Of a stretch of 64,000 nucleotides of DNA, positions 1-64,000 are shown piece by piece. Made by a program: the position numbers and the translations under genes. The stretch is from the NCBI RefSeq assembly GCF_009914755.1, contig NC_060934.1. One strand, given 5' to 3'. Position 1 is the first letter of the stretch, and each line of letters begins with the position of its first letter. Origin of the DNA: the human T2T-CHM13v2.0 reference genome, Homo sapiens. The notes under the pieces are model-generated. The model was not told where the DNA came from. It did no database searches and saw only the letters and a list, made by a program, of their open reading frames with translations.

Positions 1-214
1 AATATTTAGAAATAGCAGATTTGCCTCAGGAAACGTAATAAGACTGTTCTTCTTTTCTCATAAGATATCTGTAACATGATTTATCTAGTCAGTGTGGAGC
101 CTACAAACTTTCCAAGAAATTCTAATCAATATGATGCCCCATCTCACTTATTACCTCCATTTTAAAATAAGGAATGATGTTAACGTAGTTACATGGAACA
201 TAGAATGTATCTGA

Positions 215-593
<379 letters not shown>

Positions 594-1669
594 TAATTCT
601 TTATGATAGATTTCATCATTTTTCTAAACATGTGTTGCTCCTCATTTAACAATGCATATAAATTTCCACTCTGTTAATCTCAGGAATGGCCGCATGACCC
701 ACTTGGTCATCATATGTGAGGGAAATGATATGCCATTTTGAGCAGAAAAATTAAATACCACTTCACTGTTATATGCTGATGAGAATTTGAGATTTTTGTT
801 TATATAGCACACACTACCTTATACTGACTGATCTAATAATTCACATACAATTATTGAGTATGAGGCAGGAAACTATCTTTAGATGTAGATTGGACCCCAC
901 CTTCATTCAGGGCAGTTGTCAGTTTAGTTGGCTTTCCTATCTCGAATGCAAAAGAGTTGGCTTAAAACTAATCATCCTGAAAGTTCTTTCAGTTTTAAAA
1001 TTATATTATTTTATCTCTACTGAGTATTTCTGAAGTGTCTTATAAAAGAAGAATTTTTCCAACAGCTGTTCTTAATACATTCTCTCTCTTTTTAAATAAC
1101 CTGAGTAAAAGTTGTTCTATTATAATTGCTGTTTTGTAGAGTATAATTTTGTCTTTATGAACAGTCCCAAAACTTTTAACAGTATGTAAGTGACATCTGA
1201 AAAAAATTACCTTTTAGGGTTTATTATGTTTCACAGGGCCTAGTTTGACTTCTAACTGGTAGGTAACTTAGCATTTATTTAAGATTGTGCTTTGAATAAA
1301 AACTGACTTTAGATATATACGCCTACGAATGTACTTAACAGTATTGCTTCCAAAATTAATGATAATTCTATATTAAAGTTTGTATATTTAAATAAAACAA
1401 GTGCTAAAGTTTACACAGAATGAACATGAAGCTAGACTGTAATCCTTATGAGGTTAACCTTTTTTTTTTTTTTACAATTCCTCGTAGATAGTTGGTACTC
1501 ATTAAAAACTATGTTAGTGAATGACATTATAAAGCCAGAATACAGATTATCTTTATTGGAGATATAAAACAGTCATCTCTGATTTTGTACACGAAAATGT
1601 TTTTTGAGCCTAGAAAATACAAAAATGTTAGTTCAGGGATAATGAGTTAAAAATATTGCTGTGCTGCTA

Positions 1670-1790
1670 GCATTAATTAACTCATTTTTCATGCATTTAT
1701 TCATTCACTTGAAAATATTTGTTGAGTTTTTTATTGCTAGGTGATATATTAGGTATTGTGGATACCATAAAACATAGATCAAAACAAAGT
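1670..1790 (-). mobile_element. L2 LINE 3'-end remnant
   Basis: ttattcattcacttgaaaatatttgttgagt...taggtattgtggatac resembles the reverse complement of the L2 3' tail; highly diverged. Confidence 0.5.
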
Positions 1791-2482
1791 TTTCTTATTT
1801 ATTATTAATAAGATGTTAATTTTTTATGATTTCTGATTTATTGATTAGAAAACAACATTACCTTTGGAAAGGATTTATTGAAAATCATGAAGTTATATTA
1901 TTTAGAAAATAAAAGTTTGTATTAAAAAATTATACAACCAAAATATCGATAGTTACATACATTTGCTTTGACATGTTGTTCTTAATGGTTGCTTCACATG
2001 AAATAATTAAGTGATCTCAAAACTCTGCACACAAGTGACTTAATTAAAACATATTGCTACCTAAGGAATAAGGAATCCGTTATTTCATCACTATCATAGT
2101 CTTGACAATCTCAATAATTTTAGACCCTATAAATGTTTCCTTGAATCTCAAGACAGAAGATGATGTGATGGATGAAATATCATCTTTCTTGCTGATGAGA
2201 AGGAACTAGATAATGTTTAAAAAATTATTCTTAAAATAGCAATCAAATCACAGAAACTGATGCAAAATAAAAATGAATGGATTAATTTTAAGAAATATTT
2301 AACATTAGGTTTGTAATTATTGATCCCCTACACAGTTATTGATCCATGTATATGAGCAAACAAATACATTGCCTTGATACTACTATAATAATTTAAATTA
2401 ATATCCTTTTTATAATAACTCCATTAACAAGTAAATAGAACATGGTAAGGATAAACCAGACTCTGTGCACCTCATTGATTAG

Positions 2483-2824
<342 letters not shown>

Positions 2825-2902
2825 TGTTTTCTCTTTTTCTCCACATTGAACAACCCACTCCAAACCTCCTTCCAACATGAGTTCTAACTAAATCATTTAT
2901 AA

Positions 2903-3347
<445 letters not shown>

Positions 3348-3515
3348 ACATTGGACATATTTCTAACTCGGAAAAGTTGCCCTATTAGTAGCTATTTTAA
3401 CTAACAACATTTCCTATTGTATTACTAACATTTCTTATACTATTAAATTTCTGTTGGAAGAAATATTTTTTGGTTATGTTTATGCGCTCAGAAGATGAAA
3501 GAATGGTAGATTGTA

Positions 3516-4820
3516 GCTCTCTCCCTCTCTCCCTCTCTCTCTCTCCCTTTCCCTCTCTCCCTCTCCCTCTCTTCCTCTCCCTTTCTCCCTCTCCCTCTCC
3601 CTCTCTCCCTCTCCCTCTCCCTCTCTTTCCACAGTCTCCCTCTGATGCCAAGCCGAAGCTGGACTGTACTGCTGCCATCTCAGCTCACTGCAACCTCCCT
3701 GCCTGATTCTCCTGCCTCAGCCTGCCCAGTGCCTGCGATTGCAGGCGCGCGCGCCGCCATGCCTGACTGGTTTTTGTATTTTTTTTTTGGTGGAGACGGG
3801 GTTTCGCTGTGTTGGCCGGGCTGGTCTCCAACTCCTAACCGCGAGTGATCTGCCAGCCTCGGCCTCCCGAGGTGCCGGGATTGCAGACGGAGTCTCGTTC
3901 ACTCAATGCTCAATGTTGCCCAGGCTGGAGTGCAGTGGCATGATCTCGGCTAGCTACAACCTCCACCTCCCAGCCGCCTGCCTTGGCCTCCCAAAGTGCC
4001 GAGATTGCAGCCTCTGCCCGGCCGCCACCCCGTCTGGGAAGTGAGGAGCGTCTCTGCCTGGCCGCCCATCGTCTGAGATGTGAGGAGCCCCTCTGCCCGG
4101 CAGCCGCCCCGTCTGGGAAGTGAGGAGCGTCTCCGCCCAGCAGCCGCCCCATCCAGGAGAGAGGTGGGGGGCAGCCCCCGCCCGGCCAGCCACCCCGTCC
4201 GGGAGGGAGGTGGGGGCACCTCTGCCCGGCCGCCCCTTCTGGGAAGTGAGGAGCCCCTCTACCAGGCTGCTACCCCGTCTGGGAGGTGTACCCAACAGCT
4301 CATTGAGAACTGGCCATGATGACAATGGAGGTTTTGTCGAATAGAAAAGTGGGAAATGTGGGGAAAAGATAGAGAAATCAGATTGTTGCTGTGTCTGTGT
4401 AGAAAGAAGTAGACATGGGAGACGCCATTTTGTTCTGTACTAAGAAGAATTCTTCTGCCTTGGGATGCTGTTGATCTTTGACCTTACCCCCAACCCTGTG
4501 CTCTCTGAAATGTGCTGTGTCCATTCAGGGTTAAATGGATTAAGGGCGGTGCAAGATGTGCTTTGTTAAACAGATGCTTGAAGGCAGCATGCTCGTTAAG
4601 AGTCATCACCACTCCCTAATCTCAAGTACCCAGGGACACAAACACTGCGGAAGGCCGCAGGGTCCTCTGCCTAGGAAAACCAGAGACCTTTGTTCACTTG
4701 TTTATCTGCTGACCTTCCCTCCACTATTGTCCTATGACCCTGCCAAATCCCCCTCTGCGAGAAACACCCAAGTATGATCAATAAAAAAAAAAAAAAAGAA
4801 TAAAAAAATAAAAAAATAAA
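3516..4820 (+). mobile_element. SVA retrotransposon (older, probably B/C-like subfamily; short VNTR)
   Basis: (CCCTCT)n-like head 3516-3630; antisense Alu-like domain to ~4010; GC-rich VNTR units (ccccgtctgggaagtgaggagcg) ~4010-4290; SINE-R (HERV-K env/LTR-derived) to AATAAA 4780-4785; A-rich tail to ~4820. Confidence 0.97.
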
Positions 4821-4829
4821 TTCCTACTT

Positions 4830-5300
4830 TAAACTAATGATGAAAAAATGAAGACAATTCCAAATATGAGAAATGAAAAGAGACATACAAAGAGATATAC
4901 GAGACTTTTTTTATTTCGCAAAATGGTACATGTTAACTCTAAGTTGGAAAACATGGATCACTAAGTGATTTTGCGAAACAAACAATAAAATCATTAACAC
5001 AGAAGTTATACCAAAAATGCAAAGGAGACTTCCCACCTCTGCACAAAACAACAAAAGCACAAAAGTTGTTAGGCTGAGACATTTCAAAGTAAATTATTTT
5101 ATTACCTCAAGAAAAAGATCATATAAAAGCTATCAGTTCCAGGAAAGTTTCCAAAATGTTTAATCAAGTCAGCGTAAAATGATACCAAAATCTAGGAGAA
5201 AACGCGTAATAAAATAAAATGCTGCAAAAACAGAGTTCATCCTCAGTTATATCAGTAAAATATCCTAAATAACATTCTTGCCAGTAGAATGCAAAAACAG
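4830..5300 (+). mobile_element. Ancient L1M ORF2 fragment (inside the transduced segment)
   Basis: A-rich strand with degenerate L1 ORF2-like stretches (atgataccaaaatctagg; aaatatcctaaataacattcttgccagtagaat). Confidence 0.45.
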
Positions 5301-5384
5301 AGACAGAGTAAGAAAGGACACCGAGCAGGAGCCCACGAGGTTCACAGTAAGAAAACAAGTGGCTGAGCAGCCAGAGAGAAAGCA

Positions 5385-6420
5385 GCCCGGGGATTCTGCC
5401 ACGTGACGTGCGGTGGACCCAGCCGCAGGGACTGGGCACGCTGCCCGCCCTTCAGCCTTTCAGCCCCTCACCCGCGTCAGCCCCTCAGCCACCTCAGCCC
5501 CTCAGTCCCTTCAGCAGCGTCAACCGCCTTATCCCCTCGGCCCCTCAAGCCCCTCACCAGCCTCAGCCCCTCAGCCGCCTCAGCCCCTCAGGCGCCTCAG
5601 CCCCTCATCCCCTCAGCCCCTCACCAGCCTTAGCCCCTCAGCCGCCTCAGCCTCTCAGCCCCTCAGCCGCCTCTCAGCCCCTCAGCCGCCTCTCAGCCCC
5701 TCAGCCGCCTCAGCCCCTCAGCCCCTCAGCCGCCTCAGCCGCCTCAGCCCCTCAGCCCCTCAGCCGCCTCAGCCTGTCAGCCGCCCCCGCCGCCGTTAGC
5801 TCACCCGCCCGGCTGCCTTAGGGATTGGCGCTGCCCAGCGGGCTCCAGCGCAGGCTCCAGCTCAGCCTCCTGCCGGTTTTCCCACCGGTGGCTCCCGCCA
5901 CTGGCTCCTGGCCGCCGGCTGCTACCCGCGCTCCGTGGGCAGGGCCAGTCTGGGGAGCGGACACCGAGGGGCGCGGCGGGATGGCAGGCGGTGTCCAAAA
6001 GCCTCTGAAAGCCGCAGCCGGGGGCGAGTCGCTGACCGACCGGGAGGCCCCGATCTGTCCCAGCCAAGGCCTCCCGGCGCCATCACCCACCAGGAGTCCC
6101 GGGCGGGGTCATCGCTCCCTCCACGCTGTCGCGGGCTTCTGCCAGGCGGTGATCCGTGCCCAATGCCACCAAAGGGAAGCTTGTACCCAAGAGTGGGGGG
6201 AAATGCATCCTTCACGGGGATCTGAAAACTCCAGGTCCTCCTCCCAGGAGCCCACGGCCTCAGATGGGGCCCAGGACGCGCCCGCGCTGGGGAAGCGCCC
6301 CCTCCACCTGAGCCCGAAATTGTCCCTAACAAACCCAACACCCGCAGGGCTGAAGTTTGGGCTCCGGGGTGCGGTGTCCATGAAATGGGCACGGCGTGCT
6401 TTCCATGCAAAAGACACGAA
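5385..6420. promoter_or_regulatory. CpG-island-like GC-rich segment with promoter-type motifs
   Basis: Abrupt GC/CpG enrichment within an AT-rich window. E-box CACGTG 5400-5405 overlaps TGACGT 5404-5409; GC boxes CCGCCC 5781-5786 and 5805-5810; reverse CCAAT (ATTGG) 5824-5828; GGGCGGGG 6101-6108. Function is inferred only. Confidence 0.5.
5449..5775 (+). repeat. C-rich tandem array of 8-9 bp units (CTCAGCCC / CTCAGCCGC)
   Basis: Dozens of consecutive ctcagcccc/ctcagccgc units are directly visible. Confidence 0.95.
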
Positions 6421-6859
6421 GCCTGGAGTTTATGAAATTATTGAAGGAAAGCCGCGCCAGTGCCAAGAGATCATGGCCCAGAGCTGGCAGAACTGATCAG
6501 ACCAATGCTGAGCAAAAGGCCTGAAGAAGACCATCTGGAGGAGCATCCGGAGGGCTTTCCCCAAAGCACCAGATCGCCTTCCTTTCCGAGGCCACAAAGG
6601 CGAGAACCTCCAGAAATAGCATGAAACACTGTGACTTGGTGACATCCAAGCCTGCTGCTCCTCTGAGGCCTGAGCAAGACATCGATAGTGGGTGAAGGCA
6701 AGTGTTTGTCCCAGGAGAGGCCCAGGGTGGTTGGTCCCTTGAAGTCAGCCGCCAGTCTGAAGGCCCAGGGGACTTGAGCAATACCAAGAACTGGCCACGG
6801 TCAGTAGGGTAAATATTGACATCTTAGCTGCAGAAGGGAGGGATGCAGCGAGCGAGGGC
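5902..6859 (+). pseudogene. NEK4: Processed, 3'-truncated, multiply frameshifted pseudogene of NIMA-related kinase NEK4 (kinase domain plus the start of the C-terminal region); which annotated NEK4P locus it is cannot be determined here
   Basis: Collinear, intronless translated patches match NEK4 as I recall it: LLAAGCYPRSVGRAS~PLAAYCYLRVVGKGS; RRDGRR~RRDGKQ; LSQPRPPGAITHQES~LSQLKHPNIVTYKES; LHAVAGFC~LYIVMGFC; ILHGDLKT~ILHRDLKT; PLHLSPKL~PYYMSPEL; EVWAPGCGVHEMG~DVWALGCCVYEMA; AFHAKDTKPGVYEIIEGK~AFNAKDMNSLVYRIIEGK; PELAELIRPMLSKRPEE~PELAELIRTMLSKRPEE; GEGKCLSQE; VNIDILAAEGRDAASEG~VNIDILPAKGRDSVSDG. The start codon is lost and the frames switch repeatedly. Confidence 0.92.
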
Positions 6860-6967
6860 AGAGGCTGCAGTGAGCTGAGATCGCACCACTGCCCTCCAGC
6901 CTGGGCACAAGAGCGCGACTCCATCTCAAAAAAAAAGAAAACGAAAGAAAAAGAAAAGAGGAAGAAA
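6857..6967 (+). mobile_element. Alu right-arm 3' fragment with A-rich tail
   Basis: ggcagaggctgcagtgagctgagatcgcaccactgccctccagcctggg...gactccatctcaaaaaaaa. Confidence 0.9.
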
Positions 6968-7079
6968 GCAAATGTATTGTCTTCAGTGGTTTGAAATAAC
7001 AAAAGCTGATTGCCAAATACAGTATGTGAAATAACTCCTGCTTAAATTGTTTAAGAAAGAAATGATACAGGGCAAACAC

Positions 7080-7111
7080 AATAAATTAGTCTTGTGTGAA
7101 AAAAAAAAAAA
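7080..7111 (+). terminator. Polyadenylation signal and retroposed poly(A) ending the transduced RNA
   Basis: AATAAA 7080-7085, a 13-nt spacer, then an A-run from 7099 merging into the TSD. Confidence 0.85.
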
Positions 7112-8532
7112 GAATGGTAGATTGTATACCATTCAAACATTAGTACTTTGAAAGAACAATTGAACACCAATTAGGCAGAGTAGTCACATTTTAATATAAA
7201 AATTCATGTAGTAATAAGTTCCACTTTATAACCCTGGTCAAGAATCCAACATTCCTTGATGTCGCCTGAAAATTTCCACTATATTGCTTCAAATCCAACA
7301 TGAAAAAATTGTAAGTCCCTCTTGTGCTGACCTTCTCTTTTAAACTTGGGCTTCTCTCCTAAACTTGCCATGATATTAATTATTTCTGTTCATGTTTCTG
7401 TCAACATTCTGTTTTTAAATAAAACAGTGTAGATTTTTTTCAGCTTCTCACTCCTGTATTCTCAAATTAAGTTGAATCTATCAATTAAATAATGTTTCTC
7501 CAATTCCATAATTTATTTTCCTGCCTATAACTATGAGCATAAGAAATTTCTTCTAAAAAAAAGTTCCTTCTATATTCTAACTTAGACTTTAGAGTAGTCT
7601 TTAAATGGTTTTCCTATTGCCATTCCACATCTCTTCAATATTACTTAACACTATAAAATTATTTTCCCCTAAAACATAAAAACAATCCTATTAATATTTT
7701 GCATACCTGTCATTTACTCTTAATTGCTTATAGAAGAGAAAACAAATGTCTTTGATTACATATATGATTTTTATTTTCAACAAATAAAAACACATGCTTT
7801 TGCCTACTTTCCTAGACATATCTTTATAATTCAAGTTTTGAGTATATCTATATATGCACATGTGCAATCTGCTTAATAATTCATTGACTAAATGAGTAGA
7901 TGACTATTTTTTGGTATCTCTGTATTACATTAATTTTTAAATGACAAGCAAAAAATTATTTTATTCTGTGAAAAGAAGTGAGTTTTCAAATGTAGTCTAC
8001 TAGAATGTTAACAAAAGTGTATTGTTTTAAAAACAATAACTGAGTTATAGAATATAACTACCCAATCATTTTTCTGACTTTTAAACTGACCTCAGTAAGA
8101 AGAAACGTCAAAGAATCTTGGCAATATAATTTTACCACCTTTTTGGTTATTTTACTTCTGATACTTTGTGAGTTTTCTCATTTCTAATAAAATCCTCAAT
8201 CAGAAACTGCAGTAAATACCATTCATTTGCATTTTGATTAGTAATGATATTATCAAGTCCACCAAACCCTTTGTAGAATACAGTATTTGAATAATTATAA
8301 ACAATAAAGAGGCAGAAAAATGTACCCTATTAAGGTGTTTTTGATTGCCTTAATAGCTCACTATATTTCATTAACCTTTCATACAAGATCCTCTAACATA
8401 CATGTAGTAATATAGTAAATTACTCCCATGCATTTTTATTTATCCTGGTTATTGCTGTTATAGAAGAAGAATGAAATTTCATACAGTATAAAGACCTACT
8501 AGTAAACTCCATTTGCCCTCTCTCCTGATTAG

Positions 8533-8624
8533 TTCTACTTGAAATATAGACATATTGACTTGAAATATAGATATATTGACTTGAATATAGATATATTTCT
8601 ACTTGAAATATAGATATATTGACT
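8533..8624. repeat. Minisatellite, ~21-bp unit (gacttgaaatatagatatatt) x4
   Basis: Four near-identical copies are visible. Confidence 0.85.
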
Positions 8625-9134
8625 GCCTTGCAGTCAGTATAAACTTACCTTGTAAAACAGTTATCTTGCTTATTGTTCCTGTCTTTTTAGATTTTAAGGT
8701 TGAAATGATTTTCAACAAATGACAATTTAACTTAGAAATTCTTATCTGGAGATCATGGATGGTAAATGTTTCTTGAGCCCAATACAATTATAGAAACAAT
8801 TTTATATACATATGTGTATGTACATTTGACTTGAGAGGATTTGCACCATAGTCTTAAATATTCAAAGGTGCCTATGACTGGGAAATAACAATCACATATT
8901 TTTGCTAAAAAATGTTACACTTTAATTGTTATACTGATTATAGAAAGTTTCAACTTTTTAGTAGAACTCAGAAGTTATGTAACTGCTTTATATGGCTTTG
9001 AATATACTATTTAAATGAGTATTACTTGAGTTTTTTCTCTACTGAGTTGAGAAGAAATCACTATCAAGGAAACTTGGTAGAAAACATGAGAATGAGATTG
9101 TAGGGGAAAAGAAATAACAGAATATTTTATAAAA

Positions 9135-9343
9135 TGTAGCTACTACCGGCCAAGCATTGTTCTAAATGGTTTACATAACCTACATCATTTCATTTCCACA
9201 ACACATTGGAGAACAGAAGTCAAGTGAATATGCTTCCTGAGGCTTTGCTGCTAGAAATGTTGGAAATTGTCACATGGAAATTCAAGCCTAGGTATGTCCA
9301 GCTCCAAAACTTGTACATTCTTTCTACCATATTGCACTGCCTC
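9135..9343 (-). mobile_element. MIR SINE remnant
   Basis: caagcattgttctaaatggtttacata...ggaaattcaagcctaggtatgtccagctcc...ctaccatattgcactgcctc follows the reverse-complement MIR layout. Confidence 0.65.
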
Positions 9344-9429
9344 AATTTGACGTTTAAATCAATCTTTTCCTCCAAATCCAGGATGAAAAAAATCTTTAAA
9401 GTGGTTTTATTGTAAAATATAGTTCTAAA

Positions 9430-9431
<2 letters not shown>

Positions 9432-9470
<39 letters not shown>
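9432..9470. repeat. (CA)n microsatellite
   Basis: Perfect dinucleotide run. Confidence 0.98.
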
Positions 9471-9472
<2 letters not shown>

Positions 9473-9601
9473 AGGAACTGAACACTTTAAGAAACAATTT
9501 TATTAGCACCTTACAAGGTCAATGTGGTTCTTTTCCCTACCACAGTCCTGTCTCTCCCTATCACCCAAAGTTAACCATGACAATGATTTAGTATTATTCT
9601 C

Positions 9602-9644
9602 TAGATAGATAGATTAGATAGATAGATAGATAGATAGATAGATA
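9602..9644. repeat. (TAGA)n tetranucleotide microsatellite at an L1 tail
   Basis: tagatagatagattagatagatagataga... Confidence 0.95.
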
Positions 9645-11785
9645 TTATGTATAATTGTTTATTTGTACGAATTTATGGGGTACATGTGAGATTTTGTTAC
9701 ATGTATATAATATACACTGATCAAGTCAGGGTTTTTAGGGTGTCTACCACTGAAGCACAGTATGTTTTTATTAACTGTAGTCACCCTTCTCTGTTATCAA
9801 ACATTAAATTTATTCCTTCTATCTAACCATATGTTTCTACCCTTTAGCTTACTCCTCTTCATCCTCTCCCTCCCCCACTCACATTTCTCAGTCTCTTTTA
9901 TCTATCTTTCCACTTTCTACCTCCATGTGATCAAATTTCTTAGCTCCCACATATAAATGAAAACATGCAATATTTATATATTTGGATCTGGCTTATCTCA
10001 CTTAAGAAAATTATCTCCAGTTCCACCTATTTTGCTGCAAAAGAAGTGATTTCCTTCTTTTGTATGGGCAAATCATATCCCGATATTCTGTTATGTATAT
10101 ATACCACATTTTCTTTATCCATTTATCTATTGGTGGACACTCAGCTTACTTCCATATTTTTACTATTGTGAATAGTGATACAATAAATACATGAGTGCAG
10201 GTATCCTTTGATATATTGATTTCTTTTCCTTTGTGTAGATAGTAGCACAATTGCTCAATCAAATAATAATTCCATTTTTGGTTTTTTGAAAAATCTTCAT
10301 ACTGTTTTCCATAGTGGTTGTGCTAGTTTACATTCCACCAACAGTATATAAGAGTTTCTATTTTTTTCACATCCTTATCCACGTGTGTTATTTTTTGTCT
10401 TTTTAATAATAGTGAATCTGACTGGAGTAAGATGATGTCTCCTTTGGTTTTAATTTGCATTTCTGTAATATTTAGTGGTGTTGAACATTTTTTCATATAC
10501 TTCTTGGCTATTTGTATGTCTATTTATGTCCTTCACCCATTTGTAATGAGATTACTTGTATTTTTTTCTTTTTCCTGTTGAATGAGTTCCTTGTGTATTC
10601 TGGATATTTGTTTCTTTTTGGATAATAGTTTGCAAATAGTTTCTTCCATTTAACAGGTTATCTCTCCACTCTGTTGATAATTTCTTATGCCATGCTTTTT
10701 AGTTAAATTAAATCCCATTTTTCTATTTCTGTTTTTGTTGTCTGTGCTTTTGAGGCCTTAGTTATAAGTTATTTGCCTAGACTAATGACCAGGAGCCTTA
10801 CTTATGTTTTATTCTAGTATCTTTATAGTTTTAATTTTATGTTTATGTCTTTAATCTATTTTGAGTTGATTTTTCTTTATGTTGAGAGATAGGGGTTTAG
10901 TTTCATTCTTCAGCATATGGTTAGCCAATTTACTAGCACCCTTTATTGAAGAAGGGTGTTCTCTTCCCAATGTAAGTTCTTGTTATCTTTGTCAAATATC
11001 AGTTGGTTATAAATAAATGGCTTTCTTGCTGGGTTCTCCATTCCATTGGTCTGTGTCTATTTTTATACCAATACCATGCTGCTTTGGTTACTATAGCATT
11101 GTAATATGTTTTGAAATCAGGTAGTATGATGCCTCCAACTTTGTTCTTTTTGCTCAGGATTGCTTTGGCCATTTGGAGTTTTTTTTATTGTTCCATATAA
11201 ATTTTAGTATTGTTATTCCTAATTCTGTGAAGAGTGACATTGGTATTTTGACAGAGAGTTCATTGCATCTTTAGATTGCTTTGGCAATATGATCATTTTA
11301 ATGATATTAATTCTTCCAATCCATAAGCCTGAGATGTGTTTCCATTTTTTTGTGTCATCTTCCATTTTTTTCATCAGTGTTTTTTAGTCTTCTTTGTAGA
11401 GATCTTTCACCTCCTTAGTTAAATTTATTCCTAGGTATTTTTGTAGCCATTGTAAATGGGATTGCCATCTTATTGTCTTTCTCAGGTTGATCATTCTAGG
11501 TATACATAAATGCTACTAATTTTTATATGTTGATTTTGTCTCCAGCAACTTTACTAAATTCATGTATCAAATATAGTAGTTTTTGTGAAGTCTTTAGGCT
11601 TTTCTAGATGTAAGGTCATATTATCAAAAAGAGGGACAATATGACTTCTTCTTTTTCAGTTTGGATGCCTTTTATTTCCTTTTCTTGCTGGATCACTCTG
11701 GTTAGGACTTTCAGTACCTTTTGAATAGGAGTGGTGAAAGCAGGGATCCCGTCTTATTCCAGTTCTTAGAGGAAAGGCTTTCAAT
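9645..11785 (-). mobile_element. L1MA-type LINE-1, 5'-truncated, inserted into an older L1M
   Basis: L1MA 3' UTR (tttatggggtacatgtgagattttgttacatg) running into reverse-complement ORF2 sequence. Confidence 0.85.
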
Positions 11786-11789
11786 ATCT

Positions 11790-12960
11790 ATTCTTAAAGC
11801 ATATAATTTTATCTGTTAAACATTTATAAAAATGGAATCTTCTGTATTTGGACTTACGTGATTTTCTCTATTGTTAAGCACTGATATTTTTCTAGTTCTA
11901 TGCATTTCATACCTTGCTTATAGACCATTCATTTTCATTGCAATATAGTGTTTTATTGTATAAAGATGGTATACAATATTGTACTTATTATCTTGCCAAT
12001 GTATATTTGGGGTATTTTTAGGTAATGCCCATTATGGAGCTGCTATAAATATCACTTATGTTTCTTGGTATATATGTGTAAGCATATCTCCAGGATGCAT
12101 AACTATGGTATAATTTCTTGATTTTAGGGAGTACAAATCTTTAATTTCAGCAAGTAAATAAAAATAGATTTCATGAACTAATGTACCAACTATCAGTTAA
12201 TGAGAATTTTCAGTTATACATCCTCTACATCACTTGATATTATCAGTTTATTTTTAAGTTAACCAAATGGCATGATAATACTTCAATGTAGTTTTAATTT
12301 GCATGTCCCTAATTACTAATGAGCCTTGAGTGTCTTTTCATGTTTAATGTGCTATATGGTGAAATAGCTGCCCATGTCTTTAGCCCTGTTCTTTATATTA
12401 TTTTTCTTTTATAACTAAATTTTAGAAGCTTCTTTTTAAGTTGTGAATATCAGTCCTTGAATTAATATGTGTTACAAACAAATTATTTCAGCTCCTAGCT
12501 TACCTTTTCATTTGATAGTGCTTTTTGATTAAGAGAAATCTCTAATTTTAATGTAGTTGAGTCTACTAATCTTTTTCTTATGTTGTGAATAAATATGTCC
12601 TGTTTAGTAAATTTTTCATTCCCCAAATATAGAGACTTATATTTTTATACTTTTGCCTTTCAATTTTAAATTTAAAATCCATGTGAAGTTGCTATTTTAT
12701 GATTGGAGTTAAGTACATTTATATACACTAAACTTCTATGTGTATATATATATATACACACACACTCATACGGAGAGGGAAAACTAGTTATTTCAGTACA
12801 AATTATTGAACGGCTCATTTTTTCCTCATTATTTTGTAATGCTTATACACAAATAAATATGATTTCATTATTGCAAATGTGAATACATTTTGTATACGTA
12901 TAATCTCTATAGTGTTTCATCTGCCTATTTGTGTATTTCTGCATGACTTGAAAAGTAGTT
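11790..12960 (-). mobile_element. Old L1ME-like fragment (probably continues from 9490-9600)
   Basis: T-rich strand with diverged L1M 3' motifs (gttttaatttgcatgtccctaattactaatgag). Confidence 0.6.
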
Positions 12961-14865
12961 TAGTAATTTTCCCAAATTTTTGTTCAGAAGTTACTGTTTT
13001 TGGACTGTATATTCTCTAAATAAGTTATACTGTTTGTCAAAACAGAGTCTTTTGCCTTTATGCCTCAACATATAACTTTGTACATTTATGTTCATAAGTG
13101 AGTCATTTTAATTCCCAGTCTATCAGCTTTCTTTTCAATAAAATTGCATATATGCTTCACTTATTTCGAGGACTTTTGTGAGAATCACCTATGGATGCAA
13201 GTGCCACTATTTTAATATCAATAGAAAGCCTTCTGGAACTCATTTTTTTTGAACAAATTTATTATAATTTGATATTTAACATAATATTTAATATGAAATA
13301 CCTTTTAGTTCAAACTAACCCTCAAACTTAAAAAAATAGAAAGGCTGAAAAAGTCTGTAAGTTGTCAATTCATGGGGTCAATAGAGAATAACTTAGTTTG
13401 TCTAAGAATGAGAATTTTAATTAGCACAGAAGTTTGACAATGACACAAAATTTAAACTCAGAATTATTTGCATGAATTAACTGCCTAACTTTTGTTAATG
13501 TGTTTAATCTTCTTAACTGTCAGTTTTCTTATATATAAAATGACAATTGTAATAATACGAAGCTAATATTATCCTTGTGAAAGACACATAAAATGTGAAA
13601 AAAATGCTTTGTATGCTTTACTGTGCTATTTAAATCATATTTGTGGTTTTTAAATTGTAGATGTTAACTTGCCACACTGTATGCATAAAAGCAAATTTTA
13701 AGTGTCTTAGGGCATCTGATTTAGAAAGAAATCGGTGAATCTGTTTATAAAGCAAATCCTATTTTAATACAAATAAATCCACACAATTTGAAAATATAAA
13801 CTGATATTCTTGAACATCATGATTCATTTATTTACTCATTCTAAAATAGTTTTGATTTAGACGTGTAGGAAAATTTTCAGTTTTTATATACAATAGGGGA
13901 AAAATACTCAATTAAAACATGAAGAGACTCTCCTGAGACCATGAGACTAAGAAATAATTGGTACTCATCTACAAAATCACTCATGTGTTATGAGTATTAG
14001 GATTTGTACTACAATTGATTTGGAAATTTTGCCCTTTAATTGGAGAAGGTTAACTAATTACTATGAGAAGTTCTTTCATTTAAGAGGAAAGAAAGAACAT
14101 TGCTTAAAAGGCAAATGTACACCTCAATAAATATTTTTTATTTAACCTAAGAATATATAAGCTTTCAAAATAACTTCAACTTGTTAATGGTTTTTATAAT
14201 AATAACAAACTATAGGAACTGGTTAGGAAACAACATTTCTTGTGACAAAGAATATCTGGAAATTTGTAAACTTTTTCCCATATTGTTACATTTTGAAATT
14301 ATTTTTAATTTTTAATTTAAAATATATATTAAAAGAGAGTATAGACTTACTTGTTTGACATTAATGTTATCTAACTGTAAGAAATAAATTCACACATGCC
14401 TAACAACAATAATAAAAATAGTAAATGTTTCTACTGAATTCATGAAATTCTGCTAGAGAAAAGATAAGATAGATAACAGCATATTAAACCTGTATATTTT
14501 TCTAAGTCTTTTTGAAAAACTCAGTGTGCTAGTGTAACTATATTACATTATGACTATATTATTTTTAATTATTTTGGCTGCTAAATGGCTAATGACTTAA
14601 ATCATGTAAGGTGCTGTGCTTGGGGTTGAGTAACACTCAATAAATACTTGCTTCTATCATTATACTTTAGATGACAATTCAAATTCTAAGTAAAGTAAAT
14701 TATTTTGCAGTGTATCCAAAACAAGGCCAAAAATACAGTCCATGAAAAATAACCCTATTATTTTCTAACTTAAGTGACTTTCCATCTTCATCTCTCTTAT
14801 CTCCAAAGGGAGAATGTTTAAGAGTATGATGGCTCAGGAGAAGCCATCACATTTGATGGCTAAAT

Positions 14866-15250
14866 TTTTATTTTATTTTATTTTTATAGATGTAGAGAGA
14901 ACAAGTGCCATTTTTTACATGAATGTATTGTGCAGTGGTGAAGTCTAGGCTTTCAGTGTAACCATTACTGGAACAGTGTCTATTGGATCCATTAAGTAAT
15001 TTCTTATCCCTCACCTCACTCTCATCCTCCCACTCTTCTAAGTCTCCAATGTGTATTATACCACTTTCTATGCCCATGTGTACACATTATTTAGCTCCCA
15101 CTTATAAATGGGAACATGAGGTATTTAACTTTTTGTTTCAGAGTTATTTTAATTAAGATAATGGTCTTCAGTTTCACCATGTTGCTGCAAAAGACATGAT
15201 TTCATTCTTTATTTGGCTGAGTAGTATTCTATTTTATATATAATACAATC
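14866..15250 (-). mobile_element. L1MA/PB 3' end, interrupted by a younger L1; resumes ~18520-18580
   Basis: gcagtggtgaagtctaggctttcagtgta...tttagctcccacttataa 3' UTR motifs. Confidence 0.8.
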
Positions 15251-18200
15251 CTTTCCTTTTTTCAACTTTTATTTTAGATTTGGGCACATATGTGCAGATT
15301 TGTTATAAAGGTATACAGCATGATGCTGAGGTTTGGAGTATGATTGAACTTGTCACCAAGATAGTTAGCATAGTACCCAATAGATAATTTTTCAACCCTT
15401 GGAGCACTCCATCCCTTACTCCTCTTAGATTCCCCAGTGTTCATTGTTCCCATCTTTATGTCCATGTATACCCCATGTTTAGCTCCCACTTATAAGTGAG
15501 AATATGTAGTAGTTGGTTTTCTGTATCTGTTTCACTTTGCTTAGCATAATGGCTTCCAACTGCCCCCATGTTGTTGCAAAGAAAATAATTTGTTTTTTCT
15601 TTTTATGGTGGTGTAGTATTCCATGGTGTGTATATCCCACATTTTCTTTATCCAGTCTGCCATTGATGGGTGCCTGGGTGGATTCCATGTCTTTGCCATC
15701 ATGAATGGTGCTGTGATGAATATACAGGTGCATGTGTCTTTTTGGTAGAAAGATTTATCATCCTTGGGGTGTATAGCCAGTAATGGGATTGCTGAGTTGA
15801 ATGGTAGTTCTGTATTAAGTTCTTTGAGAAATTTCCAATTGCTCTCCATATTGGCTCAACTAGTTTACATTCTCATCAGCAGTGTATAAGCATTTTCTTG
15901 TCTCCACCAATGTCTGTTATGTTTGGACATTTTAATAAAAGCCATGGTAACTGATTTGATGGTATCTCATTGTGGTTTTGATTTGCATTTCTCTGATATT
16001 TTGTGATGATAAGAATTTCTTAAGGTTTATTGGCCAATTGTATGTCATCTTTGAGAACCATCTGTTCATGTTCCTTGCCCACTTTTTAATGAGATTATTT
16101 GGTTTTTGCTTGATTTAAGTGTATTATAGATTACAGATATTAGGCTTTTGTTGGATGCACAGTTTGTGACTATTTTCTCCCATTCTCTAGGTTTTCTGTT
16201 TACTCTGTTGATACGATGAAGCTCTTTAGTTTAATTAGGTCTCAGTTGTCAATTTTTGTGTTTCTTGCAATTGCTTTTGAGGAATTAGCCTTAAATTCCT
16301 TGCCAAGGCCTAGAATTCTAGATTTTCTTCTAGTATTTTTATAGTTTCAGATCTTACATTTAAATCTTTAATCCATCTTGAGTTAATTTTTGTATACAGC
16401 AGGAGTCCAGTTTTACTATTCTGGATATGAATAGCCCGTTATCTTAGCATCATTTATTGAATAGGGAGTCCTTTCCCCATTGCTTATTTTTGTCAACTTT
16501 GTTGAAGATCATATGGTTGTAGAAGAACAGCTTTATTTCTTTGTTCTCTATTCTGTTCTATCAGTTTTTGTGTCTGTTCTTGTAACAGTATCATGCTGTT
16601 TTGGTTACTGTAGCCTTATAGCATAGTTTGAAGTCCGGATTCTTTTTTTTTTTTTTTTTTGCTTAGGATTGTTTTGGCTATTCAGGGTTTCTGTTGTTGT
16701 TGTTGTTGTTCCATATGAATAGTTTTTCTCTAGTTCTGTGTAAAATGACATTAGTAGTTTGATAGGAATAACAAAATTTGTAAATTGCTTTGGGTGGTAT
16801 TGTCATTTTAATGATTTTGATCTTCCAATCCATGAACATAAAATGTTTTTCCGTTTGTTTGTATCTTCTATGATTACTTTCATCAATGATTTGATGTTCT
16901 CTTTGTAGAGCTCTTTCTCCTTTTAGGTTAGATGTATTCCCAGATATTTTATTTTATTTTTATTTTTTGGTGTGTGTGGCTATTGTAAATGGAATTGAGT
17001 TCATTTGGCTTTCACTTTGAATATTATTGGTGTATTAAAATGCTACTGTTTTTTAAACATTGGTTTTGTATACTGAAACTTTGCTGAAGTTGTTCATCAG
17101 GTCTAAGAGCCTTTTGCTGGAGTCTTTAGGCTAGGTAGGGAATCATATATCATCAGTGGAGAAAGTTTTACTTCTTTCCCTATTTGGATGCTTTTTATAT
17201 TTTTTTCTTTTCCCTAATGGCTCTGGCTAGCGCTTCTAACACTATGTTGAAAAGAATTGGTAAGAGTGGGCATCCATGTCTTGTTCCGGTTCTCAGAGGA
17301 AATGCTGCCACCTTTTGCTCATTTATGCTGATGTTGGCTGTGGGTTTGTCATAGATGGCTCTTATTATTTTGAGGTATGCTCCTTTGATGTCTAGTGTCT
17401 TGACAGTTTTTATCATAAATGAATGTCAGATTCTGTCAAAATCTATTTCCACATGTATTGAAATGATTATATGTTTTGTGTTTTTAATTCTGTTTGTGTG
17501 GTGATTCACATGTTTTAATTTGCATATGTTTAGCAACTTTGCATTCAGGGGGAGTAAAGCCTACTTGATCATGATGAGTTAACTTTTTGATGAACTGATG
17601 AATTCAGTTTGCTAGTGTTTTGTTGAGAATTTTTATGTTTCTATTCCTTAGAGATATTGGCCTGACGTTATCTTTTTTTGGTGCCTCTGCCAGGTTTTGG
17701 CATCAGGATGATGCTGGCTTCATAGAATGAGTTAGGGAGAAGTCCCTTCTCCTTAATTTTTTGGAATAGTTTCATTAGAGTTAGTATCAGCTTTTCTTTG
17801 TACATGTGGTAGATTCTGCCTAGGAATCCATCTGATCCAGGGTTTTTTTTTTTTGGTAGTATTTTTAAATTACTGATTCAATATTAGAGCTTATTATTCA
17901 TCTGTTCAGGGTCTCATATTCTTCTAGTTCAATCTTTGAACATTGTGTGTTTCCAGGAATTTATCCATCTCCTCTAGATTTTATAGTTTGTATTTACAAA
18001 GTGTCCCTAACAGTTTCTGAACATTTTTGTATTTCTGTAGGATCAGTTCTGGTGTCATCTTTTCTGATTGTGTTTATTTGGATCTTCTCTCTTTTCTAAT
18101 TTGTTAATCCAGCTAGGAGTCTATCAATCTTTTTAATCCTTTCAAAGTACCAACTCTTGATTTTATCTTTTATCTGGATGATTGCATGTCAATTTTGTTC

Positions 18201-18495
18201 ATTTCTGCTCTGATTTTAGCTATTTCTCTTCTGCTAGTTTTGGGGTTAGCTCATTCTTATTTTTCTAGTTCTCCTAAGTGCAATGGTAGGTTGTTAATTT
18301 GAAACATTTTATAACTTCTTGATGTAGGTATTTAGTTCTAGACACTTTCTTCTTAACACTTTAATGGTGCATCCCACATATTCTGGTGTATTATGTCTCT
18401 CTTTTCATTAATTTCAAAGAATTTTTAAAATTTCTGCCTTAATGTTGTTATTTACCCAACAGTCATTCAGGAGCAAGTTATTTAATTTCCATGTA
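15251..18495 (-). mobile_element. L1PA15/16-like or L1PB-like LINE-1, 5'-truncated
   Basis: 3' UTR ttttcaactttta...gcatgatgctgaggtttgg; ORF-track fragments 15541-15849 and 17195-17416 are L1 ORF2p C-terminal and RT peptides. Confidence 0.9.
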
Positions 18496-18829
18496 GAAAT
18501 TTTCCATATAGAAAAATTTCCATATTTTGTTTATCCATTCCTGCATTGATAGACATTTAGGTTAATTGCATATATTAGGAGCAACTAAATTTGAATGCAT
18601 GGCTCTTTGAGTTCTTCCCTTGGAATAACTAGAACAAAAATTAGAGGTATCAGAGATGGAAAACAGTAGTAGGCCATTAAGAAATGTTGCTGCGGCAAAA
18701 AAAAAAATTAACCTTTATAAATCAGAAAATTTATACTTCTTTCAATCATATTATTTTCTGCCTTTCACCCTGCTGTTTACTTCAGAGCATGCACAGGTCC
18801 CACGTTGCCCACTGGCTATTTGCATCAAC

Positions 18830-21800
18830 TTTGTTGAATTATAAGTCACACATAAAACAAAATGCAACCATTCCATGAGTTCTTTGAGTTTTGTCAAATT
18901 GATCCACTGGTGTACTCATCATCATAGCCAAGGAAAATAATATTGGCACAATTCTTTTCCCAGTCAATTTCTTGCTTCAGTCCCATGTTCTGCTTTATGT
19001 ATCTACAGATTTGATTGACTTTTCTAGAATTTCTTGTAAATGGAGTCATACAATGTGCTCTTTTGAGAATGACACTTTGTGTTCTGCTTTTTAAAATGAT
19101 TCATCCATGTTGCTACACATATTAGTTTCTTATTTTTACTTCTGATTCTATTGTTCGAGATCATATTACATATAATACATGCCATCCCCGACATCACACT
19201 TAGTTTATCTGTTGATCTGGTGATGGATATACAAGTTACTTCTAGGTTTTGGCTTTTACCAACAAAGCTGTTATCAACTTTGTGTGTATATCTTTGAGAA
19301 GACATGCCTGTTGGCTTCTGTTTAGTAAATACCTAAGAGTAGAATGGGTAGACTACAGGGTGAGTCAGTAAAAATAATAAACTTTTCAATATTTTCAATA
19401 AACTGATAAACTGATTGCCAAATTTACAATAACATTTCATGTTCTCAATAGCAATGTATAAGAGTTATAGATGAGTCATATCCTCACAAACACTTGGTAT
19501 TGTCATTCTTTAAATTCACTCATTCTAATGGTGCATTGTGGTATCTCAATGCAGCCTTAGATTTCTCTAATTATGTTCATCTTCTTTTTATATGCTTTTT
19601 GGTCATTTATCTTCTTTTGGTAAATACTTGTTTAAATATTTTCCCCATTTTGTTGGGTTGTCTCCTTGATTTATAAGAATTTTTTTGCAAACTGGATGTA
19701 TGTTCTATGACAGATATAATACATTTTGTCTCAGTCTGTGGATTAGTTTTTCATTTTCTTAACCATAACTTTCATCAGATTTTAAATACTGATTAGTTCC
19801 AATCTGTTAATTTTTAATCTATGATTTGTAATTTTAGTAGCCTAAGAAATCTTTGCCTACCTTAGTATTATAAACATTAATCCTATCTTATCCTCTAGAA
19901 ATTTTAATATTTTTGCTTTTAAATTAGGCCTATGATCCTGTTGACTTAATTTCATGTACGACATGAGATATTGGTAAAGTCTAATATTTTTTCTTGTGGT
20001 TATTAGGTTTTTCTAGATGATTCTCTTTCACTAAGTAACTTTTTCACAAGGTTGCACATCACTTTGACCTTGTATGTTGTCTGTTTCTGAATTCTCTATT
20101 ATTTTCCATTGATCTATGTGTTTATACTTATGCAAATATATACTTGTCAATACAAATATCTAAGATACATTTTGAAATTAATGTTATTTTTCTAACTTTT
20201 GTCTTTGTTTTCACAATTATTTTAGCTATTTTAACTCATTTGCATGTCAATATAAATTTTGTAATCACTTGACATGTACAAAATGCCTGCTGGGATGTTG
20301 ATTGGGACTCCAGTAAATTTATAGATGTAATTTTCAGGATTTTGACAGTTGACATCTTCACAATGTCTTCTCATGCATAAATACCTAATTCTGCTCCATT
20401 TATTTTGGTTTCTTTAATTCTTCTCAGCAATGTTTTATAGTTTTCAGTACACAAGTTCTGAGTGTACTTTGTTTAATTTATCACAATTCTGGATATCTTA
20501 AATGATATATTTTTATTTCAACTGCAAATTATTTATTGTTATTATATAGCAATATTGCTACATACTTTATACTGCTAGTATATAACTAGTTTTCATAGCT
20601 TTATTTTCATAGATTAAGGAGGATTTTCTACATATGTAATCATGCTTTGTGTGAATAAAGTGATCTTCACTTTTTTTTTCCCAAAGTGTATATTTTTTAC
20701 CTTTGAATTATATTATGACATCAAGTAGGATTTTTATTGCAAGGTAGAATGGAAGCGATTATCCCAAATCTTAGAAAGAAAGCATTGAGTATTTTATTAT
20801 TAATTATGATGTTTCCAGTTGGTGTATCATAACTATGCTCTCATTAGGTTATGGAATTTCCTTTCTCTTAATAGCTTTCTGAAGATTTTTTATTATGAAA
20901 TTTATGCCGGCTTTATGAAAAACCTTTTCACCATCATTCGAAGTAATCACACTTTCCTTTTATTCTGTTAATACAGTAAATTAAATTGATTGGTCCTGAA
21001 AATGTTAAACCAAACTTGTGTTCTTGTCATAAATTCTACTTATTGATAATGTATTATTCTTTTGTGTGTTTTTTTATGTTGATTGAATAATATATTTTTA
21101 AGAATTTGATTGATGTTTATATTTAATATCCAATTATAATTTTCTCTTTTGTAATATATTTATTTAGTTTTTAGAATGCGTGTAATCCTGGCCTTAAAAA
21201 ATAAGTTAGGAAGTTTATCTCCCTCCAATGTTAGCTGAAATAGTCTATGTATAGATAATGTTATACATAGTATTCCATTCAAATTTGAAAGAATTCAATG
21301 GTAAGCCGTCAAGACATAGAATATCATTTAGAGTAAAAGTTGTGTATATGGGTATAATTAATTTAATTGCTTTATGTCCATTTCTGTGTTTTATTATTTT
21401 GTGATTCTATTTTGTTAATTTTTGTTCTATAAATAATTTATAATATAACTACTTAACTAATACCAATCTACTTTTAAACAATATTTTATTATTAATAAAA
21501 TGTAAGATTCTTATACCACTAAACTTCTACCTAACTCTCCATTTCTTTATGCTATTGTTGTCTTCATTTTAACTCTACGGTTGTTATACATCTCACAATA
21601 CATTATAATAAAATTAAATAATTGCCTTTAAATAATATTGATAAAAAAAGTTATATACCTTTACCTGCATATTGACTAATTTACTATTCTGGAGTTCTTT
21701 ATTCCTTTTTGTGGATCCAAGGGGATTTTTAATGTCTAAAGTACTTTATCTTTTTTTTTTAATTTTAGTGGATTTCTACTGACAATAGATCTGCTCAGCT

Positions 21801-22560
21801 TTTGTTGTCTGGCAATAATAGGCTTGATTTTGTCTTAATTTTGGTAGACATTTCGTTAAGCCTAAAATTTTATATTGCTTTTCTTCCCCCCTCAGCATTT
21901 TTAGATATTGCTTTATTGTCATCTAGATGAAATAGATTTTAATAAATATTCTGTCATTATTATCTTTGCTTTTCTGGAAATAACATGCTTTTTAGAGTTG
22001 GTACTAGTAATATCTTTTAAATAATTAGTTTTGAGCAATTTTATTTTGATGCGCCAATTCGTAGTATTATTTGGCTCTATCATGTTTGAGATTTGCTTTT
22101 CTAGCATTTTGGATTGTGTGTTTACAGTTTTTATCAATATTTAGAAATGTTTTGTCCTCAAGTACATTTTAATGACATGTTATTCTTTGGACTCCAGTTG
22201 CATATATGCTACATTGCTTGTATAGTACCATAAATCTTTGTGTCTATATTCTTTTTACTTCAATCTTTTATCTTATGGTTCTTTTTTAAAATTATATTGT
22301 TATTTACTGAATTTCACTGATGTTTTTTCAAAAGTCTCCACTGCACTTTTAATTTAAGTCAGTGAATTGTCAAAACGAAATGTTACCTTTTTTATCTTCA
22401 AGAGTGTAGTTGCATTTTTAATATATCTTTCATTCCTGTCCTCATTATGTTCACATTTATCTTTAAGTAGTTGAGCATTTAACATATTTAAAAGAGCAAG
22501 AGCTTTTGTAATATATTTGTCTGTTAATTTTATCATCTCTTTCATTTATGTGCCATGTGC
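18830..22560 (-). mobile_element. Old L1MC/ME-type LINE-1 fragments
   Basis: Continuous T-rich diverged L1 3' UTR/ORF2/ORF1-like sequence (ttctagaatttcttgtaaatggagtcataca; aaatgcctgctgggatgttgattggga). Confidence 0.7.
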
Positions 22561-22565
22561 CTGCT

Positions 22566-22762
22566 TTATTTTATTTTATTTTATTTTATTTTATTTTATT
22601 TTATTTTATTTTATTTATTTTTTTGACAAGGTTTCACTCCTGTCACCCAGGCTAGAGCGGTGCAATGGCATGATCTTGGCTCACTGTAACCTCTGCCTTC
22701 CTGGCTGAAGCAATTCTCCTGTCTTAGTCTCCAGAGTGACTGAGACTACAGGCACATGCCCC
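22566..22762 (-). mobile_element. Alu monomer (right arm, AluJ/FRAM-like) with (TTTTA)n tail
   Basis: (tttta)n 22566-22624, then gacaaggtttcactcctgtcacccaggct...actacaggcacatgcc. Confidence 0.85.
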
Positions 22763-22846
22763 CTCAATTGTCGACTTTTCTGCCCTCTTGTATTGACTGA
22801 CATTTTTCCTTGGTTATATTTTTCTGCTTAGTCATATATGTATTAA

Positions 22847-23235
<389 letters not shown>

Positions 23236-23339
23236 TGAAGTCAGTTAAATGACTTTTGAATTGGCTTTATTATTTGACAATTTATTTTACTGTGTTTTTC
23301 TTTGGGGTAGGCAGAAGGAAAAGGACTAGAGGAGTTTTT

Positions 23340-23846
23340 TTTTTTAATTTTATTATTATTATACTTTAAGTTTTAGGGTACATGTGCACAACGTGCAAGT
23401 TTGTTACATATGTATACATGTGCCATGTTGGTGTGCTGCACCCATTAACTCGTCATTTAGCATTAGGTATATCTCCTAATGCTATTGCTCCCCCCTCCCC
23501 CCACCCCACAACAGTCCCGGTGTGTGATGTTCCCCTTCCTGCGTCCATGTGTTCTCATTGTTCAATTCCCATCTATGAGTGAGAACATGTGGTGTTTGGT
23601 ATTTTGTCTTTGCAATAGTTTGCTGAGAATGATGGTTTCCAGTTTCATCCATGTCCCTACAAAAGACATGAACTCATCATTTTTTACGGCTGCTTAGTAT
23701 TCCATGGTGTATATGTGCCACATTTTCTTAATCCAGTCTATCGTTGTTTGACATTTAGGTTGGTTCCAAGTCTTTGCTGTTGTGAATAGTGCCGCTATAA
23801 ACATGCGTGTGCATGTGTCTTTATAGCAGCATGATTTACAATCCTT
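23340..23846 (-). mobile_element. Young L1PA (PA3/4-like) 3' end, 5'-truncated, 17-bp TSD
   Basis: attatactttaagttttagggtacatgtgcacaacgtg...; TSD ggactagaggagttttt at 23323-23339 and 23847-23863. Confidence 0.95.
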
Positions 23847-25089
23847 GGACTAGAGGAGTTTTTATCCTAGAACACCATGCCCATTACTATGGTATTATAT
23901 TTCTGGGACTGCTACCAAAAAACCCTTTAATTTATCATGGTTTCTCAATTATGGAGGATGAGAATTTAAATTAACGCTTGCCATTTATTTGCTTTGAAAA
24001 TTTTTTAAGTTGATAGCTACAAAATAGTTTTTTTTTTTTTCCTTCAAGATGATCTTTGATAGGACTTAACAGATTTTTACCCTAGTTATGCACTCACTAG
24101 GCTCATGGTTTAAGATTATCCCTATGCCAGTTTCTGGAAGTTTTTCTTCTGTATATCTCCACATCTCTGTTACTCTGCTGTTCATATTCTAGCTATCTTA
24201 GCCTTCCCAAACTCAAGCTTTATTTGTGTTTCTCATTCCTGGGCTGCACTCTGGAAATTGTCTCACTTAGAAGCTAGGATGATGGTGTCAATTTGTATGT
24301 TTTCATATCCTTAGATTCACAGTTATGCATTCTCTGTTGTGCAAAATGTGAAAACAATGTTTATGTAATTTTTCCTAGATTGCTTGCTACTATTATCTCA
24401 TGGTTAGAATGGAAGTATGCCCCTTGTATTTTAGAAAGATGCACAAAAATCTATCAGAAGTAGACTCAGACACTAGGAAAAGGAATCCAAGCTTTAGACA
24501 ACAGAGCTTTTAAGATACATGATTAGGAAAGTATCAGGCCTCCTTTTCCTTTATCAGAGTCCAGGATGTTAATACCAATATAATATGGTGAATCCTTGGC
24601 TTCACTCTCATCCTGCCAGCTGAGTTGTAAGGAACAACTGTCCCTTCCCTTCTGTAGTCAGAGTCATGGGGGAAAGACTTGCAATTTGATTATATAATGT
24701 TTCATGTTGGTGGCAGAATTGACTGGATCAGAGTTTATTCTTGGTGAAGCAAGATCTCTTTTCTGGTATCAAAAGAGGCTGAAGTTTAAGGAGTCTAATT
24801 GACTAAGAAGTTACTGCTTTAGACACTGAGTCTTAGTCATTTTCCATGGAGCTTTGCAAAAGGCTAATCTGTCATCTAAAAAACAAGCCTGCAGAGAATT
24901 AGCCTTGGACAAATGACCTTGCAATACATGACTTTTATAATGTACTTAAAACGAGAGTGAGAGAATATTCAGAACCCTAACATAGGAGGTATCTATACAG
25001 GAATATAAAAATATCCTAGTAAGAATTATACCATTGCATCATTTATTTATTACATGGTTCCATGGCTAAAGTTTATTTTGATTGCTTCC

Positions 25090-25576
25090 AAATAACATTT
25101 TATTTGTTGTTACTGTTAAATAACAATTTAAAACTAAAATCAAAAGCTTAAAACAACAAATATTTATTATCTCATATAGTTTCTGAGGGTCAGAAATCCT
25201 AAAACAGACTAGTTTAATGGTTCTGGCTCAGGGTCTTTCATGAGGTTGTAGTCAAGCTGTTGGCTAGCATTTCTGCCCTTTGAAAGCTCCACTCATATGG
25301 CTGTTGACAGCAGATTTCAGTTTGCAATCGTATGGCTTTGCTCAAGGCCTGGTAGCTGGCCTCCCCCAGTATGAGAAAAATCCAAGAAAGAGATTAAACA
25401 AGACAGAACCTGCAGTATCTGTCAGGACCTAATCTCAGAAGTGACACACTATCACTTTAATAGTCTATTGATCAAATAGGAAAGCAACTGTGATACAGTG
25501 TGAAAGGGACTTACACAAGGCCATCATTACCAACAGACAGGATTATTGGGGTCCTACCTTGGGAATGTCTACCACA
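25090..25576 (-). mobile_element. MLT1-family (MaLR) solo LTR
   Basis: gcttaaaacaacaaatatttattatctcatatagtttctgagggtcagaaatc...ggtctttcatgaggttgtagtcaag...gtctaccaca. Confidence 0.75.
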
Positions 25577-26339
25577 GTTCTCCCTTTGGCACCTAATGGT
25601 TCATATCTTTCCCACATAAAAATACTCTCAGCGCATACCAAGGCCCCCATGTCTCATCCTATTACACCCAAAGCACAATAGTGCCTAGAACATAGTAGCT
25701 CATCACATATTTTTTTTATTTATTAGAAATTCAAACATAATCCAATTTGGTTCTTTTTGTTTTTAAATATAACTTAGTAAGTAATCAGAAAAACCAGTCT
25801 ATGTGAATTTGCTGAATTTCATAAAATAAAATAAGAAATAATTTTCTTCAGTTTTTATATGATTTATGCTGTATACCTTTCCTCACTATTTAAAGTAATA
25901 ATTTTTGGTATAGATTAATGAAATATTTATTTCTTTGATTAAAAATGTGAGGGCCTCAGTTACTACGTTGTGTTTATCATTTCATAAACACATTCAACTT
26001 AAGAGAACCATCAAAAGATGATGTGAATTTTAGAGTTATTTCAATAAAATTAAAAAGATTTCCTACAAAATTATCAAAGCACCCAGAATGCAATTTTTTA
26101 ATCTAACGCATTTTTTTCCTGACAACATATTACTAATTAAAGAGGTCATTCTGAATGAAGAAATTTTTCATTGAGATCATAGTTGTTTCATGGAGCTACT
26201 CAATCAGTTGCCATTAATTAAAATACAATGTTAACGTATCTTATTTGTCACCTATAATTTACATGAAATATATTATTTATTACAGAGAACTACTATCTCC
26301 CTCTCTCCCTTCTCTTTTTTCAAAAATAAGGTTATTTTT

Positions 26340-26470
26340 TGAAAGGTGAAAAGCAGAGGTTTCATAAGGTTTAGTAGATTAAATAAGGTAACATGACAGG
26401 ACTGGGATTCAAGCTTGGGATTTGCGATTGCAAGAACACTGATCTTTCCATGAAATCATTGCTGATTCCC
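26340..26470 (-). mobile_element. MIR remnant
   Basis: ggtgaaaagcagaggttt...actgggattcaagcttggg pattern. Confidence 0.5.
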
Positions 26471-27369
26471 ATGACACTATATTTAATACAAATTATATAT
26501 TATTAGAATATAGTAAGGTTGGTTTTCAAAATGAACATTATTGTCTTTTCACAAGAATATTAACTCACATATTAAACTAAGTGTAAAAAAATACAGAGAA
26601 ATACACATTATTTTATAATACAGATGTTAAAATGAAAATTAACAATTAGGCTCAGTTTTAATAGTTTTAATATTTTATCCTAAGATAATCACTAAAAGTA
26701 CATACTGCTTAGGTACAGTTTGGAAACTAAATATGACTCCAGGAAGATTATGTTAAGAAGCCAGACATTTTGGACAATTCTTTACATATACTAAAATATT
26801 AGATAATCATACCAGAGATGGGAACATTGAAAAGATTAAACTGAGTATTTGTGAAGATTTAAGAATATATTTTGCTAATAGAAATATGTAAGTTTAATTA
26901 GAATATGTGTTTCTGCAAAGTATCACAGAAGATAACCAATAAGAAAATTATTTGAAATCTGATTTTACACCAAAAGGCAAAGGAAATAGTTATGGAATTT
27001 GAACATCTAAAATCACTTAAGCAAGAAATGAGTTAGGCAAAAATTGTATACTGTTCCTTAATTATAAATTACTACCAGGGATGTATTTATGAAAAACATC
27101 ACTGACAATTTTTATACTCAGGATGAAATAAAATATTTTATACACAGTTTGCCTCATGGATACATTATGTGTAATATAATATATCCTATTAATATTGCTA
27201 TTTTTAGTTAATTAGCTTTCTTGTGTACATCAATTTAAGATTAGATATGAAGTATATAAACAGAAGCCACAGGATGAATGGTGAGATCCTGGATATAAAT
27301 TATGGAAATTTGGATACTTACCTCCCTGTATTACTTCTCAAAGAGTTTTCTTAGGTTAAGACACAGCTT

Positions 27370-27466
27370 AGAAAGGACATTTTGTCTTTTGCTCACTGCT
27401 GTATCCTAAGGGCCTAGGGTCTTTGGCATATAGTATATGCTCAATAAATAATATTGGAATAAGTGA
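27370..27466 (+). mobile_element. L2 3'-end remnant
   Basis: tgctcactgctgtatcc...tggcatatagtatatgctcaataaata. Confidence 0.65.
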
Positions 27467-29060
27467 CTGAGTCCCCATTTACCAATGGGAAAAAAAATTG
27501 AAAATGCCTGAAGGGACATAGGTATGTGTGTGCATGCACATACATTTGAATGTATTTTACAATACAAATTGTATAGCTAAACATATTATATATCTAATAT
27601 ACAACTATAGAGAGAATTTCTAAAAGAAAGCAAATGAACAGTATGTTGGATAATATTACATCTCCACATGATCTAGTTTAACTAACATTCTTTTTTTTCC
27701 CTTAGATAACAAATTTTTAGCCAGCAAGGTCCCTAATACAATATGGCTTTTGTATTAAATCTGTGAGAGTGAATTACTTAATGCCTTCTAGACAAATGCT
27801 GTTTCTTCACTATGTGTTTACAGTAAATGTTCTGGAAAAATACAGAAAATTTAGTCTATTTTTTCAAATATCTATAATTTATCTTTGCGGATCCCTCATG
27901 TTTTGCTCTAATGAGTTGTGATTTGTTCACATAATATTAGGGTAAAACTTATAAAGAAAAGTAATTGCTTCAATTTTTGTTATGATTATTTTTGTCTTTG
28001 TGGGTGTGATGCTTAGATTTTGGGGTAGTTTTTGTCAGTAATGTGTCAACAATTTTTTTTAAGTAGCAAGCATAAGTATGTTAATGTGTTTCTTTTCTTC
28101 CTAAGTTTTATTGCTAAGGCTACAAAATTAGTAAAAATTTATATTTTTCTAAAAAGTTGCTGTTCATCCGACATCCTTAATTTTCATTAATATCTTTTCA
28201 GAACCTAGATTTCAGAAAACCAACAATTATTTTTTACATAATTTAAGTAACCAAACTTAATGTCTTTAATTCAAGAACATTGTGTTTGGCTATATATTTT
28301 ATTTCTCTCCACAATAAGAAGGACTATTTCTACTACTTAAATACGTTAGTGACATTGTTGAAACTAGATGTAATGACACTCCATTGTTAGCTGCAAGATC
28401 CAAAGGCATGTCTGCCTTGGATATGACTGAAGAATTCAAACTGCCTCTTCCAGAAGTCCTTTCCATAGAGAAGAAAAGAAGAAGAATCTGTTGTTCAAGA
28501 ACGAAAATTGCATGACATTATAATCTTGAAAAATGCATATTAATCTGAATAATGTTTTATATAACTTTTGAAAAATGTGAAATGTATCTTTATACATTAT
28601 ATATACCCCTTAATACTATCTTAATCATCTTATATATTTGGCCATTAAGAATTGCAAATACTATCTTTTTAAAATATATCTTGCTCCAAAGTGTCTTCAT
28701 ATGAAGAGTGGGACTTTTGCAATGATGCTAGGGGCTTTGAACTTTGCGTATGTTGCTTGATAGCAGTCTCAGAGATTTTCAACTGTGAATTCTTTCCAAA
28801 ATCTACCTTTGCTTAAGCATATGTACTAAGATCTTTAATTTTGTTGACTTGGTGCTTGAAGATGGATTTTTACTTCTTGGTCTTTACTTAAATGATAATC
28901 ATGACAGATTGCATTGCAGAGTCACTGAAGAAGATTTATCTGCAGCATTATCACCTAAGAAAGACAAAAAATTTTAATGTTGAAACAGAAAACACAACTC
29001 TAGGAAATTTAAGGAAACTTCCTCAACAAATGTTTTTGTTTGTGGGAATTAAAACTATGA

Positions 29061-29439
<379 letters not shown>

Positions 29440-29459
29440 CTCAATGAGTTTTTTTACAC

Positions 29460-30240
29460 ATATATACAGCCATGTAATCCATCATCTATATCAAGTTATA
29501 GAATATACCTAACACTCCAAAAACTCTTGGGCTCCTCCAAGTAGAACTATTCTCATAACTTTTACAATTTTTTTATCAAATGTGCTGCCTTTGGAATTTT
29601 AAAATTAATATAATGATATGGAATATACTTCTATGTATCTGCCTTCTTTTACATAGCATGATAACTGTGAAATCCATTCATGTTGCTGAATGTGTCAGCA
29701 GTTCTTTCTTATTGCTGTGCAGTACTCTACCGGGAGGATATATCATAGTTTTTTGTCCAATCTAGTTTTGAAAATTATTTGAACTTTTTCCAATGTAGGG
29801 CTGTTATAAACAGTGTTGATACATATGTTTTTGTATAAGTCTTTGTTGAATACATGCTTTCATTTTTGTAGGGTATATGTCCAGGAATTAAATTTTTGCA
29901 TTATTGGGGAAGTTCAAACGTAGATCAGTAGATGTTCCCAAATGATTTTCAGGATATGTATCCATGTAAATTCCTACCAGCAATGCAGGAGAATTCCAAT
30001 TGCCCATGTTCTAATCAGAATATTGTTATATCCTAAGACTAATTTTAAATATTCTGATGGGTGTAGAGTGGAGGCATAGTATGATTTCAACTTGTATTTC
30101 TTTCATGACTAATTATCTTCTATGTTAATTGTTATTTTGTATGTTTATTGCAAAGTGCCTATACAGAATTTTTGTCTATCATTTTGTTGTGCTGTCTCTT
30201 GCTTTATGAATTTTATAGGATTCTTAATATTATAATTGAG
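29460..30240 (-). mobile_element. Old L1ME-like fragment
   Basis: Diverged L1M 3' UTR motifs (aatccattcatgttgctg; cctaccagcaatgcaggagaattccaattg). Confidence 0.6.
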
Positions 30241-30249
30241 TTATCTTTC

Positions 30250-30453
30250 TTTTTTATTATTATTATTATACTTTAAGTTTTAGGGTATATGTGCACAACG
30301 TGCAAGTTTGTCACATATGTATACATGTGCCATGTTGGTGTGCTGCACCCATTAACTCATCATTTAGCATTAGGTATATCTCCTAATGCTATCCCTTCCT
30401 CCTCCCCCCACCCCACAACAGTCCCCGGTGTGTGATGTTCCCCTGCCTTTGTC
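30250..30453 (-). mobile_element. Short young L1PA 3'-end insertion
   Basis: attatactttaagttttagggta...gtgtgatgttcccc; candidate TSD tctttctt on both sides. Confidence 0.9.
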
Positions 30454-30511
30454 CTCTTTCTTATACTTGCATGAGCAATCTCCTCAAACTGATACTTGCC
30501 TTTTTTGTCCT

Positions 30512-32785
30512 TGGTGTGGTTTGGCTCTGTGTTCCCACCCAAATCTTCATAATACCCATGTGCCAAGGGTGGGACTGGGTGGAGGTAATTGGGTCATGGG
30601 GATGGTTTCCCTCATACTATTATGATAGTGAGTGTTTTCACGAGACCTGATGGTTTTATAACTGTGTGGCATTTCCCTTGCTTCCACTCACTCCATCCTG
30701 CCACCCTGTGAAGAAGGTGCCTGCTTCTCCTTTGGTTACTGCTATGATTGTAAGTTTCCTGAGGCCTCCCCAGCAACGCAAAACTGTGAATCAATTAAAC
30801 CTTTTTCCTTTATAAATTACTAAGTCTTGGGTATTTCTTCATAGTGTTGTGAGCATAGACTAAAACAGTAAGTTGTTACCAGGAGTGGGGTACTGCTGTA
30901 AGATAACTGAGAATGTGAAAGTGACTTAGGAACTAGGTAATGAGCAGAGGTTGGAACAGTTTAAAAGGCTCAGAAGAAGACAGAAAGATGTGGGAAAGTT
31001 TGGAACTTCCTAGAGACTTGTTGAATGGCTTTGACCAAAATGCTGATAGTGATATGGACAATGAAGTCCAGGCTGAGGTGGTCTTAAATGGAGGTGAGGA
31101 CTCATTGGGAATGCAAATAAAGGTCACTCTTGCTATGCTTTAACAAAGAGACTGGCAGAATTTTGCCTCTGCTCTAGAGATCTGTGAAACTTTGAACTTG
31201 AGATAAATTATTTAGGGTATCTAGTGGGATAAATTTCTAAGCAGCAAAGCGTTCAATAGGTGACAAAGCATAAAAGTTTGTAAAATTTGCAGTCTGATGA
31301 TGCAGTAGAAAAGAAAAACCCATTTTGGGAAGAGAAATTCAAGCTGGCTGCAGAAGTTTGCATAAGTAATGAGCCAAATGTTAATCACACAGACAATAAG
31401 GAAAATGTCTCTAGGGAATGTCATAGACCTTCACAGCAGCCCTTCTCATCACAGGCCCAGAGACCTAGGAGGGAAAGATGGTCTCACGGGCCAAGCCCAA
31501 GGCTCCATTGCTGTTTGCAACCTTGAGACTTGGTGCCCTGTGTCCCAGCCATTCCAGCCATGGCTAAAAGGGGCCAAAGTACAACTGAAGTTATTGCTTC
31601 AGAGGGTGCAAGCCCCAAGCCTTGGCAGCTTCCACATGGTGTTGAGCCTGTAGGTGCACAGAAGCCAAGAATTGAGTCTTGGGAACCTCCGCCTAGATTT
31701 CAGAGGATGAATGGAAATGCCTGGATATCCAGGCAGAAGTTTGCTGCAGGGGTGGGGCCCTCATAGAGAACCTCTGCTAGGGTAGTGCAGAAGGGAAATG
31801 TGGGGTTGAAGATTCCACACAGAGTCCCCACTGGAGCACTGCCTAGTAGAGTTTTCAGAAGAGGGCCACCATCTTCCAGATCCCAGAATGGTATATCCTA
31901 CCACAGCTTGCACTGTGCACCTGGAAAAGAGCAGACACTCAACACCAACCTATGAAAGCAGCCAGAAGGGGGGGCTATACCCTCCAAAGCCACAGGGGTA
32001 GAACTGCCCAAGGCTGTGGGAGCCCACCTCTTGCATCAGCATGACTTGGGTTTGAGACATGGAGTCAAAGCAGGTCATTTTGAAAATTTAAGTTTTAATG
32101 ACTGCCCTATTAGATTTTGGACTTGCATGGGGCCCGTAGCCCCTTTGTTTTGGCCAGTTTCCTCCATTTGGAATGGGTGTATTTACTCAATGCCTGTACT
32201 CCCATTGTATCTAGGAAGTAACTAACTTACATTTGATTTTACAGGTTCATAGGTGGGAGAGACTTGACTTGTCTCAGATGCCACTTTGGACTGTGGACTT
32301 TTGATTTAATGCTGAAATGAATTAAGACTCTGGGAGACTGTTAGGAAGGCATGACTTGTTTGGAAATGTGAAATGACATAAGATTTAGGATGGGCCAGGG
32401 ATGGAATAATATGATTTGGCTTTGTGTCCCCACACAAATCTCACCTTCAATTTTAATCCCCATAATCTCCATGTGTCAAGGGTAGGACCAGGTAGAGGTA
32501 ATTGGATCATGGGGGTGGTTTCCTCCATGCTGTTCTCATGACAGTGGGTGAGTTATCATGAGACCTGATGGTTTTGTAAGTGTCTGGCATTTCCCCTGCT
32601 TGCACTCACTCCATCCTGCAGCCCTGTGAAGAAGGTACCTGCTTCTCCTTTGTCTTCTGCCATGATTGTTAGTTTCCTGAGGCCTCCTCAGCAGTGTGGA
32701 ACTGTGAGTCAATTAAACATCTTTCCTTTATAAATTATCCAGTCTCAGGTGTTTCCTCATAGCAGTGTGATTACGGACTAATACA
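30512..32785 (+). mobile_element. Complete THE1D (MaLR) provirus: LTR 30512-30867, internal 30868-32406, LTR 32407-32785
   Basis: Two homologous THE1-type LTRs (tggtttggctctgtg...gactaataca); THE1-int sequence; purine tract before the 3' LTR; 5-bp TSD gtcct at 30507-30511 and 32786-32790. Confidence 0.93.
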
Positions 32786-32790
32786 GTCCT

Positions 32791-34390
32791 TAATATTGTT
32801 TTTTGATGAGCATACATTTTAATATTAATGAAAATCAAAAAAATGGTTTGTGAAATGTTGTGTTCTCTTTATGAAATCTTTGTTTACCCCAAGTGCATAA
32901 AGATATTCCTCTTCTCTTTCCTTCTAAAAGCTTTAAAAATTTTACATTCTACAGTTAGATTTACTTGTCATCTCAAATTATTTTTATGTAAATTTTGAGA
33001 GATCTAGACACATTGTTTTGTAAAGCATACCTAATTGCTTCAGTACCCTTTATTGAAAATATCTTTTTCCCCACTAAATCACATTGGTGCTTTTGCTCTA
33101 AGTAATATGAGTTGGCAGTGTGGGGGAAGGGGTCTGTTTCTGGCCTCTCTGAGAATGTATTTATTGATCTGTGATATCTATCCATACACCAATAGTAACT
33201 ATTTTATATAAACTACTTTTTTGAAAAGTCTTGACATAAGGTAGTATAAATCCTGTTGCTCTTCTCTGTTTCAGTATTTCCTTTGCAACCCTCTTTAAGA
33301 TTGCCTTTCACTTCTATGTAAATTCTCAAAAGAGGTTGTTAATTTTAATAAAAGTTCCTGCTGGGATTTTGATTAAAATTTCATTAAATCTATAGAACAA
33401 TTTTGGGAGACTTGACATCTTAATAATAGTGAGTCTTGTGAACTACAAGCATGATATACCCTTCCATTAATTTAAGTCTTCTTTAATTTTTCTTAGTGAT
33501 GTTTTATCCTTTTCATTGTAGAAGTCTTACATATTTTTCATTAGTTTAGATTCTAGATAATAGAGGCTGTTTGCTGCTATAGTAAGGAATATCTTTAAAT
33601 TTTCATGCCCTAATTGTTTGCTGCTAATGCATAGAAGTATATTTTAAATATTAGTGTTGTAAACAGCAACCTTGTTAAATTCATATGTTTAATTTTAGGA
33701 GTTTGTAGATGGATTTTCGAGTTGTGCAATCACATCATCAATTAATACTGTCAGTTTTTAATTCTTCCCTTCAACTCTGCATGTCTTTATTTTTTCTGCC
33801 TTATTGCACTGGTTAGAATCTCTAGCACAATGTTAAATTGAAGGGAGAGATAGTAAAACTTTTGTTTTATTACTTTTTTTTTTTCTTTTTTTTTCTTTTT
33901 TTTCTTTTATTATTATACTTTAAGTTTTAGGGTACATATGCACATTGTGGAAAATGTCCACATTTAAAACATCAACATTATTTTTCATGTTAACTTGAGA
34001 TTTCTTCATAGATGCTCTTAAATCAATTAAAGAAAGTTTACTTATTCTTCTAATTTTATCTGAAAGTTTTAAAATGAACAACTTCTTAAATATTTGAAAT
34101 TCAATTTTGTGTATATTCTGATGACAATATGAATTTTCTACTTGGATATATTTTAGTCCACTATCTTTGAGAGTTAGCTCAAGTTTTTGTGTGCATGTCT
34201 ACTTTGCTGTTAAACTAATCCAATGAGTTATAACTATAATCAATTTTATAAATCTCAAATATTTGTTAAAATTCTTTTCCTCTGTCCTCTTTAACATATT
34301 GATGACAGCTATTTTAATGGTCATATTTTTTTCTTATTTAAATGCCTACCAATAATTTTTAATTGGTGTCACACTTTGTATATAAGAAAA
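32791..34390 (-). mobile_element. Old L1M fragments continuing past THE1D
   Basis: cctgctgggattttgattaaaatttcattaaatctatag...gacatctttaataatagtgagtc, L1M ORF2-like. Confidence 0.65.
33874..33949 (-). mobile_element. Minimal L1PA2/L1HS-like 3' stub with patterned poly(A)
   Basis: (T8-11 C)n tail plus attatactttaagttttagggtacatatgcacattgtg. Confidence 0.85.
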
Positions 34391-35414
34391 CTATAAGGAC
34401 CCTGGACAATTTTATCTTCTAGTAGATAGGGCCTCTTTTTTATTTGGATAAGCAGCTAAAGCAAGAGGCTGATAACCTCCATTCAATGAGGGACTAGGCT
34501 GGCTTGGGACTGTGTTGAAGGTTTGATGAGACTCCAGCTGCCTCTATTTACTCCTTGTTTGTCAAGCATGTGTCACTTGTGCCTGGTGGTGAGAGAGCAG
34601 CAACTCTCTCTCCTTAGCCTCGTCATCCCCTCAGAGATTTGGACCTTTACTTATTGGTCTTTCACTTATACTCCACATTCAATTTCATAAATTTCTTGAA
34701 GAGGTGGCCATGGTATATCAATCTCAGGAAGTTTCAAAATAATAAACACACTATGGAGAGATAGACCACACATTTAAAGCTTTTCAAGTTTCCAAGCTGT
34801 GCCAAGTCACATGTTTGTGTCTGTGGGACCAGGCCCAATATGCAGCTCACACTTAGAATTAGCAAATTACCCCAGGAAATAAAATAGCTATTGACATGTT
34901 GTTCACATCAAAAAGTCTTTTCTTTCTGTGAGATTTTGGTTCAGGTAATCCTGTCTTCCTCTACATTGATTCAGTGTCTTTAAAAATATAATTTTCAACT
35001 CACATCATGAACTTTTGCTCCAACAAGTACCACAGGAACACACCAGGAAAGCAGAGAGAATCAACAGATACTTTGAAGGAAGTGGTTTACCTCTGCAGGC
35101 TCAGTGAGACAGCTAAAAAATTCAGCTGTAGCAAGCCCTGTCCAAGGAGAGTCTGAGCTCAGACAGGCCTAACTCTGCCCGCACCTGACGGTCTTTCTCC
35201 ACCCACCCTGGGAGCTGAAAACAAAGAACATAACCTCTTGGGAGCTCTAGGGCCCCACCCACTGCCTGAGAAACCTAAATACTTATCCAGGTGACCCTAG
35301 AGTAAGCTTCTATTCTCCCAATACTACCACAGATGGTGCTCTCTTGAAAGCACCACCTCCTGGCTGGAGGCCAAACAACACAAAACCAGCACACATAACA
35401 AAATTATAACAAGA

Positions 35415-37217
35415 TGTCACAGAATCCTTCAGGTGTCCTTCACCAGCCAGAAAATTCTGTGGCCAGCAGTGCCTCTCCTTGAGTTTTGCTCATACCCAGT
35501 AGGCTCGTTCTGCCTATTAGGCCTGGAAGGCTGTGCTTGGCTCACGCTACCGGCCCAGATCCCATGCCTGCCAAGGGTGAGCCAGGTACCAAGTGCCAAG
35601 GGGTGTGAGCCAGGGAGTACGGGGTACTGCCACTGCACACAGCAAGGCACACCAGCTGCTGCAGCAGGGCAGGCAGCTCCAGGCACAAGCACAGGCATTG
35701 GCTCCGTGTGAAACTGTGGCTGAACCAGATGTGCTGCAAGCAAATTCCACTGCAGGCACCAGCATCTGGACAAGGGTAACACAATGGTACCCAAAAGCTC
35801 AGAGACTCTAGGAACCACAGAGCCCCAAAGAGGGTGTTACAGTGTGTCACAGCCCTGGATCAAAGAACCCTGAAGTTTGGGCTCTCAGAAGGGCTGTAGC
35901 AGAGTGAGCAGGGGAGGCAGAAGGATGTGTGTGTTTTAGCCTGTTTGTGTTACAGCTCTTTCAGTCTTACAACCCCAGTCTGTCCTATGGCTCCTGGGCT
36001 GGCCAAAACTTGTCACTTCTTCCTGTCATGTGAGGTGACCATCCAGCACCGGCAGAGGGTGGTAGGGTTATAGTGTTACAGCTCTGCCTCAGGGAATCCC
36101 AAGGTCTGGGCAACCCGAAGGGTTGCCACTCTTCATTCCCACAGTCCAGGAGCATGTCACTGCCCTCAGCACAGCAAGCCAGACAGAAAAGTGTTATGCC
36201 TTCTTTTGCTCCCACTGTTGGGTGGGTCCTGAGTTCCTGTCCCACATCGAGGAAGAAAGATTATGTGGACTACTGGACGGTGAACAAGGCAGAGAAGAAC
36301 TTTATTGGATGACCAAACAGCTGTCAGTGGAACGGAGACATAAAGTGGGTAGCTCCTATTCGCAGGCAGGTGGTCCCGATGAGTGTCTGAGTCTGGCTGA
36401 GTTCAAGGTTTTTATGGGCTCAGAATGGAGGAGGGCATGATTGGTCTGTGGGCAGCCTTGTGGTGGGGCCTGGAAAAAGCACCACTTGATTGACCAAGAG
36501 GCATCAAGGAAGTTCTCACTCTGGGTCACAGACTCAAACTGGAACTGGCAGGCTGGCCACAAGGCTGCAGGCCATCCCTGGCTTGTAGGTGGTGTTTCAC
36601 CAGGGACCTGCCCCTTCCTGCAGGCTCCTAGGAATCTGTCTGCCTCCTGCTGCCATCAATATGCCATCCGTGGTGCCCAGGCTCTCCACACAGTTGGATA
36701 CCCACAGGCCCACACCAAGCCACCCTCAGCTCCCCCAGCCTGCCTCCTGTACTTGTCAGCACCCAAAGTTTCAGCCTCAGAAGCAGATTCTGGAGGGGGC
36801 TGAGACAGTTGAGGGGCTGACATGTCAGTGCTGCCCCAAGTGCGTGCACACCCAGTCACAGCAGTGCCTGAGCTCGGCTACCAGGACATGTCCACAGCTT
36901 TGCTCCACCATTGAGTGGAGGCTGGAAATGGGAGTGTCCAGGGAATGAGAGCAGGCACTTCTGAGCCTGCAGGGGCAGGGAGCTTCCCTGCCCCCTGAAA
37001 GCGCAGGTATGCCTGAGTCCAACCCATGGTTGGGAAGCTGTAGCTATGCCCGGGAGTGTGGGCTCCCCCTGCCAACTTGGTAGGGTGTGGGGCCCCTGCT
37101 GGAATCACCTGTTCCCAGCCCTCACCAGTTCCATGGAGCACACCGCAGCAGCTGCACTTCCCCTGCTGCAGCTGATGTCCTTGCAGAACTTCTCCAGATG
37201 GGTGGCTGCCACCATCA
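35415..37217 (-). mobile_element. MER52 (ERV1) solo LTR
   Basis: TG...CA termini (tgtcacagaatcc ... gctgccaccatca) match reverse-complement MER52 ends; ~1.8 kb and GC-rich; flanks caaga and caagg. Confidence 0.85.
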
Positions 37218-37737
37218 CAAGGACCTTCAAAGAGTACACTTCACTCCCCTGCTACCTCCACTGGAGTAGGTGTTGGTATCCACAGGTGAGAGACCTGAAG
37301 ATGGATCACGGCAGACACCCCTAGTACCATCCCAGAGCCCAGTAGCCCCACTCAGTAGCTAGAAGAGAAATAACAATCACTGCAGTTTGGCTCTCGGGAA
37401 GCCCCATCCCCAGGGGAAGGAGGAGAGAACTACATCAAGGGAGCACACTGTGGGAAAAAAGAATTTGAACAACAGCCCTGGAGCCCCAGATCTTCCTTCT
37501 GTCATAATCTACCCAAATGAGAAGGAACCAGAAAAACAATTCTGGTAATATGGAAAAACAAAGATCTATAACACCCTTAAAAGATCACACTATCTCTCTA
37601 GCAATGGATTCAAACTAAGGAAAAAATCTCAGGGTTGCCAGAAAAAGAATTCAGAAGGGCAATTATTGAACTACTCAAAGAGGTGCTAGAGAAAGGTGAA
37701 TACCAACTTAAAGGAATAAAAAAAAAATTACAAGCTA

Positions 37738-38090
<353 letters not shown>

Positions 38091-39386
38091 ATAGATAGCA
38101 TAGATAGAAAACAATAGCAATCTCTGGAAATGAAGGATGTACTTAGAGAAATGAAAAATTAGCTGCAATGTTTCAGCAATAGAACACAACAAGTAGAAGA
38201 AAGAACTTCAGAGCTTGAAGACAAGGCTTTCAAATTAATCTAATCCAACAAAGACAAAGAAACAGAATTTTATAAAAGAACAAGGTCTCCAAAAATTTTG
38301 GGATTATTTTAAACTACCAAACCTAAGAATTATTCATATACATATATATATTTATATATATACACACACACACCATGGACTGCTATTCAGCCATAAAAAG
38401 GAGCGACATAATGGCATTCACAGCAACCTGGATGGAATTGGAGATTATTATTATAAGTGAAGTAATTCAGGAATGGAAAAACCAAATATTGTATGTTCTC
38501 AATCATAACTGAGAACTAAGCTATGAGAACACAAATGCAGAAAAATAATACAATGGACTTTGGGGCTCAGGGGAAAGGATGAAGGGGGATGAAGGATAAA
38601 AGACTACACATTGGGTACAGTGTACACTGCTCATGTAAGGAGTGCACCAAGATCACAGAAATCATGACTAAGGAACTTACTCATGTAACCAATCACCACC
38701 AGTTCCCCCAAAACCTATTGAAATAAAGAATAAAAATTAAAAAAATATGATTTGCCATATGTGTGGGATTTTTTACTTAATAAAGTAAGAAAACGGTCTG
38801 TTAATTTTATCATTAATATTATTTATTATAATATACTTTCTATTATAATAAATAGTAATTTATTTTAATTAGAACCAGATTATTTTACCATAACATCATT
38901 GAATACATTAGTTATGTTTAAACATCTCCAGGGATAGACATTAATTTGGCATGAATATTGACCCTAAATTAAGGAGTCTTGAAAAATTTTATTTGACGTA
39001 TTTTCTCATAGATTAATAAGGAAATAATATTTCTTCATCATAAAGATGTGTGACCATACCAGTAGAAAAATGCTTTTTTATTGATTCTAAAATATTCAAC
39101 TTTTACATACATAAAACAGCTATTTTGAGCAAGATATCTATCCATATTTTAGTGTAAATTTCAATTCAAAACTTATCAGGAGTCCCAGCAATATTACTAC
39201 TCAGATTTTTGTTAATTACAGAAGGAAGAAAAAATCTATTAAGCAACAGCACAATAATAGACATCCCCCAAAATGATCATAATCCCCAAATTAAAAAGGA
39301 TCCAGACAATTTTTAAGGTTATGGGAGAGTAACTTCAACATGGACAACATGCACCATATGCTTATTGCCTATTTTTCAATGTAGTT

Positions 39387-42139
39387 TATATATATATACA
39401 CATATATATATTATATATACATATATATAATATATATACAGATAATATATATACACATATATAATATATACACATATAATATATATATACATATATAATA
39501 TATATACATGTAATATATACAAATATATAATATATATACATGTATTATATATATAATATATACATGTATTATATATATAATATATATATAATATATATAC
39601 TATATATAATATAGTATATATATATTATATATAATATATACATATAGTATATATAATATATATTATATATAATATATACATATAGCATATATAATATATA
39701 TTATATATACATATATGTACATATAGTATATATAATATATATATACTATATGTACATATATGTATATATATTATATATACATATAGTATATATAATATAT
39801 ATACTATATGTACATATATGTATATATATTATATATACATATATGTATATATAATATATATACATATATGTATATATAATATATATACATATAATATATA
39901 TACATATATGTATATATAATATATATACATATATTATATATTATATATACATATATTATATATTATATATACATATATTATATATAATATATATGATATA
40001 TTATATATAATATATATGATATATTATATAACATATATAATATATATATAATATATACATATAATATATATATTATATATACATATATAATATATATATT
40101 ATATATATAATATATATAATATATGTATATATAATATATATTATATATACATATAATATATATTATATATACATATATAATATATATTATATACGTATAT
40201 AATGTATATATTATATATACATATATAATATATATTATATACGTATATAATGTATATATTATATATACATATATAATATATATTATATACGTATATAATG
40301 TATATATTATATATAATGTATATATTATATATACATATAATATATATTATATATGGATATATAATATATATTATATATATAATATATATTATATATGTAT
40401 ATATTATATATAATATATATTATATATCCATATATAATATATATTATATATACATATATAATATATATTATGTAATATATATTATACATATAATATATAT
40501 ATTATATATTATATATTATATATACATATATAATATATATTATATATGTACATATATTATATGTGTATATATATAATATATGTACATATATTATATGTGT
40601 ATATATATGTATATATACGTATATAATATATATTATATATGTACATATACGTATATATACACATAGATTATATATACATATATAATATATACACATATAT
40701 AATATATATGTACATATATAATTGTACATATATGTGCATATATAATATATGTACATATATACATACATATATATTATATATAGATACATATTATATATAC
40801 ATATATAATATATATACATACATATATATTATATATAGATATATATTATATATACATATATAATATGTATACATTCATATATAATATCGAGATATATATT
40901 ACATATACATATATAATATCGAGATATATATTATATATACATATATAATATATATACATACATATATATTATATATAGATACATATTATATATACATATA
41001 TTATATATACATACATATATAATATATATAGATATATATAATATATATACATACATATATAATATATATAGATATATATAATATGTACATACATATATTA
41101 TATATAGATATATATAATATGTACATACTTATATAATATATATATACATATATAATATATATATATTATATATACATATATAATATATATATATAATATA
41201 TACATATATAATATATATACATATATAATATATACATATATAATATATATACATATATATTATATACATATATAATATATATACATATATATTATATATA
41301 CATATATAATATACATACATATATTATATATACATATATAATATACATACATATATATTATATATACATATATTATATATACATATATATTATATATACA
41401 TATATAATATATATACATATATAAATATATACATATGTAATATATATACATATATAAATATATACATATAAAATATATATACATATATAAATATATACAT
41501 ATAAAATATATATATACATATATAATAGATACATATATAATATATATACATATATAATACATATACATATATAATATACACATATATCATATATACATAT
41601 ATAATATACACATATATCATATATACATATATAATATACACATATATCATATATACATATATAATATACACATATATTATATATACACACATATAATATA
41701 TACACATATAATATATATACATATATAATATATATACACATATAATATATACACATATATAATATATACATATATAAAATATATACACATATATAATATA
41801 TACGTATATAATATATATACACATATATGATATATACGAATATATCGTATATACGTATATGATATATACGTATATATCGTATATACATATATACGATATA
41901 TACGTATTATATATACGTATATATCGTATATACGTATATATGATATATCGTATATACGTATATATGATACGTATATATCGTATATACGTATATATGATAT
42001 ATCGTATATACGTATATATGATATATACGATATATCGTATATAATACATATATATGATATATACGTATATGATATATATGTATATATAATATATAATACA
42101 TATATATTATATATACATATGTATACATTATATATATAC
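39387..42139. repeat. ~2.75-kb complex TA-rich microsatellite/VNTR
   Basis: Almost entirely TA-based, with higher-order units (48 bp near 40171-40320; 30 bp near 41561-41680). Confidence 0.98.
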
Positions 42140-43114
42140 TTTCAAGGAAGATATAAGTTAGGAAGGGCACATAAAATGTTTAAGTTAGTAACCATAAGCT
42201 CAAGTCATCAAGACTAAGCAAAATAATATTTAGACATGTATTTCATATGGAATGTACACAATTTAGTGAGATATAAGAAGATAATCTTAAATAGCATTAT
42301 AAAAATAAATCTACTTTTTTTCCTTTTATAAGTTAAGTGATATATTCTTTAACAAAAACAACTTATATATCTTAGACAAGTTTTTGTGTGGTATTGCTCA
42401 ATATGAATTAGAAATAAAGTCAATTCCCTTATGACTGGGCTTTATGTCAAGGAAAGCAAAATTTTCCTCCCATATCAAGCATTTTAGCATCTCTTTTAGA
42501 CAATATGCTCATCAGCATTATTTGGGGATAGAGATTATGTCTGCTCCTTGGAGTCAACTTCTTCCCTTTTATTCCAAGAGTTTCACTGATCCTGGGAAAT
42601 CTAACATTAAGCAAAGATTGGAAAATAAGGAGATTAGTTTCTTATTTCTCCTTATCATGTTTTACTTTCCTAATACTTTATGTATTGCATCTCTTCTTCA
42701 AATGCTATAGATCGCTCCGCTATTTTAGAAAGTGATTTGACAGAAATCAAATTTTCTCTCATCATTTTGTATTAGCAGTGGCTTTCAGAATTAAATTATT
42801 CAAGAAAAAATCAAAGTTTCTTTAAACAATATATTTTCTAGACAAGAAAACCCTTAGTAAATTAGCAAAAATATCAAACTCCATTGAAAACATCATTTTC
42901 AGGCAACCCCAAATTTTTAAGTCATTCAAGTTTAATAATGTGTTCATCTAGAGATGAAAGCATATCTTTACCATTTATACAGGTGCTTTCTACTAAAATC
43001 GTCTTAAAATTCTTCTAAGTGAATTTCAGGTAATTTCTTCATTATGAGGTTCATTCATTTCTGAAAAACTGGAAGTTGCAATGAGAAAAGATTTTCATCA
43101 TTTCTGAACTTGAA

Positions 43115-43235
43115 ACTTCATTACACAAATATTGACACAGCAACCACCTTGTGACAGTTCTTGTTCTAGGCTACTATCTATCAGTGAAATAAAGGAGACA
43201 GAAATCTTTGCCCTCATAAAGCTTATATACTCTTA
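43115..43235 (-). mobile_element. L2 remnant
   Basis: ttgttctaggctact...agacagaaatctttgccctcataaagcttata. Confidence 0.55.
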
Positions 43236-43835
43236 TGATAAAAATTACTTCTTAAATGTAATATTAAGTATTAAAAATGTAATAATGCTTTATTAATTAT
43301 TGTATAAGGTTGATTCTGTTGTTATATTCTTCAACCATAAACTCTTTAATAACATTACACCTAAAAGTATGATCACAAACTATAAACTAGAGTCAATGTT
43401 TATACCTAATACAACTTTTGTGTGAAACAGCCCAACAGAAGATGCACAAAACACTTAATGAAAGCTATGTAATAACATCATGGTGGCTATCAACAAATAA
43501 GGGAACATTGTGGTGCAATGATTAAAATACAGTTATCAGTTATATACAATAACACCTTAGTGTTTGACTTGGGGCCCCTACAGTAGAGCCTCTATTTGGC
43601 TCTCACATAGCCAAAAACCTCCATATAAGATGAGCTCACAAGGTGGTGGGTTAACCAAAATTTATGCTCCCTTTACTAGACCAAAGTCCAAGTCCACAAG
43701 ATGTAAGGATTCCTTTAAGACCCCCAAATTTTCTAATTCTGGTGTAGCCTTCTTCCTGGATCTGTCTTTCCATGACAGATTATAATACTGGTGCCTGTAT
43801 TCCTAGTTCTGAGAGGTGAACAAAGAGTAAGTGTA

Positions 43836-44130
<295 letters not shown>

Positions 44131-44469
44131 GAAGTGTATGCAGGGAGTTTGAGTAAAAGTTGGTCAAATAGTATCCTGAGGTATTGACCTGCACAAGACA
44201 CTTCTAGTGTATGATGAAACCATAATTGAGAACTCACAGACAAGATCTGGCTAAAGGACTAAAGCAGTGGCTAAATCTCTGTTAAACCATGTCCCCCCAT
44301 GAAATTCTGAGGAGTTTGAGAATTTTAGATTTAATCCTGGCCTTCCAGGTTGTTATGAAGATATATTTGTCTATGTGGGATTGAAAATACACATTGTTTA
44401 ATATTTTGTTCGTTTGATTTGTAATTTTCAAATATTTATTTAGTTAGTTATTTTTGCTTTGTTTTAAAT

Positions 44470-44594
44470 TTATATATATTTTTTATTTTCAGTGATGTGG
44501 TCTCACTATGTTGCCCAGGCTGGCTTCAAACTCCTGGACTGGAGTGATCCACCCACCTTGGCCTCCCAAAGTGCTGGGTTTACAGGTGTGAGCC
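44470..44594 (-). mobile_element. Alu left-arm monomer (FLAM-like)
   Basis: gtctcactatgttgcccaggctgg...ccaaagtgctgggtttacaggtgtgagcc. Confidence 0.85.
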
Positions 44595-45129
44595 TGTAAG
44601 TCTCAAAGGGGAGACTCCCCTTAGTCTCAAAGGAGAGACTCCTTCAATTCTATAGAAAAAAACAACACTATAAACAAATAGATATTTTCTAGACAGATTC
44701 CCACTAACACCTTCTACAGCTTAGGGCAGGAGAAAAAAATCATAATTCATAAAACTAAAGATCATACTTTAGTATGTGCTTTTTTCAATGTTGATTTCAC
44801 CCTCAGCACTTAAAAATAGCAGATAAAATTATTCTGTTGTGCCTTCCCATGCTTCCACATTTTCTAACCATCCCTGTTAAGCAGCTGAATCAGGATATCC
44901 ATTCATGTCAACAAGATGTATACACATTTTTGTCTTCTTCCATTCCCCTTTTATCTGGGAAAACAGAACTCATGAGGTGCCAGGCAACAAACTCAAACAC
45001 AAACTTTTACAACCTACAAGCCAATAGTAGTCAAATAGTTTACTGCCTATAATATTGTCCTTATAAAAATAAGTAAATATGAGAAATTATTTCTGCAAAC
45101 ATTGTAAGAATTTAAAAATATGCTATAAT

Positions 45130-45495
45130 AAACTCATGGACATAAAAGAGTAGAAGGATGGTTACCAGAGGTTGGGAAGGGTAATAGGCAGGGAGGTGAG
45201 GGGAAGGTAGGATGGCTAATATGTACAAAAAAAAAAAATTAGAAAGAATGAATAAGACCTAATAGTTGATAGCACAACAGGATGACTACAGTCAATAATA
45301 ACTTAATTGTACATTTTTAAATAACTCAGAAAGTGGAATTGGATTGTTCATAATACAAAAAATAAATGCTTGAGAGGATGTGTACCCCATTCTCCATGAT
45401 GTGATTATTTCACATTGCATTAGTGTGTTAAAACATCTCATTTACCCCATAAATACCTACACGTATTATGTACCCACAAAAATTAAAAATAAAAG
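45130..45495 (+). mobile_element. L1MA2/3-like 3' end
   Basis: gtagaaggatggttaccagagg...tatgtacccacaaaaattaaaaat; imperfect TSD aaaaatatgctataat / aaaagatgctacaat. Confidence 0.85.
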
Positions 45496-45639
45496 ATGCT
45501 ACAATGCAAAAGATGGAAAATTCTCATATAACTCAAATAAAGAATACAGTGCAGAATATTCTAGAAAATTTCTCACTTATAGTCTAATAAAATAGAAGCT
45601 ATTTACTTTTGTATCTAAGCATGCAGAGATAATCATAAG

Positions 45640-46648
<1,009 letters not shown>

Positions 46649-46772
46649 AATGAAATCATCTCAGACCAAATGGAGAGTAATACAATGCTAAGGAAATAAA
46701 AGCCATGACAGGGGCAGTTAAAAGCAGTTTACATACCATCCTCAGAAATACATTTGCGAAGAAGTAAACTTA

Positions 46773-46966
<194 letters not shown>

Positions 46967-47129
46967 TTATAATAAAAGTAGAAAACAGAAAAGATCAGTA
47001 GACTGAAAGTTCTTTCTAAATAGTATATCTTTTTTATTTCTGAAATAGCACCCAAACTGTACCAAGCTCTGTACCAAACTCAGACAGAAGTTCTGATTAG
47101 GTTTGAACCAGCTCGGTGCAGGGTCAAAC

Positions 47130-49300
47130 AATACTTCACCCTGAGTCTGCACCGCAAATATTTTACGTCTTTCCAGGACTTCTCAGATTGAATAGCGTGG
47201 AATGCCTGGAGGAAACTCACAGGGCACTCACGCATATGCAACCTTGAAATGTGGAGAGGTTAATGCTCATTGTGTTATCCTCAACTAGTGGAGAATGGGA
47301 GCCAAGAAATCAATGTTAAACTCTTTGATTCCCCAGATACATAGTTTTGAAACACATTCCATAAGGCTTTTCAGAATGTTTTGGGAGTTCCAACTTTGGT
47401 TGTCCATAGCACAGAGCGTATGGAGAATGCATTCTTGTATTGCCTTTTCTTCTCCATTCCTGTTCCACTGCTGTGGCTTTTACTCCCTGGAATCACTTCC
47501 CAAATAAATAGCCTGCTTGCAGATCTTTTTCTCAGGTGCTGCTTCCAGGAAGGTTCCGTTAGACCACAAATGTCACTAAAAAACTGACCTACAGAATGGA
47601 ATTTAGGAAATGTATAATATACAGATGGCAACAATGTCCCCCATGCCATTAATAAATGAGGGTCGTGATAACCCCTGATATGAAAAAGCATCAAAAAAAG
47701 CATCACTACAAGCTCTGACGGAAGAGTGCTGTAGCACTTAAATAGTAAAGACACAATGATGAATAGAAACCGTATGGAGATTGTTGGCCTTTATTACCTG
47801 CTTTAACCTCCCCTCACCCCACAAATAAAAGAATGAAATAGGTTAGCCAAATTTCAATTATACTAACAACATTATGCTAATTCAACTTGTCAAAAAATGA
47901 AAAAAAAAATAGGTGCCCTAGATGGTCAAGTAAGATGGATGCATGTCTGATGATGGGACGTAGACCTCAATGAAGTTTCAGGGTTTTCCTTCTGGGTAGA
48001 ATGTTTAGGAGTCCAGCAGTATGGAGCATTCTGGAATGTCTACCACCATTGGGGCATATAGTTTTCACCTCCAACTTAGAAAGAGATACAATACATAGTG
48101 TATCTCTTTGGAATTTATAACACCATATTCTGTGTAGGAAAACAATTTTTTTAAACATATTCATTGGTGATTCAGAAAAATTCCTGTTTTAAGTGGGGTC
48201 CAGAGTAAGCAAGAGTGCTGTAGCAAATTGGTACTTTGGCCATGTGACCCAGTAAATATCACAGTGCTATAGGTATTCATGATGAATAAGAATCCTGTGT
48301 AATATATCTGGTAAGTCCCAACTGGAAAATCCCAGAGCTCACACATTGAGTTCTGGATCAAGGTCTTCTACAGCGGAAAACTACTTTATTTTAAAACAAC
48401 AATAAGAAAAGTTCCTGTTATAGGATCAAGTAGAGTCTGAGATCCTGACCATGAGAACACTGTGCAAGCAAGGGTCTTCACGTTCAGCGATAACTAGAGC
48501 CAGACATTCAAACAATACTGCAGTACTTTCTTATATGGTGAAAAAAGTTCAGCCTCTTTTGGCACCTACGACATTTGCACTGAAAATTGTCTTCCTGCAT
48601 CTATGGTAACATTGATGAACAAAGAAAAATATGTCAGGTCTAGTTTACAAATGTATTACACAGTATGTTGGTATTATCTACAAATAAATTGTTACCATGC
48701 TATTGTCACATTCAGCAATGGGCCTATAAATTATCCCAGGAGTCAAAGAGATATTTTACTAGGAATCAGAAGTTTGAGTAGTACAGTTGATTATTTATTT
48801 TGTATAGAGGCAGTAATTACCTGAGTTATAGATATCCACAAACTTGAGGCCACAAATTGTTTGGATAGCTATTAGGGGATCTGTAAGGAACCCAATTTAA
48901 AGTTGGAAACAAAGAGTCTGGGAAACAGATATGTAGATGAGCTAATGGGCATTATTACAAAGCCTACAGAAATCAGAAGAAGCACTCAACAATTAACAGT
49001 CCAGCTGTTCTCCCTACAGTTGTCAAACAGCCTCTCTATCCACACCATTATTAGCATGGCCATGGTGGTACGGGTAGAGGATATGCATGGGCATAATGGC
49101 CCAGGTTTCCTATTTCCAGTTTGATCTACAAATTGCCGCCATTTAATTGTCCGCTGGTTACAAAAGACACTGATAAAAAAAGAAAAAATCCTCATGAATT
49201 TGCTTCCACCAAGGGACATAGTGAAGGTTTTCTAAACTTGAAGTCACAACTACTCTCTAAACAATTTGGGTTTATTATGCCCATACAGAGAGTCTTACAG
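47130..49300 (+). mobile_element. LTR16-type ERVL LTR (~47130-47566) followed by degenerate ERVL internal pol
   Basis: LTR end aatcacttcccaaataaa...ctcaggtgctgcttcc; pol-like remnants (tttaagtggggtccagag ~FEWGPE; ttctggatcaagg ~FWSK; RNase H-like 48800-48945). Confidence 0.65.
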
Positions 49301-52300
49301 AACACTAGCAAAGTCGTGGGTAGTAGAGGAGGGGTCACAGAAGATTCTAATTAATTTTTTTTCAGAAAGACAATATAACTGCAACAGAAATATGTGTTTA
49401 CATTCATATTGACTTCGTAAATATATCTATGTGTGCATGCATATACACAAATATATAATACTTAATATTCAAATTATATGTATAATATTGATATTCAAAT
49501 TAGCAAAAGAAAATTTTTGTTACCCACTAGGCAGGAAAGGTGAAAGTTGAACAAAATAAAATGAAAAAATCATATGTAAAATTTTAAAAAAACTATTAGA
49601 AAAGTGAAAACAGAAATAAATATATCAGGAAATAAGAATCCCAAATATCAAATTACCAAATAGTCAATAAATATTATTCCAGTGTTAATTACAAACATGG
49701 TCATGAACAGATTCTTAGTGATGCAGTTCATAACCTCCTTTTAGGAAGAAATTGTCATTCATGATGAAATGCTTAAGAAATTTTTATATCATCTTTAAAG
49801 AAATTAAGACCTTCTCTGGGAAACTAACTACTCACCTACTTAACTTAATGATAGTTAAAATTCTAATAATTTTTAGCCAGTATCCTTTCTGTTTGCACTC
49901 AGTCTATAAGTGATTATACATCAACACTCTTTTCACATAAAAAACTATAAAAATAAATTACGTAAGTGGCATGCTAGAAATTTCTTTCATAGAATATTAA
50001 AACTAAAATGTTGGCATATGGTCAAAACTAATTTGAGGGGAACATTTTAACTTTCAGAATAGTAATTTCAGTTTATTTATATTTAAATTCTCCATAGCAT
50101 AAAGACCCTCAAATTAGATTTATTAATATAAGTGGCCTGTCTCACAAGAAATTTGATAAAATAAATTTTAAAATTAACATAAATGTATTTACATTGTGCC
50201 TTATTCATACTTATCAAGAAACACCATCCGTTATTACTAATATCTACTTGTGCTACCTTAGAATATCCCATATATACATATGTAAACTCTATATAAATAT
50301 TCTATATTTACTTATATGTATATATGAAATATGAATTATGAAATGTGAAATTCCATATGAAATATGAAATTCCATATATGTATTTATGGAATTTATATTT
50401 ATATATATTTCAATATAAATATATTTATATTGAAATAAATCTATTTCAATAATATATACATATTTGTATCTCATTTACATGTTGTCTTGTTAAATTCAGC
50501 TTATCATTCTAGCTAAAAAGATAGTTTACTGCCTACATCAGTCGTTTAACCAATTACTTCTCCTTGCACCTTTGTATAACATGCAGATTTGATGAAATCT
50601 GCAGCAATTCCATTTATGAGGATGCTGCAATAGGTAAGAATAAGGATAACACACCAAAAGAGATTTTTCTCCAATCAGTACTATAGCACATTAACTTAAA
50701 ACAACTTAACTAAACGTTATTCCACTAACCTGATTGAATGGCTTTCTAAGTGTTTCTGCAAGAGTGTTGGAGGATTTAAAAAGGAAGAAATATAAATATT
50801 TTTGAAAACCGTATTTCTTTCTGCTAGTCAAAGAGTTTCTAGACCAACTTTTCTCTAAGTCACTGTTCATACAACACAGTTGATATTGAAAGTCTTAGAG
50901 TTATGTCATGCAGAACAGGTAAACAGAGATGTAATTGTGGAAAATCTTTCTGTGCATTACATAAATACAGAGCATCTAATGCTGCTGGCATCATTCCATG
51001 TAATGTAAAGGAAGGATTTAACATTTGACTTGCTCATTTTATCTGAACAATTCAAAGTAAGAAATTGGTTCTCATTTCATATAAATAAATGATACCATCG
51101 CAAATGTCAATACTGGGAAAGTTTCTACCTGTCGCGTGCTGAGAAACTTGACTACAGCCTAGGGCAACAAGGAAGAAGTTCAGGGGTAACACTGTTGGGA
51201 ATTTCCATCCAGCAATTTGTTGTCAAATGCATGGATGTGAGGCCCCAAATGGCTCCAAAACTGCTTGCTCCAATGACAAGAGCAACAAAGCGCTCATTTC
51301 CAATTACCAAGGGGCTTTAAACTGTAAACTGTATTCCACTTCTGTCAGCTGCTCAGAAACCTGGAAAGGGAAATCAGCACATTTCAAAACTAAATTGTCC
51401 AACGCTGTTGCATATGTTTATGTAGCATTCTGGTCAGTGTACCTTTGGTGAATAAAATGTTAATGGAGCATGTTTGGAATACTGTTCCTTGTGTGATGGA
51501 TTTTGCTTAGAATAGTAAAATTGTCTTTTCTGAAATGAAACATTGTATTTGAGGAAATTTAAGTATTATATAAGCAAGATTATCCCAACATATTTTAAAA
51601 ACCTTAACACTAAAATACACTTTAACTTGATGACCTGAGAATCATTCCGGTTTCAGACTTTCATCTTTTATTAGTTTTTCATGTTTTTAAACCTTAAGAT
51701 AGGTATATAATCCAAGTGAGATTAGAAAGAGTTGACAACATTGCAAAGAAAAACAAAAGTTTACATGTTATGTGAAGACTGTTGACATCACTTTCTCTGG
51801 AGAATTTTCCACAGATACTCCCATCTGCTCTCCAAACATCTATGGGCCCATCATTTCCTACTCATTCCATACAAGAAAGCTTCTCACTTAGAAACGAACT
51901 CACTTAAATTATTTGCCTAATCTCTACAAGTATTTGGATCAGTGACCCTATACAATCCCCTTCGTTCTTCAAGCTAAATTTTGAGGTTTCTTTCTATCTC
52001 TTCTTACAGGTGCAAAAGTATAAACAAGAAACAACATCATGAGTCTCATAGTAATAGGAAATAAACATGTCAAATATTTTATTTAATTTATTAATTAATA
52101 AGGAAAGCAGTAAGTTGTGATGACCAGCTCAAAGACCATTTTAGAAACTTGGGTATATATAAGGTGATACCACTGCCACCTTTGATAAAAAACAAAAACC
52201 AGTTGATGCCCATTTGGACCATAAATTTATATGTCCACCAAAAGGCAACTATTTACATCTCTAATGGACAAAATCTACATTAGCATAGAACATTACCAAA

Positions 52301-52739
52301 TCTAGGATTTTGAATCAAGAGTTAATACATTTTACTAAAAAAAAAACACCAAGAATCCTAGTAAATCTTGCTCCATACCACATGTGATATTGAAAGAATA
52401 TGCTGCTCACCTATTTGCTCTATTTCTAGGATTTGGACAATTTTTCTGATAACAATGAGGAAGCTGATTTTCAGGGAATGCACTATTCAAGAGGGGGAAA
52501 ACATTATAATTACTGTATTTTTTGGCTTCAATTTCTGTGCCCTTGCCAGTATACAAAGCTGAACACTGAGCTATTTTTCAGTGGAAGACAAAGGTTTGAA
52601 TAAGGTTTCCAAGTAGAAAGGAAATGTTTGCAAGGTACTTTCTTAAAAATTAAAATCCTCCTTGTTATAACCATCTTTGCAAAATGTCTTTTTAAAAAAA
52701 AAATCCTTTTCCAAGATTTCATGTGGGATATCACATTAC

Positions 52740-54420
52740 ATTTACTCCTCATGTCTTTTTAGACTCCTTGGCTGAGAGTTTCTCAGGATTGTCTTGTTTT
52801 TGATGATCTTGATAGTTTTGAAAAGCACTATTCAGCTGTATTGTAAAAATCTATCGAGATTTACCTAATATTTTTCTCATGATTAGAGAGTAGTTACGGG
52901 TTTTGGGGAGGGAAACAACAGAGGTTAAGTACCATCCTCTTCAAATCATATCAAAGATTGCTGTTGACCTTGATCACCTGGCTGAGGTAGTACTTGTCAG
53001 GTTTCACTACTTTAATGTTACTCCTTTTCCCCTATTTTTTATGATGTATTCTTTGGAAAGAAGTCACTATTTTCGGCCAACACCTAAGGAGTGGGAGTTT
53101 TCTCCACCTCCTTGACAACAAAGTATCTATAGAGTTTATTCAGAATTATTTTGCAGGATAAAATTTGCCTATCCCCCTTACATGTATTTATTTATTCAAT
53201 AATTTATTTACTTAAGTATGAACTTGTGTATATTTGTTTTTACTTTGGGTTATAGTCCAATGATAATTTACTTTTTTGTTTATTTTTCCCCAGCTTTGGC
53301 CATTGGGAACATTTTCACTTGATTCTTATGCCCCGTTGACATAACCTCATCAATATTTGTTTGACTATATCCTTACTTCTTGGTACCACAAGATGCTCCG
53401 TATTCATCTTGTAGATTTCTTGCCCCAACCTAGATTTAGTCATTTCTCCAAAGAGCTCTGATGTTATTGGATAATGGTATTAGAAACCAAGATCTGAAGC
53501 TAGATGACCTAGCTGTTACTGTGGTGCCATTTCATTTAGGCCCTCTTGACTTACAGAGCAAGAAAATATCTGTGTGAATACTAATCTACACATGTTTTTA
53601 TAGGTAACATCTGTATTTATATTAAGCTAATTATGAGTTTATACTGATGTCTTCAACACTAACTTATTATCACAAGAATCATTCTAGCCTGGTCCCTTTG
53701 CTTATCTGTAAATTTCCAGTACAGCAATGAGAAATCTGATCCCCATTATTTGTTATACATTTTTAATTGTTCATTTCTGGTATGCATGAAGACCAGTATC
53801 AATACTGTTAACCCAAACATCCTTGTGGTATGGCTTTATCGATTGGGGCAAAATGTTATGTACAGTTCCATTTGCCTTTAGCTTTATGGGCTATATTCAT
53901 TTCCAAAGTTACTCTTTTCCTCTGTCCCCTTAAGTAAGGTAATTTCATATATTTATAGTTACAATTAGATATTTTGTCACAAGTTGAAATCCATTTTGAA
54001 ATTCCTCATTCCCAAAAAATGACTTTTGAAATTTACATACTTTTAAGGTTTACTCTTTCTGATATAAAGTTCAATGAGTTTTGGCAAATATATTGCATCA
54101 CATTTCACCACTGCAGTATCATACAGAAGAATTTCATCATCCTAACAACCTCAGGAGCTTCACCTGTTTACTGCCAAACTGCCAGCAATCACTAATCTCA
54201 TTACTATCTTAATAGTTTTGGCTTTTTCAGAATGTCTTGTGATTGGAATCATACAGTATTTATCCTTGGCAGACTGGCCTCCTTTATTATGCAATATGCA
54301 TTTAAGATCCATTCACGTCTTTTTGAAGGCACAATAGCTTGTTTTTTTATCACTGAATAATATTCAATTTTATGGATGTACCACAGTTTGTTTATCTATT
54401 CTCATATTAAAAAACACATT
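52740..54420 (-). mobile_element. L1MC/MD-type 3' region
   Basis: tttttctcatgattagag...gggaaacaacagagg; tggtattagaaaccaagatctg; ggatgtaccacagtttgtttatc. Confidence 0.75.
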
Positions 54421-54424
54421 GTCA

Positions 54425-59675
<5,251 letters not shown>

Positions 59676-59725
59676 AAATGTTCATAGAAGTAATAAACTG
59701 CCATACTTTCCTTTAGAAAGGGCCA

Positions 59726-61279
59726 TATTGGGGGAAACCAGGCCCTGATATTCAATGTGGGTCCTTTTCTGTTTTCCCTAGGTGTCATCCGGTCTGAGAA
59801 ACAAAGGGAAAGAGTACAAAAGAGAGAACGTTTAAAGCTGGGTGTCCGGGGGAGACATCACATGTCAGCAGTTTCCGTGATGCCCCCCAAGCTGCAAAAC
59901 CAGCAAGTTTTTATTAGTGATTTTCAAAAGAGGAGGGAGTGTATGAATAGGGTGTAGGTCACAGAGATCACATGCTTTACAAGGTAATAAAATATCACAA
60001 GGCAAATGGAGGTACCGGGCATGCATTGTCATTGATTTTTGGGCATGCGTTGTCATTGGTAACATCTTATCAGGAGACAGGGTTTGAGAGCAGATGGCCC
60101 GTCTGACCAAAATTTATTAGGTGGGAATTTCCTTGTCCTAATAAGCCTGGGAGTGCTTCGGGAGACCAGGGCTTATTTCATCCCTTATCTACAACCATAA
60201 AAGACAGACGTTCCCAACGTGGCCATTTTAGATACCTCCCCTTGGGAACACATTCTCTTTCTTAGGGATGTTCCTTGTTGAGAAAAAGAATTCAGCCATA
60301 TTTCTCCTATTTGATTTTGAAAGAAGAGAAATATGGCTCTGTTTCACCTGGTGCTCAGGCAGCCAGACTTAATGGTTATCTCCCTTATTCCCTGAACATC
60401 GCTGTTATCCTGTTCTTTTTTCAAGGTGCTCCAATTTCATATTTAAAAAAATTGTGCAGTTAACGCAATCATCACAGGGTCCTGAGGCGACATTCATCCT
60501 CAGCTTAGGAAGATGATGGGATTAATAGATTAAAGTAAAGACAAGCATAGGAAATCACAAGAGTACTGATTGGGGAAGTGTTGGGAGCAAGCTCCCCAAA
60601 ATCTGGCCATAAACTGGCCCCAACACTGGCTATAAACAAATCTCTGCAGCACTGTGACATGTCCATAATGGCCCTAACACCCAAGCTGGAAGATTGTGGG
60701 TTTACGGGAATGAGGGCAAGGACCACCTGGCCCACCCAGGGCAGAAAACTGCTTAAAGGCATTCTTAAGCCACAAACAAAAGCCTGAGTGATCTGTGTCT
60801 TAAGGGCATGTTCTTGCTGCAGTTAGATAAGCCTAACCTATTCAATTAATTCGGCCCATCCCTTCGCTTCCCATAAGGGATACTTTTAGTTAATTTAACA
60901 TCTATAGAAAGGATGCTAATGACTGGTTTGTTGTTAATAAATAAGTGGGTAAATCTCTGTTCGGGGCTCTCAGCTCTGAAGTCTGGGAGACCCCTGATTT
61001 CCCACTTCACACTTCTTTATTTCTGTGTGTGTGTCTTTAATTCCTCTAGCACTGCTGGGTTAGGGTCTCCCTGACTGAGCTGATCTCAGCAGGGAAGTGA
61101 TAAGTGTCCATGAAATCTTCACAGTTTATGTTTAGAGATTGCAGTAAAGACAGGTGTATGAAATTATAAAAGTATTAGTTGGGGGAACTAATAAATGTCC
61201 ATGAAATCTTCACAATTTATGTTCTTCTGCCATGGCTTCAGCCGGTCCCTCCTTTCGGGGTCCCTGACTTCCCACAACA
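59726..61279 (-). mobile_element. MER11 LTR (3' LTR of a HERV-K HML-8 / HERVK11 provirus), interrupted by MER9
   Basis: Reverse complement starts tgttgtgggaagtcagggacccc...gaacataaattgtgaagatttcatggac; the polypurine tract (tctctccctttcttttt) is adjacent at 61280. Confidence 0.9.
60579..61091 (+). mobile_element. MER9 solo LTR (HERV-K HML-3) with 6-bp TSD
   Basis: tgttgggagcaagctccccaaaatctggccataaactggcccc ... tctcagca; TSD gggaag at 60573-60578 and 61092-61097. Confidence 0.9.
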
Positions 61280-63400
61280 TCTCTCCCTTTCTTTTTATAT
61301 AAGTGTGCCATGGTGATGAAGGCTTGTTCGTTCTCTCGATTTTGACACAGGATTCTTTGACTGGTCCGGCACACTAAAAAGAAGCTGATTAAACAGAGAA
61401 ACATAATTCCAAAATTTACTACAGTGGAGCCCCCAGTAGGCTTAATCCAAGTCGGGGGTTTAGTCCATAAAGATTTTCTGCCACCTGATCTAATGCCTCA
61501 GCTCCAGGCACAATGGATAAGTGAGCTTGAGAGGCTTCAAAAATTTGTTTCTTTAATTTAGTTATGTCCAATGATAAATTATCTTCCCTACGCAGAAGGT
61601 GTCCTTTGACCACTTCCCATGAATGATCAGTCTCATTATAGGACTATGGGGTGATACAGAAATCCGAAGTATTCCAATCGCATTGCATTTGCATGTGATA
61701 TTTGAGACTTATTACCCAATCTCCAAGGCAAATAACAGACTGTCTTAAATCATTAATTTGATTAGCCAATTTTTGATCAATGCCTTGTTGAGAATTCTAC
61801 ATTTGGGTGGAATTGGCTTGCCAATCATTAACAAAATGAGCCGTTTGAATAGATTGATGTAACACCATTCCAGTGGTGGCCATTGCGGTGACTGTTATTA
61901 GGCCCATGATCACAGTGATTAAAGTGAAAACAAATCTCTTAGATCTTTTTAGAATTCACTGTAACACTTCATTAATTAAATGTATTGAGGGGGAGGATTC
62001 CCAAGGTCTGAGCAAAGTTACCAGAATCCAGGTTCTTTCTTGAGCTCGAACAAACATTACACTTTTTCTGGAGTCAAAATGGGAGTTAATACAAGTGTAT
62101 AAATGACAATTAATGCATTGGACAGTTTGATTGTTCATCCAAATTTTGATATTTCCCACTAACAGCATGTAAGGAGGCTTACCACAACTCTGTATGGGAA
62201 CCATCAGGTTGGAGGTAAGTAAAGCAGAATGTCTGGATCTACGTTGATACTGAGAGAGGGGGACGGTAGAGGGGACAACAGACAGAATAGTTTCCCCTTC
62301 CCATACTCGCAGTCCAGACATGGCAGTAGCCAATTTCCAAAGTTCTGGGTGTTCTGGGCTCAGAATGGGGAGTATCATATGAGGCCTTGGGGGGTGGGGG
62401 CGGATAATGCCTTTATCTTCCCATTTTAAAGGAAAGAATGAGCTGAACCTTCTATGCAAAGTAGAATGATGATTCTCATTCTCCTGTTAAGAAACAAAAT
62501 AAGTAGCCTCCATGCATTCCTTTCTGCCAGAGGAGCAATTGTTTCTTAAATAGCCCTTTGGTGCCCAGTCTATTACTAAACCATATGAGTCATTTTTTAA
62601 TATTACTGAGTGTGAGTCAATACAGTCTTCCCAAATTAAAGTTTTAGATGGGTCATCAAAATTTTTAGGGGATGGTTTTCCTGCAGGTTTATGTTGAAAG
62701 TATGGGGTATCTCCCATTACTCCCCCTTTCATTTGTTTTAAAGGAGAAAGGGAGAGGCCAGAGACCAAATGTCCCTGTTCCTCTGTAGCTGATCTCTCTG
62801 GAAGATAAGCAGCCCAGACTTGAGTTTCTAGATTTATACAACCAGGTGAATGTCCAAGGCACAGAGGGGGGTATTTACAACCCATGGTAACATTAAATGC
62901 AGTGCCTTCTTCTCCCTGTTGAGCAGGGCAATGGTCATCTGTAGCTCCAGGCATCCACACACTATTGTTAGTGTAGATGTCTCAGGAGCATCTATCCAGG
63001 TGAGAGGTTGAATAAGTGGAGGAAAAGGCACATAAACCCAATAAGAATAATTTTTTGTAGCAGGTAAATCAGTGGGAAACTGGTGAGACAGAAAGTATAA
63101 GGAGGAGAATCATTAAATAAAACCTATTGTGAGATTCAGTGCTGAAGGAGGAAGAGAAGAATAGAGGGATGTTATTTTCAGGCGAATAGAAATGGTGAGA
63201 TTTTTAGGTTTGTAAGGAGAAAAAGAAAGGTAATCAGGAGAAGTGGGATTAGTTAGATGGTTCTCCATTGCCATCAGGGAGGATTGAATCAGAACCCTTG
63301 TGATTTGGTGTGCGTGCTTCTGAGGAGTTAGCAGATCTCACCCCATCTGAGGGCTGTCTCTGACACGGACGTCTTTTCCCGTGGTTTTCGTTGTCAGTAT
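61280..63400 (-). pseudogene. Disrupted betaretroviral env of HERV-K HML-8
   Basis: SU fragments (WMPGATDDHCPAQ..YPPLCLG; PEHPELWKL), furin site RSKR followed by hydrophobic [13 protein letters not shown] (~61900-61950), TM heptad and CDWNTSDFC-like loop; multiple stops and frameshifts. Confidence 0.88.
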
Positions 63401-64000
63401 TCACCCGAAGCTTGAGTCTCCTGATGGGTACTCAGACAGGGAATTGATGATCTCCTGGTGAAACATGAGCATATCCTCTTCCCTACTTATAATTGTGCCA
63501 GGTTCCCAGGTATTAGTTTGGGTGTTTTTCCATAACACTGGCTTGCCTTCGTTTAGGGAGAATTTTTTGCCTGTATAATGGCATTCGGCTGCAGTTAGAT
63601 TATTATCTTTAGGAACATTTAAACAATTTAATGTAAACCATGCCAAATGTAATTGGGAGTGGGGGGTAGTTAAATTATGTTTTTGTTGTTCAGACTGTTT
63701 GGACAATTGCGTTTTTAAAGTGTGATTGGCCTGTTCCACCACAGCCTGTCCCTGAGGATTATAAGGGATTCCAATAACATGGGAAATTCCCCACTGTTGC
63801 ATAAATAAATCAAAAGCCTTACTAACATATCCAGGGGCGTTGTCTGTCTTTATTTGATATGGAAGCCCTGTAACTGCAAAGCAAGAATACAGATGTTTTT
63901 TAATATGGGCCGTGCCTTCCCCTGTTTGGTAAGTAGCCCAGATAAAACCTGAGAAGTTATCTACAGAAACATGCACATATGACAGTCTGCCAAAGGACCT
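63401..64000 (-). pseudogene. HERV-K HML-8 pol integrase fragment (continues beyond the window)
   Basis: ORF 63401-63976: [13 protein letters not shown]...KTDNAPGY...[16 protein letters not shown], an integrase core; frameshifted at the C-terminus. Confidence 0.9.

What the first reader, a model, noticed from the sequence alone, without database searches (positions are those of the whole stretch)
3498..7126. SVA 3' transduction re-mobilised a NEK4 retrocopy and a CpG island as one 3.6-kb unit
Seen: the 18-bp TSD aaagaatggtagattgta flanks the SVA 5' end (3498-3515). It reappears only at 7109-7126, after a second AATAAA and poly(A), 2.3 kb past the SVA's own tail (4780-4820). The cargo is L1M-like sequence, a C-rich repeat with promoter motifs, a NEK4 pseudogene and an Alu piece. 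Known: L1 ORF2p-driven TPRT of SVA read-through transcripts produces 3' transductions (e.g. the AMAC/SLC35G duplications). Inference: this is a retrocopy of a retrocopy. A source SVA sits upstream of an older NEK4 pseudogene elsewhere in the genome and exports it, so several NEK4 pseudogenes may be one SVA-transduction family rather than independent mRNA retroposition events.
Basis: partly seen in the sequence, partly recalled or inferred. Interest (0 to 1): 0.9.

Follow-up and report, generated by a model that had tools for sequence, protein, structure and literature searches.

The report
SVA carrying chr17 DNA into chr10
A jumping element (SVA) landed on chromosome 10 carrying 2.3 kb of chromosome 17 DNA, including a dead copy of the NEK4 gene; this is a clean but ordinary example of a known mechanism.

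Summary
An exact 18-bp target-site duplication (3498-3515, 7109-7126) brackets a full-length SVA (3516-4820) plus 2.28 kb of non-SVA DNA. That DNA ends in AATAAA (7080) and a short poly(A).

The cargo is a copy of a chr17 short-arm segmental duplication present three times in this genome. It is closest to C17:16.57 Mb, at 2.8% divergence outside the minisatellite. Homology starts at the end of the SVA tail and stops at the poly(A) site. On chr17 the sequence runs on in both directions, and the chr10 flanks are single-copy.

So this is one L1-mediated event, most likely a 3' read-through transduction. NEK4P3 is a retrocopy of a genomic NEK4 retrocopy, not an independent mRNA insertion.

- No chr17 copy carries an SVA at the junction, so the source element is absent from this assembly.
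- No sibling insertions exist. The other NEK4-like copies are segmental duplicates (chr17, three copies) or unrelated (chr21).

SVA mobilisation of a processed pseudogene is already in print (CKS1BP, 2025). By-products: gene-conversion tracts among the chr17 copies that postdate the event, and a transplanted CpG island that has barely decayed.

The parts
3498..3515 (+). 5' target-site duplication AAAGAATGGTAGATTGTA
   Evidence: Exact 18-nt repeat, 2 copies in the window; 0 of 100 shuffles gave 2 or more (D13).
3516..3626 (+). One extra G, then the SVA 5' (CCCTCT)n-type hexamer array. The SVA is full length with no 5' transduction.
   Evidence: Sequence read; TRF rows 3517-3626.
3627..4009 (+). 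SVA Alu-like region (antisense Alu fragments)
   Evidence: Matches Alus in the chr17 loci at 69-87%, in the same orientation as the antisense Alu at 3040-3343; D6-D8.
4010..4288 (+). SVA VNTR, about 6.8 units of 40 bp
   Evidence: TRF; D3 and D5.
4289..4779 (+). SVA SINE-R region
   Evidence: Window 4262-4782 matches SVA copies genome-wide. All 39 scored non-self hits are 96-97% identical. The boundary with the VNTR is approximate.
4780..4820 (+). SVA poly(A) signal and patterned A-rich tail (A15 G AATA7 TA7 TAAA). The last AATAAA (4815-4820) is shared with chr17, so the junction is ambiguous by 6 nt.
4821..7099 (+). Transduced chr17 sequence (cargo), closest to C17:16568080-16570338 (minus strand)
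   Evidence: Divergence 53/1911 = 2.77% outside the minisatellite; 51 sites group chr10 with this copy.
4821..5384 (+). AT-rich part of an old low-copy block, 71% identical to chr1:188878971-188879520. On chr17 the block continues a further 1.8 kb upstream.
   Evidence: No L1 domain found in Pfam.
5452..5785 (+). C-rich minisatellite, 17-mer TCAGCCCCTCAGCCGCC x 19; copy number differs between all four paralogues
   Evidence: TRF; alignment.
5331..6480 (+). CpG-island-like stretch (GC 0.68, CpG observed/expected 0.61)
5904..6859 (+). Truncated NEK4 processed pseudogene (NEK4P3), sense orientation. It retains 5' exons only, with no 3' end or poly(A) of its own.
   Evidence: Five collinear exon matches to chr3:52785066-52803651, 64-83% identity. 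Weak, sub-threshold Pkinase hit, E = 0.03. Hub annotation 5908-6859.
6857..6957 (+). 3' fragment of an Alu with A-rich tail, already present in the chr17 copies
7080..7085 (+). AATAAA used to end the read-through transcript; cleavage about 14 nt downstream
   Evidence: chr17 continues ...GTCTTGTGTGA|cattttttgag with no poly(A).
7100..7108 (+). Untemplated poly(A) tail, 9 A, merging with the A's of the TSD
7109..7126 (+). 3' target-site duplication

Best explanation
This is a single L1-mediated retrotransposition of an SVA read-through transcript, i.e. a 3' transduction.

Inferred sequence of events: an SVA once sat in a chr17 short-arm segmental-duplication copy of the 16.57-Mb lineage, inserted at ...GGAATATTT|AATAAATTCC.... 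Transcription began at the SVA's own 5' end. It ran through the SVA's poly(A) signal and several further AATAAA hexamers. It ended 2.28 kb downstream at the AATAAA that is now window 7080. L1 ORF2p then copied that RNA into a nick at chr10, which created the 18-bp TSD.

The cargo already held a truncated NEK4 processed pseudogene, a C-rich minisatellite, a CpG-rich stretch and an Alu fragment. All of these were carried along.

From 2.1-2.8% divergence, the event is roughly 10-13 million years old. That uses a recalled rate of about 1.1e-9 per site per year.

Shown: the single TSD pair, the exact homology boundaries, the chr17 origin and lineage, and the unique chr10 flanks. Inferred: the former existence of the source SVA, and the date.
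For: 1. The exact 18-bp TSD encloses SVA plus cargo, and there are only two copies.
2. The SVA is full length with an extra 5' G, and its own AATAAA and tail are followed by a second AATAAA and poly(A).
3. Homology with chr17 begins at 4815-4821 and ends at 7099. On chr17 the sequence continues both ways without poly(A).
4. Both chr10 flanks are single-copy: 1 of 1 candidate each.
5. The chr17 junction reads TT|AATA, a 5 of 6 match to the L1 endonuclease site TT|AAAA. Only 1.3% of positions in the 10-kb locus (2.5% locally) score that well.
6. The internal SVA tail is patterned (G and T interruptions), as expected for a genomically encoded, aged tail. The terminal tail is pure A.
7. The chr10 copy groups with the 16.57-Mb copy at 51 sites, against 7 and 2 for the alternative groupings. 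Its divergence from that copy is uniform along the cargo: 2.4, 3.5, 2.7 and 2.05% in four segments.
8. The mechanism is established, and cases without an identifiable source element are in print (passages read in PMC9132208, and the Hoyt et al. preprint).
Against: - No source SVA exists in this assembly. There is no VNTR or SINE-R match in any of the three 10-kb chr17 loci, and the junctions there are seamless. There is no further copy of the cargo ends or of the chr17 flanks.
- The transcript must have bypassed the AATAAA hexamers at 4780, 4799, 4807, 4815, 4984, 5208 and 5213.
- The 6-nt AATAAA shared at the junction could equally be microhomology for a template switch.
- The 16.57-Mb copy today lacks the terminal AATAAA because of a 4-bp deletion. 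The hexamer must have been intact in the source.
- Neither the empty site in outgroups nor the date could be tested.
Confidence: 0.8

Rival explanations
1. Template-switch chimera. L1 ORF2p began reverse transcription on a polyadenylated RNA transcribed from the chr17 locus. At or near window 4821 it jumped to the 3' end of a separate SVA RNA and copied it to its 5' end. No source SVA on chr17 is then needed.
For: - No source SVA at any chr17 copy.
- 6-nt AATAAA microhomology at the junction.
- The same mechanism was proposed for the first SVA-CKS1BP copy (passages of PMC12593883).
- A single TSD pair fits this model too.
Against: - A complete 41-nt A-rich tail lies between the two parts. In the CKS1BP case the absence of such a tail was part of the argument.
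- That tail is patterned with G and T interruptions, unlike a fresh RNA tail, while the terminal tail is pure A.
- The cargo is unspliced genomic DNA that begins in AT-rich sequence about 500 bp upstream of the CpG-rich part, not at an evident transcript start.
- The breakpoint falls on a 5 of 6 L1 endonuclease site, which only 1.3-2.5% of positions reach.
Confidence: 0.12
2. Two separate insertions. The SVA and a chr17-derived retrocopy arrived at different times, one inserting next to or into the other.
For: There are two poly(A) signals and two A-rich tails.
Against: - Each event should leave its own TSD, but only one 18-bp pair exists and it encloses both parts.
- No third copy lies between SVA and cargo, even with 2 mismatches allowed.
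- No other direct repeat flanks either part alone.
Confidence: 0.03
3. DNA-level segmental duplication from chr17 to chr10, landing by chance beside an SVA.
For: The chr17 donor region is itself segmentally duplicated. Identity of about 97% over more than 1 kb would meet the usual definition.
Against: - Homology stops exactly at the SVA tail and at a poly(A) site 14 nt after AATAAA.
- An untemplated A-run and the TSD follow.
- The chr10 flanks are unique.
Confidence: 0.02

Closest known systems
SVA 3' transductions, e.g. the AMAC1/SLC35G gene copies (Xing et al. 2006, recalled and not readable here; SLC35G4 example in the Hoyt et al. preprint, passage read)
   Same: An SVA with its own tail, then flanking DNA ending at a downstream poly(A) site, all inside one TSD. 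The transfer is between chromosomes, and kilobase-scale cargo carries gene-derived sequence.
   Different: Here there is only one offspring and no surviving source SVA in the assembly. The cargo is non-coding: a truncated pseudogene, a minisatellite and a CpG-rich stretch.
SVA-mobilised CKS1BP processed pseudogenes (CKS1BP2, CKS1BP3 and a non-reference copy; PMC12593883, passages read)
   Same: A processed pseudogene travels as part of an SVA 3' cargo.
   Different: - CKS1BP: near full-length pseudogene; first joined to the SVA by a proposed template switch with no poly(A) between; then three human-specific SVA-linked copies.
- NEK4P3: a truncated fragment embedded in genomic flanks; a full tail lies between SVA and cargo; one copy only; older, at about 2-3% divergence.
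SVA with a 3' transduction inside the lcr16a core duplicon, whose source element could not be found (PMC9132208, passage read)
   Same: An SVA transduction connected with segmental duplications, and no source element identifiable in the reference genome.
   Different: There the SVA+cargo inserted into a duplicon and spread with it. Here the duplicon is the donor and the offspring sits in single-copy DNA.

Membership tests
L1-mediated SVA 3' transduction | SVA with canonical parts and its own poly(A) signal and tail | tested here: met
L1-mediated SVA 3' transduction | Non-SVA sequence directly after the SVA tail, ending in a second poly(A) signal and an untemplated A tail | tested here: met
   AATAAA at 7080 and A-run 7099-7111. 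chr17 has no A-run there.
L1-mediated SVA 3' transduction | One target-site duplication enclosing SVA plus cargo | tested here: met
   18 of 18 nt identical, only two copies.
L1-mediated SVA 3' transduction | Cargo maps to another locus, where the sequence continues beyond the cargo's 3' end | tested here: met
   Three chr17 loci; continuation shown at two of them, the third being truncated earlier.
L1-mediated SVA 3' transduction | Extant source SVA immediately upstream of the cargo at the donor locus. This is corroborating rather than defining: published cases lack it. | tested here: not met
   No VNTR or SINE-R match in the three 10-kb chr17 loci. Seamless junctions. No extra copies of the cargo or its flanks.
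L1-mediated SVA 3' transduction | Empty pre-integration site in outgroup species | not testable with these tools
   No primate genomes are held. The chr10 flanks have no paralogue that could stand in.
RT template-switch chimeric retrocopy (SVA-CKS1BP type) | No poly(A) tail between the two parts, and a 3' part that is a spliced, 5'-truncated mRNA | tested here: not met
   A 41-nt A-rich tail lies at 4780-4820. The cargo is unspliced chr17 genomic DNA: 1.09 kb lies upstream of the NEK4 part and 240 bp downstream of it.
Independent NEK4 processed pseudogene (direct mRNA retrocopy at chr10) | Homology limited to the mRNA, with its own poly(A) at the mRNA 3' end and its own TSD | tested here: not met
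   The NEK4 part ends at 6859 in an Alu fragment. Homology to chr17 extends far beyond it on both sides.
Segmental duplication | DNA-level copy whose ends are unrelated to poly(A) sites or TSDs | tested here: not met
   The ends coincide with the SVA tail and with a poly(A) site plus TSD.

The most novel reading that the evidence does not exclude
The transplanted CpG-rich stretch may have kept itself free of germline methylation at its new gene-desert site for about 10 million years. It would then behave as an autonomous, possibly promoter-active, orphan CpG island delivered by an SVA.

Basis: of 69 CpGs in the island part of the 16.57-Mb chr17 copy, 59 are intact on chr10 and only 2 read TG or CA. 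A rough model with a 10-15-fold CpG transition rate predicts 13-19% loss. CpG observed/expected is still 0.61, against 0.70 on chr17.

Separately, the chr10 copy works as a dated outgroup. It shows that two tracts (window 4871-5368 and 6170-6802) were homogenised among the chr17 paralogues after the transduction.
Probability: 0.35. Interest if true: 0.45.

Novelty: new member of a known kind. Interest (0 to 1): 0.3.

Why it matters
Counts of 'independent' processed pseudogenes can be inflated. Of the NEK4-like copies seen here, three are segmental duplicates and one rode on an SVA.

The chr10 copy escaped concerted evolution. It therefore gives a dated snapshot of one chr17 short-arm duplicon. 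From recall, that region is the 17p11.2-p12 low-copy-repeat area prone to rearrangement. The snapshot exposes later gene conversion among the chr17 copies.

The locus is also a natural experiment on whether a CpG island keeps its character when moved to a gene desert.

None of this changes what is known about the mechanism.

Tried and rejected
- Source SVA: searched with the whole cargo, both cargo ends and both chr17 flanks. Only the same three chr17 loci and an ancient chr1 paralogue appear.
- SVA relatives near the donor: among the 39 scored non-self SINE-R matches, the chr17 hits lie at 47.18, 47.40 and 65.74 Mb, none near the donor loci.
- Splicing as the cause of the 57 bp missing at 6656/6657 relative to chr17: no GT-AG in any register, and a gct microhomology. 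It is a plain deletion.
- 'L1M-like' identity of the AT-rich part: Pfam scans of its open frames and of 12 frames from the chr17 upstream extension gave no L1 domain.
- Rfam scan of 3300-7300: only a sub-threshold, Alu-derived mir-3135 match.
- The excess of chr10-specific changes (30 against 8) as a sign of a faster chr10 lineage or a different source. Rejected because the excess sits in the two converted tracts. Outside them the counts are 7 against 6, and chr10-to-16.57-Mb divergence is uniform.
- SVA subfamily: not assigned, because no consensus library is held. One hint: a 96% SINE-R match at C18:11771216-11771736 lies just before an offspring locus that Hoyt et al. ascribe to an SVA_C transduction.
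- Literature: Xing et al. 2006 is not held, and bioRxiv supplements are closed. I could not see whether this locus is already listed in the catalogues.
Full report
**1. Observation**

The 18-nt string AAAGAATGGTAGATTGTA occurs exactly twice in the window, at 3498-3515 and 7109-7126, even when two mismatches are allowed. The expected count is 0.01, and none of 100 shuffles gave two matches (pair D13).

The SVA lies between the two copies:
- one extra G (3516) and a CT-rich hexamer array (3517-3626);
- an Alu-like part;
- a 40-bp VNTR of 6.8 units (4010-4288);
- SINE-R;
- AATAAA at 4780 and an A-rich tail to 4820.

The SINE-R part matches SVA copies all over the genome at 96-97% (1865 candidates, 40 scored).

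After the tail come 2.28 kb of non-SVA DNA, an AATAAA at 7080, a cleavage point about 14 nt later and a short A-run that merges with the 3' repeat.

**2. Where the cargo comes from**

A search of the window's own genome with 4821-7098 found three chr17 loci besides the window itself: C17:16.568-16.570 Mb, 15.655-15.657 Mb and 18.581-18.583 Mb (1752 candidates, 40 scored). BLAST of window 2000-9000 against 10 kb around each locus gave two results:
- Homology runs from 4815 to 7099. At the 18.58-Mb copy it runs only to 6802, where that copy breaks off.
- Nothing in those loci matches the VNTR or SINE-R (window 4011-4814).

At the junctions chr17 reads ...ggaatattt|AATAAATTCCTAC... and ...GTCTTGTGTGA|cattttttgag.... 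The sequence continues both ways with no SVA and no poly(A).

The three chr17 copies are segmental duplicates of one another across nearly all of the 10 kb fetched for each, at 90.5-98%.

Both chr10 flanks (3345-3515 and 7109-7500) are single-copy in the genome.

**3. Which chr17 copy**

The four sequences were aligned in 2376 columns. Site patterns:

| Grouping | Sites |
|---|---|
| chr10 + 16.57 Mb against the other two | 51 |
| chr10 + 18.58 Mb against the other two | 7 |
| chr10 + 15.66 Mb against the other two | 2 |

Outside the minisatellite, chr10 differs from the 16.57-Mb copy at 53 of 1911 sites: 2.77%, K2P 2.83%. Excluding CpG sites it is 36 of 1692, or 2.13%.

That divergence is uniform along the cargo: 2.4, 3.5, 2.7 and 2.05% in four segments. 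With a recalled neutral rate near 1.1e-9 per site per year, the split is roughly 10-13 million years old. This date is an inference.

**4. Gene conversion on chr17 after the event**

The 51 grouping sites all lie in 4826-4870 and 5369-6169. None lies in 4871-5368 or 6170-6802. Those two tracts hold 23 of the 30 'chr10 alone' sites and all 7 'chr10 + 18.58 Mb' sites.

| Segment | 16.57 Mb vs 15.66 Mb copy | chr10 vs 16.57 Mb copy |
|---|---|---|
| Tract 4871-5368 | 0.2% | 2.4% |
| Tract 6170-6802 | 0.9% | 3.5% |
| Unconverted parts of 4821-6169 | 12.7% | 2.7% |
| Tail 6803-7099 | 8.9% | 2.05% |

A sliding window over the wider chr17 alignment shows the same mosaic, with 4-8% divergence in most of the 3 kb upstream.

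The simplest reading is that these two tracts were homogenised among the chr17 paralogues after the transduction. The chr10 copy, on another chromosome, escaped. This also explains the apparent excess of chr10-specific changes (30 against 8). Outside the tracts the counts are 7 against 6.

**5. No source, no siblings**

Searches with the cargo's first 580 bp, its last 141 bp, the 500 bp upstream of the chr17 junction and the 400 bp downstream of the chr17 end each returned the same short set of places:
- the chr10 copy, for the two cargo pieces;
- two or three of the three chr17 loci;
- an ancient paralogue at chr1:188.88 Mb (72-79% identity);
- two 40-45-nt chance-level hits.

So this assembly holds no chr17-type copy with an SVA and no second SVA+cargo insertion. 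The source element is lost, unsampled, or never existed.

**6. Mechanism**

One TSD pair around both parts, with no third copy between them, rules out two separate insertions. Two single-event models remain.

*Read-through 3' transduction* from a source SVA at the chr17 junction is favoured, for four reasons:
- The chr17 junction TT|AATA matches the L1 endonuclease site TT|AAAA at 5 of 6 positions. Only 1.3% of positions in the locus, and 2.5% locally, do as well.
- A complete tail separates SVA and cargo.
- That tail is patterned with G and T interruptions, like an aged genomic tail. The terminal tail is pure A.
- The cargo is unspliced genomic DNA that starts in AT-rich sequence, not at an evident transcript start.

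*Template switching* from a chr17 RNA to an SVA RNA needs no source SVA and could use the shared AATAAA as microhomology. It has been proposed for the first SVA-CKS1BP copy, but there the lack of a tail between the parts was part of the argument (PMC12593883, passages).

I put transduction at about 0.8 and template switch at about 0.12.

Points against transduction:
- No source element is present in the assembly.
- Seven AATAAA hexamers must have been bypassed.
- The terminal AATAAA is now broken by a 4-bp deletion in the 16.57-Mb copy.

**7. What the cargo contains**

- *4821-5384.* This is the end of an old low-copy block. On chr17 the block extends another 1.8 kb upstream and resumes after the Alu fragment. 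Its only other relative is chr1:188.877-188.883 Mb, at 70-72%. Pfam scans found no L1 domain, so 'L1M-like' is unverified.
- *5452-5785.* A 17-mer minisatellite whose copy number differs in all four paralogues.
- *5904-6859.* Five collinear matches to NEK4 exons on chr3 at 64-83% identity: window 5904-5997, 6002-6192, 6350-6451, 6457-6599 and 6690-6859. There is also one sub-threshold Pkinase hit. This is a processed pseudogene that keeps only 5' exons. It ends in an Alu fragment (6857-6957) that is already present on chr17.
- *Differences from chr17.* chr10 lacks 57 bp at 6656/6657 (gct microhomology, no GT-AG) and has a 12-bp tandem duplication at 5851-5862.

The wider idea of a NEK4 'SVA family' does not hold:
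- the chr17 copies are segmental duplicates without an SVA;
- a chr21 fragment at 15.566 Mb (73-75% identity) matches only the NEK4 part of the query.

**8. CpG-rich stretch**

Window 5331-6480 has GC 0.68 and CpG observed/expected 0.61. The 16.57-Mb copy has 0.70. In the island part, 59 of 69 CpGs of the 16.57-Mb copy are intact on chr10, and only 2 read TG or CA. Seven are transversion-type differences and one is a gap.

A rough model with recalled rates, using a 10-15-fold CpG transition rate, predicts 13-19% loss on a methylated lineage. This hints that the island stayed unmethylated in the germline after transplantation. The numbers are small and no methylation data were available, so it is a lead only.

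**9. What is known**

SVA 3' transduction is textbook. Passages read in the Hoyt et al. preprint give 55 highest-confidence SVA 3' transductions in CHM13 and the SLC35G4 example. SVA mobilisation of a processed pseudogene family is described for CKS1BP (PMC12593883, passages). A transduction whose source could not be identified is described for lcr16a (PMC9132208, passage).

Searches for this locus found nothing relevant:
- 'SVA + transduction + NEK4' gave 6 papers, judged unrelated from their titles and abstracts.
- 'NEK4P3' gave 0 papers.
- 'NEK4P1 / NEK4P2 / NEK4 pseudogene' gave 2 papers, judged unrelated from their titles and abstracts.
- The two supplementary files held as text for PMC12593883 contain no NEK4.

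Xing et al. 2006 is not held and bioRxiv supplements are closed. The locus may already sit in those catalogues.

**10. Verdict**

This is a real, cleanly resolved SVA-borne transfer of 2.28 kb from a chr17 duplicon to chr10. It is a new or unremarked member of a known kind. Interest is low to moderate. It rests on the by-products: the orphaned offspring, the dated view of conversion among the chr17 copies, and the little-decayed CpG island.

Noticed in passing
window 3039-3364: A 16-nt exact direct repeat, CATTGGACATATTTCT, at 3039-3054 and 3349-3364 brackets the antisense Alu at about 3055-3348. This is an ordinary Alu insertion with its TSD, 150 bp upstream of the SVA (D14).
   Followed up: no
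L011/L012/L013 (C17:16.57, 15.66, 18.58 Mb), equivalent to window 4871-5368 and 6170-6802: Two tracts where the three chr17 paralogues differ by only 0.2-1.7% while neighbouring sequence differs by 5-13%. The chr10 copy stands outside all three. This is a gene-conversion mosaic that postdates the transduction.
   Followed up: partly
L014 (C1:188875000-188884999): An ancient paralogue (70-72%) of the chr17 block. It covers 2.3 kb ending in the cargo's AT-rich part, and resumes at the cargo's last 150 bp and beyond. In place of the minisatellite, NEK4 part and Alu it has about 1.48 kb of unrelated sequence. It may mark the state before the NEK4 retrocopy arrived.
   Followed up: partly
G000:C21:15565758-15566366 (minus strand): Two collinear matches (73-75%) to the NEK4 part of the cargo only. 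This is an independent NEK4-like fragment on chr21 without the chr17 flanks.
   Followed up: no
L011, equivalent to window 7080-7089: The 16.57-Mb chr17 copy has a 4-bp deletion that destroys the AATAAA used by the read-through transcript. The 15.66-Mb copy keeps it.
   Followed up: no
L013 position 5793 (C17:18.5828 Mb), equivalent to window 6802: The 18.58-Mb copy loses homology abruptly inside the NEK4 part and continues with unrelated GC-rich sequence. This is a duplication boundary or a deletion.
   Followed up: no
window 5331-6480: The transplanted CpG-rich stretch still meets the usual CpG-island composition. Only 2 of 69 CpGs of the closest chr17 copy read TG or CA on chr10.
   Followed up: partly
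window 6851-6907 (minus strand): Sub-threshold Rfam match to mir-3135 (32.7 bits against a gathering score of 80), lying in the Alu fragment. Most likely just Alu sequence.
   Followed up: no
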